Assembly: GCA_963722385.1 (NCBI GenBank)
Contig: CAVRKK010000002.1
Location: 672,001-736,000 of the forward strand
DNA: 64,000 bases
Reading direction: 5' to 3'
DNA from: an uncultured bacterium
Lineage (GTDB): Bacteria; Babelota; Babeliae; Babelales; Babelaceae
Under the pieces are notes generated by a model. That model was not told the origin of the DNA. It did no database searches and worked only from the letters and a program-made list of their open reading frames with translations. Each line of letters opens with the position of its first letter. The first letter of the stretch is position 1. Shown in pieces: positions 1 to 64,000 of the stretch. Position numbers and translations under genes: made by a program.

Positions 1-1
1 G

Positions 2-931
2 CTTGAATCGAGCAAGCTTCCCCCTCAATGGGTAACTATCCTCAACAGTCGTTTTGATCTCATAATAGTTCCCGACGTTTATCATGTTAGTACCTATCAG
101 CGATCCGGGGTTACAACCCCCATTATTGTGCTGCCACCCATCTGTTATTTAGAAGAATTTCTCGCGCACCAAAGATCGATCTCGAGCGAAGAATTTATTT
201 TTGGCAACACCTCAGGTTTGTGGATTCACAAGAACCAGGACGTTCTTATTGAGGCTTTTGCAAAGGCATTTTCTAATGCACCGCGGGTAAAATTGCTCTT
301 AAATGCCAGAGGCTGTGATCCCGTTCTCTGTGAGCGTATTCGCAAAAAAATAGAAACCGTCAATGCAAATAATATTGAGTTGCAGGTAAAAAATCTTTCT
401 TGGAAGAATTATATCGACTATATGGCGTCATTAAATGTTTTTATTAGCCTATCTAAGGGTGAAGGCTTTGCTTTTGGCCCACGTGAAAGCCTTTCGCTAG
501 GTATTCCCGTTATTATATCTGATAATACCGCACATCGCACGCTCTGCAATACACCTTTCGTTTACTCCGTACCGGCACCGATTAGAGAGCCTGCTTATTA
601 CCCTATATTTGCCAAAGATTGCGGCTTCTTTTTTAATTGCTCCGTTGATGATGCCATTAAAGCTATGTTGGCAGTTTACCATAACTATGAACTATACCGT
701 AAAAAAGCGTTGATGGGTAGGCATTGGGTAAAGCGTTATCTTATGAAAAATTTATACAAAAAATACCTTAATGTGGTCAGGCCACGCCAGCTTATTTTGG
801 GAGAAAAAAATGAAGTTACCGATAGGTACCTTATGGTCAACTCGGTTGCCCTTTACCGAAAATATAAAGCACTTGAACCCGATAGCAACATGATCAAGCG
901 ACCAAAAAAAAGGGGGGTAAAAAAAGAATAA
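2..931 (+). CDS. GT-B/GT4-like glycosyltransferase, paralog 1 (5' end lies outside the window)
   Basis: The frame is open from base 2 (LESSKLPPQWVTILNSRFDLIIVPD) and matches the paralogs at 2136, 6472 and 9010. It carries the GT4 motif SKGEGFAFGPRESLSLG. Confidence 0.85.
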   Translation, partial: LESSKLPPQWVTILNSRFDLIIVPDVYHVSTYQRSGVTTPIIVLPPICYLEEFLAHQRSISSEEFIFGNTSGLWIHKNQDVLIEAFAKAFSNAPRVKLLLNARGCDPVLCERIRKKIETVNANNIELQVKNLSWKNYIDYMASLNVFISLSKGEGFAFGPRESLSLGIPVIISDNTAHRTLCNTPFVYSVPAPIREPAYYPIFAKDCGFFFNCSVDDAIKAMLAVYHNYELYRKKALMGRHWVKRYLMKNLYKKYLNVVRPRQLILGEKNEVTDRYLMVNSVALYRKYKALEPDSNMIKRPKKRGVKKE

Positions 932-1008
932 CATGGCGGTTTAAAAATTTATTGGCGCCATTAGTAACGAACTTCATTTAATGTAGCTGCAAAGGGAGAA
1001 AGGTAATA

Positions 1009-2133
1009 ATGGGCAGTTTATTTGGGCATAGGCGACCATACCAATTATTGTGTGCTATCTTGCTTATGGTAGGGGTAAGTCTTCCAATAAGCACGCGAAA
1101 AAGTGCCCCATTACTTGTGGGTTTTTGGAGCTCGTGGAATATCCCATGTGGCATAGCCATGTATACCAAGCATGTGAGTACAAACCTGGAGCCGTTGAAT
1201 TGCAAAACTTTTGCCTATAGCCATACGATGCCGTTAGAGCAACTAAAAAAAGCTATTATCAAGGACCGTATACAGGTTTTGAATATACAATATGAAGCAG
1301 GCATAATGCCGCCTCTTAAGATTTATCTTGATTTTGTTAAAACGATAAAGCAGTTTGGTGTAAAGGTGGTTGTCACAATGCACGATGAGCCCGACTTTGC
1401 TCAATCAATTGTGGAAGCAGCTGATTTTACCATATATCACAAGCAACCATATTATGTAAAAGGTTTAAAAAATAAAATTGCTATCTTGCCTATGGGCGTT
1501 CCGGTTTTTACGCCAAGCCTTTCACGACAAGAGATGCGCAAAAAATATGGGTATTCAGACAAGGAAACAATTTTGGTAACAACGGGATTTCTTCTTTTTA
1601 CCAAAGAGCTTGACGTCGTATTGAAATTGCTTGCGCCCCATCTTAAATCGCATCCTACCTATAGACTGCAGCTCTTGAATAGCGCAACGCCACGTAATAT
1701 GCCGATGTGCAAGATTGTCGATCAAAAGATTAAAGCGGTTTTAAATGCCTACAAGTTATGGAGGCAGGTATATTATACGGGAAAGTTTATTCCCCAGGAA
1801 GAATTAAGCGAAAGGATCTGGATGTCCGACTTAGGGTACCAATGGTTTAGTATGAACACGCATGCAAGTTCTGGTGCAGTGCGCGAGTTTATTGCGGCGC
1901 GGCTGCCTGTTGTCGTGCCTCGTTCTTCACATTATCTGAATGTTAACAAAGGGTTGGTTAAAGTAGCACGTGATAAAATTATATTTGTTCGCGAAATTTT
2001 GCAGACACTCGAAAACAAAGAAAAGCTCAAAAGGTTGACTACGCATATAGAGCAAGAATATAATCGCTTGAATTATCAGGCGGTTATACGTCACTATTAT
2101 AATATACTTAAGCAATGCGCAGCAAAAAAATAA
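1009..2133 (+). CDS. GT4-like glycosyltransferase with N-terminal hydrophobic segment
   Basis: SWNIPCGIAMYT N-terminal GT4-type motif, VVVTMHD, and SSGAVREFIAARLPVV nucleotide-sugar-binding region. Confidence 0.75.
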   Translation: MGSLFGHRRPYQLLCAILLMVGVSLPISTRKSAPLLVGFWSSWNIPCGIAMYTKHVSTNLEPLNCKTFAYSHTMPLEQLKKAIIKDRIQVLNIQYEAGIMPPLKIYLDFVKTIKQFGVKVVVTMHDEPDFAQSIVEAADFTIYHKQPYYVKGLKNKIAILPMGVPVFTPSLSRQEMRKKYGYSDKETILVTTGFLLFTKELDVVLKLLAPHLKSHPTYRLQLLNSATPRNMPMCKIVDQKIKAVLNAYKLWRQVYYTGKFIPQEELSERIWMSDLGYQWFSMNTHASSGAVREFIAARLPVVVPRSSHYLNVNKGLVKVARDKIIFVREILQTLENKEKLKRLTTHIEQEYNRLNYQAVIRHYYNILKQCAAKK

Positions 2134-2135
2134 AG

Positions 2136-3365
2136 ATGTTACACAAAATTTTGATATATAAGGTACTTTTTTTGCTTTCGTGCGTGGCATGTGCTACCTA
2201 TGACGTGACCATCGTAAGTTCAGTTATAGGGTTTGCGAATGGTTTAGAACGTGTGCCGCTCATGGTAGCTGATCTTTTAGGGGATAAGCTATCTATCAAT
2301 TTTGTGCCTCCCACTAAAATTGATTTCAAGGATGTACCGGTAAAAGTAGCTCGCTTAATTCGGAACTCTAAACGCCATGCAAGTAAGGTTGCTATCCTTT
2401 TTGATCCCTTATGGTATCCAAATCCGGGAGAAGCCTTTTACAAAAGGGTACCCTATGCACCCATCAAGCTGGCCTATTCTATGATTGAAAGTACGCAAAT
2501 TCCTTCAAAGTGGACGCAAATTCTTAATTCTTCCTTTGACGCCGTTATTGTTCCTGATGCCTGGCTTGTTCCTGTTTATCAAAGGTCAGGTGTCCACATT
2601 CCCATATTTGTCTTGCCGATAGGGCTTTATCTTGATGATTTTTTATCTAAGAGCGTGCCGCTTAGGCCAAACCGTGTTTTTACGTTTGGTTTATCAGCCG
2701 CTGGGGTTCATGGAAAAAACCATGAGTTGCTTATAAATGCTTTTTTAGAAGAGTTTGGTCAGAATAATCCCCATGTTAGGCTAAGATTACACAGCCGCGG
2801 TGGTAGTGAGGTAGAGAAAATTAAAGCATATGTTAAGCGCCTCAAGGTTTCTAACGTCGAGTTTATTCATAAGGTTTTTTCACAAAAAGAATATGTTGAT
2901 TTTATGGCAAGTATCGACTGCTATGTTACGTTATCAATGGGTGAAGGGTATTCAATTACGCCCCGTGAGGCGCTTGCACTTGGCCGGCCTGTCATTATTT
3001 CTGCTAATACGGCGCATCAGACTATTGTGGATGCCGGGTTTGTGCGTGCGGTACCGGCAGCTATTCCCGAAAAGGCTTTTTATTCGGTCTTTGGCAGCAA
3101 CCTTGGCTATAAGTTTAACTGTGACATCAAGCATGTTAAGATGGCTCTCCGTGATGTTTACTCAAATTACGCAAAATATCGGCAAAAGGCTCTGGCTGGC
3201 AGAGGGTGGGTCAAACGCTATAATTATAAAATGCTTGAGTCGTCATATCATATGCTGCTCCGGCCAAGCAAAATAGTACTTGGAAGCACCAACCAAATAA
3301 CGGACACTGCTTTAATAACGACGTCGCGTACCCTCTATAATAAATATAAAAGCATTGGATGCTGA
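2136..3365 (+). CDS. GT4-like glycosyltransferase, paralog 2, with signal peptide
   Basis: YSMIEST..P..W...FDAVIVPD and SMGEGYSITPREALALG motifs. Hydrophobic N-terminus. ATG 2136 preferred over 2115. Confidence 0.85.
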   Translation: MLHKILIYKVLFLLSCVACATYDVTIVSSVIGFANGLERVPLMVADLLGDKLSINFVPPTKIDFKDVPVKVARLIRNSKRHASKVAILFDPLWYPNPGEAFYKRVPYAPIKLAYSMIESTQIPSKWTQILNSSFDAVIVPDAWLVPVYQRSGVHIPIFVLPIGLYLDDFLSKSVPLRPNRVFTFGLSAAGVHGKNHELLINAFLEEFGQNNPHVRLRLHSRGGSEVEKIKAYVKRLKVSNVEFIHKVFSQKEYVDFMASIDCYVTLSMGEGYSITPREALALGRPVIISANTAHQTIVDAGFVRAVPAAIPEKAFYSVFGSNLGYKFNCDIKHVKMALRDVYSNYAKYRQKALAGRGWVKRYNYKMLESSYHMLLRPSKIVLGSTNQITDTALITTSRTLYNKYKSIGC

Positions 3366-3375
3366 TGAGAAATCT

Positions 3376-4164
3376 TTACCAGTTATGATCTTTTTCATAA
3401 CCAAGGGCGATTAAGACTTCTTCTAATTCACTCTGCTTGAAAAGCGCCTTGTCTTCGGCGGTAAAATGCTTGCGCCAACTGCCTATTTGACCTGCGCGAA
3501 ACGTGACGCCTTGGCCAAAAATATTTTTCAGACACCAGCCCAAACGGTTCGTTGTTAACGGCACTTCTAAATGAGCAGCGATCTTTTTTATTTCCTCTAC
3601 TTGTTTTGCCGTGGAGCCACCGCCCTTTCGACCGACCAAGTTTTCAAAACGAACCGGACAAAAAAGTGGATCATGGATCCATGGTAAAAAGGCAGAATAA
3701 TAGCGTGGGCTAATTTTAGTTATTACATGTTGAATAAGCGGTGATAGCGATTTGCCGGTTACCAGGTGGGCCGGGTAATGTTCTAAAAATGCTGGCTGGT
3801 TGGGAGCATCCTTAAGAACATGGAAGGCGAGCGAGACAACCTGGTCCCGCGGATCGCGATAAATCATGAGCCCCTTAAAGTTATTTTGTTGAAAAAAAGA
3901 AGTTGCCACTGGTGAGTAGACGGTATGGTAAAAATAAAAGCCATTCTTGAAATTCTTAGGTAACGGTGCCTTCATGTTTATAAGGTCTTTCAGGATATTA
4001 ATGCCTGGCCTGCGCGTAAGAAGCTCGAGGCACCTGGTCAAAAGGTGAGTCCCGCATTTAGGTATGGAATTGACAAATATGTTGCCCTTTTTATAGTCAA
4101 ACTTTGCAGCTAAGCTCAACTCCGTAGCGAGTATCATGATGATCAAGTATTTCACGTATTTCAT
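3376..4164 (-). CDS. PAPS-dependent sulfotransferase-domain protein with signal peptide
   Basis: 5'-PSB loop IPKCGTHLL, 3'-PB motif YRDPRDQVVS, VRFENL, and C-terminal FRAGQIGSW. Confidence 0.85.
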   Translation of the reverse strand: MKYVKYLIIMILATELSLAAKFDYKKGNIFVNSIPKCGTHLLTRCLELLTRRPGINILKDLINMKAPLPKNFKNGFYFYHTVYSPVATSFFQQNNFKGLMIYRDPRDQVVSLAFHVLKDAPNQPAFLEHYPAHLVTGKSLSPLIQHVITKISPRYYSAFLPWIHDPLFCPVRFENLVGRKGGGSTAKQVEEIKKIAAHLEVPLTTNRLGWCLKNIFGQGVTFRAGQIGSWRKHFTAEDKALFKQSELEEVLIALGYEKDHNW

Positions 4165-4321
4165 AGTGTTTCCTATCTGAGAATTGCCTGAAGAAGGTTA
4201 GCATAGGTATAAGCGGTGGGACAATAAAATTGTTTTAATTTATCGATTTAGAAAAAAATGAGAGTTTGATTAGCGAGGATAAATGGTATATATTTTGGGT
4301 AAGTGTTAAAAAGGAGGCCCT

Positions 4322-5101
4322 ATGAATCGTCTGAGTGTTGTATTTTCGATCTTAATAATGACCAGTATCGGCTGCTTGTCATTTCATATACCTGCTCACT
4401 TGGCAGATGAGGCATTTCTCGAGGAGTTTCGCGCTCATCTTGGAGCCTGCACATGGGAACCGCACAAACTTTATAGTGTCTTTACCCAATACGATAAGGA
4501 AAGTTACCTAGTAAATAAAGAAAAATATCTCAAAAAATATCAATCGCTTTACGCCATAGCCAAGACGATAAAGCCGAAAAAAATAATTGAGCTTGGTACC
4601 TCCGCCGGCTCGAGCGCTGATGCCTATATCTCGGGTTCCGGAGCGGCCTATCTAGGCATAGATACTTTTGGTATTGGATATGATGTCGATGACAAGCCGT
4701 GGGATCCGTATAAAATAGCAAACAAGTTATTTAAAGCCAGAAAATTTACTAATTATCGCCTGCTTAATATCAATCTGAGAGCGTTAGCAATGTTGCCAGA
4801 GCTCGCTGATATGGTAGTGGTAGACGCAGCCCATGATTTTGACAATGAGTATCAAGACCTAAAGTTAGCACTAACGGCCAAGCCGCGGTTTATACTCGTT
4901 GATGATATCAATGGTAAAGAGTGTGCTCTGGCGGTGAAAAAATTTATCAACCATGATGTCAAAGGCAGCGTTGAGTCTTTAGCAATAATCGAGTATGAGG
5001 GAAATGGTCTGATTATTAAGCTTAAGGATTCAGGAGCACCTCGATCGCATAAAAAGCATACTAAGTCACCTAAAAAAGCGGTCCCACAGCGAGAATTATG
5101 A
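4322..5101 (+). CDS. class I SAM-dependent methyltransferase (Methyltransf_24-like) with signal peptide
   Basis: [11 protein letters not shown] motif I, VVDAAHDF and ILVDD. Confidence 0.75.
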
Positions 5102-6271
5102 ATTCAGTTTCTTATAGTTTTTAATATCTTCCTCAACCATAAGTTTTGTTAAAGTATCTAAATCTGTTTTTGGCTTCCAACCAAGTATTCTTTGTGCTTT
5201 AGAAGAATCACCTACGAGATAATCGACGTCGGCAGGACGAAAATTATGGGGATCAATTTTCACCATAATTTCTCCTGAGTTTTTATCAATACCTACCTCG
5301 TCGACTCCCGTTCCTTGCCATTCAATGGTTGTACCGATTTCTGCAAAGGCTCGCTTAACAAAATCGCGAACCTTATGAGTTTTGCCTGTCGCTATAACGT
5401 AGTCCTCCGGCTTTGGCTGCTGGAGCATAAGCCACATGGCTTCAACATAATCGGCAGCATAACCCCAATCACGTGAGGCATCGAGGTTGCCGAGATAGAG
5501 GATATCTTTTTTTCCACAGGAGCGGGCTGCAACGGCACGGCTAATCTTACGTGTCACAAAATTTTCACCCCGGCGAGGAGATTCATGATTAAACAAGATC
5601 CCATTACAAGCAAATATATTATATGATTCACGATAATTAACGGTAATCCAATAGGCATATAACTTGGCGACAGCATAAGGTGAGCGGGGATAAAAGGGAG
5701 TCGTTTCTTTTTGAGGGATCTCTTGTACTTTACCATAAAGCTCGCTCGTCGAAGCTTGGTAAAACCTTGTCTTGTCTTTCAGGCCGAGAGAACGTATTGC
5801 TTCTAATACCCGTAACGTCCCTATTCCATCAACGTCCCCGGTATGCTCGGGCTGATCAAATGAAATACCAACGTCGCTTTGCGCAGCTAGATTATAAATC
5901 TCGTCAGGCCGGATCTTTTGTATCAACTTAACAACATTTGCTGTATCGCTTATGTCGCCATAATGAAGCTTAAAACGATTCGAATTCGAATGGGCACGCG
6001 TCAGATGGTCAATTCGCTGGGTATTAGGTGATGAGCAGCGCCTTGTTACCCCATGTACCTCGTATCCCTTGTTGAGCAAGAATTCGGATAAATAAGATCC
6101 GTCTTGCCCGGTAATTCCCCATATGAGCGCTTTTTTAGGCTGGTGACTACGCGGTTGCTCAGATATGCTTCCTTGTGTATTTTGGGTAAGCATAAAGAAC
6201 CACGAGCATGTGATAGCTATTCCAAACGTCACCATAATAAAAAATTTTCTATTATTGAATATATTGATCAT
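5096..6271 (-). CDS. gmd: GDP-mannose 4,6-dehydratase with N-terminal TM/signal extension
   Basis: [49 protein letters not shown] and RDWG motifs. Confidence 0.95.
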
Positions 6272-6471
6272 TTTTCTGCCCCGCTTTACAACAATGCCAC
6301 GCCCTTTGTCGGTTGGATACTATCAAAACGCGCCCACGTTGTAAATATTACCGTTACTATTGAGTGATAAGCTTGATGGTAAAATTTTGAGCAAAAACTT
6401 GTAGCACAACGGCGCCATTTTTGTATAATAGCTTAATTAGTGGAGATTGATAATAAGCGAGGGAAAGCGCA

Positions 6472-7698
6472 GTGGTGAAAAAGTGGTTGCTCGTTATACT
6501 TGTTTCGTTCATTAAAATAAAAGCTGATGTTCCCGAGATAAATATTGTAGGGTTTATCAAGTTTGCCAATGGTTTAGGTAGGGTGACGACCACGTGGATC
6601 GATGCTTTGTCGCCCCATGTTAGAGTTAATTTTATTGATACACGGCCAACCTTTTCAAGTTCCGAAGACGTGCCAAGTTCGGTAAGAGCGATTGTTGATG
6701 GTAGAAAAAAAACTATCAGTAAAAAAGTATCGTTATTGACTGATAATTTATGGGTTCCTAAGCACAAGCACTACGATCGTGTACCTACTTCTTCTATTAA
6801 GCTTGCGTATTCTATGTGTGAATCTACGAAAGCGCCACGGCCCTGGGTTGATGCGCTTAATAAATATTTTGACGCTGTTCTCGTGCCTGATGAATTTTTG
6901 GTCGCTGTATATAAAACATCAGGGGTTCGCATACCTATTTTTGTGGTACCGCTTGCCCTTTATTTAGAAGATTTTCTCGCCCTTCCGCTCAAGCAAGCGG
7001 CGAATACGCCGTTCGTTTTTGGCATTTCAGCTGCTTTATCCCGCAATAAGAACGTATCGCTGTTAATAAAATCATTTGCCGCAGAGTTTGGCAATCGAAA
7101 AGATGTTATGCTGAAAATTCACAGTCCTTGGGAAGGTAATTGCGATGAGGTACGTGCACTGATAAGAAAGCTTAAGCTTAAAAATGTCTCTCTTTCAATA
7201 GGCAAACTTTCATGGAAAGAATACGTTGCATTTATGCGTGGTATCGATTGCTATTGTCTTCTTTCTTTGGGTGAGGGTTTTTCGATCACTGTTCGCGAAG
7301 CGATGGCGATAGGGACGCCCTGTGTCATATCGAATAATACTGCTCATACGACTATTTGCAATACGGGTCTAGTATATGGGGTGCCAGCGCTCCTGCGCCA
7401 AAAATCGGAAGGTGAATTTTACCACGTCGACGTTGGTTATAATTTTAATTGTCGCCTTGATGATGTACGCCAAGCCCTTCGTCATGTCTATCAGCAGTAT
7501 CCCTTGCACCTTGCACGCGCTCAGGAGAGGCGAACATGGGCATCGCACTATCTTATAAAAAATTGTGTGCCCATCTATAGTAATTTTGCACAACCCAAGC
7601 AACTTCGATATGGCACGCAACACAGCGTCGACGAGAGCGGCATCACGACCTCCGGCGCACTATACGAAAAGTACCAGGCTTTGTTAAGCAAAAAATAG
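6472..7698 (+). CDS. GT4-like glycosyltransferase, paralog 3, with signal peptide
   Basis: YSMCEST..P..W...FDAVLVPD and SLGEGFSITVREAMAIG motifs. Confidence 0.85.
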   Translation: MVKKWLLVILVSFIKIKADVPEINIVGFIKFANGLGRVTTTWIDALSPHVRVNFIDTRPTFSSSEDVPSSVRAIVDGRKKTISKKVSLLTDNLWVPKHKHYDRVPTSSIKLAYSMCESTKAPRPWVDALNKYFDAVLVPDEFLVAVYKTSGVRIPIFVVPLALYLEDFLALPLKQAANTPFVFGISAALSRNKNVSLLIKSFAAEFGNRKDVMLKIHSPWEGNCDEVRALIRKLKLKNVSLSIGKLSWKEYVAFMRGIDCYCLLSLGEGFSITVREAMAIGTPCVISNNTAHTTICNTGLVYGVPALLRQKSEGEFYHVDVGYNFNCRLDDVRQALRHVYQQYPLHLARAQERRTWASHYLIKNCVPIYSNFAQPKQLRYGTQHSVDESGITTSGALYEKYQALLSKK

Positions 7699-7790
7699 GA
7701 AGAAAATGCTTGATAAAATTCGACTCTTGTGCTAATTATCGCTATGATTAAGGCTGCTTTTGAGTTCCCTTGCATATTAAGAAATGTGGT

Positions 7791-8990
7791 ATGCTGAAAA
7801 ACTATTTTTATTGGTTATCTATTTTCCTCTTTGGCTGCCTATCTCAGTGTGCTTATCAATGGCTTCCTTATGGTGTTAATGATGAGCATATTTCTACGCT
7901 TATGTACGCAGCACGCCGAGGTGACATAGCTCTCATGGCATCAGCGCTGAATCAAGGTGATGATATTAATGCTATTTCAAAAAGTGGTATGACAGCGCTT
8001 CATTATGCAATAGGATTTGACCAAACAGAAGCTGCGGGCTATCTTATCACCCACGGTGCTCAGGTACATATTCTTGATCAATGGGAAAATACACCCTTGA
8101 GTATGGCACGTGGGCGCAATTTAGATCCTGTCGTCAGGGCGCTCGAAGAAAAGATTTTGTCATCGACCATAGATGGCCGGACAGTTATCGACAGCAATAA
8201 GCATTTTATTATTCTGGTTGCCTCGTTTAACAATGCTCGATGGTATCGGAACAACCTAGATTCGATTTTCATGCAAAAATATCGAAAATATACGGTGATT
8301 TATATGGATGATGTATCGACTGATGGAACTTTTAACCTCGTAAGATCATATTGTGCTCAAAAAAGCGACGCATCAAACATAATTCTCCTTAAAAATAAAA
8401 AGAAAAAGTTCTGCTTGGGTAACTATATATGGGCTATAAAGCGATTTTGCCCAAGAGACGCTATTCTTATCACGCTTGATGGTGATGATTGGTTTGCTGG
8501 AAATGACGTGCTTGCCTATTTAAACGAGGTATACAAAAATCCTGCCATTTGGCTTACCTATGGGGAGTCGGTGACCTACCCAGCTTATGTGAAAACGCCT
8601 CACTGTCGTCCTATTAGTGCGCGTTTATTTGATCAAAAAGGAGCTTTGCGCAGAAAATGTGCCCAAAGAGTTTTTTGGCCAGTTCATCATTGCAGGTCTT
8701 TTTATGGTTGGCTTTTTATGTTGATTGACAAAAAAGATTTCATTGATGCCAATGGGCGCTACTTTACGTTTGCCGAAGATGTTGCGTATATGCTTCCTAT
8801 GCTTGAAATGGCTGGTGCGGCGCACCATAAGTATATTTCAAAAGTTCTTTATGTATATAATCGAGCAAACCCGCTGGTAACGTCACGAACCCGCGGCACT
8901 GATGCGGTCGAGAACAAATTTTTACAGATTTGCCGCAAAGCGCCTTATGATATGCTCAGCGTGCGACCAGGGGACATGACGGCGCAATAA
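7791..8990 (+). CDS. signal peptide + ankyrin repeats + GT2 (GT-A) glycosyltransferase fusion
   Basis: Ankyrin motifs STLMYAA, GMTALHYA and NTPLSMA are followed by GT2 motifs YMDDVSTDGT, TLDGDDW and AEDVAY. Confidence 0.85.
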   Translation: MLKNYFYWLSIFLFGCLSQCAYQWLPYGVNDEHISTLMYAARRGDIALMASALNQGDDINAISKSGMTALHYAIGFDQTEAAGYLITHGAQVHILDQWENTPLSMARGRNLDPVVRALEEKILSSTIDGRTVIDSNKHFIILVASFNNARWYRNNLDSIFMQKYRKYTVIYMDDVSTDGTFNLVRSYCAQKSDASNIILLKNKKKKFCLGNYIWAIKRFCPRDAILITLDGDDWFAGNDVLAYLNEVYKNPAIWLTYGESVTYPAYVKTPHCRPISARLFDQKGALRRKCAQRVFWPVHHCRSFYGWLFMLIDKKDFIDANGRYFTFAEDVAYMLPMLEMAGAAHHKYISKVLYVYNRANPLVTSRTRGTDAVENKFLQICRKAPYDMLSVRPGDMTAQ

Positions 8991-9009
8991 AGTAAGCGAA
9001 AGGGCTTAA

Positions 9010-10260
9010 ATGCGATTATTCGTGTGTATTATGATGCTTGCCCACACTTTTTTACTGGTTGGCCACGATGTCAATGTTGTTGGCCTGATTGGTACGGAGT
9101 CTACCTCACCGCTTATTAGCACGACGATTATTGACGTTCTTAAAGACCACTTTTCAGTCAATGTTGTTGCGTCACGAGCACACTTGAGAGACAAGATTAT
9201 ACAAGCAATGTTTAAAAAGGATGTACCTTTTGATGTGCGGCGCGTTTCTCTTAATAGCGCGGTATTTGGCCCCGTTTCACTTCTTACTGATGTCATAGGC
9301 TATAAAGATCAACTTTTTTATAAAAATGTACCTAACACGGTGCTTAAATTGGCTTACTCGATGTTTGAATCTGATCGGTTGCCGCGTATGTGGGTATTGG
9401 CTATCAATCAAGATTTTGATGCGGTCATTGTACCTGATGCTACGTTAGTTGAGATATATCAAAAGTCAGGTGTACGAAAGCCCATCTTTGTTATACCTTT
9501 ACCGGTGTACGTTGAAAAAATGTTGGCAATGCCTGAAAAAAAGCTTGATAGCGGGCCTTTTGTATTTGGTGTATCCGCGGGATTTGCCGAAAGAAAAAAT
9601 TATCATGTATTACTCGAGTCATTTGCTCGCGAGTATAAGAATAGTACTGATGTGGTACTCAAAATTCATGGCAGCTGGGGCGAAAGTCGGCAGATCAGGA
9701 ATAAGATCCGGCAGCTTGGATTGCGTAACGTCCAGCTATTAGAAAGGGTGCTTACACGCGATCAATATACCAACTTTATGCGATCCTTGCATTGTTATAT
9801 ATACCTCTCTATGGGTGAGGGCTATTCATTAACACCCCGCGAAGCTGTGGCATTAGGTGTTCCCTGTATTCTTGCGGATCATACGGTTCACTGTGTGCTT
9901 GGCGGAATACCCAGTATACGCAAAGTGCCAGCGACCACGTGCGTGAAAGCATATTTTTCTGGCAACGAGCATTGCGGCTGCTATCATCAATGCTCGGTAG
10001 ATGCGGTGTGCGAGGCGATGAGGGACATGCGTGCTCATTATGCAGCCTATCTTGAGCAAGCGCAGAAAAGTCGCTCTATTGCTCGGGAGTTTTTGCGCCG
10101 GCATCTGGCGCCACTATTTGTAACGATTATTCGTCCGGAAACGCTGCGGCTTGGAAAAGTAAATATGGTTGAGCCAGGTCAGCTCATCACCAATGATAAA
10201 AAACTTTATAACAAGTATCTTGGCATTAGGCGTCTTGTGAAAAAGCAAAGGAGATCGTGA
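9010..10260 (+). CDS. GT4-like glycosyltransferase, paralog 4, with signal peptide
   Basis: YSMFESDRLP..W...FDAVIVPD and SMGEGYSLTPREAVALG motifs. Confidence 0.85.
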   Translation: MRLFVCIMMLAHTFLLVGHDVNVVGLIGTESTSPLISTTIIDVLKDHFSVNVVASRAHLRDKIIQAMFKKDVPFDVRRVSLNSAVFGPVSLLTDVIGYKDQLFYKNVPNTVLKLAYSMFESDRLPRMWVLAINQDFDAVIVPDATLVEIYQKSGVRKPIFVIPLPVYVEKMLAMPEKKLDSGPFVFGVSAGFAERKNYHVLLESFAREYKNSTDVVLKIHGSWGESRQIRNKIRQLGLRNVQLLERVLTRDQYTNFMRSLHCYIYLSMGEGYSLTPREAVALGVPCILADHTVHCVLGGIPSIRKVPATTCVKAYFSGNEHCGCYHQCSVDAVCEAMRDMRAHYAAYLEQAQKSRSIAREFLRRHLAPLFVTIIRPETLRLGKVNMVEPGQLITNDKKLYNKYLGIRRLVKKQRRS

Positions 10261-11369
10261 TGGTAAGGAGCAAGATAAAGAGCTCGTTATGGAGTTTTGG
10301 TATTTTTTTGAGTGCTGGTCTCTTGTCGGGCAATGTGCTTAAGCTCAAGCCCGCCAAGAGCAAAGAGCATGCTATGAGTCTGACGCAACCATTCTTGTCA
10401 GAAATCGCTAGCCTTTTTAGTGCGGACACCTTTATTGAGACGGGCACGGCGCGCGGGAGTACGACAGCGGTAGCGCGCAAAGTTTTCAAAACGGTGCATA
10501 CCATCGAGATAAATAAAAAGCTCTTTGATTATGGCAAGAGAAGATTTAGAAAATATGGCAATGTCCATCTGTATCATGGTGATTCGACCCATATTTTACC
10601 CCAAATTCTTCCTGCCATTACGGGTAAGCCTGTATTTTGGCTTGATGGGCATAATAGTCCAGGGATGGGGCAGGGGGCGGTCAATACGCCGTTATTGGAG
10701 GAGCTAGCAATTATTAAGCAATCGGGGATTACCAATGGTATTCTTTTGATTGATGATATTCGCTGTTCGGGGTGGCCGTTGCTTTGGTGGGATATCCTCA
10801 AGAAAAGATTTGGTCCCGGCTGCCAAAATCTTTATAACACTGTCGGTGTGGGGTGGCCATCATTTAGCGAAATTTATGATACTCTACTGGCTATTAATCC
10901 ACATTATACGCTTGCTTTATATGGCGATATCCTCATAGTTTTTGAAAAAAATTGTGGCATTGTGCTGGCTCCTGAGATAGAAGCATGCATGACCAGCTTC
11001 CTATCGTTTACGCACGATATAGCGCTTGAGCATATTCTGGCTGCTGAGCGCCTTATTAGTCAGCTTGACAATGATGGGCTTGCAGCTATTAAGCAGCAGT
11101 TGCAGAATTACGGTCAGCATGAGCATGATGTATATCATGCCCACCTGCATCTTTGGTATGGTCTTTGTTTGCTTTACCGCAATCATAATAGGGAAGCGGA
11201 GAAGCATCTTACGCTTGCTTATGATGCAAGCAATAAGCATTGGAGAATAGCTTGGTATAGGGCGCAGGCAATGAAGGGCCAAGGTAAGGCGGGTGCTGCG
11301 CAGGAAATCCTGAATAAAATAGCGCATGAAATCAGTGGCTTGGAAGAGTTGCCAAGGCGTGCATATTGA
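10257..11369 (+). CDS. methyltransferase-like protein with C-terminal TPR-like helices and N-terminal signal
   Basis: FIETGT..G.T, GDS..ILP, FWLDGH and LIDDIR motifs. C-terminal TPR-like pattern (LWYGLCL...EAEKHL...AWYRAQA). Confidence 0.65.
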   Translation: MMVRSKIKSSLWSFGIFLSAGLLSGNVLKLKPAKSKEHAMSLTQPFLSEIASLFSADTFIETGTARGSTTAVARKVFKTVHTIEINKKLFDYGKRRFRKYGNVHLYHGDSTHILPQILPAITGKPVFWLDGHNSPGMGQGAVNTPLLEELAIIKQSGITNGILLIDDIRCSGWPLLWWDILKKRFGPGCQNLYNTVGVGWPSFSEIYDTLLAINPHYTLALYGDILIVFEKNCGIVLAPEIEACMTSFLSFTHDIALEHILAAERLISQLDNDGLAAIKQQLQNYGQHEHDVYHAHLHLWYGLCLLYRNHNREAEKHLTLAYDASNKHWRIAWYRAQAMKGQGKAGAAQEILNKIAHEISGLEELPRRAY

Positions 11370-12538
11370 TACAGCGAGGGACCGTGATACGATACGTTTT
11401 GATCTTGCTCGTGGGCCTACGAGCATTCGCTGTGGACAGTGAGGTATTAAGCAAAAAGGCAGTGGTTTTCGGCATTGCCGGCCAAGATGGTTACTACCTT
11501 GCGAAGTTACTTTTAAGTAAGGGCTATGAGGTACATGGTAGTATGAGGGGTGATGACCAGGAGCTTAGAGCTTCCTTATGCTCGAGTAATCCTGACTGTT
11601 CGCTTAAGCTCATAATCCACCGTGGTGACCTGGCTGATTCAGCCTATATTAAAGAGCTCATGTTCACGGTACTGCCTGATGAGGTATATAATCTGGCAGG
11701 CCAAAGTAACGTGAGTGTTTCTTTTAAGGAGCCGGTTATTACATCGCAGGTCAATGCGTTTGCCGTGCTCACTATGTTGGAGTTGTTACGAGCATTACTC
11801 CCTCACAAGAGCATTAAATTTTTTCAAGCATCAAGCAGTCACATTTTTGGTCTTGCAGGAACCGAGCATATCGTGGATGAAAATTCCCCGTTGAGCGCTC
11901 AATCACCTTATGCGATTACGAAGCTTTACAGCCATCTTATGACCCAGCTTTATCGTCAGGCATATGGGTTATTTGCCGATAATGGGATTTTGTTTAACCA
12001 TGAATCTGAGCGTCGAAGTGCTGATTTTGTATCGCAAAAAATTGTGGAACATGCCGCTGCTTATAGGTTTGGCAAAAAGCAGGTACTCAAGCTCGGCAAT
12101 CTTGATGTCTGTCGTGATTGGGGCTATGCGCCCGACTATGTTCATGCGATGTGGCTTATGTTGCAGCAGGAAGGGCCCGATGATTATGTAATTGCATCGG
12201 GCCACAGCCATTTAGTAAGGGAGTTTGTCGAACGTGCCTATGCTTATGTTAACGTTCACTTAACATGGTCGGGGTCGAATTACGATGAAGTGGGAAGTGA
12301 TAAAGAAACAAATGAAGTTGTGGTTGCTGTCGACGCGGATTTTTTTAGGCCGTCTGAGTCGCCTTGTCTTGTAGGTAATGCTTCTAAAGCAAAAAGGGTA
12401 CTTGGCTGGGAAGCAAAAACTAATTTTACGCAGCTTGTCGCCGTCATGATGGATGCTGAGTTGGCGAGGTATGTATTGGTGCAAGAAGATGGTTTTGCGA
12501 GCGAGCCAATGCTTGCTCGCAATAGTACGCTGCTCTAA
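11366..12538 (+). CDS. gmd: second GDP-mannose 4,6-dehydratase-family protein with signal peptide
   Basis: [34 protein letters not shown] and RDWG. The catalytic segment is altered (ASSSHIFG versus ASTSELYG). Confidence 0.85.
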   Translation: MIQRGTVIRYVLILLVGLRAFAVDSEVLSKKAVVFGIAGQDGYYLAKLLLSKGYEVHGSMRGDDQELRASLCSSNPDCSLKLIIHRGDLADSAYIKELMFTVLPDEVYNLAGQSNVSVSFKEPVITSQVNAFAVLTMLELLRALLPHKSIKFFQASSSHIFGLAGTEHIVDENSPLSAQSPYAITKLYSHLMTQLYRQAYGLFADNGILFNHESERRSADFVSQKIVEHAAAYRFGKKQVLKLGNLDVCRDWGYAPDYVHAMWLMLQQEGPDDYVIASGHSHLVREFVERAYAYVNVHLTWSGSNYDEVGSDKETNEVVVAVDADFFRPSESPCLVGNASKAKRVLGWEAKTNFTQLVAVMMDAELARYVLVQEDGFASEPMLARNSTLL

Positions 12539-12550
12539 TCTTGGCGAATT

Positions 12551-12909
12551 GAATCGCCTGTGCGGCTGGCGGTTAAGGGACAGCGTCCCTTAACAATCCT
12601 AAAGCGTTATGCTTAATGCTTATAAGCTTGGTGAGTAGTTATCGTACGCAAAAGCGTACGATAACTTACGCCATTATCATGTACGCTGCGCTTCATGATA
12701 AAATTTAATATCGCTTGTCTATTTTCCGTCAGGAAAATTGCGTTTGTCATAACCATACGGGGCGTATGGTTATGACATTAAACAAGTCAAGAAATAAGCG
12801 TATAAAGAAAGAAGCAGAGCCTTTCGCTTACGCATATTGGTGTGGGTGCAGGGCCGCCGCCCTGCCGCTCGACGCGTAGTCGCGCTAGCCGCGTAGGCGA
12901 TATATATTC
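12551..12909 (-). repeat. structured intergenic element, copy 1 (subtype B, reverse orientation)
   Basis: Shares the hairpin series and the ATCGCCT-type paired ends with the copy at 27141, including GTTAAGGGAC-N-GTCCCTTAAC, CCATACG-GGG-CGTATGG and GCAGGGC-N4-GCCCTGC. Confidence 0.8.
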
Positions 12910-12991
12910 TACTCCACCCCGGCGCGAAACTATAGACGGTAACCGAAGATAATGATACAGTGGTTGTGTTAATCAAAAAAGTGCGATATTT

Positions 12992-15187
12992 ATGCAGAAA
13001 TTACGTATTGGCGTTTTAATGGGTGGCCGGTCCCAGGAGCGCGAAGTTTCACTCAATTCAGGCCGTACGATTTGCGATCATGTAGACACGTCATGCTATG
13101 TCGTTATCCCGCTGTTTCAGACAAGCGACGGTGCGTTATATGTTATGCCGAGCACTTTTCTTCATCGCGGTAAAATTAGCGATTTTGAACATCGCTTGGC
13201 GACTGAGGCTCAAAAAATAAGCTGGCACGAGCTTAAAGATATCGTTGATATTGTGTACATAGCACAACATGGTCGATTTGCTGAAGATGGCTCGCTACAG
13301 GGGCTTTTTGAAACCATAGGCATCCCCTACGTTGGTTCCAAAGTGCTGGCAAGCGCCCTTGGCATGGACAAAGCAATGCAATGCATATTTTTAAAAACAG
13401 CGGGGATAAATGTTCCAAAAAGAGTCGTTGTGCCGCCAAAAAAAGCAGGCGACGGCATAGCTCAAGGGAACTTGTGGCCCGGCTTTGCTTTTCCTTGCGT
13501 GGTAAAGCCAAGCGGTGAAGGATCAAGCCTTGGCGTTAGTGTAGTCTATGATATTGAAGAACTGATTGATGCGATCAAAAGGGCTTGTACGATAACCCCC
13601 GGCATTGAACAAGCAGTTATTATTGAAGAGTATATCCAGGGGATGGAGTTTTCATGCATTGTCTTGACCGATTATAAGGCGGGCGAGCTTCTGCCGTTGC
13701 CGCCAACGGAAATCATTCTGAACCAAGGGATGCTCTATTTTGATTATGAACAAAAATACATGCCGGGCAAAGCGATAAAGCATACACCGGCGCGCTGTAG
13801 TATGGAGCAACAAAAAAAGATCCAAGAAACCTGCATCAGTGTTATGCGAATATTGGGTATTCATAACATAGCACGTATCGATGGCTTTTTAACGGCTGAT
13901 GACCGCGTTATTATTATCGATCCTAACACGTTTTCTGGCATGGACCCGGCAAGCTTTGCCTTTGTTCAAGCTGCAGAGCTGAATATGGGCCATACGCACC
14001 TTATTAACCACCTGATCGAAACGGAGTTGCACGCATACGGTATGCTTACTAATTATGCTGAACGAAACGGTGAGATGAATAGAGTAGCTGAAAAAAAGCT
14101 GCGGGTAGGCGTCCTGTTGGGTGGTGCTTCCAACGAAAGGGAGATTTCCCTTGCTTCTGGTAGAAACGTTATGTATAAGCTGTCTCCCCACAAATATGAG
14201 CCAATCGCTCTTTTCGTGAGCTCTGCTCGCCAGCTCTACAAAATTGACCAGCGCCTGCTGGTACGCAATACGACAGCCGAAATTGAGGCATCGCTTGAGG
14301 TGGGTATGCATATACCGTGGAGCGAGCTGCCAGATCATATTGATTTTGCTTTTAACGGCCTACATGGGGGACATGGCGAAAATGGCTGTGTTCAAGGAAC
14401 GCTCGAAACGCTTGCTCTCCCCTATAATGGTTCATCAGTGCTTGCCAGCGCTCTCTGCATGGATAAATTTAAAACAACACAACTGCTGCGCGAAAAGCAT
14501 ATTGCTGTTCCACAAGCACAGCTTATAACACGAAAAATGTGGGAATCGACGAGTTTCGCGCCAGTAAGCTGCTATCCATGCATTATAAAGCCAAATGATG
14601 ACGGTTGCAGCGTGCTTGTGCAGAAAGCGTATTCAAATGAGGAATTGAGAGCTGCGCTCGGTCTTATTTTTGCTTCGGGAAAGCATGAAGCGCTTGTTGA
14701 AGAATTTATTACCGGCATGGAACTTACCGTGGGCGTTATTGGTAACACCCATTCCTATGCCTTGCTGCCGAGTATGTCGGTTGCTCAAAATAGCATCCTC
14801 TCTATTCAGGAGAAATTTTTGCCAGGAGCTGGCGAAAACCAGACGCCGGCGCCATTGGCACCGGCAGCAATACGTCTTGTTCAGCGCACGATGGAAAATG
14901 CCTATAGCGCTGTTGGCTGTAAAGGATATGCTCGCATCGATTGTTTTTATCAGCCAAGTGCTATAAGCCCGACCGGCCAAGACCGCGTGGTAATTTTAGA
15001 GATCAACACACTACCAGCGCTTACGCCGGCAACTTGCCTGTTTCATCAGGCTGCTGAAGTGGGCTTGCGCCCCATGGAATTCATAGATCTGCTTGTCCAA
15101 CTTGGCCTAGAAGAGCATTCATCACCACTGTTGGCAAGTAAGCCAGAGATCGTTATCGATACATTGGTGCAGCACCGCAATGCATGA
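12992..15187 (+). CDS. ddl: tandem fused D-alanine--D-alanine ligase (two ATP-grasp Ddl units)
   Basis: Two copies of GVL.GG.S.ERE.SL.SG / HG..(A/G)E.G..QG / SAL.MDK / ARID.F in 731 aa. Confidence 0.92.
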   Translation: MQKLRIGVLMGGRSQEREVSLNSGRTICDHVDTSCYVVIPLFQTSDGALYVMPSTFLHRGKISDFEHRLATEAQKISWHELKDIVDIVYIAQHGRFAEDGSLQGLFETIGIPYVGSKVLASALGMDKAMQCIFLKTAGINVPKRVVVPPKKAGDGIAQGNLWPGFAFPCVVKPSGEGSSLGVSVVYDIEELIDAIKRACTITPGIEQAVIIEEYIQGMEFSCIVLTDYKAGELLPLPPTEIILNQGMLYFDYEQKYMPGKAIKHTPARCSMEQQKKIQETCISVMRILGIHNIARIDGFLTADDRVIIIDPNTFSGMDPASFAFVQAAELNMGHTHLINHLIETELHAYGMLTNYAERNGEMNRVAEKKLRVGVLLGGASNEREISLASGRNVMYKLSPHKYEPIALFVSSARQLYKIDQRLLVRNTTAEIEASLEVGMHIPWSELPDHIDFAFNGLHGGHGENGCVQGTLETLALPYNGSSVLASALCMDKFKTTQLLREKHIAVPQAQLITRKMWESTSFAPVSCYPCIIKPNDDGCSVLVQKAYSNEELRAALGLIFASGKHEALVEEFITGMELTVGVIGNTHSYALLPSMSVAQNSILSIQEKFLPGAGENQTPAPLAPAAIRLVQRTMENAYSAVGCKGYARIDCFYQPSAISPTGQDRVVILEINTLPALTPATCLFHQAAEVGLRPMEFIDLLVQLGLEEHSSPLLASKPEIVIDTLVQHRNA

Positions 15188-15221
15188 TTATATCTCTTTT
15201 TCCCCGTACGGCCCCGATTGT

Positions 15222-15623
15222 CTAGGGTTGACCTGAAGTAATACTTGCTTGTAAGACATTATTCTGCTGCGTTACCGTAATGGTCGCATCTCCAGTGCTT
15301 GATGGAAAACGACGGCTAGATACCTCGACAGGAGTTACCGACTTATCATCGGTGGTGATGTAGATATTGCCGACGGAGCACACCCAGCCTTTGAGACGCC
15401 CAGATTTATAGGAGCGATCGAGGTGCACCGTTTTTCCTGGTGGCGCGCTTAATGGCTTTTCGTCGTGACATGTAGTGCTGTTGAATGCTTCATACTGAAC
15501 TATAGCACTGATGACTTTATCGGTCTTGTTGACGAAGTAAATGCTTGCAATAGCCGATATGCTCTGGTTGATTCCCAGCAGGAAACTGGCAGCAAGAAAT
15601 ATACAAGATCGTAGTGAGATCAT
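15222..15623 (-). CDS. small exported hypothetical protein
   Basis: ATG 15623 has an AAGGAG SD. Signal peptide followed by a beta-rich domain with two Cys. Confidence 0.7.
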   Translation of the reverse strand: MISLRSCIFLAASFLLGINQSISAIASIYFVNKTDKVISAIVQYEAFNSTTCHDEKPLSAPPGKTVHLDRSYKSGRLKGWVCSVGNIYITTDDKSVTPVEVSSRRFPSSTGDATITVTQQNNVLQASITSGQP

Positions 15624-15906
15624 AATAAGCTCCTTTTTTATTTCAACGGTTAGTATTATTATCACTCACACTATCATAAATATGTTTCAAATATCAATAA
15701 TTGTTAAATAGGCTAACCAGAATACTGACATAATGCTATCGAAAAATCTTGCTCTTGGTAGCATTTCGGGATAATATAAAGCGACCAAATTTGTATATCA
15801 TAAACTGAAGGGGAGCGTCCCGTTGATAGATTTATTCCCGCATTACGGCAGAGGGTTCGATAAATCAGATGTTTTGGCAGAAAATATTGTCATAAAATAC
15901 GGGTAA

Positions 15907-16353
15907 ATGCTGGAAATAGTCGAGAACATCTCTATGACAACCATGACGAATACGCTCACGCTTGAGATTGCACAAAGAATGGCTGATGCGGCTCAAAAAG
16001 CCGCATCAGAAATGGACCTAAAGATTGCCATTGCTATCATGGACAACCATGGCAACCTCAAGTATTATCGGCGGATGGATGACAATAGCTTTATCAGCGT
16101 CCGCATGTCCCAGCTTAAAGCACTTACTTCTGCAAGTATGCCAATTTCTACCAAGGCACTTGCTGAGCGAAATCAAAAAATCCCCAATGGGCCCTATCTC
16201 AATGTTCCTGGTATTGTGCTCCTTGAGGGAGGTTTGCCAATCATTACCCCAGACAAGCAACATATCGGATCAATTGGCATCAGTGGCGCGACCCCGGAGC
16301 TTGACGGCATGTGCGCACAGGCTGCCATAGATGCAATCGTTGATTATTTATGA
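15907..16353 (+). CDS. GlcG/HbpS-family heme-binding protein
   Basis: LTLEIAQRMADAA, IAIMDNHGNL, KALTS, GGLPI...IGSIGISGA...D..CA. Confidence 0.88.
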   Translation: MLEIVENISMTTMTNTLTLEIAQRMADAAQKAASEMDLKIAIAIMDNHGNLKYYRRMDDNSFISVRMSQLKALTSASMPISTKALAERNQKIPNGPYLNVPGIVLLEGGLPIITPDKQHIGSIGISGATPELDGMCAQAAIDAIVDYL

Positions 16354-16359
16354 GCAAAA

Positions 16360-16629
16360 ATGTCTAAAAAATGGGTAAAGCATGTGCAAGAGACGTCTTT
16401 TGCGATGGACATTCCTGCGGGCCTTTTTACGCGATCACCGCGGCAGATTGCTTTAGGGCTTAAGCAGGCGGTTCTGAGCAGTAACCGCACCAAGGGGACC
16501 AAGTTTCAGTCAGCGATGTCTATGCTGAATTTCTATATTAACCGCGCCGGTAAGAACCTCTCACCAGAAGATCGCGAGCGACTCGAAAAAGCAAAAATTG
16601 AGCTTCGCAAAGCATTTAACCGGCAGTAG
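16360..16629 (+). CDS. DUF3175-like small protein
   Basis: Recognisable SAMSMLNFYINRAGKNL...LEKAKIELRKAF motif. Confidence 0.8.
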   Translation: MSKKWVKHVQETSFAMDIPAGLFTRSPRQIALGLKQAVLSSNRTKGTKFQSAMSMLNFYINRAGKNLSPEDRERLEKAKIELRKAFNRQ

Positions 16630-17221
16630 ACTTTTTAGCAAAAAATGCCAAGCCTTTGCGCAGCAGCGCATCAAATGTTGCATGCTCGAGCCAGCCCTCT
16701 TTCTTTAAGTGCTCAAGGCATGCACTGGTTTCTGCTCGCGAATACCCCAGCGAAGCAAGTACTTCTGAAAGTTGCTTGATAGAAGAGACCGTGGGCGTTT
16801 GGCTAAATTCAGGAGAAAGTGAAAGCTTGCCGATCTTGTCTTTGAGTTGCATAATCAGGCTTTCTGCCTTTTTGGGGCCGACGCCATCGATACCATGAAA
16901 CGCTCGCACGTCACCTGATAGCACTGCTGAGACAAAAAGAGCCGGTGAAAGAGCGCCGAGAATTGCCAGCCCTATCTTGGGTCCAATACCCGAACAAGCA
17001 ATGATTAATGAAAAAATATGCCGCTCATCGCTGCTCGCAAAACCAAAGAGCTGCATGCCCTGATCCTGCGTTACGTGGGTATAAATAGCAAGTTCCAGGG
17101 GGCCGCCTAAGGTAGCATGAACATTAGATGGCACGGTTACCAAAAAGCCTATACCATTGGCAACCAGTGTGATATGGGGTGTCTGAACAGCGTGGGCAGT
17201 GCCCGTCAAATAAGCAATCAT
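16616..17221 (-). CDS. ruvA: Holliday junction branch migration protein RuvA
   Basis: MIAYLTG start, LFGF, HhH motifs SGIGPKIG and GVGPKKAE, C-terminal LASLGYS. Confidence 0.95.
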   Translation of the reverse strand: MIAYLTGTAHAVQTPHITLVANGIGFLVTVPSNVHATLGGPLELAIYTHVTQDQGMQLFGFASSDERHIFSLIIACSGIGPKIGLAILGALSPALFVSAVLSGDVRAFHGIDGVGPKKAESLIMQLKDKIGKLSLSPEFSQTPTVSSIKQLSEVLASLGYSRAETSACLEHLKKEGWLEHATFDALLRKGLAFFAKKSTAG

Positions 17222-17267
17222 GCGGTTCCTTTTTTTACTTTTACTATTGTATAAAATTCGCGAGCTA

Positions 17268-17295
17268 TTGACAAATCCAGTAGTTCTGGTAGTTT
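17268..17295 (+). promoter_or_regulatory. sigma70-type promoter for tRNA-Gly
   Basis: TTGACA-N16-TAGTTT with an extended -10 TG, 16 nt upstream of the tRNA. Confidence 0.55.
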
Positions 17296-17311
17296 TCATG
17301 GTAGTAGCTGT

Positions 17312-17387
17312 GCGGGAATAGCTCAGTTGGTAGAGCGTTGCCTTGCCAAGGCAAAGGTCGCGGGTTCGAATCCCGTTTCCCGCTCCA
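17312..17387 (+). tRNA. tRNA-Gly (GCC)
   Basis: 76-nt cloverleaf GCGGGAA...TTCCCGC-T-CCA. Anticodon arm TTGCC-TTGCCAA-GGCAA and T-loop TTCGAAT. Confidence 0.98.
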
Positions 17388-17458
17388 ATATCTGCAACTT
17401 ATCATAAAATTCATCATTATTATTTTGCCAAAATTATCGCAGAAAAAGGTTAGGGTTT

Positions 17459-18061
17459 ATGAAATCAATAATGCAGGAAGCATCCTCCATTGCCAAGGCC
17501 ATTGAACAAGCATGGATGACAGCAGGCCAGCCTGCCGAGTTTACCATCAAAGTTTTGGAAGAGCCTCAAAAGAACTTTATCGGTTTTACGACACGATCTG
17601 CCAAGATAGCACTGTTTTTTGAAATGGCGCCCTCGGCAAAGCCGCAAGCACCAAAAGCAAAACCAGCTGTTTCAAGGCACACTGAAGCCAAAGTGATGCA
17701 ACCTAAGCCAGTTATACAAGAACGCGAGCAAAAAGAGCCAGTAGCCCCGCGGCAAGCGCATCCCACGCGCAGGCAATACAAGCCATATTGGAACGATGCC
17801 ATGGTCAATTTTACCAAGGAATGGCTCCAGGAAACATTGAGCCTGATGGGCATCGGCAACGTACCCTTTACGATAGAGCCATCCGACTTTTATTTGCGGG
17901 TAACTTTTGGTCAAAGCTTAATCGGTGAGGAAGCACAAGAAAAACGCTTATTTGCCAGCCTTGCGACGCTTATTATCGAAACGCTCAAGCGAACGTTCAA
18001 GACCGGCCTGCGCGGTCACAAAATTGTACTCATACCGGCAGCCCATGATAGTCAGTCGTGA
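17459..18061 (+). CDS. Jag/KhpB (EloR)-like protein: Jag_N domain plus a degenerate C-terminal domain
   Basis: Jag_N pattern (SIAKAIEQA...IKVLEEPQKNFIG...AKI), directly upstream of mnmE. No R3H motif is visible. Confidence 0.7.
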   Translation: MKSIMQEASSIAKAIEQAWMTAGQPAEFTIKVLEEPQKNFIGFTTRSAKIALFFEMAPSAKPQAPKAKPAVSRHTEAKVMQPKPVIQEREQKEPVAPRQAHPTRRQYKPYWNDAMVNFTKEWLQETLSLMGIGNVPFTIEPSDFYLRVTFGQSLIGEEAQEKRLFASLATLIIETLKRTFKTGLRGHKIVLIPAAHDSQS

Positions 18062-19421
18062 TGAAGAAACCATTATAGCGCAATGTACACCGCGTGGCAG
18101 CGGGTCGCTGGCATTATTGCGCCTGTCAGGCGACAATGCCATAAACATTGCTGATTTATTGACCAAGCTGCCCAAGATTCAATCTCTACAAGCCGCTCCT
18201 TCCCATACAATTCATTATGGCTGGGTTGTTGATAAAGGCGGCGCCAAAGTCGACCAAGTAATGATAAGCATACTTCGTGCACCTCGTACGTTTACTGGCC
18301 AAGACACCATCGAAATTACGTGCCACAACAATCAGTTTATTATCGAAGAGATTATTGCTCTTGCCATTGGGTACGGTGCTCGCCACGCGCAAGCGGGCGA
18401 ATTTTCGCAGCGGGCATTATTGCATGGTAAAATTGACCTTGTCCAAGCAGAAGCGCTTAATGAACTTATTCATGCGCAGAGCCAGCAGGCGCTCAAAAAA
18501 TCGCTTGCCCAACTTGAAGGCACGCTCTCCCAGTGGATAACACATATCGAGGGAGAGCTTGTACGTAGTCTTGCCTGGTGTGAAGCGAGCTTTGAGTTTC
18601 TCGATGAAGAGCAAGAATTTGGCGATCAAATCAAAGAGCATCTGCAAGGGCTCTTAAAGATGATTGAGCATACAAAAAAAACGTTTGATAACAACCAGCA
18701 CCTCAGGCAAGGCGTTCGTATAGCGATGATCGGCTCGGTCAATGCCGGCAAGTCTTCCCTGTTTAATAGCCTGCTTGGGCATAAGCGATCTATCGTAACC
18801 AATATTCCCGGGACAACGCGAGATACCATTGAAACTGGGGTATATCGCAAGGGGCTTTATTGGACGTTGATTGATACGGCAGGAATTCGCCCCACCGACG
18901 ATATTATCGAGGCTGAGGGTATTGAGCGCTCATTGGCTGAGGGCAAGAAAGCAGATATTATCGTACTTGTTTTTGACGGGTCTGCCCACTTGACCGAGGC
19001 AGAGCGTGCATTTTACGTATCTTTCATGCAGGATTACCAACACAAGACCATATTGGTACATAATAAAGCCGATCTGGCCGGTATAAGCAACCTTGATATG
19101 TCTGACGCCGCACTACGAGTTTCAGCACTAAGTGGGGAGGAAGTAGCCCTTGTAGAGTGCGCTCTTCAAGCAAAGATCAACGCGCTTTTTGGACATGCTC
19201 TTGAAGCACCTTTTTTATTAAACGAGCGACATTACAAGCTTTTGCTGGGGCTTGAAAAAAAGCTGAGCGAGATCGTAAGCATGCTCTCAGGAGTTACTCA
19301 CTATGAGCTCGTATCTTTTCACCTAAGGCAAGCACTCGAGCACGTGACTGAGTTAACCGGTAAAAGTATCAGCGAAGCAGGCTTGGATGCTGTGTTTAGG
19401 GAATTTTGTGTCGGCAAATAA
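18045..19421 (+). CDS. mnmE: tRNA modification GTPase MnmE
   Basis: TIIAQCTP, FTGQDTIEITCH, GSVNAGKSS, PGTTRD, DTAG, NKAD and C-terminal FCVGK. Confidence 0.97.
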   Translation: MIVSRDEETIIAQCTPRGSGSLALLRLSGDNAINIADLLTKLPKIQSLQAAPSHTIHYGWVVDKGGAKVDQVMISILRAPRTFTGQDTIEITCHNNQFIIEEIIALAIGYGARHAQAGEFSQRALLHGKIDLVQAEALNELIHAQSQQALKKSLAQLEGTLSQWITHIEGELVRSLAWCEASFEFLDEEQEFGDQIKEHLQGLLKMIEHTKKTFDNNQHLRQGVRIAMIGSVNAGKSSLFNSLLGHKRSIVTNIPGTTRDTIETGVYRKGLYWTLIDTAGIRPTDDIIEAEGIERSLAEGKKADIIVLVFDGSAHLTEAERAFYVSFMQDYQHKTILVHNKADLAGISNLDMSDAALRVSALSGEEVALVECALQAKINALFGHALEAPFLLNERHYKLLLGLEKKLSEIVSMLSGVTHYELVSFHLRQALEHVTELTGKSISEAGLDAVFREFCVGK

Positions 19422-19454
19422 AACAGAGTATTCTCCGTATTGGCGAGGCGTGTC

Positions 19455-20330
19455 ATGGATTATAATCGTATTTTCTTGATGCTTAATTGCTTTTTTGTTG
19501 CATCGGTGATAGGTGTACTTTTTTACCGCTTTAATATGGCATCGGGCGATGAACCTCATGGGCTTTTTGATGCGCGGGGGATTCCTAGCCAAGCATTGAT
19601 ACGGCTGCTTGATGTTTTGCAGGTTTCACATGAGAGAACGATTGAAAGCATGGTAAATGCTACACAAAAAACACTTTTGCGCCCTGCAGGCGCTGAGCGC
19701 TGGGAAGCGGAAGATAGATACGGTGAAAAAAAGCCAAAGCTTATGCCTTTGTTTGATCAGTTGGGCATGATTCAAAAAAAAGTTCCCTCTCAGCAGCATT
19801 ATGCGTATGTAGTTTTGCTTGGCTCGTTATATGATAACGTCAAAGACCGGTTACTCTTTCTTGCGCGGGCATGGGACCGAGGGGTTAGGTTTGACACATT
19901 GGTGCTTTTGGGGGGTCAGCGGCCTTTGCTTCATGATGAGCAGGAGAGCTTAAAGGCGCTTGCTCCATCTGAGAAGCCACTTTCTGAAACTGACATGTTA
20001 AAGCTTGCTTATCATTATTTATCTATTCCCCAGACCATGAGAGAGGTTCCGGTTGTTTTTGTGGACGCTCCTAAGCCCCTAGGAGCACGTAGGCCAACAA
20101 CGAGTGACACGATTGCCGCATGGCTAAGCATGCAGCCCATTTCTGGATCGGTTTTAGCAGTTTCTTCTCAGCCATTTATAGGTTATCAGGATGCGGTTTT
20201 GCACACTTTTTTGCCAAAAGATTTTGTAGTGGAAACGGTTGGCAATAACGCTCGCGAAGAAGTGACCACGGCGGTATATCTCGATACACTGGCTCGCTGG
20301 CTTTATCAACTCCGACAGCAAGCAGAATAA
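19455..20330 (+). CDS. membrane-anchored hypothetical protein, possibly YdcF/DUF218-like fold
   Basis: N-terminal TM segment. VVLLG...LLGGQRPL...SETDM...RPTTSDT...VSSQPF pattern. Confidence 0.6.
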   Translation: MDYNRIFLMLNCFFVASVIGVLFYRFNMASGDEPHGLFDARGIPSQALIRLLDVLQVSHERTIESMVNATQKTLLRPAGAERWEAEDRYGEKKPKLMPLFDQLGMIQKKVPSQQHYAYVVLLGSLYDNVKDRLLFLARAWDRGVRFDTLVLLGGQRPLLHDEQESLKALAPSEKPLSETDMLKLAYHYLSIPQTMREVPVVFVDAPKPLGARRPTTSDTIAAWLSMQPISGSVLAVSSQPFIGYQDAVLHTFLPKDFVVETVGNNAREEVTTAVYLDTLARWLYQLRQQAE

Positions 20331-20331
20331 A

Positions 20332-20746
20332 GAATATCGCCTGCCGGGCCGACTTCGCCAAGGCTGGGCGCCTCCGCGGCGAGCGCGCCTGTGCCGCGGG
20401 CACACCTACGCAGTGGGCGGCAGGAGCGTGCTCCTGCACCTGTAGATTTTGTTTCTTTCTTTATAAGCTTATTTCTCAACTTTGTTTAATGCCATAACCA
20501 TGCGGAGCGCATGATTACGGCAAACGCAATTCTCCTAACGGAGAATAATTTTTTGTTCTCTAGTAAATCTCTAAAATCTTTAATAAATAAAAGTCTGATG
20601 AGGCCCTCCGTAATAGCCCGGCGCATCCTTCCGGGATGCAAGGTGCATGAGTAGGGCCGCTTGGATTAGGGGCCGGGGAAAGCGGCGCATGGGTTGCAAG
20701 GGGGTTTGCGAGAACCCCGCTTGCCGCTCGCCGCGGAGGCGTATTC
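20332..20746 (+). repeat. structured intergenic element, copy 2 (subtype A, internally shortened)
   Basis: About 175 bp are nearly identical to the start of the copy at 29314. Ends in CGCTCGCCGCGGAGGCGTATTC. Confidence 0.9.
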
Positions 20747-20802
20747 GCTAATCACCTTCTCTTGGAGGTTGTTTCAGATGAGCTACGTCGCAGATATCGC
20801 AT

Positions 20803-20840
20803 AAAAAAACGAGCCATGAGTTTTAGCCCATGGCTCGTTT
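20803..20840 (-). terminator. intrinsic terminator of the OmpA/Pal gene
   Basis: AAACGAGCCATG/CATGGCTCGTTT stem followed by a T-run on the minus strand. Confidence 0.8.
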
Positions 20841-20861
20841 AAATCTTGACGACAGGATCGC

Positions 20862-21629
20862 TTATAACGCGCCCTCTTCTTCAAAGCCGTCTTCTTCTTC
20901 AGGCTCTTGCTGCTCGGTGGCCTGAGATGACTCGGCAGCAACCTGCTCTGCTGGCTCTTTAAGTACGTAGAACTCAACACGCCGATTTGCCGCTTGCTGT
21001 TCCATATCGCCTTCTGGAACGAGGCACATCTCATATCCTCGGCCGACGACCTTCATTTTTTCTCGTGGAACTCCCTGCTCAGTAAAGTACTTCGCAACTG
21101 CCTCAGCGCGTTGCTCGGATAGATGCATGTTATACAGGGCGGAACCAGCAAAACGACATGCATGGCCCTCTACAACAATTGTTGAACCCTTGCGCACTAA
21201 GCCAGAAATTCTTCTGAGGTTGGCATCAAGGACTGCCTGCTGATCTGGTCTTATTGAATATTCACCAAAACTAAAGTAAACAGGCCTGAAGCCGTGCTCC
21301 TGTGCTTGATCAAGGCGCTTGTCGACCCATGCCTCATCAACCAAGTCATGTTCAACTAAAGCAATCTCTTCTTCTGTTGCTGGTGCTGGCGGTACAAATG
21401 CATTGCCAGGCTCTTCTAAAATAAAGCCCTCAACATCTTCGCTGGCCATTGGCTTGCTTTCAACTTCATAGGCACCCGGCATTTGCTCGGTATATGCCTC
21501 TTGAACACAAGGCTCAATAACAGTTTCTGTCGAGACTGGGCGCGCTCTCACTATCCTTCGCTGACAAGGCTGGCGACAGGCAGGAATAGCTAAAAGCGCC
21601 AGTCCAAGAAGAACTATTCTTTTGTTCAT
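20862..21629 (-). CDS. OmpA-family (Pal-like) peptidoglycan-associated lipoprotein
   Basis: Lipobox-like LAIPAC. VYFSFGEYSI, VEGHA, YNMHLSEQRAEAV and NRRVEF motifs. Acidic linker and tail. Confidence 0.9.
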   Translation of the reverse strand: MNKRIVLLGLALLAIPACRQPCQRRIVRARPVSTETVIEPCVQEAYTEQMPGAYEVESKPMASEDVEGFILEEPGNAFVPPAPATEEEIALVEHDLVDEAWVDKRLDQAQEHGFRPVYFSFGEYSIRPDQQAVLDANLRRISGLVRKGSTIVVEGHACRFAGSALYNMHLSEQRAEAVAKYFTEQGVPREKMKVVGRGYEMCLVPEGDMEQQAANRRVEFYVLKEPAEQVAAESSQATEQQEPEEEDGFEEEGAL

Positions 21630-21783
21630 GGGACCATCTCCGGTATCATAAGGGAGTAAATGTTATTATGTATAACGCACTTTAGCACAAATTTTTCTAA
21701 TTTTCTACTTATTATCAGAGATATAAGGTATGCTAGTAATATACAAAAAAAGAATTACCTGAGCCGATAACGTTCGATTTACT

Positions 21784-23304
21784 ATGAAAAAAATTTTAAT
21801 TAATGACAATCTTTGGCAAACACGTATCGCTATTATCCATGATGAAAAACTGGATAATCTTTACCTTGGCACACCCTCAACCGAGAGCCTTGAGCGCTGC
21901 TATTTCAAAGGCAACGTCGTAAAGGTGCTTCCTGGCATTCAGACAGCCTTTGTCGACATTGGGCAAGAAAAGGCTGGTTTTCTCCACATTTCTGAGATAG
22001 ATCGCGAGCTTGCTATTAAACGCATGAGCGAACAGCTTGAAGATATCGATGAGACAGATCACGCCGAAAGGCCCGAGCTGCCGACTCGCCGAGAAATGGA
22101 CATCAACAAGATCTTGAAAGAGAAGGAATCGATCCTTGTCCAGGTCAGCAAAGAGCCGGTTTACGAAAAAGGCGCTAAGCTCACCACCTGTTTTACTCTA
22201 CCTGGCCGCTTTATTGTTCTGATGCCGAATATTCCGCGTATTGGCATATCAAAGAAAATAGAGGACCGTGACGAACGTAACCGCTTGCGTGAACTCGTCG
22301 GCAAGCAATTACCTGAGGGCATGGGAGCTATTATCAGGACCAGCTCAGAGCACAAGCAAGAATATGAGATTTCCCAGGATATTGCATATTTGCTTGATAC
22401 GTGGCAAACAATTCTTAAGCGCTATAAAGAATCGGAGCCCGGCCAGAAACTTTACGAAGATATTGACATATCACTTCAGGTTATACGCGACCATCTTGAT
22501 AGCGATGTTGAGCTTGTGTTATGCGACAATTATGAAAGCCAAAGCCGCATTTATAAATTCGTTAAGCGCATAGCGCCCGAGCATGCATATAAGATTCGCT
22601 TGTATGAAGATAAATTGCTACTCTTTCAAAAGTTTGGTCTCGAAAGACAAATCGAACAAGCACTTGAAAAAAAGGTATATTTAAAATCCGGTGGCTCGCT
22701 TATTATAGAGACAACCGAAGCAATGACGGTTATCGATGTCAACACAGGACGGTACACGGGACAATCAAGACTTGAAGAAACAATTCTCAAGATCAACCTT
22801 GAAGCAGCAGAAGAAGTTGTCAGGCAGCTCAGGTTGCGTAACATTGGTGGACTAATTGTTATCGATTTTATCGATATGGTTTCAGTTGCGCATCGTCAAA
22901 AGCTTTACCGCTTTTTAGAGAAAACATTGAAAGAGCAGGATAAATTTCAATCAGTTGTACTCAAAGTTTCCGAATTTGGTCTTGTACAAATGACACGCAA
23001 GCGTTCAGGTAAAACGCTCATTCAGCAAATGACCGAAACCTGTCATACGTGTCGGGGGCTTGGATTTGTCAGATCAGTTTCAACGGAAAGCTTTATGATT
23101 TTACGGAAGTTACAAGAAGAACTCATCCATAAACCCGCCAGTAAAACCGCGATCACTCTTTCGGTGCACCCGACTATTTTGACCTATATCACGTCAACCG
23201 AGTACAATGCCATACTGAATCTTGAAAAGGCATATAAGGTAAAAATTATGCTGGTAACGCATGATAGTCCTGATAAAAGCTTGTACGAGATGAGCTACGA
23301 TTAG
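21784..23304 (+). CDS. rng: ribonuclease E/G family (RNase G size)
   Basis: S1 domain VLPGIQTAFVDIG, IDVNTG, LRNIGGLIVIDFIDM and a CxxC-x-G Zn link. Confidence 0.93.
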   Translation: MKKILINDNLWQTRIAIIHDEKLDNLYLGTPSTESLERCYFKGNVVKVLPGIQTAFVDIGQEKAGFLHISEIDRELAIKRMSEQLEDIDETDHAERPELPTRREMDINKILKEKESILVQVSKEPVYEKGAKLTTCFTLPGRFIVLMPNIPRIGISKKIEDRDERNRLRELVGKQLPEGMGAIIRTSSEHKQEYEISQDIAYLLDTWQTILKRYKESEPGQKLYEDIDISLQVIRDHLDSDVELVLCDNYESQSRIYKFVKRIAPEHAYKIRLYEDKLLLFQKFGLERQIEQALEKKVYLKSGGSLIIETTEAMTVIDVNTGRYTGQSRLEETILKINLEAAEEVVRQLRLRNIGGLIVIDFIDMVSVAHRQKLYRFLEKTLKEQDKFQSVVLKVSEFGLVQMTRKRSGKTLIQQMTETCHTCRGLGFVRSVSTESFMILRKLQEELIHKPASKTAITLSVHPTILTYITSTEYNAILNLEKAYKVKIMLVTHDSPDKSLYEMSYD

Positions 23305-24599
23305 CCAGGGCGTATCCACCTAAAGCCGAACAGCTGCTCAGGCTCAGGGGTATAGCGTTCTTGGTCAGCTTCTTTGAGTATGTGGCGTATAAGTGTCTTA
23401 ATTTTGTGAGGGAACTTTTTATTGCTCAACGGCGCCATGTGCTCGCGTATACTTGTCTTGTAGTTAATGTCAGTTAGCATGCGCGTTAATTTTTTGGGTA
23501 AGTCATTGTAGCTGGTGAGCACTTCGCCGAGCTTGTGCTTTTTGACAATTTCGGGCTGCATCCGCTCGACCTCCAGCGGCTCCGATACGCTGTCAATGAG
23601 CAGGGGAACTTGCATTTCTATCGCTTCAACGAGCGTTGTAGCACCTGCCTTGGTAATTAAGACATCCGAAATAGCCATAAGGTCAGATATTCTTCGGGTA
23701 AAGCCAATAATAGATCTGGTCACATTGGGCGGAAACTTGATACGCTCGATGCTTTTGCGAATAGCTTCGTTTTTGCCAATACAAATAAGCAGGTGTAAAG
23801 AAAAGTCCATTTTAGCAATATGCTTAAGGTACGCGACCGATTTAGATGAACCCGTCGCACCCATGAGCATCATGACGACTGGCTTGTTTGCAGGTACGCC
23901 AAAATCTTTTCTTATTTGTTTTTTGTCTTTAGGTTGAAAAAAATCAGGCCTGAGCGGGAATCCATAGGCTTTAATAAAATAGGGGTAAATCCATGCTTCT
24001 TTGGCTTTGTCGCGGAGCAACTCATCGTCAAAGGGAAGCGTGCAATAGAATGGACGGGACGGGTACATATCCGTTAGGTAACGGCTTGTATCACAGTCGG
24101 GAGCTATCAGTAAGAAGGGTATATTGAGGCGCCGTGCCGCCTCATTGAGCGCGTAATTTAAAACGGGTATGACCGAAATAACCAAGTCCGGTTTTTCGAT
24201 GCGTAAATATTTTTCAAGCTCATCCTCAAGATAGCGCGTGTGGCGGCGCATCGATGATATGCCGAAGAAAAATGTTTTATTAATGATCCAGCGGCAATCG
24301 CGTGCCAGCAAGCAATTGTAAAAATCCTCGCTGTCCATATAACCAAAAGATAAAGCGCGCACGGGGTCTAATTTCCCCCAGACTTTTTCAAGGGGATTAA
24401 ATGCGACCAGATCGTATTCCGGGCAAAGATAATTTTTTAATGCATCGAGCATCGATTTATGCGCACCACCGCCCTTGCTCCAAGCGATAGCAACTTTTTT
24501 CTTTTTATGGGCTATCGTACTACCATATGCTGCCTGCTCACCAATTTGCAGCATGCCAATTACGAAGCTTATAAGAATCCAATAAGCACTTTTTTTCAT
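23301..24599 (-). CDS. MGDG-synthase/UgtP-like GT28 glycosyltransferase with N-terminal signal-like segment
   Basis: GGGAH, PDLVISVIP, GFPLRPDF and MAISDVLITKAGATTLVEA motifs. Confidence 0.85.
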   Translation of the reverse strand: MKKSAYWILISFVIGMLQIGEQAAYGSTIAHKKKKVAIAWSKGGGAHKSMLDALKNYLCPEYDLVAFNPLEKVWGKLDPVRALSFGYMDSEDFYNCLLARDCRWIINKTFFFGISSMRRHTRYLEDELEKYLRIEKPDLVISVIPVLNYALNEAARRLNIPFLLIAPDCDTSRYLTDMYPSRPFYCTLPFDDELLRDKAKEAWIYPYFIKAYGFPLRPDFFQPKDKKQIRKDFGVPANKPVVMMLMGATGSSKSVAYLKHIAKMDFSLHLLICIGKNEAIRKSIERIKFPPNVTRSIIGFTRRISDLMAISDVLITKAGATTLVEAIEMQVPLLIDSVSEPLEVERMQPEIVKKHKLGEVLTSYNDLPKKLTRMLTDINYKTSIREHMAPLSNKKFPHKIKTLIRHILKEADQERYTPEPEQLFGFRWIRPG

Positions 24600-24867
24600 A
24601 TAATTTTTTAGACCACCATACGTAGCGATAGTTAATATACGTATTTAGCCTACACTACTTTGTTTATCAAAACAATAGTATGCCTTAAAGGCGATTATAC
24701 CAAGGTTCTCCGCAAATTTACATGCAAAAGCAGGCTTTCGGACCCGATATTTGTTAGCAGGGCCTTGGCGAGCCGCTTGACGAATTAAACATATTGACTA
24801 ATAGTTAATAAGGTTGTTATAATTATTCAAAATAGCTGTTAAGTTGGTAAAAAATATGAGGTCTTTA

Positions 24868-26349
24868 ATGAATTTAAAATTTATATGCGCACTACTTTTT
24901 CTCTTGTTCGGTGCAGCGCCTATAATGAGTATGGAAGGCGGCAAGCGACCTAATAAAGAAAAAGAAAAGGAAAAAGAGCAAGAACGTTCGCGCGCTGAAG
25001 AAGCAGAAAAAAAAGAAGAAGAACGACCAGCAACCAAAAAGCCTCGTTATGGTCAAGCCGAAGAGGCTGAAGCACCAATAAAATTGGAAGAAGCAAAGCC
25101 TTGGAGCGGTGTTGCACAAATAGAATTGCTCTCTTCTCTGAGCCAAGATATTGTTAATTACGATGATGCGCGGCTTGCTCTTGAAAATGGGGCCGATGCC
25201 AGTTCATGGCATGGTATTATAGAGGAAGCGTTTGATAGCCCACTTTTGTTTCTACTCCGCCGAATTGCCAGCCCAGAAAATTGGGGAAGGCAACAAAATC
25301 CACTGAAACTCATAGAACTTCTTATCGAATATGGTGCTGATGTTAATCAGGCAGGCTTCGCGCAAGGAAGGTCCGAGCTTCCGCTTTTAATAGCATTAGA
25401 CAATAACAATAAACAGCTTGCCGAATGGTTACTTAAGCATGGAGCTAATATATGGCACCATGCTTTTGTTGAGAGAGCTACAAATTCTCGTGATATTCTG
25501 CTTCTTCTTCAGCGTTATGGGCTTGACGTAAATACTTGGATAGGTACTATGCTGCACAGCGCTACAAATGCTTATTTGCAAGCCATAAGATTGGGGAACA
25601 TGAGCGAGCAGTTGCAAATGAAAAAGGTGCTCGATTATCTTATATTTTTGGGCGTTAACCCTGAGAAATATCAAGCGCAGAGACCGCTTGAAGGGTACCT
25701 CAACACACTACTTCCTATTTTAAGAAACATTGCTTTGGACCAAACAGAGGCAGCTTTAGAAGGTCTCAAAAAAATTGAAGGCTCCCTTCGGCCATGGATG
25801 TATGCTTACTTGCCTATTAAAGATGACTCACGAATAGACCTTGTAAACATTGCTTTTCGTCTGGCAGCTGCTCATGAGAATATTGCTATTGTCACCTATC
25901 TTTTTCGTCAATTTATGCCTATTTTAAGACCGAGCACTCTTCGGACATCTTTCTTGACGGCAGCTCTCACAGGGCATATTTCTATTCTTGAGATGCTGTA
26001 TAATGCACAATTGGTCGAAGGAACCGAATGGACTCAAAACCTCAATGGGGCACTGAGGGCTGCTGCTCAGCAACGCCATAGAGATGTGGTAGCTTTTATC
26101 TTAAAAATAGCTAAAGAGCTGGCTGCTGTGGGGAAAGTTGAGCCCCTCAAACTTCTTGATGTAATCGAGCATCTCAATGTGCTGTTGGGCAATCAGAAAT
26201 TGCCTCAAAACATAAGAAGGCAGTTTGAGCAAATCCGACAAATGCTCTGGGATCAAATTATTCTTAGGACTCAAGAATCAATGGCGGCGGCCTCTTCTTC
26301 GCAGCTAAGACCAGGAGCTCAGCCGCCGGGCTATTTTGGAGGTGAGTAA
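24868..26349 (+). CDS. exported ankyrin-repeat protein (candidate effector)
   Basis: Signal peptide and a charged KE-rich stretch. Ankyrin units ALENGADA, LIEYGADVN and LLKHGANI. Upstream TTGACT-N18-TATAAT at 24794-24823. Confidence 0.85.
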   Translation: MNLKFICALLFLLFGAAPIMSMEGGKRPNKEKEKEKEQERSRAEEAEKKEEERPATKKPRYGQAEEAEAPIKLEEAKPWSGVAQIELLSSLSQDIVNYDDARLALENGADASSWHGIIEEAFDSPLLFLLRRIASPENWGRQQNPLKLIELLIEYGADVNQAGFAQGRSELPLLIALDNNNKQLAEWLLKHGANIWHHAFVERATNSRDILLLLQRYGLDVNTWIGTMLHSATNAYLQAIRLGNMSEQLQMKKVLDYLIFLGVNPEKYQAQRPLEGYLNTLLPILRNIALDQTEAALEGLKKIEGSLRPWMYAYLPIKDDSRIDLVNIAFRLAAAHENIAIVTYLFRQFMPILRPSTLRTSFLTAALTGHISILEMLYNAQLVEGTEWTQNLNGALRAAAQQRHRDVVAFILKIAKELAAVGKVEPLKLLDVIEHLNVLLGNQKLPQNIRRQFEQIRQMLWDQIILRTQESMAAASSSQLRPGAQPPGYFGGE

Positions 26350-26462
26350 TTCAGGTATGGAAAAGCGAACAATTTCGCCACGCTTATTTTTCTTGCGCTT
26401 TATTTATTCCAGATGTTAAATTAAGTAAGAGTATATTAGAAATATATAAACAAAGGAAAATA

Positions 26463-26984
26463 ATGAAGCGCTTTTCCCTTGTCGTAATGCTTACTCTTAC
26501 GTGCGCGCTGGGCCTTTCAGGAATGGCTAAAAATAGCCACCGTTCGCCTGCTCACAAAAATAATAGCTGGCAAAAAGGCAGCAAAAGGTCTTTGCCCATC
26601 CATTACAATCATAAGAAAACTTGGCGTTCGCCATTCGGGGCTGGCCACCGTTATTCTTCTCGCCCATTTCACTCGAGGAAAGACTATCTTTCTGGTCGGC
26701 ACTACCGCGCTCACCCACAACGCTCGCCAAGTCGAATTAAGTGGCGCCGCCATCACCGCAGAAACTTCCCTCGCTCTCGGCGCTTTAGTAGCGGGGGATA
26801 TGGCTGGTCAGACGGAGATTACTATGACTTTGGCGGCTGGGACTATGGCGGTGATGCCTGGGGTTGGGGCTGGTGGGGGCCTATGCCACCCTATTTTTCT
26901 GCAGGCTTGGGGGTCGGTTGCGCATCGGGTATGCCAACACAGGGTTATGCTTGGCTTGGTTTTGGGTATCCACCTTATTACTGA
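26463..26984 (+). CDS. exported low-complexity protein (R/H/S-rich, then G/W/Y-rich)
   Basis: AAGGA SD, signal peptide and strongly biased composition. Confidence 0.7.
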   Translation: MKRFSLVVMLTLTCALGLSGMAKNSHRSPAHKNNSWQKGSKRSLPIHYNHKKTWRSPFGAGHRYSSRPFHSRKDYLSGRHYRAHPQRSPSRIKWRRHHRRNFPRSRRFSSGGYGWSDGDYYDFGGWDYGGDAWGWGWWGPMPPYFSAGLGVGCASGMPTQGYAWLGFGYPPYY

Positions 26985-27140
26985 CCAAGCGTTCCATCTA
27001 ATGCAAACCCAGCAATATGTTGTATGAGTTCTGCGGGAGCGATGTTTGTCAGGTGGCGAACAACTTCCTCCGGATGAGCCGCTGCATAGCGTGATTGAGC
27101 TGTTCAAGGATCGCCCCGCGCTTATGCAGCGGGCACTTTT

Positions 27141-27525
27141 AATCGCCTGCGCGGCTGGCGCGCCTCCGCGGCGAGCGGCAGGACTTAGTCCTGCACCCGT
27201 TACCATTTGTTCTCCTGCCATACTGTCCATCTTGCTCTATTTGCTATGCTTGTATAATGTGCCATACCCATGTGGGGCACATGGCTAGGCACTTTCGCAT
27301 TCACCTTCGGTGAAGTTTGTAATAACCCCTTTTGTTCATCGCCAGTAAAGCTTTTAGGGCTGTTTGAAAAAATCATGGAAAAGTCCGAATTTCATCATGC
27401 CTTGCATGATTGGCTTTTGTTTGGTGACGCGTTACGCGTCACCAAACGGCTAGAGAGCCAGTACGCAGAACCCGCCGGGATTGTTAAGGGACTACGTTCC
27501 TTAACCGCCGGCTGCGCAGGCGATT
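27141..27525 (+). repeat. structured intergenic element, copy 3 (subtype B)
   Basis: 20-bp imperfect terminal inverted repeat AATCGCCTGCGCGGCTGGCG / CGCCGGCTGCGCAGGCGATT. Hairpin series homologous to the other copies. Confidence 0.8.
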
Positions 27526-27874
27526 TTATTCCCAGCTACCATGACCAAAGCCTCCTGTTCAAAGTTTGCTTTTGACATGCAGCTGTGTAGGCATATATCA
27601 AACCCATGATGGTATATGGAAGGGCCGATCTGAGAAAAGGCCCTCAAGCTCCACATGAGGCTGGTTGGAAAGTATCGTATAAGGTTCGCTCAGTAAGCTG
27701 GGTGGCTAAAGGTATAAAAGCTAAGCTAATGCTGCTTGGCAAAGTTATTGGCGTAGCGACTTCGCGGTTGCCACTTCACGAATGCTTCTGTTTATAACCA
27801 TACAAGCTTGTTGTGAAAATTCGCAGATTTGTTATTCTCAAAGAAACATTGATGCGCTTATAAAAGAATTACTC

Positions 27875-29308
27875 ATGAATGATGCCTACGAAGTTGATAT
27901 CGGTATAGAAGTTCACGTTCAGCTCAAAACCAGGAGCAAGCTTTTTTGCTCAAGCGCGGTTGCGCCAGCAGACGAGCCGAACACACATATTTGTCCCGTC
28001 TGCATCGGGCATCCAGGTGTTTTGCCCGTCCTTAACACCGAAGTCATCCATTACGCCCTTATGGCAGCCCTTGGAACGTCTTCTGTCATCGCGCCTGAAA
28101 GCGAGTTTGCTCGTAAGCATTATTTCTATCCCGATTTGCCTAAAAATTACCAAATTACTCAGCATGATAAGCCTTTTTGCACCGAAGGGCATATACTCAT
28201 CCGCCTCGAAGATGGGGCGATAAAAAAAATTCGCTTGATACGCATCCATATCGAAGAAGATGCTGGCAAGAATATTCATGCGCCTCACAGCAATGAAAGT
28301 TTTGTAGACTTTAATCGTGCGGGTACGCCGCTCTTAGAAATAGTAAGCTATCCTGATATTAAAAGCTCAGCTGAAGCGCGGGCCTACCTTAAGGCACTTC
28401 GCACGCTTGTTTTGTATCTTGATATTAGCACAGGCAATATGGAAGAAGGTGCATTACGAGCTGATACCAATGTCTCGGTGCGCAAAAGAGGCCAGGCAAA
28501 GCTTGGCACGCGCTGTGAGCTCAAGAACATCAATTCTTTTAAATTTATTAGCGACGCTATCGAGTATGAAGTTGATCGCCAGATTGCTTTGCTCGAGCAG
28601 GGGCGGCCGGTGCTACAGGAAACTCGCTCATGGGATACCAAGGAGCACAAGACGGTAACGCTGCGCAGCAAAGAAGAAGCGGCCGATTACCGCTACTTTC
28701 CCGACCCTGATCTTCCTAAAATTAGAGTTACCCCCGAGGATGTGGCGCCAGTGCAAAAAAGCATGCCTGAGCTTCCCCATGAAAAGTTTGATCGTCTATG
28801 CTCGGTCTATGGACTCACGCCCTATGAAGCAGAAATACTTATCACAGATAAAGCATTAGCCGATTATTACGAGCGCGCTGCTGAAGCTTATCCAAGTAAG
28901 AGCCTTATTAACTGGGTGGTTCGGGACATACTCAAGCTGCTTAAAGAAGAGAAGCTTGCTATTGACCAGCTTTTAATGAGCCCCGTATACCTTGCTGAGC
29001 TTGTCTCTTTGCTTGAGCGTGGGACTATCAATAATCGCATCGCGCAAGAAATTTTTGAGGAAGTTTCCCGTACGGGCAAATCACCAAGCGAGCTCGTAAA
29101 GCTCAAGGGCCTTGAGCAGCTTGGCTCATCCGAAGAGCTTGAGGCAGTTATCAAAGCGATCATTGCCAACAATCCCGAGCAAGTTGCCGGCTATAAAGCA
29201 GGAAAAGAAAAGCTCTGGGGCTTCTTTGTCGGCCAGGCCATGCAAAAAACCCAAGGCCGCGGCAATCCGCAAGTTATCAACGAGCTTCTGAAAAAGTATC
29301 TCAAATAA
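27875..29308 (+). CDS. gatB: Asp-tRNA(Asn)/Glu-tRNA(Gln) amidotransferase subunit B
   Basis: IGIEVHVQL, RKHYFYPDLPKNYQITQ, HIEEDAGK, DFNRAGTPLLEIVS and DYRYFPDPDLP. Confidence 0.98.
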   Translation: MNDAYEVDIGIEVHVQLKTRSKLFCSSAVAPADEPNTHICPVCIGHPGVLPVLNTEVIHYALMAALGTSSVIAPESEFARKHYFYPDLPKNYQITQHDKPFCTEGHILIRLEDGAIKKIRLIRIHIEEDAGKNIHAPHSNESFVDFNRAGTPLLEIVSYPDIKSSAEARAYLKALRTLVLYLDISTGNMEEGALRADTNVSVRKRGQAKLGTRCELKNINSFKFISDAIEYEVDRQIALLEQGRPVLQETRSWDTKEHKTVTLRSKEEAADYRYFPDPDLPKIRVTPEDVAPVQKSMPELPHEKFDRLCSVYGLTPYEAEILITDKALADYYERAAEAYPSKSLINWVVRDILKLLKEEKLAIDQLLMSPVYLAELVSLLERGTINNRIAQEIFEEVSRTGKSPSELVKLKGLEQLGSSEELEAVIKAIIANNPEQVAGYKAGKEKLWGFFVGQAMQKTQGRGNPQVINELLKKYLK

Positions 29309-29313
29309 CGACT

Positions 29314-29916
29314 GAATATCGCCTCCGCGGCGAGCGCGCCTGTGCCGCGGGCACACCTACGCAGTGGGCGGCAGGAGCGTGCTCCTGCACCTGTAGATTT
29401 TGTTTCTTTCTTTATAAGCTTATTTCTCGATTTTGTTTAATGCCGTAACCATGCGGAGCGCATGATTACGGCAAACGCAATTCTCCTAACGGAGAATAGA
29501 TTTTTTGTTGCCAGTAGTCTCTTTTCCCAAAATCTTTAATAAATAAAAATCTGATGAGGCCCTCCGAGTAGCCCGGCGCATCCTTCCGGGATGCAAGGAC
29601 AGAATTAGGCGGAGTAGCGCCTAATTTGACCGAAGTAGCTCTTCTTTAGAAGAGCGAAAAACGTAGGCGGAAGGGGCCGTTTGAATTAGGGGCCAGGGAA
29701 AGCGGCGCACGTGTTGCATAGGACATAAACATGCGAAGTAACGCATGTTTTGTCCAGAGCGGCCTTCGAAAGAAGGCGATTAGCGTAGGTTGCGAGAACC
29801 CCGCTTGCCGCATCGCCGCGGAGGCGTATTCATTGAGCGACAAGCTAATTTTCTTTTTTAACGCTTTGGACGCTCTCGCTTAGTTATGCGCCTGCCGCTC
29901 GCCGCGAAGGCGATTC
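29314..29916 (+). repeat. structured intergenic element, copy 4 (subtype A, longest; core 29314-29831 plus an extra end module)
   Basis: Paired ends GAATATCGCCTCCGCGGCG / CGCCGCGGAGGCGTATTC and about ten internal hairpins shared with the copies at 20332, 56521 and 61777. Confidence 0.92.
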
Positions 29917-29961
29917 GTAAGGCTCGTTGCTTTTATCAAAGGTCATTTGCGACAGATAGCA

Positions 29962-29989
29962 TTACTTGATAAGTGATGTTATCGCACAT
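29962..29989. other. dif-like tyrosine-recombinase site (11-6-11)
   Basis: TTACTTGATAA-GTGATG-TTATCGCACAT has an inner palindrome GATAA/TTATC around a 6-bp spacer. It lies 77 bp upstream of the recombinase gene. Confidence 0.6.
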
Positions 29990-30066
29990 AATTATCATAC
30001 TCTGTCCGCTAGCAATCAAAGCACTATCTGTAGTATCATAAATAGAATTTTGAGCAAGGTTATTCC

Positions 30067-31032
30067 ATGAAGCCTAAAAAACAAACGCTTTTACCCATTG
30101 AACACAACAAGCCGCCCTTTGTCGAGGCGCTTGATCAATTTTTGGCAACACTTGACGTTACACGTGGCTCAAGAGGCACCTATCGTAATGCTCTGCGCCA
30201 ATTCCTTTACTGGTTTGTAAATCAAAAAAACATGACCCCCACGCGCGAGACAATACTTATTTATAAAGAAGAGCTTGACCTCAAAGGCTTGCGTCCTGCA
30301 ACACGCGCTTGTTACCTGGTAGCCGTACGCAAATTTTTTGAGTGGACCGAGAGCCTTAAAATTTATCCTAATATCGCTAAAGGCATTAAAGGAGCACGTC
30401 GTGCACTCAAGCATCACCAAAAAGACGCTCTAACGATCCCTCAAATTAAACAAATACTTGGTTGTGCCGCTAAAGATAGTCTTGGAGGCAAACGCGACTT
30501 CGCGCTCATCAACTTACTCGTTAGAACAGGGCTCCGCCTCATAGAAATCGTACGCGCCAATTACCAAGACCTTGACCTTCAAGGAGAGGAAGCCCTTTTA
30601 TGGGTCCGCGGCAAGGGGCGCGATGGCAAAGATGACTGCGTCATACTTGCCCAAGAAGCGCTAAAGCCGCTGCTCCACTATCTGCGTGCACGGGGGCTTA
30701 AATCAGCCACCGAACCACTTTTTGCCTCACTGAGCGACCGTAATCGTGGCAAACCCTTAACCACGTATTCGCTTTCGCGTATTATTAAGGGCTACCTACG
30801 GCAAGCCGGTCTCAATACGCGTCGCATCACTGCCCATAGCCTCCGCCATACGTTCGGTGTTTTATCAATTAAGGCAGGAGCATCACTCTATGAAGTACAG
30901 CTGGCAATGCGCCATACAAACCCAGGCACGACCGAAATATATCTCGGGGATATTGAGCGACAAAAAAGGCTCGAGGGCGCACCAGAGAGGAAAGTAAGCG
31001 ACCTTTTAAGCGAAGAGGGTATTGGGGGATAG
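30067..31032 (+). CDS. XerC/D-like tyrosine recombinase
   Basis: N-terminal SAM-like domain and a full catalytic set: R (TGLRLIE), K (GKG), HxxR (HSLRH), H (MRH), Y (TEIY). Confidence 0.92.
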   Translation: MKPKKQTLLPIEHNKPPFVEALDQFLATLDVTRGSRGTYRNALRQFLYWFVNQKNMTPTRETILIYKEELDLKGLRPATRACYLVAVRKFFEWTESLKIYPNIAKGIKGARRALKHHQKDALTIPQIKQILGCAAKDSLGGKRDFALINLLVRTGLRLIEIVRANYQDLDLQGEEALLWVRGKGRDGKDDCVILAQEALKPLLHYLRARGLKSATEPLFASLSDRNRGKPLTTYSLSRIIKGYLRQAGLNTRRITAHSLRHTFGVLSIKAGASLYEVQLAMRHTNPGTTEIYLGDIERQKRLEGAPERKVSDLLSEEGIGG

Positions 31033-31088
31033 CTTGCAAGAGGCGACAAAAATTGTGTATCTTGTAAGAGATATAAAAGGGGGCAAAA

Positions 31089-31718
31089 ATGAAGAAAGCA
31101 TTGTTTAAAAGTACTTTAGTAATATTAAGTACCGCAGCAGTCGCCACGGTTGCTTATATTAATAGTCAAGAGGCGCGATTAACAAAGCCTACATATCAAG
31201 GAGAACATATGAGGAAACAGCACGGCATTACGAAAAGCATAGAGCCAAATATTGGCATCTCAGCACAGGATCGTTCAAGCTCAAGCGCGATTTTAAATGA
31301 AGTTTTGGCGACAACGTATGTTTTATTGGTAAAAACGCAAAATTACCACTGGAACCTTGTTGGCCCTGAGTTTCATGATTATCACCTTTTGCTTGATGAT
31401 CACTATAAAAGACTGCAGGAATTTGCCGATGATATAGCTGAGCGAGTGCGTGCTGTTGGCGGGATAGCACTGGGGTCATTGCAAGAATTTTCTCAGCAAA
31501 GCAAAATTAAAGATGATAGCGGCGATGTACCAACACCACGACAAGCGATAGAGAATCTGCTCGCAGACCATGAAGCTTTGATCAGGCTTATTCGCGAAGG
31601 GATTAATATTACTGGTGAACATAATCGCGATATGGGTACGAATAATTTCTTCTGTGAGCAAATTATGAAACATGAAAAAATGGCATGGATGCTACGCTCA
31701 CTCCTTGAGAGAAAGTAG
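31089..31718 (+). CDS. dps: Dps-family DNA-protecting ferritin-like protein, with a possible N-terminal signal extension (alternative start 31209)
   Basis: KTQNYHWNLVGPEFHDYH, DDIAERVRAVGG and HEKMAWML. Confidence 0.93.
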   Translation: MKKALFKSTLVILSTAAVATVAYINSQEARLTKPTYQGEHMRKQHGITKSIEPNIGISAQDRSSSSAILNEVLATTYVLLVKTQNYHWNLVGPEFHDYHLLLDDHYKRLQEFADDIAERVRAVGGIALGSLQEFSQQSKIKDDSGDVPTPRQAIENLLADHEALIRLIREGINITGEHNRDMGTNNFFCEQIMKHEKMAWMLRSLLERK

Positions 31719-31732
31719 CGCTCCATAAAAAA

Positions 31733-31999
31733 TGGAGACGCTCTGGCATACCTCACTTATGTTCTCCATGCTTAGCCTTTACTTAGACACATACCCTCCT
31801 AAAGGCTTGATATAGCATATGCCTCGTAGTTTGATAGTTTACATGCAAGCTTGACAAGCTACGTTAACCTCACTTGCACGCCCTACTTTTTACTCACCAG
31901 CCTTTACTTGTAGGGGAGCATAACTGGCGGATTGTTTTTTTTACGAGCACATTCAAGCTCGGCATGCCCATAAGTATTAGAGAGTATGCCTACGTCTCC
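31733..31999 (-). ncRNA. tmRNA-like four-pseudoknot RNA lacking T-arm/D-loop and tag-coding domain
   Basis: Nested end pairings GGAGACG/CGUCUCC, GGCAUAC/GUAUGCC, ACUUAUG/CAUAAGU and CAUGC/GCAUG enclose four consecutive pseudoknots. tmRNA signature strings GCAUGCCGAG..CUCGUAAAAA and CUAAGCAUG are present. It has its own promoter and a downstream U-run. Confidence 0.8.
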
Positions 32000-32005
32000 A
32001 TTTTT

Positions 32006-32034
32006 AGTCTAGCATAAACGTTTCTATTTGTCAA
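32006..32034 (-). promoter_or_regulatory. strong sigma70 promoter of the tmRNA-like RNA
   Basis: TTGACA-N17-TAGACT with an extended -10 TG. The first G of the terminal stem lies 7 nt after the -10 box. Confidence 0.8.
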
Positions 32035-32042
32035 TTATAAAA

Positions 32043-33830
32043 TTAATTATTATTTTTCGCATCTTCATGATTTTTTATAACCTGCAGGCCATAATCCTTC
32101 AGCTTGGCATCACTCACCACCGTAGGTGCATCCATTAATGGCTCATGACCTGTTTGCGTTTTAGGAAATGCTATAACTTCCCGGATCGACTCACCGCCGA
32201 GCAAAAGCATGACGAATCGGTCGATGCCAAGCGCGATGCCCCCCAGAGGAGGAAATCCTAACTCGAGTGCTTCCAGCAAGAAGCCAAAGTGGGAGTGCAT
32301 GGTCGACTCATCGAAGCCTAAAAGTTTAAATACTTGTGCTTGGAGTTCTGGGCTATTGATGCGAATCGAGCCCCCGCCCAACTCGACACCGTTAAGCACT
32401 AAGTCATATGAACGAGCTTTCATGAACGCAGGGTCTTGCCTTTCCCAGCCCTCTTGTGGAGCGGTAAATGGATGGTGGGCAGAGGTCCAGCGTTTGTGGT
32501 CAGTATTCCATTCAAGAAGCGGGAAATCAGTAACCCACAAAAATGCAAGCTGGTTGGTTGGTATGAGCGTGAGCGCATGGCCTAACTGGAGGCGCAAGCG
32601 GCAAAGCTGCGTCCATGCCTCTTTATAGGGCGCAGCAATAAGAAAGAAAGTATCACCGGGCTTAAGATGCGTAAAGCGCGCTTGGAGCTGACCTATAAAC
32701 TCTGCGGGCAAGAACTTGGCAATAGGCGATTCAATTTGACCATGCTCATTAACGCGGAGCCACAGCATGCCTTTTGCGCCATTCTTGATTGCTTTTTCAA
32801 CCCAGCTTTCAAGCTCTGATCGCGTGAATGTGCTGTCTTGGACATAGAGGGCGCCTATTTTGCCACCTTTATCAAGCACGGAACGTAAAAAGCTTAACGG
32901 GGTCGAGACAAAGAGCTCTGTCACATCCTGTATCTCGAGCCCAAAGCGAATATCAGGCTTGTCGCAGCCATAACGAGCAAACGCTTCGTCATGAGTCATG
33001 CGCAATAAGGGAAGCGGTAGGTCGGTGCCAAATACTTTTTTCAATACATAATGGCACAGCCCCTCAGTGAGCGCTTGTATGTCCCCTTCCTGAATAAAAG
33101 ACATTTCTATGTCAAGCTGGGTAAACTCAGGTTGACGATCGGCGCGTAAGTCTTCATCTCGAAAGCAACGTGCTACCTGAAAGTAGCGCTCAATACCACC
33201 AGCCATTAAAATCTGCTTGTATAATTGGGGAGATTGTGGCAAAGCGTAAAAATTTCCCTTATGCATGCGTGAGGGTACCAGAAATTCACGCGCGCCCTCG
33301 GCAGTGTTTTTCGTAAGAAGAGGTGTTTCTATTTCGTAGAATCCACGATTACTCAAGAACTCCCGTATGGCAAAAATGACTTCATGCCTAATGCGCAGTC
33401 GCTCGGTCATTAATGGTCGTCGCAGATCGAGATAGCGGTATTTAAGCCGCAGCTCTTCTTCGACATGCTCAGCTTCGCTGGGGGCAAAGGGAAGCGCTTT
33501 CGCTTTATTAAGTATGGTCAGCTCATAAGCCTGAACCTCAAAAGCGCCTGTAGGCAATTCTTCGTTAATCGTTCCTGGCTTACGGTGAACAACCGTGCCT
33601 TTGATCGAGATAACATACTCAGAGCGTAGAGAATGGGCAGACTCAAATGAATCTTCGGAAAACTCTTTGCTAAAAACGAGCTGAACGATGCCGCTCCTAT
33701 CACGGAGATCAACAAAAATGAGCCCGCCATGGTCTCGGCGCTTATCAACCCAACCAACAAGCGTGACCGATTTGTTAAGGTACTGACCCGTAATCTCACC
33801 GCAAAAGCAGGTGCGTTCAAAAAATTTCAT
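32043..33830 (-). CDS. aspS: aspartate--tRNA ligase
   Basis: [43 protein letters not shown] and GIALGIDR. Confidence 0.98.
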
Positions 33831-33947
33831 AAATTCAAAGCCCCAATCAATAAAATGATGCTTATTAGTTAGTGTAGCATGTTTTAAGAAATTTACCGAG
33901 CCAACACTTTAGAGAAATGAGGCGAACAAGCAGAATGAAACTGCAAG

Positions 33948-35201
33948 CTATAAACGATGGTCAATGCTTAATAAGGCTTGCTTGTCGAGCGCAAGGTCTT
34001 TTAAGCATGCGCTTATTGCTTCAGCAACGTATGGCACCAATGCCTTCCAATCATCTTTATTTTTAAGGCCGCATTCTAAGGCGAGCGCAGGTATGCTGAT
34101 TCCCACAAGAGGCTTACATGGGATCCCGTATGGTGCTCGTATAGTAACAGGCAAGGATATGCCCGATGATTTGAGTGCTTTGGTGAGCATGTCAGCAAGC
34201 GAGCGATTGGCCTTAAATAAAGACTTATATGCCTGATTATAGGCAGTAAGCGATAGGCTGCTATCGGGTTTATACCATGAATCACTGGTGGGATCATATG
34301 AGCAATAAGAGAGCGATAGCTGCAGGTCGCTGGATTCTTCTTGGTAAAAGTTGACGCTCAGGTAAAGGTCGGCGCGAAGTTTGTTGGCAAAGGTAGCGCT
34401 TTGCAACGGCTCGAGAGCTTGCCCGGGCAGACGCGTCAGGATCACTCGCGCATTATTAAGCTTGATCTCGAGGGCTTCTTTAAGTTGTTCGGCGCACTGA
34501 AGTGTCAAACCACGCTCAAAGGTCCCCGCAATAATTCTTCCTGGCGCAAGTGCGTCACCGGCGGGGTCGAACATAATGGTTAAGGGTGCCTCAGGGTTTC
34601 TACGGGTCTTCATCTGCTCGCTGAGCTCTTGGAGAGAATATTCGATGCTTGTTGGTGCTGCAAGAAAGCCGCTTATTGGCCAAGCAAGCGAAAAATCTAA
34701 ATGCGGATCCTGCAAAGGAGCATGGTGGACTAAAAATCGTATGCTTTGTGCCGGTATATTCGCATCTCGCAAGGTTTTTAAAAGACTTTCGGCAAGCATC
34801 CACTTATCGAGCGCGCTTTTTTCTTGGTCAAAAAGGCTGCGATCAAGCGAGATAAAGAGCTCATTGGTATGCCGAGACAAGCAAAGGGCCTGGAGCATAC
34901 ATGGCTTTTGTATAACATTTTCCTCATCTAAGAGGTTGAGCCAATTATGAACGAGGTGCGTGCAGGATGCGATAGGATCGGAAGGCCAGAGTAGTTCCTT
35001 TTTTTCGCGCCTAAGCTCTTGTTTATGCCAATACCAAAAGGTGATAGCTTTTTTGACCGCTGGTGCCAAGGGACGCGTTACCGGTAGAGTGAACCCTGGC
35101 AAATGGAGCGTAAGGGTAACCCAATTGTTATAAAAGAAGAAAAAAAGTATGCCCATCATTAAGGCAGCAAGCGACGCAATAACCGTAAAGATTTTATTCA
35201 T
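33948..35201 (-). CDS. TM anchor + GerMN-like domain + degenerate N-acetylmuramoyl-L-alanine amidase (Amidase_3) domain
   Basis: Amidase_3 pattern IMFDPAG..ERGLTL..VILTR..ANKLRADLYLSVN..PALALECG. The N-terminal half resembles GerMN (SLLKTL...SIRFLV...HLDFS). Confidence 0.65.
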   Translation of the reverse strand: MNKIFTVIASLAALMMGILFFFFYNNWVTLTLHLPGFTLPVTRPLAPAVKKAITFWYWHKQELRREKKELLWPSDPIASCTHLVHNWLNLLDEENVIQKPCMLQALCLSRHTNELFISLDRSLFDQEKSALDKWMLAESLLKTLRDANIPAQSIRFLVHHAPLQDPHLDFSLAWPISGFLAAPTSIEYSLQELSEQMKTRRNPEAPLTIMFDPAGDALAPGRIIAGTFERGLTLQCAEQLKEALEIKLNNARVILTRLPGQALEPLQSATFANKLRADLYLSVNFYQEESSDLQLSLSYCSYDPTSDSWYKPDSSLSLTAYNQAYKSLFKANRSLADMLTKALKSSGISLPVTIRAPYGIPCKPLVGISIPALALECGLKNKDDWKALVPYVAEAISACLKDLALDKQALLSIDHRL

Positions 35202-37369
35202 GGCTTTTCTTGCAAAAATGTCTGCAAAAACGTTACACGGCGAACACTCTTATTATTATTAAGTGCTATAGCGAGCGCTTTTGGCTCACCAACTATAACG
35301 CAGAGCGATTTTGCGCGTGTTATTGCCGTATAGAGCAGATTGCGCTGGAGCAGGGTAAAGTGTTGAGCAAAAAGAGGAATAATAACGGCAGGGTATTCTG
35401 AGCCTTGGCTTTTATGGATGGTGATAGCATACGCAAGTACAATTTCATTGAGATCGGTTACGTCATATTCGAGTACGCGATCACCAAAGGTAATACCAAT
35501 GACCCGTTCGGTAAGATCGATTGATTCGATCGTGCCAATGTCGCCATTAAAAACAAACTTATCATAATTGTTGCGAATCTGCATGACACGATCGCCCACT
35601 TTAAAGCAGGTGCCATTGAGCATGATATGGTCTTGTGTTTGCGGATTGAGCAGCCCCTGCAAATGATGATTGAGTACGTGTGTACCGGCTGATCCTCGGT
35701 TCATGGGCGACAATACGATGGCGTCATCAGGCGTCAGACGATGCTTGGCAAGCTCGCTAAAGAGCAAGCGTTTAAGGTGGTGCGGTAATGTTGTTGCATC
35801 AGGCTCTTTAATAAAAAGAAAGTCTTTACGTGACCCCGGCAGAAACACCACGGGGAATTCTCCTTTGTTGATGCGGTGGGCATTAGCGATGATAAGGCTA
35901 TCCTGTGCCTGACGAAACACCTCGGTCAAGCGTACGCATGGAATCAGCGTGCTATCGATGCAATCATTGAGAAAGTTGCCAGGGCCAACTGACGGAAGCT
36001 GATCAATATCGCCAATAAAGAGCACATGCGCGTCAAATGGCAGAGCCTTAATGACCGCATGGGCCAAAAAAATATCGATCATCGATGCTTCATCGATGAT
36101 CAAGAATTGTAAGGACAATGCATTATTTTCGTTATGCTTAAAGCTCATGGTGAGCGGATCGAACTCAAGCAACCGATGTATCGTAGCGGCGGGCCTATGA
36201 GTACCTTCGGTTATACGCTTGGCCGCTCGCCCGGTGGGTGCTGCGAGCTTATAAATTACGTGCTCGCTTTCAAGAAATTTGAGCAGTTCGCGGATGAGCG
36301 TCGTTTTGCCGGTACCCGGGCCACCGGTAATAATGGTTGCTTTGTGCTGCAGGCACGTTATAATACCCTGAATTTGGTTATCGTTGAGCGAAATGCGCCC
36401 CTTTTGCGTAGAGAGCTTGGTGTACACGGCATTGATATCAAACACAAGTGGTGAGCGGCGACCAATGAGCGCCTTAAGCTTGTGAGCGACTCCTTGTTCG
36501 GCATTATAACACCGTGTCGTTGTGAGAAAATGCTGCTCAGCCTGAGATACAAGCTTAATCTTTCCTTGGTCATGGAGATTATGAAGTGCGGTTTTTAATG
36601 TTTGCGCAGTCTTTTCATCGTCAGTTAACCCGAGCAGCGCGTGAACACTTTTTTTAAGTTCCTGAATCTCACTATAAAGGTGCCCCTGCTGCGATGCGGT
36701 AAGAAGCCCAAACAGAACACCGGCAGTGATTCGCTGGGGCGAGTCAATTGCAAAGCCCAACTTTTGAGCTATCTCATCTGCCGTCTTAAAGCCGATGCCC
36801 CATACTTCTTCAGCCATACGGTAAGGGTTCTGCATAATATAGGCAACGGTGTTATGCTTGTAATGCTTATAAATGCGCGCAGCATATGCGGCAGAAACGC
36901 CCTTATCTTGTAGGAATACCATGATGTCGGCGATTTCTTTGTGCTCCTGCCAGGCTTGCGTGATCAGGCCAGCGCGCTTTTGGCCCATGCCCGATACTTC
37001 GGTCAGGCGATTAGGGTGCTTATCTATAACGGCGAGAATATCTTTGCCAAAATAATCGACGAGCTTATCAGCGTAAGCCTTGCCGATGCCTTTTATAATC
37101 CCTGAGCCGAGGAATCTTTTAAGACCGATAATGCTGCTGGGCAGGATGCCGCGACAAGAAGATGCTTCAAATTGGCGGCCGTACTTGGGGTCGACAACCC
37201 AGCGGCCCGTAAGATCGACATCCTGGCCAGCATGTAAAGGAGGAAACTTGCCTTTAACGGCAACCGTAGCTGCTTTTTCAACATCAAGTAAGAATACGGC
37301 ATACCCCGATTCAACATCTTGGTAAAGAAAGCGATTTATAGTGCCATTTAAGCAAGAATTTTCATCCAT
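35198..37369 (-). CDS. recD2: RecD2-like ATP-dependent helicase
   Basis: N-terminal OB and HhH domains. GGPGTGKT, APTGRAA, IDEASM, GDIDQLPSVG and TIHKSQGSEY motifs. Confidence 0.96.
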   Translation of the reverse strand: MDENSCLNGTINRFLYQDVESGYAVFLLDVEKAATVAVKGKFPPLHAGQDVDLTGRWVVDPKYGRQFEASSCRGILPSSIIGLKRFLGSGIIKGIGKAYADKLVDYFGKDILAVIDKHPNRLTEVSGMGQKRAGLITQAWQEHKEIADIMVFLQDKGVSAAYAARIYKHYKHNTVAYIMQNPYRMAEEVWGIGFKTADEIAQKLGFAIDSPQRITAGVLFGLLTASQQGHLYSEIQELKKSVHALLGLTDDEKTAQTLKTALHNLHDQGKIKLVSQAEQHFLTTTRCYNAEQGVAHKLKALIGRRSPLVFDINAVYTKLSTQKGRISLNDNQIQGIITCLQHKATIITGGPGTGKTTLIRELLKFLESEHVIYKLAAPTGRAAKRITEGTHRPAATIHRLLEFDPLTMSFKHNENNALSLQFLIIDEASMIDIFLAHAVIKALPFDAHVLFIGDIDQLPSVGPGNFLNDCIDSTLIPCVRLTEVFRQAQDSLIIANAHRINKGEFPVVFLPGSRKDFLFIKEPDATTLPHHLKRLLFSELAKHRLTPDDAIVLSPMNRGSAGTHVLNHHLQGLLNPQTQDHIMLNGTCFKVGDRVMQIRNNYDKFVFNGDIGTIESIDLTERVIGITFGDRVLEYDVTDLNEIVLAYAITIHKSQGSEYPAVIIPLFAQHFTLLQRNLLYTAITRAKSLCVIVGEPKALAIALNNNKSVRRVTFLQTFLQEKP

Positions 37370-37371
37370 TA

Positions 37372-38031
37372 TTATCGAGCTTCTGCTTGAGCCTTTTTAA
37401 GGGCAGCTTCTTGAGCCTGCCGCGCTTTTTTGACCCCTTCTTCAAAATTCTTAGTTGATTCTGGTAGTGAGCTTTGTACATCCATGAGCAAAATCGTAAA
37501 TTCATTAAGAAATACGCTCAAGGACTTAAACGATTGAAGATACCTGCGCATAAATTGTTGCTCGTCCATCTCGAACCATTTTACCAAGATTGAATTTTTA
37601 CGGTTGCGTGCAGCACACCAATGTGCAACAACATCCTCAAGCTCGCGCTTCTTGTCTTGTACAATGCCCTTGAAAGGCAGCGTAATAGTATGCACTTGGC
37701 TGAGCGCATTCTCGAACACTTCTTTTAAGAGCGCTTCTTCTACTTTTTTTTGTTGAGCACCGACTTGAGTATTTTTTGAAAGGGCATGCTCAATTTCAAC
37801 AAGTTCTTTTACCGTGCGTTGAGCGCCTTTATATCTAAGGGGGCTTTTATCTCGTCTATTTAGTTGTCCAAAGTGAGCGATTATTTTTACCATGGGACCA
37901 ATATCAATTACGCCATCCATAAGGACAAGGTATTCTGATTCGATCTTTATTTCCTGAGGAGTATTTGCAGAAAAAGCGGGATATGCCAAACACGATATGA
38001 GTAACGTACGGCATATAATTTTACTGGTCAT
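37372..38031 (-). CDS. exported helical hypothetical protein, tandem paralog C
   Basis: Signal peptide. Shares the L(M/I)DG, W(A/C)..R and L.D...S motifs with its two neighbours. Confidence 0.75.
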   Translation of the reverse strand: MTSKIICRTLLISCLAYPAFSANTPQEIKIESEYLVLMDGVIDIGPMVKIIAHFGQLNRRDKSPLRYKGAQRTVKELVEIEHALSKNTQVGAQQKKVEEALLKEVFENALSQVHTITLPFKGIVQDKKRELEDVVAHWCAARNRKNSILVKWFEMDEQQFMRRYLQSFKSLSVFLNEFTILLMDVQSSLPESTKNFEEGVKKARQAQEAALKKAQAEAR

Positions 38032-38722
38032 GATATTCCTTTGCTATTCTTGTCTCTACGATTATCGCTTCTTTGTGTTGATCATTAAGCGCCTCTAAAA
38101 GCTGCTTGCATGACTTTTCACATGAAGTTTGCAAATCCATCAAAAAGAGGGCTATATGATTTAACAATGCGTCAAGCTTACACAAGCTTGGCGCAAGCTT
38201 TTTTAGTAAATTTTCGGGGTCTTCTATATTATAATGCTCACAACGAGTAAGCGGTGTTTTGAGCTTTCTTTTCTTGGCCCAGTAATCAAGCAAGGTGCAG
38301 TACATTTGTCGTATGGAAAACTTAGGCGCATAGTGTTCTTTTATCTCATTAAGATAGGGACGTAGAAGATTGCACGCTTGTTTAATGCTTTCTTGGTATG
38401 CGCTTCCAAACACCTTAACGCGGTCTTTTTCGATTGGCCGCGGTTGTTGCGCGACAAATAATTTTTCGAGAACAGCAAGATTTTTTAAGCCATAGAGCTT
38501 GCCCTGATGGCTAATAAGTCCTTTGCCCTCTTTATCGCCTTCGCGTAATTCCTTGATGCCAAGCTCAAGCTTGATAATTTTAAAGCAATCAATTTTCGGG
38601 GTACCATCCATGAGCGTTATTATTTCATGGTTAAGTACCATAGGGGATTGTGGTTCTTGCCCCTGCACACTAGACGCTAGGATCAATGATAACAGGGCAA
38701 AGCTATATCTTAAAGAAAACAT
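38021..38722 (-). CDS. exported helical hypothetical protein, tandem paralog B
   Basis: AAGGAGG SD and signal peptide. HEIITLMDGT...LISHQGKLY...PYL...WAK...LKKLA...FLMDLQTSC. Confidence 0.78.
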   Translation of the reverse strand: MFSLRYSFALLSLILASSVQGQEPQSPMVLNHEIITLMDGTPKIDCFKIIKLELGIKELREGDKEGKGLISHQGKLYGLKNLAVLEKLFVAQQPRPIEKDRVKVFGSAYQESIKQACNLLRPYLNEIKEHYAPKFSIRQMYCTLLDYWAKKRKLKTPLTRCEHYNIEDPENLLKKLAPSLCKLDALLNHIALFLMDLQTSCEKSCKQLLEALNDQHKEAIIVETRIAKEYHDQ

Positions 38723-38787
38723 AGTGAGCCTCCTTATAAATGAAGCGAGCATCGTTGACCCGTAACGTAAGCAAAAAAAGTTTGCTG

Positions 38788-39435
38788 TTACTTTTTTATG
38801 TTTTTACGGGAGAATTCAGCCCATGAATTTTTACATGATAAGCGAACATCCCACAAAAACGTACTAAGATGATCCAAAAACTCATCGAATTTTTTGTAGG
38901 TGATTGCCAGCTTCTTAAGTTGTCCCATTTCTTGGCCTTGGCTTTGGCGAGCCCACTCAGTTAAGAGCGAGGTAACGTTTTTTTGTTTTGCCCAGGCTTG
39001 AATGAGTATGCCCATTTGAGATTTAAATCCTTGCGCCTCCCTCAAGTACGGGGTTGAAAAGGCTTCAAATTGCACTATCGCATTAAGAAGTGTTTCTTCA
39101 TGAGCTTTTGAAAAGCTATCTAAGTTACCAGCATTGCGTGCTTTTCTTTCTAAAGCAACAAGTTCACGAAGGGTATATTTGCTGCCGTGGTGAGTAATGA
39201 GTTTTTGCGCGCCTTTGTTCATGCCGAAGCGTAAATTTTGGATATTTCTTTCAAGAGCCAGCATTTTTACTGAATCGCAACGGGTTGTTCCGTCAATCAC
39301 GTCGATTATTTCGTGCTTAACTTTCATAAACTCCTCAGCCATAGCAAGAGGCGAAAAGCTCAGCAAAAGAGAAATTGATAATGTAGCCAGAAATTTTTGC
39401 ATAAGTGAGTACCTTTTCTTGTGGTTATTTCTCAT
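38788..39435 (-). CDS. exported helical hypothetical protein, tandem paralog A (start may be 39402)
   Basis: Signal peptide ending AMA. HEIIDVIDGT...LITHHGSKY...PYL...WAK...LKKLA...FLWDVRLSC. Confidence 0.78.
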   Translation of the reverse strand: MRNNHKKRYSLMQKFLATLSISLLLSFSPLAMAEEFMKVKHEIIDVIDGTTRCDSVKMLALERNIQNLRFGMNKGAQKLITHHGSKYTLRELVALERKARNAGNLDSFSKAHEETLLNAIVQFEAFSTPYLREAQGFKSQMGILIQAWAKQKNVTSLLTEWARQSQGQEMGQLKKLAITYKKFDEFLDHLSTFLWDVRLSCKNSWAEFSRKNIKK

Positions 39436-41069
39436 TAATATATAAAGCGAAGATCTAAGGCAAGCGTAAAATCGCGACCAATACCATGGCTTGCCACCGT
39501 AATATCACCACGTAATCCAATGCGGAAAATACCGGCGTCATGGTCAAGGTCAACTCCAACGCTTCCAAAAAGCTTATGTTGTTCGCCAAAGGGGTTAAGC
39601 GCCCGTTCGACAAGGAATGAGCGGGCCGGTATATTATTAAGGTCGATTGTTTCTTTGTTTTGGCGCCAATAATCATATCCTATAGACGCCTTAGTGCACC
39701 CGTATTGCCACAATAATGCGGTGGTAAAGTTAAAAATGGCGCCAGGGCTCACGGTAACGTTAAATACCTTAGGAAAAAGATTGTCAATGAGGGCTCTTTC
39801 AATAAACCTCAAGTCTGATTCAGCATTTTTTGAATTTTCAAAGTCGCGGTTAAACTCTTTCAGATTAATCTTCTTAATAAAAAAGCGTTCTTCTTTTGAT
39901 GGCGCGACGTATTGGATTGAGCCTTGCGAGATGATACCAAAATTATCATTAAATTGACACTGGTATTCGACCATAGGCGCGATGGTTACATGCCCATTGT
40001 TACCCAAAGACGTGTTAGCGATATTGGCGGTTAGGTGGTCAAGTACGCCAAACGCAAGATTTTCAAGCATTTTGAGTGAGCGAATTTGGCGAGTTTTTAA
40101 GTTGGGAGTATCTATTTCAAGCAAGAGAGAGCAAATAATCTCTTTTAAGTTTAGTTCCGGCGGTCTCAGCGTTTTGCAAAAAGTACCGCCGATAATACCT
40201 TCCTTAAAAGAGACAGCCGTTGGCAGTGTTATAAAACCGCCGAAACTCCAACGACCATAATCACACTGATAAGGCGTATATAGACCATAAATACGCATGT
40301 CGCCCAGCCCGAACTTGTCGCCAACCAAATGCTCAGTCAGAATTTCTTCAGCTTCCTCTTGGCTGGAATTGGTAGCAAATTGGTTAAGTATATCTGAGTC
40401 GGAAATACGTTTGCGCTCTTCATTGCTCAGAAAGAAATTTCTTTCGAGGTAATACAAAGGAACTGAGAATTGCAGCAATATATTTTGTTGGCGCGAGCAG
40501 GCCCTGAAAAACAAGCCGGTTCGCCGCTCTTGAAGCTTAATGTGCCTAAAGAGGGGCAAAACATCTTCAACGCTGAGTTCCATAAATGTTGTAGTGATAT
40601 GGTCTAGTTTTCCTATCAAATCTTTGCCGCTTAAATTAATATACGACTCAATATGGGGATTAGAATCAGTAAAGAAAATCTTGCTAGTCTGATTATAGAA
40701 AGGAAGAATGGCAAGATCCAGGCAATCTTTGTCATTACACGTCCAGTTAAAGGTGGGCAAATCATGTAAGTTTCTATTGAGAATAGAGTTGCTATGCAAA
40801 TAAATCGAATGCTTTAAAAGATCAATAAACCCGCTTTGCTTAATTTTTTTGACAACGAGCTCAGTTGTACAAGGAATAGGATCGCTCTTGAAGTTATCGC
40901 TTGTGTAATAATCGAAATATTCTTGCCGCTGGTTAATAAATTCTTGATCATCGCTTGGTTCTTCGGTATCAGCAAATTCTTGCTGATTTTTAACTTGAGC
41001 AGAGAGCGTCAACGTAAAGGCCCCAATCAAGAATAGCAGAAGAAAAGAAAGCTTTTTGATATCCTTCAT
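39435..41069 (-). CDS. putative outer-membrane beta-barrel protein
   Basis: Signal peptide, alternating amphipathic strands and C-terminal LALDLRFIY. The GNNGH motif is shared with the protein at 58578. Confidence 0.6.
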   Translation of the reverse strand: MKDIKKLSFLLLFLIGAFTLTLSAQVKNQQEFADTEEPSDDQEFINQRQEYFDYYTSDNFKSDPIPCTTELVVKKIKQSGFIDLLKHSIYLHSNSILNRNLHDLPTFNWTCNDKDCLDLAILPFYNQTSKIFFTDSNPHIESYINLSGKDLIGKLDHITTTFMELSVEDVLPLFRHIKLQERRTGLFFRACSRQQNILLQFSVPLYYLERNFFLSNEERKRISDSDILNQFATNSSQEEAEEILTEHLVGDKFGLGDMRIYGLYTPYQCDYGRWSFGGFITLPTAVSFKEGIIGGTFCKTLRPPELNLKEIICSLLLEIDTPNLKTRQIRSLKMLENLAFGVLDHLTANIANTSLGNNGHVTIAPMVEYQCQFNDNFGIISQGSIQYVAPSKEERFFIKKINLKEFNRDFENSKNAESDLRFIERALIDNLFPKVFNVTVSPGAIFNFTTALLWQYGCTKASIGYDYWRQNKETIDLNNIPARSFLVERALNPFGEQHKLFGSVGVDLDHDAGIFRIGLRGDITVASHGIGRDFTLALDLRFIY

Positions 41070-41335
41070 AACGCCCTTTAAAAAAATCAAAATGTTGAAG
41101 AATTAGTTTAGCAATATTTTAGTTATTTGACAAAACTGCTTTCAATCAGAATTTAAGTTGGCAATAAGTATTATTTTTTGACGTATATTTTGTAAAGCCT
41201 TAAAGCTTATTTGCTGAAATGCTTTCCTGTTTGCATGGTAAATGGGCAATGAATTGGTGGTCGATTTTTTTTGGAAGAGGTCTAAACTTAAAGGATAGTG
41301 TGGTTAACTTGAGTAACAAGAGCGTGAGGCAGTCG

Positions 41336-42061
41336 ATGGTTACTTCCCCGATATCCCCTAAGCCTTTGTTGGTAGTTGAAGGCAATATAGGCGCTGGCAA
41401 ATCGACATTTTTGCGCCTTATTGGCGATGTCTTGGATGCACAGCTTATTTATGAGCCAGTTGACGAATGGCAAAATGTTGGGGGCGAGAGTCTTTTAGAA
41501 TATTATTATCAGGACAAGCATCGTTGGGCATATACATTCCAGAGTTATGCATTTTTGACGCGTATTCGTGCCCAAGAGAAACATGCTCAGCATGGTAAAA
41601 TGATGCAAATACTGGAGCGATCTGTTTATTCAGACCGATATTGTTTTGCCCAAAACCATTTTGAACTGGGTACCATCAAGCCAATAGAGTGGCAGCTCTA
41701 TTGTGAGCTTTTTGAATGGTTTGTGGAGCAGCATGCTCCTAAACCAGATGCTTTTATTTATCTACGGGCTGATCCCAAGATTTGCCTCGAGCGCTTGCGC
41801 ACGCGTAATCGCTCAGAAGAGGTAGGTGTTCCCCTTGATTATCTAAGGCGAATTCATGATAAGCATGAGGATTTTCTTGTTCATCGCAAGGGCATCGCGG
41901 GATATTTAAGCTCGGTTCCGGTGCTTATTCTTGCATGTGATGAAGATTTTGAGCATAATAAACAAAAAGGGGACTCGCATATGAGTACCGTTATTGAATT
42001 CTTGCTAAAGCAGTTTCAACAGGATGGCTTATCAAGAGCAACGTTTGTGAGGGAATTATGA
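41336..42061 (+). CDS. deoxynucleoside kinase
   Basis: VEGNIGAGKST, EPVDEW, ERSVYSD, PDAFIYL and RNRSEE. Confidence 0.93.
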   Translation: MVTSPISPKPLLVVEGNIGAGKSTFLRLIGDVLDAQLIYEPVDEWQNVGGESLLEYYYQDKHRWAYTFQSYAFLTRIRAQEKHAQHGKMMQILERSVYSDRYCFAQNHFELGTIKPIEWQLYCELFEWFVEQHAPKPDAFIYLRADPKICLERLRTRNRSEEVGVPLDYLRRIHDKHEDFLVHRKGIAGYLSSVPVLILACDEDFEHNKQKGDSHMSTVIEFLLKQFQQDGLSRATFVREL

Positions 42062-42309
42062 GCGAAGATATGGCAGTATATGCTAAAGTAGCGGCTTATT
42101 TAGGTGCTGCTTTTGCTATCGGGATTGGCACATTAGGACCCACCATGGGCCAGGGCATGATTGGCTCGAAGGGGTGCGAAAATATTGGCAAGTATCCTGA
42201 AAGTGCCAATAAAATTCAAACAGCGATGTTTGCTGGCCTGGCGATGGTTGAAACATCGGCACTTTTTGCATTTTTAACGGCACTATTTTTAATTCTGCTT
42301 GCTCGATAA
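42058..42309 (+). CDS. atpE: F-type ATP synthase subunit c
   Basis: Two TM helices, GxGxxGPxxGQG and the conserved Glu in MVETSA. Confidence 0.92.
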   Translation: MSEDMAVYAKVAAYLGAAFAIGIGTLGPTMGQGMIGSKGCENIGKYPESANKIQTAMFAGLAMVETSALFAFLTALFLILLAR

Positions 42310-42315
42310 AATCGC

Positions 42316-42675
42316 ATGATAAATATAACCGTCTTGCTCCAGATAGCGCACTTTTTAATAGCGTACTGTATACTTGAGCGCTTTTTTTTGCGTTATGGTG
42401 CGCGTCAGATTCAGGAACAAGACGCGCTCTTTGCTCAAAGGCAGCAGGCGATTGCCGGCGCTCAAGAAGTGACGAAGGAACTGCAAAGCCATGTTTCTCT
42501 TTCTTGGCGGCATCAACAGCACCTCTTGCAGGCAGCGAGTCCTGAAGTAATTTTCCAACCGCAAGAATCGCATGTTCCTCGTTTTGAGCCGGTACCGGCC
42601 AGGATAAGCGATGCGCAAAAGCAGGCGCTGATTGAAGTCTTGAAAAACAGCGTTATTAAGCATGTGATACCATGA
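42316..42675 (+). CDS. divergent ATP synthase b/b'-like subunit
   Basis: INITVLLQIAHFLI N-terminal TM typical of subunit b, plus position in the atp cluster. Confidence 0.6.
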   Translation: MINITVLLQIAHFLIAYCILERFFLRYGARQIQEQDALFAQRQQAIAGAQEVTKELQSHVSLSWRHQQHLLQAASPEVIFQPQESHVPRFEPVPARISDAQKQALIEVLKNSVIKHVIP

Positions 42676-43166
42676 TGATGATCGACCCCTTTTTCCGCCT
42701 CCTCAATTTTGGGATATTTTTAGCATTGGCAGCGTACTACGTTAAAAGAAACCTGATTGGGTTTATCAGAAGCCAATTGGTTCGTAAAAAAAATGCCCTT
42801 TATGCATTTGACCAAGAGGAAGTATCGCTTCAGACTGTTCAAGACAAGCTGCATGATCAGCTTCAGCAGCAAGACGCTCTCTATCATGGGCTTACGGCTA
42901 AGATAGCGCGCTGGCGGCAAGGATTTTTAGCTGAGCAAGATATGAAAAAGCAAAAGGCCGCCGTGGTCAATCAGCTCCTGGTAAGCAGATTAGGTAAGCA
43001 GCGGGAGGCTTATGTGCGCAATACAGCACTCCGTGACGTATTGCCTCAGGTGTTTAACGAATCTTTAGCTGAGCTCGCTGCTCAATTTAGTGACGAGTCC
43101 CGCGCTCAGGCATTTAATCAAAAGGCGATCGAAGCTTTAAAGGGCGAGCATGAGTATGAGTTATAG
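42672..43166 (+). CDS. atpF: ATP synthase subunit b-like
   Basis: FRLLNFGIFL TM followed by a coiled coil, plus position in the atp cluster. Confidence 0.7.
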   Translation: MMMIDPFFRLLNFGIFLALAAYYVKRNLIGFIRSQLVRKKNALYAFDQEEVSLQTVQDKLHDQLQQQDALYHGLTAKIARWRQGFLAEQDMKKQKAAVVNQLLVSRLGKQREAYVRNTALRDVLPQVFNESLAELAAQFSDESRAQAFNQKAIEALKGEHEYEL

Positions 43167-43701
43167 CCAAATAGATCTTGCTTATAAGTATGCGCGTGCT
43201 TTTTTGAATGTTTACGGCAAAGGGCTTGCGGTAACGGATGCTCAACAGTTAGCTGAAATAAGCCACCAGCTTGGTAATATCAAAAAATTTCTTGTTTTTG
43301 CCGACCTTACGCATCTGGCCCATGATGCGCATGATACAATTATGCATTTTTTGGCGCCATTTGGCGTACATTTGAAGCTTAGCCAGCTTGTAATGCTTCT
43401 TGCTCAAGAATCAAGGCTTGCTCTTTTGGCCAATGTGCTTGATGCTCTTGTTGATCTCTTTCAGCAAGAAAGGGGAATTGTGCCCTGCGCAGTGACAAGT
43501 GCTTACCCCTTAACGCAGGAGCAAAAGGGCCAGGTTGAACAAGCGATCAGCGGCTGGCTGGCGCCTCGGGTTTCAGAAATGGTATATAAACTTGATAAAA
43601 ATCTTATCGCTGGTATCCGCATTCAGCTAGGCTTAACAATAGCAGAATGTTCGATTGCTCAAGAAGTGCAGAAAATGCGCAACAACGCATTAGTGGGGTA
43701 A
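43150..43701 (+). CDS. atpH: ATP synthase subunit delta
   Basis: AYKYARAF, VTSAYPL and DKNLIAGIRI. Confidence 0.88.
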   Translation: MSMSYSQIDLAYKYARAFLNVYGKGLAVTDAQQLAEISHQLGNIKKFLVFADLTHLAHDAHDTIMHFLAPFGVHLKLSQLVMLLAQESRLALLANVLDALVDLFQQERGIVPCAVTSAYPLTQEQKGQVEQAISGWLAPRVSEMVYKLDKNLIAGIRIQLGLTIAECSIAQEVQKMRNNALVG

Positions 43702-43704
43702 AGC

Positions 43705-45210
43705 GTGGAAATTAAAAATACTGATTTAGTAGCGCTTTTTGAAAAGGCTCTTTTGCAAAAACAAGACTATAAGTTCGAAGAAATGGGCTTGGTAATTCAA
43801 GTAGCGGACTATACCTGTAAAGTATATGGCCTGACCAATGCGGTTTTTGGTGAGCTTGTTGTATGTCAAGGTGGCAATAGAGGAATTATTTTAAATCTTG
43901 ATGAAAATATTGTTACGGTCTTTTTGCTTGATGCCAATATTCCTGTTGCTGAGCACGAACTGGTCAAGAGGACGGGCGGGGTCTTTAAGGTTCCTGTTGG
44001 TATGCAGTTGCTGGGTCGGATTCTTAATGCTCAGGGCAAAGCTATTGATGGCCTTGAACCGTTGTCCTTTGAGGAAGAGCGTCCCACCGAGGCCCGGATA
44101 CCGGGTATTATTGAGCGCAGCCCGGTCAATGAATCGCTTGAAACGGGCATCTTGGCGGTTGATGCGCTGGTACCAATTGGCAAGGGCCAGCGAGAATTGA
44201 TTATTGGCAACCGTAGTACAGGAAAAACATCACTTGCGATAGATACCATAATTCACCAAAAGGATAAGAAGGTCTATTGCATTTATGTGTCAATTGGTCA
44301 ACGGCAAGCGAACGTTGTGCGCATTGCTCAAATGCTTGAGCAACATGGGGCCTTGGAATACACAATAATGATAAGCGCTGACGCGAGCGATCCCGCGATC
44401 AATCGCTATCTTGCTCCTTATGTTGGGTGTACGATGGGTGAGTTTTTTAGGGATAAGGGGTTTGATGCGCTTATTGTCTATGATGACCTAAGCAACCATG
44501 CGGTTGCCTACCGGGAAATGTCGTTGCTTATGAGGCGATCGCCTGGCCGAGAAGCATATCCTGGTGATGTTTTTTATCTCCATTCGCGCTTGCTTGAGCG
44601 CGCGGGCAAGCTGGCTCGTGGCGGGACCCTGACGGCGCTTCCCATTGTTCAAATTCAGGCCAATGATATAACTGCCTATATCCCCACCAACTTGATTTCG
44701 ATTACCGATGGCCAGATCTTTCTGGACACTCAATTGTTTAACAGTGGTGTTCGGCCAGCGGTCAATGTTGAGCTTTCGGTCTCTCGCGTAGGCGCCGCAG
44801 CCCAAACAAAAGCCATCAAGCAGGTTACGCGGGCGCTGCGTCTCGAGCTTGCCCAATATCATGACCTTTTGGCATTTGCTCAATTTGGTACCGAGCTTGA
44901 TATTATTTCTCAAAAGAAGCTTGAGCGTGGTGCGGTTATTATTAACTTACTCAAGCAAGAGCCGCTTGAAACCTATTCTTTTGTGGATCAGGCGCTCATG
45001 TTCTTCTTGCTTAAAGAAAATTATCTGGATAAAGTCCCTCTTGCCCAAGTTCATGACATGGCGGTGCGCTTTGCGAGCTACGTTCGCTTAGCCTACCCAG
45101 AATTGTATAGTGGTATCACGCTTGCCCAAGATATCTCGCCAGAAGCTTTAAAGAGCTTAAAGGGCATAGCGGCTGAGTTTGCTCAGCTGTTTGTTGCTGG
45201 AGGGGCATGA
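43705..45210 (+). CDS. atpA: ATP synthase subunit alpha
   Basis: GQRELIIGNRSTGKT, PGREAYPGDVFYLHSRLLER and ISITDGQIFL. Confidence 0.97.
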   Translation: MEIKNTDLVALFEKALLQKQDYKFEEMGLVIQVADYTCKVYGLTNAVFGELVVCQGGNRGIILNLDENIVTVFLLDANIPVAEHELVKRTGGVFKVPVGMQLLGRILNAQGKAIDGLEPLSFEEERPTEARIPGIIERSPVNESLETGILAVDALVPIGKGQRELIIGNRSTGKTSLAIDTIIHQKDKKVYCIYVSIGQRQANVVRIAQMLEQHGALEYTIMISADASDPAINRYLAPYVGCTMGEFFRDKGFDALIVYDDLSNHAVAYREMSLLMRRSPGREAYPGDVFYLHSRLLERAGKLARGGTLTALPIVQIQANDITAYIPTNLISITDGQIFLDTQLFNSGVRPAVNVELSVSRVGAAAQTKAIKQVTRALRLELAQYHDLLAFAQFGTELDIISQKKLERGAVIINLLKQEPLETYSFVDQALMFFLLKENYLDKVPLAQVHDMAVRFASYVRLAYPELYSGITLAQDISPEALKSLKGIAAEFAQLFVAGGA

Positions 45211-45261
45211 TGGAATTGCTCTCGAGCTTGATTTTATATTTATCAATAAGTCTTGCTGATT

Positions 45262-45280
45262 TGATATCATAATGACATCA
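45262..45280. promoter_or_regulatory. palindromic operator upstream of hicAB
   Basis: TGATATCAT-A-ATGACATCA inverted repeat (one mismatch), 30 bp before hicA. Confidence 0.55.
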
Positions 45281-45310
45281 TAAGAGGATGTCTTCAGCGA
45301 TAGATTATTA

Positions 45311-45544
45311 ATGAGTTCTCGTGAAAAATTGATCCAGAAAATTTTTGCTGTGTCTCCAATCTCTTATGAGGAGGCTGAGAAACTCTTGCTAGCCGGGTAC
45401 TCACTTATGATTAAAGGGTCTCATCATGGGTTTAGAAAAAAAGGGTTTAAAAATATAATTCTTAAGAAAAGAGGGCAGCTTATAGCGTACCAAATTAAAG
45501 ATTTGCAAGAGGTTTTAATTAATCATGGTTACAAAAAAAAATAA
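45311..45544 (+). CDS. hicA: HicA-family toxin
   Basis: LL..GY....KGSHH.F.K and YQIK motifs. Overlaps hicB. Confidence 0.85.
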   Translation: MSSREKLIQKIFAVSPISYEEAEKLLLAGYSLMIKGSHHGFRKKGFKNIILKKRGQLIAYQIKDLQEVLINHGYKKK

Positions 45545-45920
45545 GAAGATAAAAGATATTAATTATTATCTTGGCTTGCCTTGGACATTTACGATTGAAC
45601 AAGATAAAGACGAGTTTGGAAATAAAATATACGTTATAAGGGTAAATGAAATTCCAGAAGCGGCGACTGATGCTTCTTGTTTAGAGGATGCGATCGCTTT
45701 AATCGAGGAAGCCTTGGCGCTTGCCATAGAAATAAGGCTTGATCTGGGGGAAAAAATTCCTGAACCCGTAGGCAAGGAATATAAGGGGAGCATTGCTTAT
45801 AGAACAACCCCCCGACGGCACTATATTATTGCTCGTGAAGCCCAAAAGCGAGGACAGTCGTTGAGCAAATTTATTGATACTTTGGTTGATAGTGTTACGG
45901 AAGCCTTAAGAAAAAATTAG
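45525..45920 (+). CDS. hicB: HicB-family antitoxin
   Basis: YYLGLPW...IPEP...YKGSIAYR...H...AREA...SLS C-terminal RHH pattern. Confidence 0.85.
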   Translation: MVTKKNKKIKDINYYLGLPWTFTIEQDKDEFGNKIYVIRVNEIPEAATDASCLEDAIALIEEALALAIEIRLDLGEKIPEPVGKEYKGSIAYRTTPRRHYIIAREAQKRGQSLSKFIDTLVDSVTEALRKN

Positions 45921-45989
45921 TCTCATAAAATAGTCTCGAGGTGGTTTTCTGGCGGAATTTCTTGTAAAATAAGTAATATATCGACAAAA

Positions 45990-46066
45990 GCGCCCATAGC
46001 TCAGTTGGATAGAGCAACAGATTTCTAATCTGTAGGTCGTAGGTTCAAATCCTACTGGGCGCACCA
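45990..46066 (+). tRNA. tRNA-Arg (TCT)
   Basis: 77-nt cloverleaf GCGCCCA...TGGGCGC-A-CCA. Anticodon arm ACAGA-TTTCTAA-TCTGT. Confidence 0.98.
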
Positions 46067-46169
46067 AACTATTTTTTCCTGAGAAAGCTATATATTTATT
46101 GACTATTAGGCTAATTTTGTTTTAAACTCGTTGATAATGATATCAAACGAGAAAAACAAGGAGTTAGTT

Positions 46170-46730
46170 ATGAATAAATTACTGTCCGTATTTATAGCGG
46201 TACTCATTATGAGCTTTAATACTGCTCAAGGCTATTTGTTGTTTATCAAAAAAGAGGGAAATAAGCCAAATCTTATAGACTTAACTCAGCAGAGTTTATT
46301 AGCAAACAAAATTGGCCTCAACGAAAAAGATGAATTGGGAAACACGCCGTTAACGATAGCGGCGAGCAACGGGAATGATAAGCTGGTAAGGTTTCTAATT
46401 AAATCTGGAGCAGATATCAACCTTCAGGGATCATTGGGTACCCCGCTCATCTCGGCTGTTTTTAATAAACAGGCTATAATAGTCCGTTTACTTTTGCAAG
46501 CAAAGGCTAATCCAAACATAAAAAGCACGAACGGCGTAACTCCATTAATGTCTGCTTCGTGGCGGATGAGTAGAATGATGGTAGATGAGCTTCTTAAGGC
46601 CGGAGCCGATGCTAATCAAAAGACCCCAGATGGCGAAAATGCTCTAAGCATGTTGGAAGATCGAAAGAAGTTTCAGGAGAAAGAATATCAAGAGATAAAA
46701 AGCATCTTACAGGCTCATATGAAAAAATAA
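46170..46730 (+). CDS. exported ankyrin-repeat protein
   Basis: AAGGAG SD and signal peptide. GNTPLTIAA, GTPLISAV, GVTPLMSAS and GENALSM repeats. Confidence 0.9.
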   Translation: MNKLLSVFIAVLIMSFNTAQGYLLFIKKEGNKPNLIDLTQQSLLANKIGLNEKDELGNTPLTIAASNGNDKLVRFLIKSGADINLQGSLGTPLISAVFNKQAIIVRLLLQAKANPNIKSTNGVTPLMSASWRMSRMMVDELLKAGADANQKTPDGENALSMLEDRKKFQEKEYQEIKSILQAHMKK

Positions 46731-46843
46731 GAAGCGCTTGGTTATGCGGGCAGGCAAGATGACCCGCATAACAATTTCGTTGAACTTTTCTTGAGCTTTG
46801 TTATTTTCTTGTATGCGTAGGTAAGAATAAAACGGGGGAGCTT

Positions 46844-47065
46844 ATGCGCATTACGTCCAGAGGCCAAGTAACTATTCCTAGAGAAATTAGAGAAAAGCTT
46901 GGGCTTCTTGTCAAGATGGAAATTGAGTTTTATATTGAGGCACAGGAGCTAAGGCTCAAGAAAAAGAGCCCCAAAAGAGGGGAAGAGTTAATTCAAAAAC
47001 TAACTTCAAAGAAATTTATCAAAATGTCTACTGACGAAATAATGGCTTTGACGCGAGAAGAATAA
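46844..47065 (+). CDS. AbrB/MazE/SpoVT-family DNA-binding protein (orphan antitoxin-like)
   Basis: MRITSRGQVTIPREIREKLGL and C-terminal MSTDEIMALTR. Confidence 0.85.
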   Translation: MRITSRGQVTIPREIREKLGLLVKMEIEFYIEAQELRLKKKSPKRGEELIQKLTSKKFIKMSTDEIMALTREE

Positions 47066-47106
47066 GTCTCTGTGTTTTTGCCCAGTGACGTAATTTATGC
47101 GTACTT

Positions 47107-48429
47107 CTAAAATTCTGATGCATCATCGCAAAAGACAATAAATTGTCTGGCCCTTGCCGCAGGCCAGGCCCATTGGCTATCCTGTAAAACATCGTTTTCA
47201 TCCCAACTGAGCACACTGCTTGTATAACGCGTTGGCGCTATATTGAGGGTACTCTTTTTTGGGTAACGAACCAACCTAAAACCAACCGTTTTCCCCTTGC
47301 TGTCCTCAAATACGATAGGTCTGAAGAGTCCTTTATAATGACCAGGTACCCGTGAGGTTTCATAAGAGCCGCCGAATAAAAGTTGTGCATTTACCTCGGC
47401 ATACCAATCTGAGGGAGCAAGCCCTACCTGATCTCGGGTAAACTGCCATACGTTGCCCAGAAGGTCCCATATTCGTCTGTTACCTAAGAACCAAAAAGCA
47501 CCGCTCGTAACGGCATGAGTTTGGTCGTTTGTAGCAGGTGCTTCACTGGGTAAAGAATCATATGATTTGCCCGAACTGGCATATAAAAAAGCTTCTAATT
47601 CTCGTACTGAGGGAAGGGCATAGGTATACGCTGTATCTTTTTTATTAAGCTTTTCTATAAATTTTTGGATTTCAGCATAAGAAACATTTTCTACGGGAAA
47701 ATCAGTGCATATACTACCGGGAAGAGCAAGGGGGCGTGCTCTTACTCCCATGGGTCCCGTAACGCCGCGTGGTCCTGTTCGACTACTCGGTATTATTCTC
47801 CAACGCGTCTTGAATCTAATTGGCGGGTTTTCGGTAAATACAACACTCTTAGATTGAATGCCATCAGAAAAAAATGCAGGGTTATATCCCATTACTTCGA
47901 ACCACTGTGCTTGTGTTACCGGAGTTTTTTGTAATTCTATACCGGCTTCAATATCAAAAGATTTTTGGTCAAGCTTGCTCACATAATGGCCATCGGGAAT
48001 GGTCACAAAATCTAAAGAAACCTCTATGTCTTTGACGTCCTCATGTGCTTCTTGTTGGATTTGAGTTTGGTGTTTAAGCTCTTCGATCTTTTGAGCCACC
48101 CAGCTTTTTACTTTGGTAATATCGCAGTGGTCGGTGAATTGCTTATGGCTTATTACTTCTTCAAACTGTTTTGAGTACATAAAAGCGGTATGGGATGATG
48201 CCGCTTCAGCCGGATCAATTGGATTAATGAGCTTGTCTTTTCCCAATATCCGCTCAAGGTGCTTTAAGTCAATGATATTTTTGTTAAGTAAGTCATCAAG
48301 AAAAGCTATGAACATGCTTGTCGTTTTGTCGGTTATCTCCCTTGTGCCGTTGCTGGCAGAGTCAGAACGCAAGCAAGCAGGATGAATGAGCAGCGTTAAA
48401 AGAGCAAGCGTGAGCGATATTTTGTTCAT
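47107..48429 (-). CDS. exported protein with FGE-sulfatase (SUMF1)-like domain
   Basis: TPVTQAQW..VMGYNP, PVENVS, LPS..E.E, DLLGNVWQ, GGSY and GFRLV. Confidence 0.8.
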   Translation of the reverse strand: MNKISLTLALLTLLIHPACLRSDSASNGTREITDKTTSMFIAFLDDLLNKNIIDLKHLERILGKDKLINPIDPAEAASSHTAFMYSKQFEEVISHKQFTDHCDITKVKSWVAQKIEELKHQTQIQQEAHEDVKDIEVSLDFVTIPDGHYVSKLDQKSFDIEAGIELQKTPVTQAQWFEVMGYNPAFFSDGIQSKSVVFTENPPIRFKTRWRIIPSSRTGPRGVTGPMGVRARPLALPGSICTDFPVENVSYAEIQKFIEKLNKKDTAYTYALPSVRELEAFLYASSGKSYDSLPSEAPATNDQTHAVTSGAFWFLGNRRIWDLLGNVWQFTRDQVGLAPSDWYAEVNAQLLFGGSYETSRVPGHYKGLFRPIVFEDSKGKTVGFRLVRYPKKSTLNIAPTRYTSSVLSWDENDVLQDSQWAWPAARARQFIVFCDDASEF

Positions 48430-48446
48430 AGCTTTTCCCGTATTAG

Positions 48447-49433
48447 TTATGAAACCTGCTCGAAGATTTTCTTAATGCTGCTTACCGAGCCCAGGAGCGC
48501 CGTGGCTTCATAAGGTACGATAATAAGCTTATTATCTTTGCCTTCTGCCAATTGTGGCATCATGCGTAGGTACTGAAGCGCAATAAGATAGGCAGCTGGG
48601 TCTTGCTGTGGCAAAGCTCGTGCCAAAAGTTCGAGTGCTTGTGCTTCTGCGTTGGCCGAACGTAACCGTGCTTCTGCCTCGCCCTCGGCAATGATCGCCT
48701 TGGCTTCGGCAATGCCTTGTGCTTCAAAAACGCGCGATTCTTTATCACCTTCTGCCCGCAGAATGGATGCACGCTTGGCGCCTTCCGCTTCCAAAATTAC
48801 GGCGCGGCGGTCACGCTCTGCCCGCATCTGCTTTTCCATGGCCTGACGAATATCAGCTGGTGGATTAACCTCTTGAAGCTCGACACGGGTAACCTTTACG
48901 CCCCACTTATCGGCCGCTTCATCAAGTGTTGCACGTAAGCGTGAATTAATCTGATCCCGCGATACAAGCGTCTCATCAAGGTCCATGGAGCCAATTAAGT
49001 TACGCAGCGTTGTTTGTGCTAATTTTTCTATGGCTTCTGGCAAGTTGTATACTTCGTATACGGCAGCACGGGGATCGGTGATCTGATAGTACACAAATGC
49101 GTTAATCTCAGTGGTAACGTTATCCTTGGTAATAACTTTTTGCTTAGGAAAATCATACACCGCTTCCCGTAAGTCAATGCGCTCAACAACCTTAGTAAAG
49201 CGATGATAGCGCGCGCCCTCAATCTCTTTAACATGTGTCCACATAACGCGCCGCGGGGCCTCAATAAAAGGTATAACGATATGGAGTCCAGGGCCCAGCG
49301 TTCGCTCATAGCGCCCTAAGCGCTCAATAATAATAATTTCAGCCTGTTGTACTAAATAGATCGACTTAATGAGATAGATTAAAACTAAAAGCCCGAATAA
49401 TCCACCAAAAATAAGCCCTAGAGGAAATAGCAT
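48447..49433 (-). CDS. SPFH/band 7 (QmcA-like) membrane protein
   Basis: ERLGRY..TL.PGL, VITKDNV, WGVKVTRVE and MEKQMRAERDRRA. Confidence 0.95.
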   Translation of the reverse strand: MLFPLGLIFGGLFGLLVLIYLIKSIYLVQQAEIIIIERLGRYERTLGPGLHIVIPFIEAPRRVMWTHVKEIEGARYHRFTKVVERIDLREAVYDFPKQKVITKDNVTTEINAFVYYQITDPRAAVYEVYNLPEAIEKLAQTTLRNLIGSMDLDETLVSRDQINSRLRATLDEAADKWGVKVTRVELQEVNPPADIRQAMEKQMRAERDRRAVILEAEGAKRASILRAEGDKESRVFEAQGIAEAKAIIAEGEAEARLRSANAEAQALELLARALPQQDPAAYLIALQYLRMMPQLAEGKDNKLIIVPYEATALLGSVSSIKKIFEQVS

Positions 49434-49443
49434 AGTGGCCCTT

Positions 49444-49887
49444 TCATAATGATGTAAGTTCTTTAACAACAAGGTGACAGCCTTGAACAGCAACGATTTC
49501 AACCATAACCCCTTCATGTATTACTCCCTCATGCAACCCATAGGCAGTCCAGGTCTCGCCCCGTATTTTAACCAAGCCCGATTCGATACGCCCTTGAATT
49601 GGCTTCATGACAAGAGCATGTTTGCCTATAAGAGCAGCCGTATTAGTTGGCAAGATCCGTGCTTCTTGCACGCGAGCAATCCACCAGCGCGAAAAAATGA
49701 TACCAATGAGCGTTACCCCGACGAAAAGCGCACTCTGCGCCTGGCCATTCATGCCATACCATGCCGCGCAAGCCCCCGCAAGCGCACCGGCGGTACCAGC
49801 AAGCCCAAACACAAACCCAGGGGTAATGAGCTCAACCAAGGCAGCAACAACGGCGGCAACAAGCCATAAGAGAATTATGTTGTCCAT
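49444..49887 (-). CDS. NfeD-like (YbbJ) membrane protein
   Basis: TM helices plus an OB domain (LIGKHALV...G.VKIRGETWTA). Sits upstream of the SPFH gene. Confidence 0.9.
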   Translation of the reverse strand: MDNIILLWLVAAVVAALVELITPGFVFGLAGTAGALAGACAAWYGMNGQAQSALFVGVTLIGIIFSRWWIARVQEARILPTNTAALIGKHALVMKPIQGRIESGLVKIRGETWTAYGLHEGVIHEGVMVEIVAVQGCHLVVKELTSL

Positions 49888-50260
49888 AACTAATTACTTT
49901 CTTGTTTTTGTCTATCAGTATGCCATAATCGTAAGAAGTGGCAAATCGATATTTCTATTGATAAATAAAGAAATTTTAAGAACGGGGCAGCGTGCATACC
50001 AGATCCATGCGGAATCTAACCCATAGGGGCAAAATTTACGAGACTTGCCTTCTAATGACGACCAAAATGTATTATAATGGAGAAAAGTCACGGCTTTTCT
50101 CCATTTGGCTGAGGTTTCGTCGCATCTTTTGAGAGCCGAGAAGTTTTTATCGGAATTATTTTTATAGCCATGTGCTTTAGCTGCCCTCGATGACATTTTT
50201 CTTGCTTTCGTGTATACTAGCTTGTAAAATCGCTTAAAATCGGGTGGGTTATTATCACTT

Positions 50261-50734
50261 ATGACGCGAAAAAAAAGCAAAGGTTACTTTTCTATCTCTG
50301 CTGTAGCTAAAATGTTCTCGGTACACCAACAGACAATTAGGATGTACGAAAAAGAGGGGCTTGTTTCTCCCAAGCGCTCAGAGGGGAACACCCGGCTTTT
50401 TTCTGAGGAGGACATTAACCGTCTGGAAGAGATTATTTATTTAACCCACACGCTCGGCATTAATTTGGCAGGAGTAGAAATGATATTAAAGCTTAAAAAA
50501 CATATCAAAAAGCTCCAAAAAGAGATGAATGAGCTCTTTAAGCATGCTCATCAGGAGCTTGATAAAGAAGCCGAAACCGCTAAAGTGCTTATTGAAAAGA
50601 GCTCACAAGGTCTGATTGCCCTCAAGCAGGGACGGGAAGCAACGCCTGCATTGATCGATTCGGAGAAAAAGCATGACTTGGTGGTTTCACCCTTGGTCAT
50701 GATAAAACCATCGCCAAAAAAGATTGTACGGTGA
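50261..50734 (+). CDS. hspR: MerR-family heat-shock repressor (HspR-like)
   Basis: FSISAVAKMFSVHQQTIRMYEKEGL..P.RSEGNTRLFS and LGINLAGVEMIL. Upstream of htpX. Confidence 0.8.
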   Translation: MTRKKSKGYFSISAVAKMFSVHQQTIRMYEKEGLVSPKRSEGNTRLFSEEDINRLEEIIYLTHTLGINLAGVEMILKLKKHIKKLQKEMNELFKHAHQELDKEAETAKVLIEKSSQGLIALKQGREATPALIDSEKKHDLVVSPLVMIKPSPKKIVR

Positions 50735-50737
50735 CCT

Positions 50738-51622
50738 ATGTGGAAAAATCAATTCAAAACGGCCGTTTTACTCGCTACAATGAGCGGATTACTCATGTTT
50801 ATGGGAAGTCTTATTGGTGGTGCAAAAGGTGTTACTATTGCCTTTATCATTTCTCTTGTAATGAACCTCATTACCTATTTTTATTCAGATAAGATCGTAC
50901 TGGCGCTTTATCGGGCACGCCCGCTTGATCAAAATCAATATCCGGATATCTACGAGATGGTCTCTGGGCTTGCCCAACAGATGGGGCTGCCTATGCCCAA
51001 GTTATGGATTATTGATACGCCGATGGCTAATGCGTTTGCTACCGGGCGTAATCCAAGTCATGCCTCGGTGGCGGTAACAACGGGGATCTTGCAAATCCTT
51101 GAGCCTCATGAGCTGCGCGGGGTACTTGCCCATGAATTGAGCCACGTCAAAAATAGAGATATTTTAATAAGTACCGTTGCTGCGACGCTTGCTACCGCGA
51201 TTGGTTATTTTGCCACCATGTTGCGCTACAGTGCTTTTTTGCAGACAACGAGCAGTAATGACAAAAGGCAATCCAATAACCCCTTGTTTCTTTTTGTGGC
51301 GGCAATTCTTATGCCATTGGCCGCCTCGCTGATTCAGCTGGCTATATCTCGTTCACGTGAGTATTTGGCCGATGAGTCAGGTGCGCATATAAGCAATGAT
51401 CCGCTTGCCCTTGCTTCTGCCCTTAAAAAAATAGAAAGCAATGTTGCGGTGGCCCATTTGAGAAATGATGATGTCGCCCATGCTTCCACGGCGCCGCTTT
51501 TTATCATCCATCCCTTTCTTGGCAAAGGTATTATGAACCTTTTTATGACGCATCCTCCAACACAGAGTAGAATTAAGCGGTTACAAGAAATATATCAAGA
51601 AATTAACTCACCAAAAAGATAA
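50738..51622 (+). CDS. htpX: zinc metalloprotease HtpX
   Basis: NAFATGRNP, HELSH, SRSREYLAD and THPP. Confidence 0.95.
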   Translation: MWKNQFKTAVLLATMSGLLMFMGSLIGGAKGVTIAFIISLVMNLITYFYSDKIVLALYRARPLDQNQYPDIYEMVSGLAQQMGLPMPKLWIIDTPMANAFATGRNPSHASVAVTTGILQILEPHELRGVLAHELSHVKNRDILISTVAATLATAIGYFATMLRYSAFLQTTSSNDKRQSNNPLFLFVAAILMPLAASLIQLAISRSREYLADESGAHISNDPLALASALKKIESNVAVAHLRNDDVAHASTAPLFIIHPFLGKGIMNLFMTHPPTQSRIKRLQEIYQEINSPKR

Positions 51623-51646
51623 CGTAGTATTCAGCAGGGAGCTCTC

Positions 51647-52096
51647 ATGATCAACGAAGAAGGACCTTTTGAGCGCTGCCAGTTTGTGCTTTCAGCAGAG
51701 CTTCTCAAGCTGCTTGAGTGGCTTATTGATTTTGAACAAGATAGCTTAAAGAAGCTCATTAAGCGCGCAATTCAGCATGGCTTTATAAAGCAAGGGCTCC
51801 GTTATAGCGCAAACAGTAATCCAGAGGCGCTCCAGCAGAGCATAATCGATTTTTTTACCATTATCGACATCATATTGCACGAATCAATCAATGAAGACGA
51901 TGTGCGCCAAGCCCTAAAGCATGATTTGATCCCAGCGCTCAATAATTTTGATACCAACCCCTATGACTCATCAAGCGTGGCTATGAGTATACATAAAGCA
52001 ACAGCAAAAACGCACAAAGGGAAAGACCCTAAAGATGTGCTTTGCCAAGAGTTGCTCAAGCGCTGGAAGCCTGATAAGCAGTCAACTATCCATTGA
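51647..52096 (+). CDS. hypothetical protein
   Basis: 149-aa ORF with a GGGAG SD, co-oriented with htpX. Confidence 0.7.
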   Translation: MINEEGPFERCQFVLSAELLKLLEWLIDFEQDSLKKLIKRAIQHGFIKQGLRYSANSNPEALQQSIIDFFTIIDIILHESINEDDVRQALKHDLIPALNNFDTNPYDSSSVAMSIHKATAKTHKGKDPKDVLCQELLKRWKPDKQSTIH

Positions 52097-52220
52097 TGGA
52101 ATAGAACTCGCCCCTTTAAAAAAGCCCTGGTAAAGGCTTTTTCTTGAGAATTTGCTGTGGGTATTGCAATTTGCAATTACCCTGCAGTAAAGTAAGAAAA
52201 GAATTAAAAAGGGGGGGCAA

Positions 52221-52418
52221 ATGAAAAAATCGCTCATTGTCTTTTTAGGGATTAGCCTCGTATTAGACTATTACGTCAGCCGTTCTCTCAAAGGGCAATG
52301 TAAGACACTTATAGCGGAAAAGCCGTTTGCAAATACTAAAGCGCAGGCATCTCGGTCGCGTATGGCAAGTGCTTTGGACTCCCAGAGGGCGAGCATATTG
52401 CCAGCGGGCGCTTCTTAA
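52221..52418 (+). CDS. small hypothetical membrane/exported protein
   Basis: G-rich SD and a hydrophobic N-terminus. Short, so uncertain. Confidence 0.45.
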   Translation: MKKSLIVFLGISLVLDYYVSRSLKGQCKTLIAEKPFANTKAQASRSRMASALDSQRASILPAGAS

Positions 52419-52444
52419 AGCAGGGAGATAGAGGTATACAAAAG

Positions 52445-52723
52445 CTAGGCGATGAGGCGAAACACGCCCCGGTAATCCTTATCTTTGACAAAGGGCTCAA
52501 CTTCAACATCCAAGGGCTTTTTTGCGGTGTCCTGCTTATAAAAAAAGTCGACAAACGCTTCAATATTTTCTTTTGAGCCACAGGCTACAATTTTGATGGT
52601 GTCAGTGCCGACAGCTTGCATAAGGCCTTCAAGCGACAAGGCCTGGGCTTGTTTTTGTACCGTTTCGGTAAAAGTTTTGGTTATCTTAAGTGTGCACGTA
52701 ATTTTGATACATTTATTCATCAC
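52445..52723 (-). CDS. acylphosphatase-like fold protein (degenerate)
   Basis: Size and A..LSLEG.....DTIKIVACG pattern. The catalytic GVGFR/N residues are absent. Confidence 0.55.
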   Translation of the reverse strand: MMNKCIKITCTLKITKTFTETVQKQAQALSLEGLMQAVGTDTIKIVACGSKENIEAFVDFFYKQDTAKKPLDVEVEPFVKDKDYRGVFRLIA

Positions 52724-52799
52724 TTCTCCTAGTGGTAGCTGTTTGGTTATCCCTCATTCGCATGAAGGTACCAAATCCCCTTCTCTTCTGTCAAACACG

Positions 52800-54848
52800 T
52801 TATCCTAAATTGGCAGGGCATTGCCAATCAAACATCTTAGCCGTAATCCCAAATTTGCCCGCGAGTGATTTGAGAACGAGAGGTGCTTTTTTCATAAATT
52901 CCTCGCCGGTGCCATAGGGACCAAATAAGTCATGTTCATTTTTTACATAATCATTAATTATGGTCCCTGGGGTTTTTGCAAGGTTGAGCCACCCTAAAAT
53001 ATACTGGTAAAGGCGTGTTGCGTGATTCAACTCTTCAGGGTCAACCGGTCCTACTAAGAGATGCTGAGCTTCTTTAAAGAGTAAATCGATGCTGAAGAAA
53101 GCGTTCTCATGCTCGATATCTTTGAGATCGGCAAAATGGTAAGCATGAGCAAGGAAGACCATCAGAGCATCACTAAAATACTCCAGCTCAATAGTATCTT
53201 CACTCTGATGCTGTGCTAGTGGGGGCTTCAGCATAATTTTCAGGAGCTCGTAAATTTTTTGCGCATATGATGTGTCGCTCATGCGGGGCGATCTAAATAC
53301 AAGGTTCTCCGCTTCCGTTACCAAACAGGTGAGCAGATGTTCATATTCTGTTGTTGAATGTATCGCGGCAACCTTACTCAGCGGCTGATCCGTGAGGTTT
53401 TTAAGCTCGGGGCACGGCTTGCAAAGACTGGTGCCTATTTTCGGCATCCATTGCGCAACCAAGTTATTGAGCTTATGGCGATATTCTTTCGTTTGTGCGC
53501 CTGACAAGAATGTATAGCGGTAGATCTTAACGCCGCTTTGCGGGTTAAGCATGAAGTCGTTCGTCAAAAGTATACGTCCTTGTATTTTATTAATGTTGGA
53601 CCAACCGACTGCTTGCGGGTTTTTTCGATAGATGTCGAGGTACGTTTTTACGTCGAGATTCTGCGGTTCGAGCTTTTCTAGAGTTTCCGTTTGCTCGTTT
53701 TTAAGCGTAATGGGGTATATTTTGTATTCATAAGCAAGCGATAAGCACTGTTCCCAGAGCTTGGTCTGCTCTTGGCAATTAAGAGGAGCGCCGTATGGGT
53801 ATGATAAATATACGTAATCATTAACTTTGTCGGGCGGTATAAATATTTGTAATAGGTTGCCTTCTGGTACATTAAAATATTGCTTGTAAAGAAGGGCCAG
53901 CTCGTTAATAAACTCTTGGGGCAATTGGCCCGGCATCAATTTGTTTAAAAAACTGCGAATTATCGAGGGGTACTCTATACCAAAAACGGGTGATTCGCTA
54001 TGGCTTTCTAAAAAATAGTATTCGAGGGTAGACTCGCCTTCATCGGCAGCAGCAAACAGAGAAAAATTTACTGAAAGGAGTAGGTTGCGTATAGCAGCTC
54101 GGTCGTCTGAATCAAATCCTAGTCGTAGCACATCAGCCAGCGTAGCGTCATAGAGAGATTTTCCCGGGATTCTCAGGTAAGCAAATGCTGGGTTAGGCGC
54201 GGCCTGGGAGGCATACGTACGCAAGGCATTATCAAGGTCATAGAGGAAAGCAAATATATTATCTTGGCCATGATAAAAGACAAACATGTCTTTATTTCTT
54301 CGCTCTTGGTTGATGATGCGAGAGATAAAATCTACCATACGTGGCTTGTTAAATTGTTCGCGATAAAAGGGAAACGTATGAGCAAAGGCCTCAGTTTGGG
54401 TAAGATTTTTGAGATCCTGTGGCTTAAGAAGTACGTCGAGTTTCTGTTTGGCCGTTTTTTCAGGCCAGGGCACATCATGTATCTTAAGGGGTACGGCTTG
54501 CTGACTTAAGCCAAAAGTCACTTGTAGGGTTTCAAGTAATCGTTCGATGATAACAATATTAGCCTCCTCGAGATCATCGAAATCTAAAATTTCTGTGGGA
54601 TTATCAAGATAAAGCTCGATCAGCAAAGAAATTCGGGTACAAAGATCACCGGCTTCTTTTTTGGTTGTTTCATTTACCGATTGTGCCAATAAATGTTGGG
54701 CCTCTCTGATGAGTACCCTTACTTTTTTATCGAATTCTTCGGGCGTGGCGAGCGCCATGTCTTTGCTCATGATGGTATCGGCGAGGAACGCACCGTAATT
54801 GTTCGCGATGATCGAGAGAGTGATTATTACAAAAAATATTTTTTTCAT
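52800..54848 (-). CDS. large exported hypothetical protein (candidate effector)
   Basis: 682 aa with a signal peptide and an AAGGA SD. Internal repeat EAQHLL/EAENLV. Confidence 0.8.
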   Translation of the reverse strand: MKKIFFVIITLSIIANNYGAFLADTIMSKDMALATPEEFDKKVRVLIREAQHLLAQSVNETTKKEAGDLCTRISLLIELYLDNPTEILDFDDLEEANIVIIERLLETLQVTFGLSQQAVPLKIHDVPWPEKTAKQKLDVLLKPQDLKNLTQTEAFAHTFPFYREQFNKPRMVDFISRIINQERRNKDMFVFYHGQDNIFAFLYDLDNALRTYASQAAPNPAFAYLRIPGKSLYDATLADVLRLGFDSDDRAAIRNLLLSVNFSLFAAADEGESTLEYYFLESHSESPVFGIEYPSIIRSFLNKLMPGQLPQEFINELALLYKQYFNVPEGNLLQIFIPPDKVNDYVYLSYPYGAPLNCQEQTKLWEQCLSLAYEYKIYPITLKNEQTETLEKLEPQNLDVKTYLDIYRKNPQAVGWSNINKIQGRILLTNDFMLNPQSGVKIYRYTFLSGAQTKEYRHKLNNLVAQWMPKIGTSLCKPCPELKNLTDQPLSKVAAIHSTTEYEHLLTCLVTEAENLVFRSPRMSDTSYAQKIYELLKIMLKPPLAQHQSEDTIELEYFSDALMVFLAHAYHFADLKDIEHENAFFSIDLLFKEAQHLLVGPVDPEELNHATRLYQYILGWLNLAKTPGTIINDYVKNEHDLFGPYGTGEEFMKKAPLVLKSLAGKFGITAKMFDWQCPANLG

Positions 54849-54877
54849 GGTTTTCCTTTAATAACTACTTGAATTAC

Positions 54878-54907
54878 ATTATAGTTAATAATTTTATTTA
54901 TTGTCAA
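54878..54907 (-). promoter_or_regulatory. consensus sigma70 promoter
   Basis: TTGACA-N18-TATAAT on the minus strand, about 30 nt upstream of ATG 54848. Confidence 0.7.
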
Positions 54908-55013
54908 TATTAGAAAATATTGGGCAAGTTTTATGAGTATTCGGCAAAAAGAGCGCCACGTGGTATAATAAAAAGCACATTACGGTCCATTATGGCCAAC
55001 CAAGGTATGTTTC

Positions 55014-56456
55014 ATGAAACACGAGATTGTGAGAGTTCGTTTTGCCCCATCGCCGACGGGTTTTATGCATTTGGGAAATGTTCGTGCCGCGCTTATGAAC
55101 TTTCTTTTTGCACGCCAGCGTGGTGGTACTTTTATTCTCCGGCTTGAGGATACGGATCCTGCGAGAAACGTTGATCCGGGTGGCAAGCATATCATGGCTG
55201 ATTTAGCGTGGCTGCAGCTTGCCTATGACGAGGGTCCTGGTGTTGGAGGACCCTATGCGCCCTATGCACAATCGCAGCGAACTCCTATTTACCAAGAATA
55301 TCTTGTCCTTTTGCAAGCAAAAAACTTAGTGTACCCATGCTTTTGTTCGACTGAGGAGCTTGAAAAAAAACGTGAGCGGCAGCGGGTTCTCAAGTTGCCA
55401 CCGCGCTATGACCGGGCATGCTTACGGCTTACTGAGTCGGAAAGAGCGGCGCTCTTGCAGAAAAATACACCCTTTATTTGGCGCTTTAAGCTGAGCACTG
55501 GCACGGTTGCCGTAGAGGATATGGGGCGCGGCGTCTTAACCTATGATCTCAAGCATTTTTCTGATTTTCCCCTTTCGCGTCAAGATGGTAGCTTTACGTT
55601 TATTTTTGCCAATTTTGTCGATGATCTTATTATGAAAATAACCCATATTATACGCGGTGAAGATCATCTTAGTAATACAGCTCTTCAGGCGGCTCTTTAT
55701 GAAGCCCTTGACCAGCCGGTTCCTCTTTTTTGGCACTTGCCCACTATTTGCAATAACGAGGGGAAAAAGCTTTCGAAGCGGGATTTTGGATTTTCTCTTA
55801 CTGATCTGCACCAGGCAGGTTTCTTGCCTGAGGCCATTGACAACTATTTAGCAATTATTGGCGGGTCATTTGAGCATGAGATTATGAGTTTGGCGGAACT
55901 TATAAGCATATTTAATTTTAATAACTTAGCATCGAGTGGGCCAATTAAGTATGATCTTGAAAAATTACGCTGGGTTAATCATAAGTGGCTTGAGCGGTTG
56001 GCCATCGATGATCTGGCAAGCCGTTGTCGGCCGTATCTTATACACGCGTATCCTGCTGTTGAATCGCTCGATTATCAAGTTCTTGAGCAGCTTATAGCGA
56101 TGGTAAGGACAGAGGTCATGGTCATGCACGATATTGTGCCAGCTCTTGCCTTTTATTTCAAGCAGCCGCAGCTTGTGCCGGAGCACCTAAAAGACGTAAA
56201 GCCGGTGATAGCAGAAATTATTGCTCAATGCCTCCAACATGCGGGCCCTGTTTTTAGTGGCGAGCATTTTCTTGAGTTTATTAAGAAAGCTGCCCAAGAA
56301 GCGGGTCTTGCGACCAAAGAGATCTTCTCGGCCTTGCGGCTTGCGCTTACCGGCGGGCAGCGGGGGCCAGGCATCAAAGAGTTGCTCGTTGTTCTTCCTG
56401 CCGAAGAGGCTTATGGGAGATTGAGTCAGTTCGTTAATCAAGTTCGTGGGAAATAA
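55014..56456 (+). CDS. gltX: glutamate--tRNA ligase
   Basis: RFAPSPTGFMHLGN, LRLEDTD, IIRGEDH and KLSKR. Confidence 0.97.
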   Translation: MKHEIVRVRFAPSPTGFMHLGNVRAALMNFLFARQRGGTFILRLEDTDPARNVDPGGKHIMADLAWLQLAYDEGPGVGGPYAPYAQSQRTPIYQEYLVLLQAKNLVYPCFCSTEELEKKRERQRVLKLPPRYDRACLRLTESERAALLQKNTPFIWRFKLSTGTVAVEDMGRGVLTYDLKHFSDFPLSRQDGSFTFIFANFVDDLIMKITHIIRGEDHLSNTALQAALYEALDQPVPLFWHLPTICNNEGKKLSKRDFGFSLTDLHQAGFLPEAIDNYLAIIGGSFEHEIMSLAELISIFNFNNLASSGPIKYDLEKLRWVNHKWLERLAIDDLASRCRPYLIHAYPAVESLDYQVLEQLIAMVRTEVMVMHDIVPALAFYFKQPQLVPEHLKDVKPVIAEIIAQCLQHAGPVFSGEHFLEFIKKAAQEAGLATKEIFSALRLALTGGQRGPGIKELLVVLPAEEAYGRLSQFVNQVRGK

Positions 56457-56520
56457 ATAAAGAGCAAGTGTTTTCGGTTTGCAAACGGGGCAAATTAAAT
56501 ATAGCAAGCAATAGAACAGT

Positions 56521-57096
56521 AACCGCCTCCGCGGCGCATACGGCAGGCGCATAACTGAACAAGAGATTCCGGAACAATCAGCCTTAAAAAAGAAAATTAG
56601 CTTGTTGCTCAACGAATATGCCTGCGCGGCGGTGCGGCAAGCGGGGTTCGCGCAACCTACGCCAATCGCCTTCTTTCGAAGGCTGCTCCGGACAAAACAT
56701 GCGTTACTTCGCATGTTTATGTCCTATGCAACCTGTGCGCCGCTTTCCCCGGCCCCTTCCGCCTACGTTTTTCGCTCTTCTTTAGAAGAGCTACTTCGGA
56801 CAAATTAGGCGCTACTCCGCCTAATTCTGTCCTTGCATCCCAGAAGGATGCGCCGGGCCACTACGGAGGGCCTCATCAGACTTTTATTTATTAAGGGTTT
56901 GGATAAAGAGATTACAGCAAAACAAAAAATCTATTCTCCGTTAGGAGAATTGCGTTTGCCGAAATCATGCGCCCCGCATGGTTATGGCACGAGAAGAGAA
57001 AGAAAAACTGCTTGCGCTACTACGCATATTGGTGTGGGTGCAGGGCCGCTGCCCTGCTGCCCGCGGCATAGGCGCCCCAGCTGGGTAGGCGATATT
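56521..57096 (-). repeat. structured intergenic element, copy 5 (subtype A, reverse orientation)
   Basis: Its reverse complement matches 29314-29916 over most of the length, including the extra end module. Confidence 0.92.
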
Positions 57097-57112
57097 TATT
57101 CTATTCTTTAGT

Positions 57113-57871
57113 CTAGATGCCCAGTAATAATTTTGTGAGTGGTGGGCCTATGAGTACATAGCTGATTGCTCCAAGCGCCAGGAGCGGACCGAAGGGTATG
57201 CGTACTTGCATGACCGAAGCCTTACTGGTACGAGCCGTGAGAAGGTACCAAAGCGCGATTACCATTCCTGCCACTGACCCGATGACGAGCGAAAGCCAAG
57301 CGCCAATAATACCTGTAAACGCGCCGATTAAGGCAAGCAGATCAAGGTCGCCAAGCCCGAGCCCCTCTTTGCCCTTTCGTAGCCAAAAGAGCTTCCGAAT
57401 CGACCATAACAAGCCGTAGCCAAACAGCGTTCCCCCAATGCTTGCTAATGGCGCTAGCGGCAAGAGCCCTAAAAGGCTGCATATGACGGCAACGGGAATG
57501 ATATAGAGGGTTGCGGCGCGCAATATTACCATTTGCTCAAGGTCTGTTCGTATGCTTACTATAAGTGCTGAAAACAAAATCGCATAAGCAAAAAAGAAAT
57601 GATGATCAACCCGTACCCAAAGCAAGGTCAAACTGATGGCGCATAGGAGCTCAATTAAGGGGTAAAGCCATGAAATGGGCGCTCTACACGAACGACAACG
57701 CCCGCGCAGTGTAATCCATGAGATTATGGGGATTAGGTCGTAGACGGCCAAGGTCTTTTCGCAATGGGGACAAAAAGAACGCTTGATAGCCCAGGAATAA
57801 CCATAAAGCCCACGAAACGCTATTACGTTTAAAAATGACCCCCAGCATAAGGCTGCGAAAAATACTCCAAT
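57113..57871 (-). CDS. pilD: type IV prepilin peptidase (A24), apparently with a non-canonical start codon
   Basis: In-frame GSFLNV...RSFCPHC...YDLIP...GRCRSC, TD and GLGD motifs. The frame is open up to a stop at 57890-57892. Confidence 0.88.
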   Translation of the reverse strand: MGVFFAALCWGSFLNVIAFRGLYGYSWAIKRSFCPHCEKTLAVYDLIPIISWITLRGRCRSCRAPISWLYPLIELLCAISLTLLWVRVDHHFFFAYAILFSALIVSIRTDLEQMVILRAATLYIIPVAVICSLLGLLPLAPLASIGGTLFGYGLLWSIRKLFWLRKGKEGLGLGDLDLLALIGAFTGIIGAWLSLVIGSVAGMVIALWYLLTARTSKASVMQVRIPFGPLLALGAISYVLIGPPLTKLLLGI

Positions 57872-58242
57872 TACGATGATGAGTCCGCCTTAATCTTTTC
57901 GAAGAGCTCCTCAAGGGCTTGATGCTTTTCAAAAAGCGTATCGTATTTAAACATAAGCTCTGGCGTGTAACGCCGATTAAGCTGCTCTGCAAGAGCTTTG
58001 CGCAGTGACGGCCGATACAGCTTGAGCACTTCCAAAATTTTATCAAATGCGGCCTCGCCGCCCGGCGTATAGAAAAAGACGGTAGCTATTTTGCCATCAG
58101 GAGAAAGCTGGACCCGATGAGGGAAGATCCCCTCAAGGCGCGAATCATCCAAAGCAGCCTGGCGAAAAAGCTCAGCAACGGAATGCAAGAGCTGCTTTTC
58201 GCGCTGAGATTGCTTTATTGTCTTAACTGGAGGCGTTGACAT
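57871..58242 (-). CDS. rbfA: ribosome-binding factor A
   Basis: VQLSPDGKIATVF and LNRRYTPELMFKYD. Confidence 0.92.
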   Translation of the reverse strand: MSTPPVKTIKQSQREKQLLHSVAELFRQAALDDSRLEGIFPHRVQLSPDGKIATVFFYTPGGEAAFDKILEVLKLYRPSLRKALAEQLNRRYTPELMFKYDTLFEKHQALEELFEKIKADSSS

Positions 58243-58257
58243 GATACTCGGTAGTTA

Positions 58258-58491
58258 TTAGATAATGTGATGCGCAGCCATACGAAGTAAGTTTTGCTTA
58301 ATGGCGCGCATAAGCTTCTTGCGGCGCTTTTGAGCATGAGACTCGTGATACACGATGCGCTTCATATCACGGACTATTCCCTCGCGCTCCGTTTTTTTCT
58401 TAAATTGTCGTAGCGCTCGTTCAACTTTTTTCTCGTCGAGACTATCGTTAATGACGACAACGATGTTACCTTTGTGGTTATGAGAAGCCAT
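58258..58491 (-). CDS. rpsU: 30S ribosomal protein S21
   Basis: ERALRQFKKKTEREGIVRDMKR..YHES...KRRKK. Confidence 0.88.
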   Translation of the reverse strand: MASHNHKGNIVVVINDSLDEKKVERALRQFKKKTEREGIVRDMKRIVYHESHAQKRRKKLMRAIKQNLLRMAAHHII

Positions 58492-58577
58492 AATAGTTGT
58501 TTATGTCCTTTCTTAATAGTACGATCTATTTCCTGCTCTTTATCTTTATTGTATAGTTTCTCTGCTGTCATGTCCAG

Positions 58578-60209
58578 TTAAAAGAATATATTGAAAGATC
58601 CCAAGACCGTTGTTGATCGATACCCATTTTGCTGAAACAGGGGGATCTGCCATACAATGCCGAGCATTATATTAGGGGAAATCTCGTAATTAAGGGCGCC
58701 GTTAATGATATGTATCCTAAATTCAGATTCGTTGTGGAGCTTTTTCGTCAAAATCCGGCGCTTGTGTCGTTCATGGTGCTTATGGTGGTTTTTCTTATGG
58801 GGAACTACCATAATTCCCTCACTTGATGAGCCTCTGGTAGGCCGCTCATCGATCGAGACTACGTCAAAGTCATCTTTGTCATGATTGATGACCATGTACT
58901 GTACATAGGCTGAAAACCGGTCGAGAAATCGATAGGCATTAAGGTATGCTGCAAAGTGCCAGTTAAAGCCCGGTTGTACTCGCATGGTGGTAAGTTCAGG
59001 GAAGACCCCTGATTGCAGTTCATTGGTAGGCGCGGGGAATTTTGTGTGAACTTTTGGCGCAAATCCGGTAATACCCCAATCGCCGCCTATTTCAAATGCG
59101 TCGACAAAGTCAAAGGTGACGCCCGCGCGGCCGCCATATGACCAGTGGCCATCATTGCCAAAGGGCAAGGCGAACAGGTTGTTGTGGCGCATTTGTTTAC
59201 CGCTTGGGATGGTAAAGCCAAATGAGGCAAATGGCGTAATGACCGTGAATGGCCAGTCGCATCTATCCTTATTAATGGGGTACATGCGTGCCCAGTTAAG
59301 ATCTACCTCTATATCCTCAAAGCCAGTCTTGCTAAAAGGCGCCGGGGTAAGTAAATTCTCATCGATATCAAGGCCGAGAAGCCGTTCTAATTTTTGCTTT
59401 TGGTTAATAATCCGGTCCATGACAAGCCCTTTACAAAGGCAGTTTGGGATGTTTATGCAGCAGTCTGCATTGACGCATATGTTGTCGGTATCAGAAAACG
59501 GTTCAACGTCACTGACAATACTGCAGCACGTTGACGTTGCACTTGGGCATGGCATATCTTGTAAGCCAGCTGGGGTTGTACAGTTGCGAACGGGGCACGT
59601 TTGGCCACTGGCAGTACAAGAAAAGTCGATAAAGTCTGGCTCTTGGAAAATGTGGGAAACGCCGCCACTGATCTGTATGGTAAAGTCGCAGGGCAGGCCT
59701 ATTTCTGCCTCGAGGCGAGACCCGTATTTTCTGTATAAGATAGGTACGGAAAGGAAGCCGAAATTCATTTCACGATCAATGCCTGCCGGTTCAGTTAACA
59801 AGTTAACGCCGAGATCAGTTTGGCATGCAGTCACGGTATTGGAAGTATCCAGATCAAGCCCACGAATGAGCTGTTTTCGCTTGTGCGGGTCGTAGAATGG
59901 CCCGAGCATGTTCCATCGGCCTTTTAGGTCTCCGAGCTCGGCATCTTCAAATTCGGTGAGGTCGCCGCCAGCTACTGCTGATTGTCGAAACACAGAAAAT
60001 GAAACACGTAAGTTGTCGTTGCATGATTCTTCGCAATAATCCTCGAGCTCATTGCGCCGGCTACGTGTCAAGAAATCATAAGGGTCATTGGTAGAATAAA
60101 GAGGATAGGGATCGTTATTGGTCAACCTCGTTAAAGCAACAGCTTCTAACGATTGGCATACCAGCAGTATGAGTACAATAAGGCAGTATTTTACGAGCCG
60201 TGCTAACAT
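58578..60209 (-). CDS. putative outer-membrane beta-barrel protein with Cys-rich and His-rich insertions
   Basis: Signal peptide, C-terminal VLGSFNIFF and GNDGH motif. Paralog of 39435-41069. Confidence 0.6.
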   Translation of the reverse strand: MLARLVKYCLIVLILLVCQSLEAVALTRLTNNDPYPLYSTNDPYDFLTRSRRNELEDYCEESCNDNLRVSFSVFRQSAVAGGDLTEFEDAELGDLKGRWNMLGPFYDPHKRKQLIRGLDLDTSNTVTACQTDLGVNLLTEPAGIDREMNFGFLSVPILYRKYGSRLEAEIGLPCDFTIQISGGVSHIFQEPDFIDFSCTASGQTCPVRNCTTPAGLQDMPCPSATSTCCSIVSDVEPFSDTDNICVNADCCINIPNCLCKGLVMDRIINQKQKLERLLGLDIDENLLTPAPFSKTGFEDIEVDLNWARMYPINKDRCDWPFTVITPFASFGFTIPSGKQMRHNNLFALPFGNDGHWSYGGRAGVTFDFVDAFEIGGDWGITGFAPKVHTKFPAPTNELQSGVFPELTTMRVQPGFNWHFAAYLNAYRFLDRFSAYVQYMVINHDKDDFDVVSIDERPTRGSSSEGIMVVPHKKNHHKHHERHKRRILTKKLHNESEFRIHIINGALNYEISPNIMLGIVWQIPLFQQNGYRSTTVLGSFNIFF

Positions 60210-60272
60210 TACTATCCTTTCTCATCGCTCCGAATTTGCTGTGTTTACGTATAGCATCTTTGAGCAAGAACC

Positions 60273-61448
60273 TCAACTGATCATGTGCTGCCAAATTCCT
60301 TCAAGGGCGTATAGGCACATGATTACGGCGCTTGCGATGCCAGCTCTTGCTATCCAGCGTTCTTTGGCCGTGCTTGGCATAAGATTGGCAGCAAGTGGCC
60401 AAATTGCGCTTGCAAGAGGAATAATTATACAAAGCGCTGCTCCATTAAAGAAGAGATCGATGCTCTTAAAAAAGACGCTCATTACCGCCACCGCTACGGT
60501 GAGGCCGATAACCGCCTGGTTGGTAGTGATTTTAAAAGGCAGCGCGGATAGCCCCGAAAGCGAGTGAACGAGGGACCCAAGTGACCATAAGAGAGCATGG
60601 ATAGTGCCCATAATGGTGATAATGATTGCGCAGATAATAAAGGTGATGAGCCATGAGTATTCGGGAAACAAGGCGTACAAGAAATCGGAAAGCGAACCGC
60701 CCTTGAGAACGAGTGCTCGTGGGATGCCTAAAAAGGTTGATGCTACGAACGTGATATATATTGCGCTTACCGCTATGATTGACCAGGTTATCGCTCGCGG
60801 GACAACACGTTCAGGTTTGTCGACCAGTGCGTGGAGTGCGGTAACTGCTTCGAAGCCAAAAAAGCCAAAAATAACCACTTTGGTTGCTCGTAAGATCGAA
60901 TTGGGGCCATAGGGTAAAAATGGGCTTAAGTTGCTAATTTTCGCCTTCGTAAAGCAGAGTATTGTTATAATAACCAGGGGTAAAATGGTGAGTGCTATCA
61001 ATACTATTTGCCCACTATGTAGAATGCGCGTGCCCATGAGTAATGATGCTGCGAGCGAGAGAAGCGCAACCATCGATAAAAATACAGCCGATATGTTGGG
61101 GAAAAGCGTATGAAGGTATAATCCTGTCATGCGCGTTAAGAGGCCCATGGCGACGGCAACCCCTGCTATATATAACAATGCTGCGGCGAGACCAAGCGAT
61201 TTGCCACCCCAAGCGGCAACGTAGGCGTAGAAAGAGCCTTCGTGAGGATAATATTGGGCAACGCGGGCAAGAGAATAGGCGATGGACCAAATGGCTCCAA
61301 TGACAAAAAAGTACGTGAGGATGGCGGCCGGGCCGACGGTACGCTGTAGTTGTTCAGGGATCATAAAGACCCCAGCCCCGATCATGGCATTCATCCCAAC
61401 AATGATGGCCATCGCAAGGCCCATTTTTTTATCGTTATTCGTCGTCAT
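60273..61448 (-). CDS. APC-family amino acid permease
   Basis: NAMIGAGVF, EGSFYAYV and FGFFGFEA motifs, with about 11-12 TM segments. Confidence 0.9.
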   Translation of the reverse strand: MTTNNDKKMGLAMAIIVGMNAMIGAGVFMIPEQLQRTVGPAAILTYFFVIGAIWSIAYSLARVAQYYPHEGSFYAYVAAWGGKSLGLAAALLYIAGVAVAMGLLTRMTGLYLHTLFPNISAVFLSMVALLSLAASLLMGTRILHSGQIVLIALTILPLVIITILCFTKAKISNLSPFLPYGPNSILRATKVVIFGFFGFEAVTALHALVDKPERVVPRAITWSIIAVSAIYITFVASTFLGIPRALVLKGGSLSDFLYALFPEYSWLITFIICAIIITIMGTIHALLWSLGSLVHSLSGLSALPFKITTNQAVIGLTVAVAVMSVFFKSIDLFFNGAALCIIIPLASAIWPLAANLMPSTAKERWIARAGIASAVIMCLYALEGIWQHMIS

Positions 61449-61507
61449 TAGTTTTTTCTCGTATACTAAAATTAAGATTAAGCAGCTTGTGAGCTATAGG
61501 AAATTGT

Positions 61508-61762
61508 ATGATGTATTGCGCTTATTATCAAGGATATGTTGTTAAAGAGCAGACGTGGTTTTTAGTGGCAGTGTTGCGAAGTTACGAGCACCTCGCGTTT
61601 GACAGAACATTTGATAAGCAAAGAGGGCTTTTCGAATTTTTTGTGCCAGTGGAGCTTGAGCATTTCTTGGTTACGTTGCTTGGTCATATGCGCGAGCTCG
61701 GTGTGGTCTCAAGCTTTGTTAAGCTTCCTAATCGTTTGCTTGATCCCAGCGAAAAAGTTTGA
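61508..61762 (+). CDS. small hypothetical protein (DUF4911-like)
   Basis: LRSYEHLAFDRTFD...FEFFVP pattern. Confidence 0.6.
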   Translation: MMYCAYYQGYVVKEQTWFLVAVLRSYEHLAFDRTFDKQRGLFEFFVPVELEHFLVTLLGHMRELGVVSSFVKLPNRLLDPSEKV

Positions 61763-61776
61763 AGTGCTTATGCTCT

Positions 61777-62266
61777 AACGCCTACGCGGCGGGCGCGATT
61801 ACGCATCGAGCGGCAGGGCGGCGGCCCTGCACCCATTGATTTGGCATCTGTCACTATCTTGCTATATTCTTTTTTTCTTCCAATGCCATAACCATGCGGG
61901 GCGCATGATTACGGCAACCGCAATTCTCCTCATGGAGAATAGATTCTTTTCTTTGCAGTAATCTCTCTATCCAAACCCTTAATAAATAAAAATCTGATGA
62001 GGCCCTCCGTAGTGGCCCGGCGCATCCTGCCGGGATGCAAGGACAAATTAGGCGGAGTAGCGCCTAATTTGTCCGAAGTAGCTCTTCTGTTAGAAGAGCG
62101 AAAAACGTAGGCGGAAGGGGCCGCTTGGATGGAGATCCAAAGGAACGGTGGCGTGGGGTGCATGACATAAACATGCGAAGTAACGCATGTTTTGTCCAGA
62201 GCAGCCTTCGAAAGAAGGCGATTAGCGTAGGTCGCAAGCATGCCTGCCGCCCGCCGCGGAGGCGTT
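61777..62266 (+). repeat. structured intergenic element, copy 6 (subtype A)
   Basis: 19-bp terminal inverted repeat AACGCCT(A/C)CGCGGCGGGCG. The central 300 bp match copies 4 and 5. Confidence 0.92.
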
Positions 62267-62314
62267 TTGTTGTGGCGGCAGCTTTGAAGATACGGTCTAA
62301 CTTAATCGATTCAG

Positions 62315-62770
62315 CTACTCAAGATCATCATGCTCAATCTTGAGCTCGCCATCCTGATTTATGGTCAAAAAGTCTGGATCACCATCACCATCAATATCCC
62401 CGGCGGCACCTATCTTAAAAGCCTGCCCTTGCGCGAAGGTTCCTTTAAGCGCGCCAGCAGGCGCTTTTAACGCACCCGTTAAAAAATTTTTTTTCTCCGA
62501 GCCTTTACTAAACCCATACGTATATTGTAACTGCCCGTCGGCCTTCCAGCCCAAACTGTGGGGGCCCATTATGTTTGACGTGTAAACGCCATGCTCAGCA
62601 TAATAAGCCTTTTGAGCAATATACAGTGCACGCAATTGCGTATAAGCCTCAGCCCTCTTGGCTTTAGCAAAAAATCGCATAAAATTGGGCAGCGCAATCA
62701 TTGATAAAAAAGCAACAAGCGCAAGAACAATCATAAGCTCAATCAAAGTGAACCCGCTAGCTTTTTCCAT
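62315..62770 (-). CDS. type IV pilin-like protein
   Basis: Prepilin cleavage/methylation motif G|FTLIELMIV, with a C-terminal DIDGDGDPD Ca-binding-like loop. Confidence 0.9.
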   Translation of the reverse strand: MEKASGFTLIELMIVLALVAFLSMIALPNFMRFFAKAKRAEAYTQLRALYIAQKAYYAEHGVYTSNIMGPHSLGWKADGQLQYTYGFSKGSEKKNFLTGALKAPAGALKGTFAQGQAFKIGAAGDIDGDGDPDFLTINQDGELKIEHDDLE

Positions 62771-63094
62771 ATATCTTCCCCAACAAAGCGCATACATATG
62801 CTAAGCATTTATCATAACGTCTTTTAAACACAACGCAATAGGCGGAAAAAGCATTTTTTACGAGATGCGAACTTTGCGAATTTTTATGCAAAAACACAAA
62901 GAACTCAGATTTGGCATGGTATTACGAGGCCGTTAGTCTCGACTTTTGCAAATTTATATGACAATTTGATAATTTAAAAAATGATTCACTGTAAAACTAA
63001 TTTTTCTTTGACATTTTAAGAAATATCGTTACATTATTCAAAGACAAGGTACGTTTTAACCAATACTTAAAGCATGCAGAGACGGAGATATAGC

Positions 63095-64000
63095 ATGATG
63101 GATACCATTAAGCAAACGCTTAGCAAGGGGATTCTGGGTGCAAACAAGCAGCGCACATACACAGAAATAATCGATTTTCTTGATAAACGTTGGTCGATTC
63201 CCCAGGACAAAAACAGCCTAGAGCGCGTAAAGGCTCTTGATGCAGCATTTGACCATCCCTCGCAAAAATTACCGGTTATTCTGGTGGCTGGCACAAATGG
63301 CAAAAGCTTAACGATTCACTTTACTGCTCAATTGCTCAAGACAGAAGGACTTAAGGTGGGAACCTTTTATGCGCCGCACATCTTGACCTATAATGAGCGC
63401 TTTGCCATTAACCATGAAATAATTACCAACAAGAGTTTTGCGGAAATAGCCAATGAGGTTATCAATACCGCGGAGAGCCTGGAGCTCAAGACTGGATCGC
63501 AAGAGCTTTTGACTATTATGGCGCTCGAGTATTTTATTCAGCAAAAAGTAGACGTTGCCGTGCTTGAGGTTGAGCAGGGGGCTCTTTACAATCCTGTTTC
63601 AATCTGCGCGCCTAAAATTGTAACCATTACTCGTGTGACGCCGCATGACATAGCAGTTGACGACAAGAAGCTCGAAGACATGACCCGCGAAACGATGAGC
63701 CTCGTCAAAAAAGGGACCCACGTTATTTCTGGCGATCAGAGCAAGACGCACTTGCATATTATGCAAGAGCTCACGGAGAACTTGCAAGCACAATGGGCAA
63801 TGCCTATTCGTAAACTCGCTGCGCTCGGCTATCCTTTTGAGCAACTGCATGGCCGCTGTGCCGCGTTAGCTGAAAGAACAGCGCAAATTTTCGTTGAAAA
63901 AGTATTAGCGCGCAATGCGACCCTCGTTATGGATAGCATCTTAACCAAGCAAAAAGGGCAGCGCGGTAGGCCGACTATCGAAGAAAAAAGAAGAGCTGAG
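63095..64000 (+). CDS. folC: FolC-like folylpolyglutamate synthase / Mur-ligase fold (runs off the window end)
   Basis: Open frame not in the ORF track because no stop falls inside the window. ILVAGTNGKS, PHILTYNERF and VDVAVLEV motifs. Confidence 0.85.
   Translation, partial: MMDTIKQTLSKGILGANKQRTYTEIIDFLDKRWSIPQDKNSLERVKALDAAFDHPSQKLPVILVAGTNGKSLTIHFTAQLLKTEGLKVGTFYAPHILTYNERFAINHEIITNKSFAEIANEVINTAESLELKTGSQELLTIMALEYFIQQKVDVAVLEVEQGALYNPVSICAPKIVTITRVTPHDIAVDDKKLEDMTRETMSLVKKGTHVISGDQSKTHLHIMQELTENLQAQWAMPIRKLAALGYPFEQLHGRCAALAERTAQIFVEKVLARNATLVMDSILTKQKGQRGRPTIEEKRRAE

Follow-up and report, generated by a model that had tools for sequence, protein, structure and literature searches.

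Is an ssrA-like gene that has kept the pseudoknot ring of tmRNA and lost both the tRNA-like arms and the tag reading frame a wreck, an assembly error or an RNA with a function of its own? The question is raised by a 267-nt unit on the minus strand of a 64,000-nucleotide stretch of DNA (hereafter the window) from an uncultured bacterium of the Babelaceae, whose genome (G000; the relatives analyzed bear other G numbers) measures 1.6 Mb and is 93% complete. A sequence-only reading of the window had proposed a repurposed tmRNA paralog composed of a closing stem, helix 2 and four consecutive pseudoknots (PK1-PK4). Every pairing it named, from the closing stem to PK4, was recovered in the sequence together with the 267-nt length and the final run of six U, and the absence of D-loop, tag region and T-arm was borne out by the Rfam alignment, in which they appear as deletions (Table 1). 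The fold of the element reaches -93.2 kcal/mol (z = -4.71), with 0/200 shuffles equally stable. A weak local hairpin over its 3' end may, according to folding prediction, compete with the closing stem, and a role in 3'-end formation may be suspected.

Table 1. Features of the ring-only locus (positions in the window)
Feature	Position	Strand	Remarks
Dps-like gene, convergent	31089..31718	+	below NCBIfam cut-offs; PDB Dps match E 1.1e-30
Hairpin over RNA 3' end and dps stop codon	31717..31742	.	z -1.92, weak
Ring-only tmRNA paralog	31733..31999	-	from pairing, Rfam alignment and fold; 31999-31733, 267 nt, ends inferred from pairing; PK1-PK4 span 31961 to 31774
Closing stem, 3' strand	31734..31740	-	followed by A, then U6 (31732-31727); CCA not encoded
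Helix 2, 3' strands	31745..31771	-	T-arm missing after 31745
SD-like AGGAGG (31800-31795) and AUG (31792), 6-codon mini-ORF MCLSKG-stop	31772..31800	-	sequestered in PK4; putative
PK4	31774..31824	-	sole pseudoknot kept in minimal G050 orthologue
PK3	31825..31880	-	covariation strongest here
PK2	31881..31928	-	stems covary; loop-3 WCGWA motif of canonical tmRNAs absent
PK1-PK2 junction, 3 nt	31929..31931	-	resume codon, tag ORF and helix 5 deleted; same gap in 7/7 four-pseudoknot members
PK1	31932..31961	-	stem 1 strong (5 bp); stem 2 weak in G000 (3 bp, or 4/5 in the register of G003 and of the genome's own tmRNA)
Helix 2, 5' strands	31962..31990	-	only 2 nt from closing stem, D-loop analogue absent; pairs 31990-31984/31751-31745, 31975-31969/31761-31755, 31966-31962/31771-31767
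Acceptor-like closing stem, 5' strand	31993..31999	-	31999-31993 pairs with 31740-31734; position 3 is A (A3-U70, not G3·U70)
Sigma70-type promoter TTGACA-N17-TAGACT	32006..32034	-	start of spacer common to G003, G118 and G050
aspS, upstream	32043..33830	-	not a conserved neighbor

The kinship with tmRNA is unambiguous in the Rfam comparison: model RF00023 aligns with the element from end to end at 57.1 bits (E 9.2e-20), above the gathering score of 47 bits, so that an annotation pipeline would name it tmRNA. The sequence-only reading had held that a full-length match to a described Rfam family would refute its proposal; such a match exists, but the D-loop, T-arm, tag ORF and helix 5 are missing from what is matched. 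Homologues score lower (46.6, 35.9, 31.5 and 31.2 bits, and none for G109). ARAGORN does not call the element as a tmRNA, the permuted tmRNA models give no gathering-score match in the window, and the 6S RNA model RF00013 gives no match there.

The element and standard tmRNA share the order helix 2, PK1-PK4 and the type of promoter, but the element has neither G3·U70, D-loop, T-arm and encoded CCA nor resume codon, tag ORF and helix 5, and it coexists with the intact ssrA-smpB system of the same genome. A T-loop or D-loop motif occurs in 0/8 members of the family. The region of resume codon, tag ORF and helix 5 is deleted in 7/7 four-pseudoknot members with no conserved frame, and the ASYAPLQVKAGE frame suggested by the sequence-only reading is not conserved among members. 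Position 3 is an A (A3-U70) in the five members with a clear closing stem, and a G in 116/116 ARAGORN-called tmRNAs. G3·U70 is a determinant for AlaRS, and contacts of the D-loop and T-loop are required for SmpB (PMC3968760, accessible text), while the 3' CCA is not encoded in every ssrA (PMC11915505, figure 1 legend). From its sequence, the element would be unfit for trans-translation as known, and both alanylation and SmpB/EF-Tu delivery are predicted to be absent. By the same evidence it derives from tmRNA yet lacks four of the features that define one, and we do not class it as a tmRNA. The statement that both arms are lacking holds in G000, but needs qualification in some homologues, since GAAA-capped hairpins occupy former arm sites in G118 and G109 (T-arm place).

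The promoter match at 32034-32006 scores 10/12. The claim of a strong promoter is not sustained by this match alone, which lies within chance (3 sites versus 1.5 +/- 1.2 in shuffles), but TTGACA-17-TAnnnT-type sites also stand upstream of homologues and support the call. The start of the spacer is common to homologues and to some canonical ssrA promoters, so that the promoter probably came along when the gene was duplicated. There is no support for the spacer holding a regulator box of its own: the exact motif also precedes 6/104 canonical ssrA genes, and no further exact copy of it occurs in G000.

A complete ssrA exists elsewhere in G000 (168 bits, tag GETTRPAFA), adjoining smpB, and the element is thus a second gene. 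Its surroundings vary. The convergent arrangement with dps holds in G000, but the aspS/dps position is not conserved in relatives, and the search downstream of aspS that the sequence-only reading had advised found the element in 0/14 loci with Rfam and 0/29 with a motif scan. In particular, G001, of the same genus and with the same gene order, has no trace of it at the syntenic site. Neighbors differ among the carriers, G003 having an Hsp20-like gene there, which makes the element a free-standing gene. Several details of these neighborhoods were noted in passing. The aspS-dps gap of G001 (L248:10782-11091) holds several palindromic repeats in place of the RNA. A gene for an Xer-like tyrosine recombinase lies between gatB and dps (window 30067-31032); it is conserved in G001 with 74% identity and has no tie to the RNA. 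In G003 (L049:1753-1785), the CCUCC at the 3' end of the RNA has two alternative partners, the RNA's 5' end and the SD of the Hsp20-like gene just downstream; a coupling to that gene, in G003 only, is possible on this evidence. Elsewhere in G000, a 162-nt non-coding repeat occurs in two copies that are 92.6% identical (G000:C1:279360 and C1:141361, minus strand); it starts at a strong sigma70-like promoter and is possibly another small RNA.

How widely is such a gene distributed? Altogether, it was found in 7/261 genomes of the phylum, from three families, and on one metagenome contig. The phylum is probably Dependentiae (Babelota), to judge by its single order, its small genomes, ATP/ADP translocases, ankyrin-like ORFs in a relative and the account given in PMC6561590. 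A spacing pattern led to G003, of another genus of the same family (2/261 genomes including G000), and a covariance model built from these two led to G118, G119 and G120 (family f15) and to G109 (f10) among 151 genomes. A six-sequence covariance model was then applied to 260 of the 261 genomes, with scoring limited to the 14-63 best candidates in each, and gave no additional four-pseudoknot member within that scope. Among the 83 model-match loci that were checked, six belonged to known members, 76 showed a T-loop motif and one was new (G050); the matches beyond these loci either had the canonical length or fell on the coordinates of a known ssrA. The G050 orthologue, syntenic with that of G118, retains only the promoter, closing stem, helix 2 and PK4, and folds as a single rod (z -4.6). 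Helix 2 and the ring are thus present with four pseudoknots in 7/8 members and with PK4 alone in G050. The closing stem is eroded in G119, G120 and the metagenome member. All seven carrier genomes also have SmpB and a full tmRNA, that of G120 being recognized by Rfam and by eye and not by ARAGORN.

Other searches delimit the family. A 3'-end pattern matched 5/261 genomes, all known carriers (reversed control 0). A pattern scan of all genomes gave 28 matches, one of them real (G003) and the remainder ordinary tmRNAs or chance, and since this pattern fits just 2/7 carriers it says nothing on absence outside the phylum. By blastn, six of 60 relatives had matches; four lay inside the RNA and were canonical tmRNAs, the other three covering only the 3' flank. 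A first metagenome scan gave none and later ones three matches, two due to chance and one a member, which scores 195 bits with the covariance model. Viral contigs gave 0 matches in two scans, 119 in another (none of the 80 listed loci passed on scoring), three in another, all by chance, and 66 in another, which were phage tmRNAs, tmRNA ends or chance (47 with a T-loop motif, 19 judged by eye). Blastn against phages and plasmids gave no match to the element.

The same surveys brought up irregular tmRNA genes. Besides its ring-only RNA, G118 carries a pair of complete tmRNA genes separated by 2 kb (C1:795232-795599 and 797383-797822; L270), with different tags of 13 and about 30 residues. G184 has two tmRNA genes about 0.5 kb apart (L310:817-1170 and 1700-2130), and in G127 two nearly identical copies lie on different contigs (L338, L339). 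In G143, the single tmRNA that was found (C13:24518-24862; L358:1430-1860) has a D-loop and tag ORF and is without T-arm, which is either an assembly collapse or a separate lesion. On a viral contig (L387:501-563), a tmRNA 3' end is closely followed by a tmRNA 5' end, in a permuted-looking arrangement.

Whether the ring is maintained was assessed by covariation, as the sequence-only reading had advised, over 31 pairs taken from PK2, PK3 and a portion of PK4, the seven four-pseudoknot members having been aligned with plain MAFFT. In these stems 95.8% of the cells are paired, and 15/31 pairs changed on both sides. Controls slid along the alignment reach 25-48%, and 0/500 shuffles reach the observed value, a figure that is not a probability because the helices were chosen from the same sequences and four members are close kin; related sequences can also beat such a shuffle control without any structure. 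The crossing stems tested (stem 2 of PK2 and of PK3) both covary, and each member forms PK1, PK4 and helix 2b stems out of different letters. These compensatory changes extend across 0.4-0.9 substitutions per site, and the AspS of G000 is just 60% identical to that of an f15 and an f10 genome. Over the last 150 nt of the ring, identity is 0.65-0.78 among five elements versus 0.63-0.75 among the working tmRNAs of the same genomes, in a comparison of 10 pairs made with no random-alignment control. Given the strength of the covariation in PK2-PK4, neither decay nor an assembly deletion accounts for the element, which is very probably a functional non-coding RNA.

A tree was built from the seven elements and 108 tmRNAs, without G050 and eight tmRNAs of other phyla; in it the elements cluster together, modestly supported (60/94). 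Pairing of the G000 or G003 element with the tmRNA of its own genome is not rejected by AU tests (p 0.285 and 0.233). Blastn found no link between the element and the ssrA of its genome, and 11 columns are common to at least 6/7 elements and rare in tmRNAs. The shared deletion and these 11 shared derived columns favor a single origin, which is likely from the alignment. The best reading would be an old ssrA duplicate, promoter included, kept under selection as a stand-alone RNA. Its rarity (7/261) and the absence of any trace at the G001 site show that it is dispensable.

Known reduced or rearranged tmRNAs help to place the element. The TLD-only (no-CDS) tmRNAs of mycobacteriophage DS6A, mitochondria and the Mallomonadaceae plastid are likewise reduced and devoid of a tag frame, but, as far as the accessible text of PMC11915505 and PMC4131195 goes, these known reductions spare the tRNA-like domain and do away with the ring; the element, with arms dropped and ring kept, is their exact complement. 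Inhibition of host tmRNA, perhaps via SmpB titration, is reported for the DS6A-type RNA (same sources, in part), which is a precedent for a decoy made of a tmRNA fragment; unlike it, the element lies on the chromosome, and it did not turn up in the searches of viruses, phages and plasmids. The coding piece of two-piece permuted tmRNA (RF01849-RF01851) also has pseudoknots without a T-arm of its own, but the element lacks the tag ORF and holds both ends of the closing stem in a single unpermuted unit. The pseudoknots bound by bS1 (a SELEX aptamer, rpsO and the tisB standby site; PMC7708055, accessible text) similarly combine an H-type fold with A-rich linkers and are proposed to work in a like manner; those act in cis within mRNAs or are artificial aptamers, whereas the element is a free-standing gene for which binding is only predicted.

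What, then, might a ring do by itself? Our leading proposal, to which we give a little less than an even chance and in which transcription and binding are themselves inferred, is that the RNA binds bS1 or the 30S subunit outside trans-translation, as a decoy. An ssrA duplicate would have lost G3·U70, D-loop, T-arm, tag ORF and helix 5, leaving a closed rod (closing stem and helix 2) that bears the pseudoknot ring. Through its pseudoknots and A-rich linkers this RNA would bind bS1, free or on the 30S; an unfolded PK4 may offer an SD and start codon leading to a dead end of 0-5 codons. Titration of bS1 or 30S would damp or redirect translation initiation, and perhaps also limit the loading of bS1 on the real tmRNA, the inactive extracellular stage of the parasites being a possible setting. 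The proposal is favored by the affinity of bS1 for pseudoknots, by a full-length rpsA (found in G000 and G003), by the rarity among the elements of the PK2 loop-3 motif of canonical tmRNAs and by the SD-AUG of PK4. S1 is the only known tmRNA partner bound to the ring rather than to the TLD, most strongly at PK2 (PMC3968760, in part), and it binds H-type pseudoknots with nanomolar affinity (PMC7708055, in part). In PK4, GGAGG is followed within 2-5 nt by AUG in 6/8 elements versus 1/95 scorable tmRNAs (13/108 could not be scored). This AUG opens ORFs of 1-6 codons, with AUG-stop in G118 and G050, and in G000 the AGGAGG and AUG may be a start site, with short spacing. The pair is kept in the minimal G050 form with a spacing of 5 nt; over the bearers the spacing is 2-3 nt in 5/6 versus a mode of 4-5 in this genome. 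On the other side, G050 is without PK1-PK3, including PK2, the strongest S1 site reported in the text available to us, the SD-AUG is absent in G003 and G109, and four of its six bearers are close kin. A narrower version, in which bS1 would open PK4 so that the SD and a start-stop mini-ORF park the 30S in dead-end initiation during a dormant infectious stage, we hold to be unlikely. Also against the decoy, the rpsA of G109 (C2:103998-105157) appears in three matches with stops, perhaps because of frameshift errors in the assembly.

The alternatives differ in whether they make the ring a remnant, a ribosome ligand or a mere scaffold. A decaying ssrA pseudogene, a remnant of island integration or an assembly deletion would agree with the patchy distribution, the stepwise loss in G050, the eroded closing stems of three members, the sisterhood with their own tmRNA that the AU tests allow, and a XerC-like recombinase gene about 0.7 kb from the element. 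That gene is also present in G001, which lacks the RNA, and the element keeps both gene ends and lacks the T-loop used in integration, whereas genomic-island ssrA fragments lose one end, keep the T-loop and 3' end, and adjoin an integrase. Moreover, decay is contradicted by the recurrence of the deletions across genomes of three families, by compensatory changes, by the 11 shared columns and by the want of a blastn link between the G000 element and its own ssrA. As for misassembly, both deletion sites are bridged in contigs of two runs belonging to a single study, which may be the source, X1 (31703-31953) spanning that of the T-arm and X2 (31794-31987) the PK1-PK2 junction; two variant letters in X2 (one contig, depth 2) each keep pairing (A-U to G·U and G·U to G-C). 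With ssrA and smpB intact elsewhere, the repurposed paralog put forward by the sequence-only reading is upheld, and this group of explanations is largely refuted and very improbable. The hibernation role that the same reading had entertained, by docking around the 30S head like the tmRNA ring, is weakened and now seems highly improbable. It could draw on the tmRNA ring wrapping the 30S beak with PK2 touching uS3 (PMC8363625, in part), and on the pathogen of PMC6561590 (in part) being thought inactive outside its host. In E. coli, however, the ring contacts uS3 (PK2 C183-A186) and uS3-uS5 (helix 5) (PMC8363625, in part), and the deletion of helix 5 and the MLD removes most ribosome contacts and much of the circumference of the ring. 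The PK2 loop-3 motif, which Rfam alignments and E. coli numbering would place at the uS3 contact, is kept in 94/108 canonical tmRNAs versus 1/7 elements; this loss, together with that of helix 5, points away from tmRNA-like docking, and HPF is encoded in all seven carriers.

The RNA might instead be a structured mini-mRNA with helix 2 and PK4 as its core, of which the SD/AUG start-stop or a 5-6-codon ORF is translated, in a futile cycle or for the peptide. The SD-AUG enrichment, the retention in G050 of PK4 alone with AUG-stop and the AUG-stop of G118 fit this idea; we consider it quite improbable, for the SD-AUG is missing in two members, the peptides are not conserved, the spacing is mostly too short, and AUG and stop sit in strands fixed by pairing and may be by-products. 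Finally, a functional RNA could have a non-ribosomal partner or target, such as a lineage-specific RNA-binding protein, RNA polymerase (6S-like), a host factor or an mRNA reached by base-pairing, the ring supplying just folding and stability. Its terminal region is free to vary and has acquired GAAA hairpins, 6S RNA was not detected in 5/5 genomes tested, and a review calls PK2-4 folding and maturation elements (PMC3968760, in part). Yet the element itself has no 6S match and the non-carrier G001 is also without 6S, no significant complementary site occurs in its own genome (best E 1.2), and the invariant loops are the ancestral ones of tmRNA; we regard such a partner as rather unlikely. Three more specific roles were tried and discarded. 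A replacement for HPF is rejected, this factor being encoded in 246/261 genomes and in all carriers. A CsrA sponge and an RNase R decoy were dismissed as the CsrA family and RNase II/R (PF00773), respectively, were not found in 5/5 genomes that are 86-93% complete. The missing RNase II/R gene of G000, G001, G003, G118 and G109 is an observation in its own right, RNase R being a usual partner of tmRNA.

The element is real and conserved, a tmRNA derivative apparently not described before, whose function lies outside tagging. A ring-only form was not found in the literature searched, in which subscription journals are thinly covered. A catalogue of 97,179 tmRNA sequences lists standard, permuted, intron-bearing and CDS-less forms, and its curation discards candidates with large deletions of the tRNA or CDS part (PMC11915505, accessible text), so that a ring-only gene would either be removed by such filtering or receive a wrong label; one supplementary file of that source gives 0 matches for Dependentiae, Babel and no-CDS.

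If a decoy or trap role proves true, this would be a categorically new kind of RNA; with a trap in particular, a new class of bacterial regulatory RNA would have been born from tmRNA, and the tmRNA ring would have a selectable function of its own. PK2-PK4 are reported to be dispensable for tagging, and the ring has been called largely dispensable for it. Why tmRNA keeps PK2-PK4 is an open question, which a ring-only gene under purifying selection makes testable in vitro, with the aid of naturally occurring deletion forms that go down to helix 2 and PK4. For the organisms themselves, the element is a candidate regulator of translation in a little-studied phylum of intracellular parasites.
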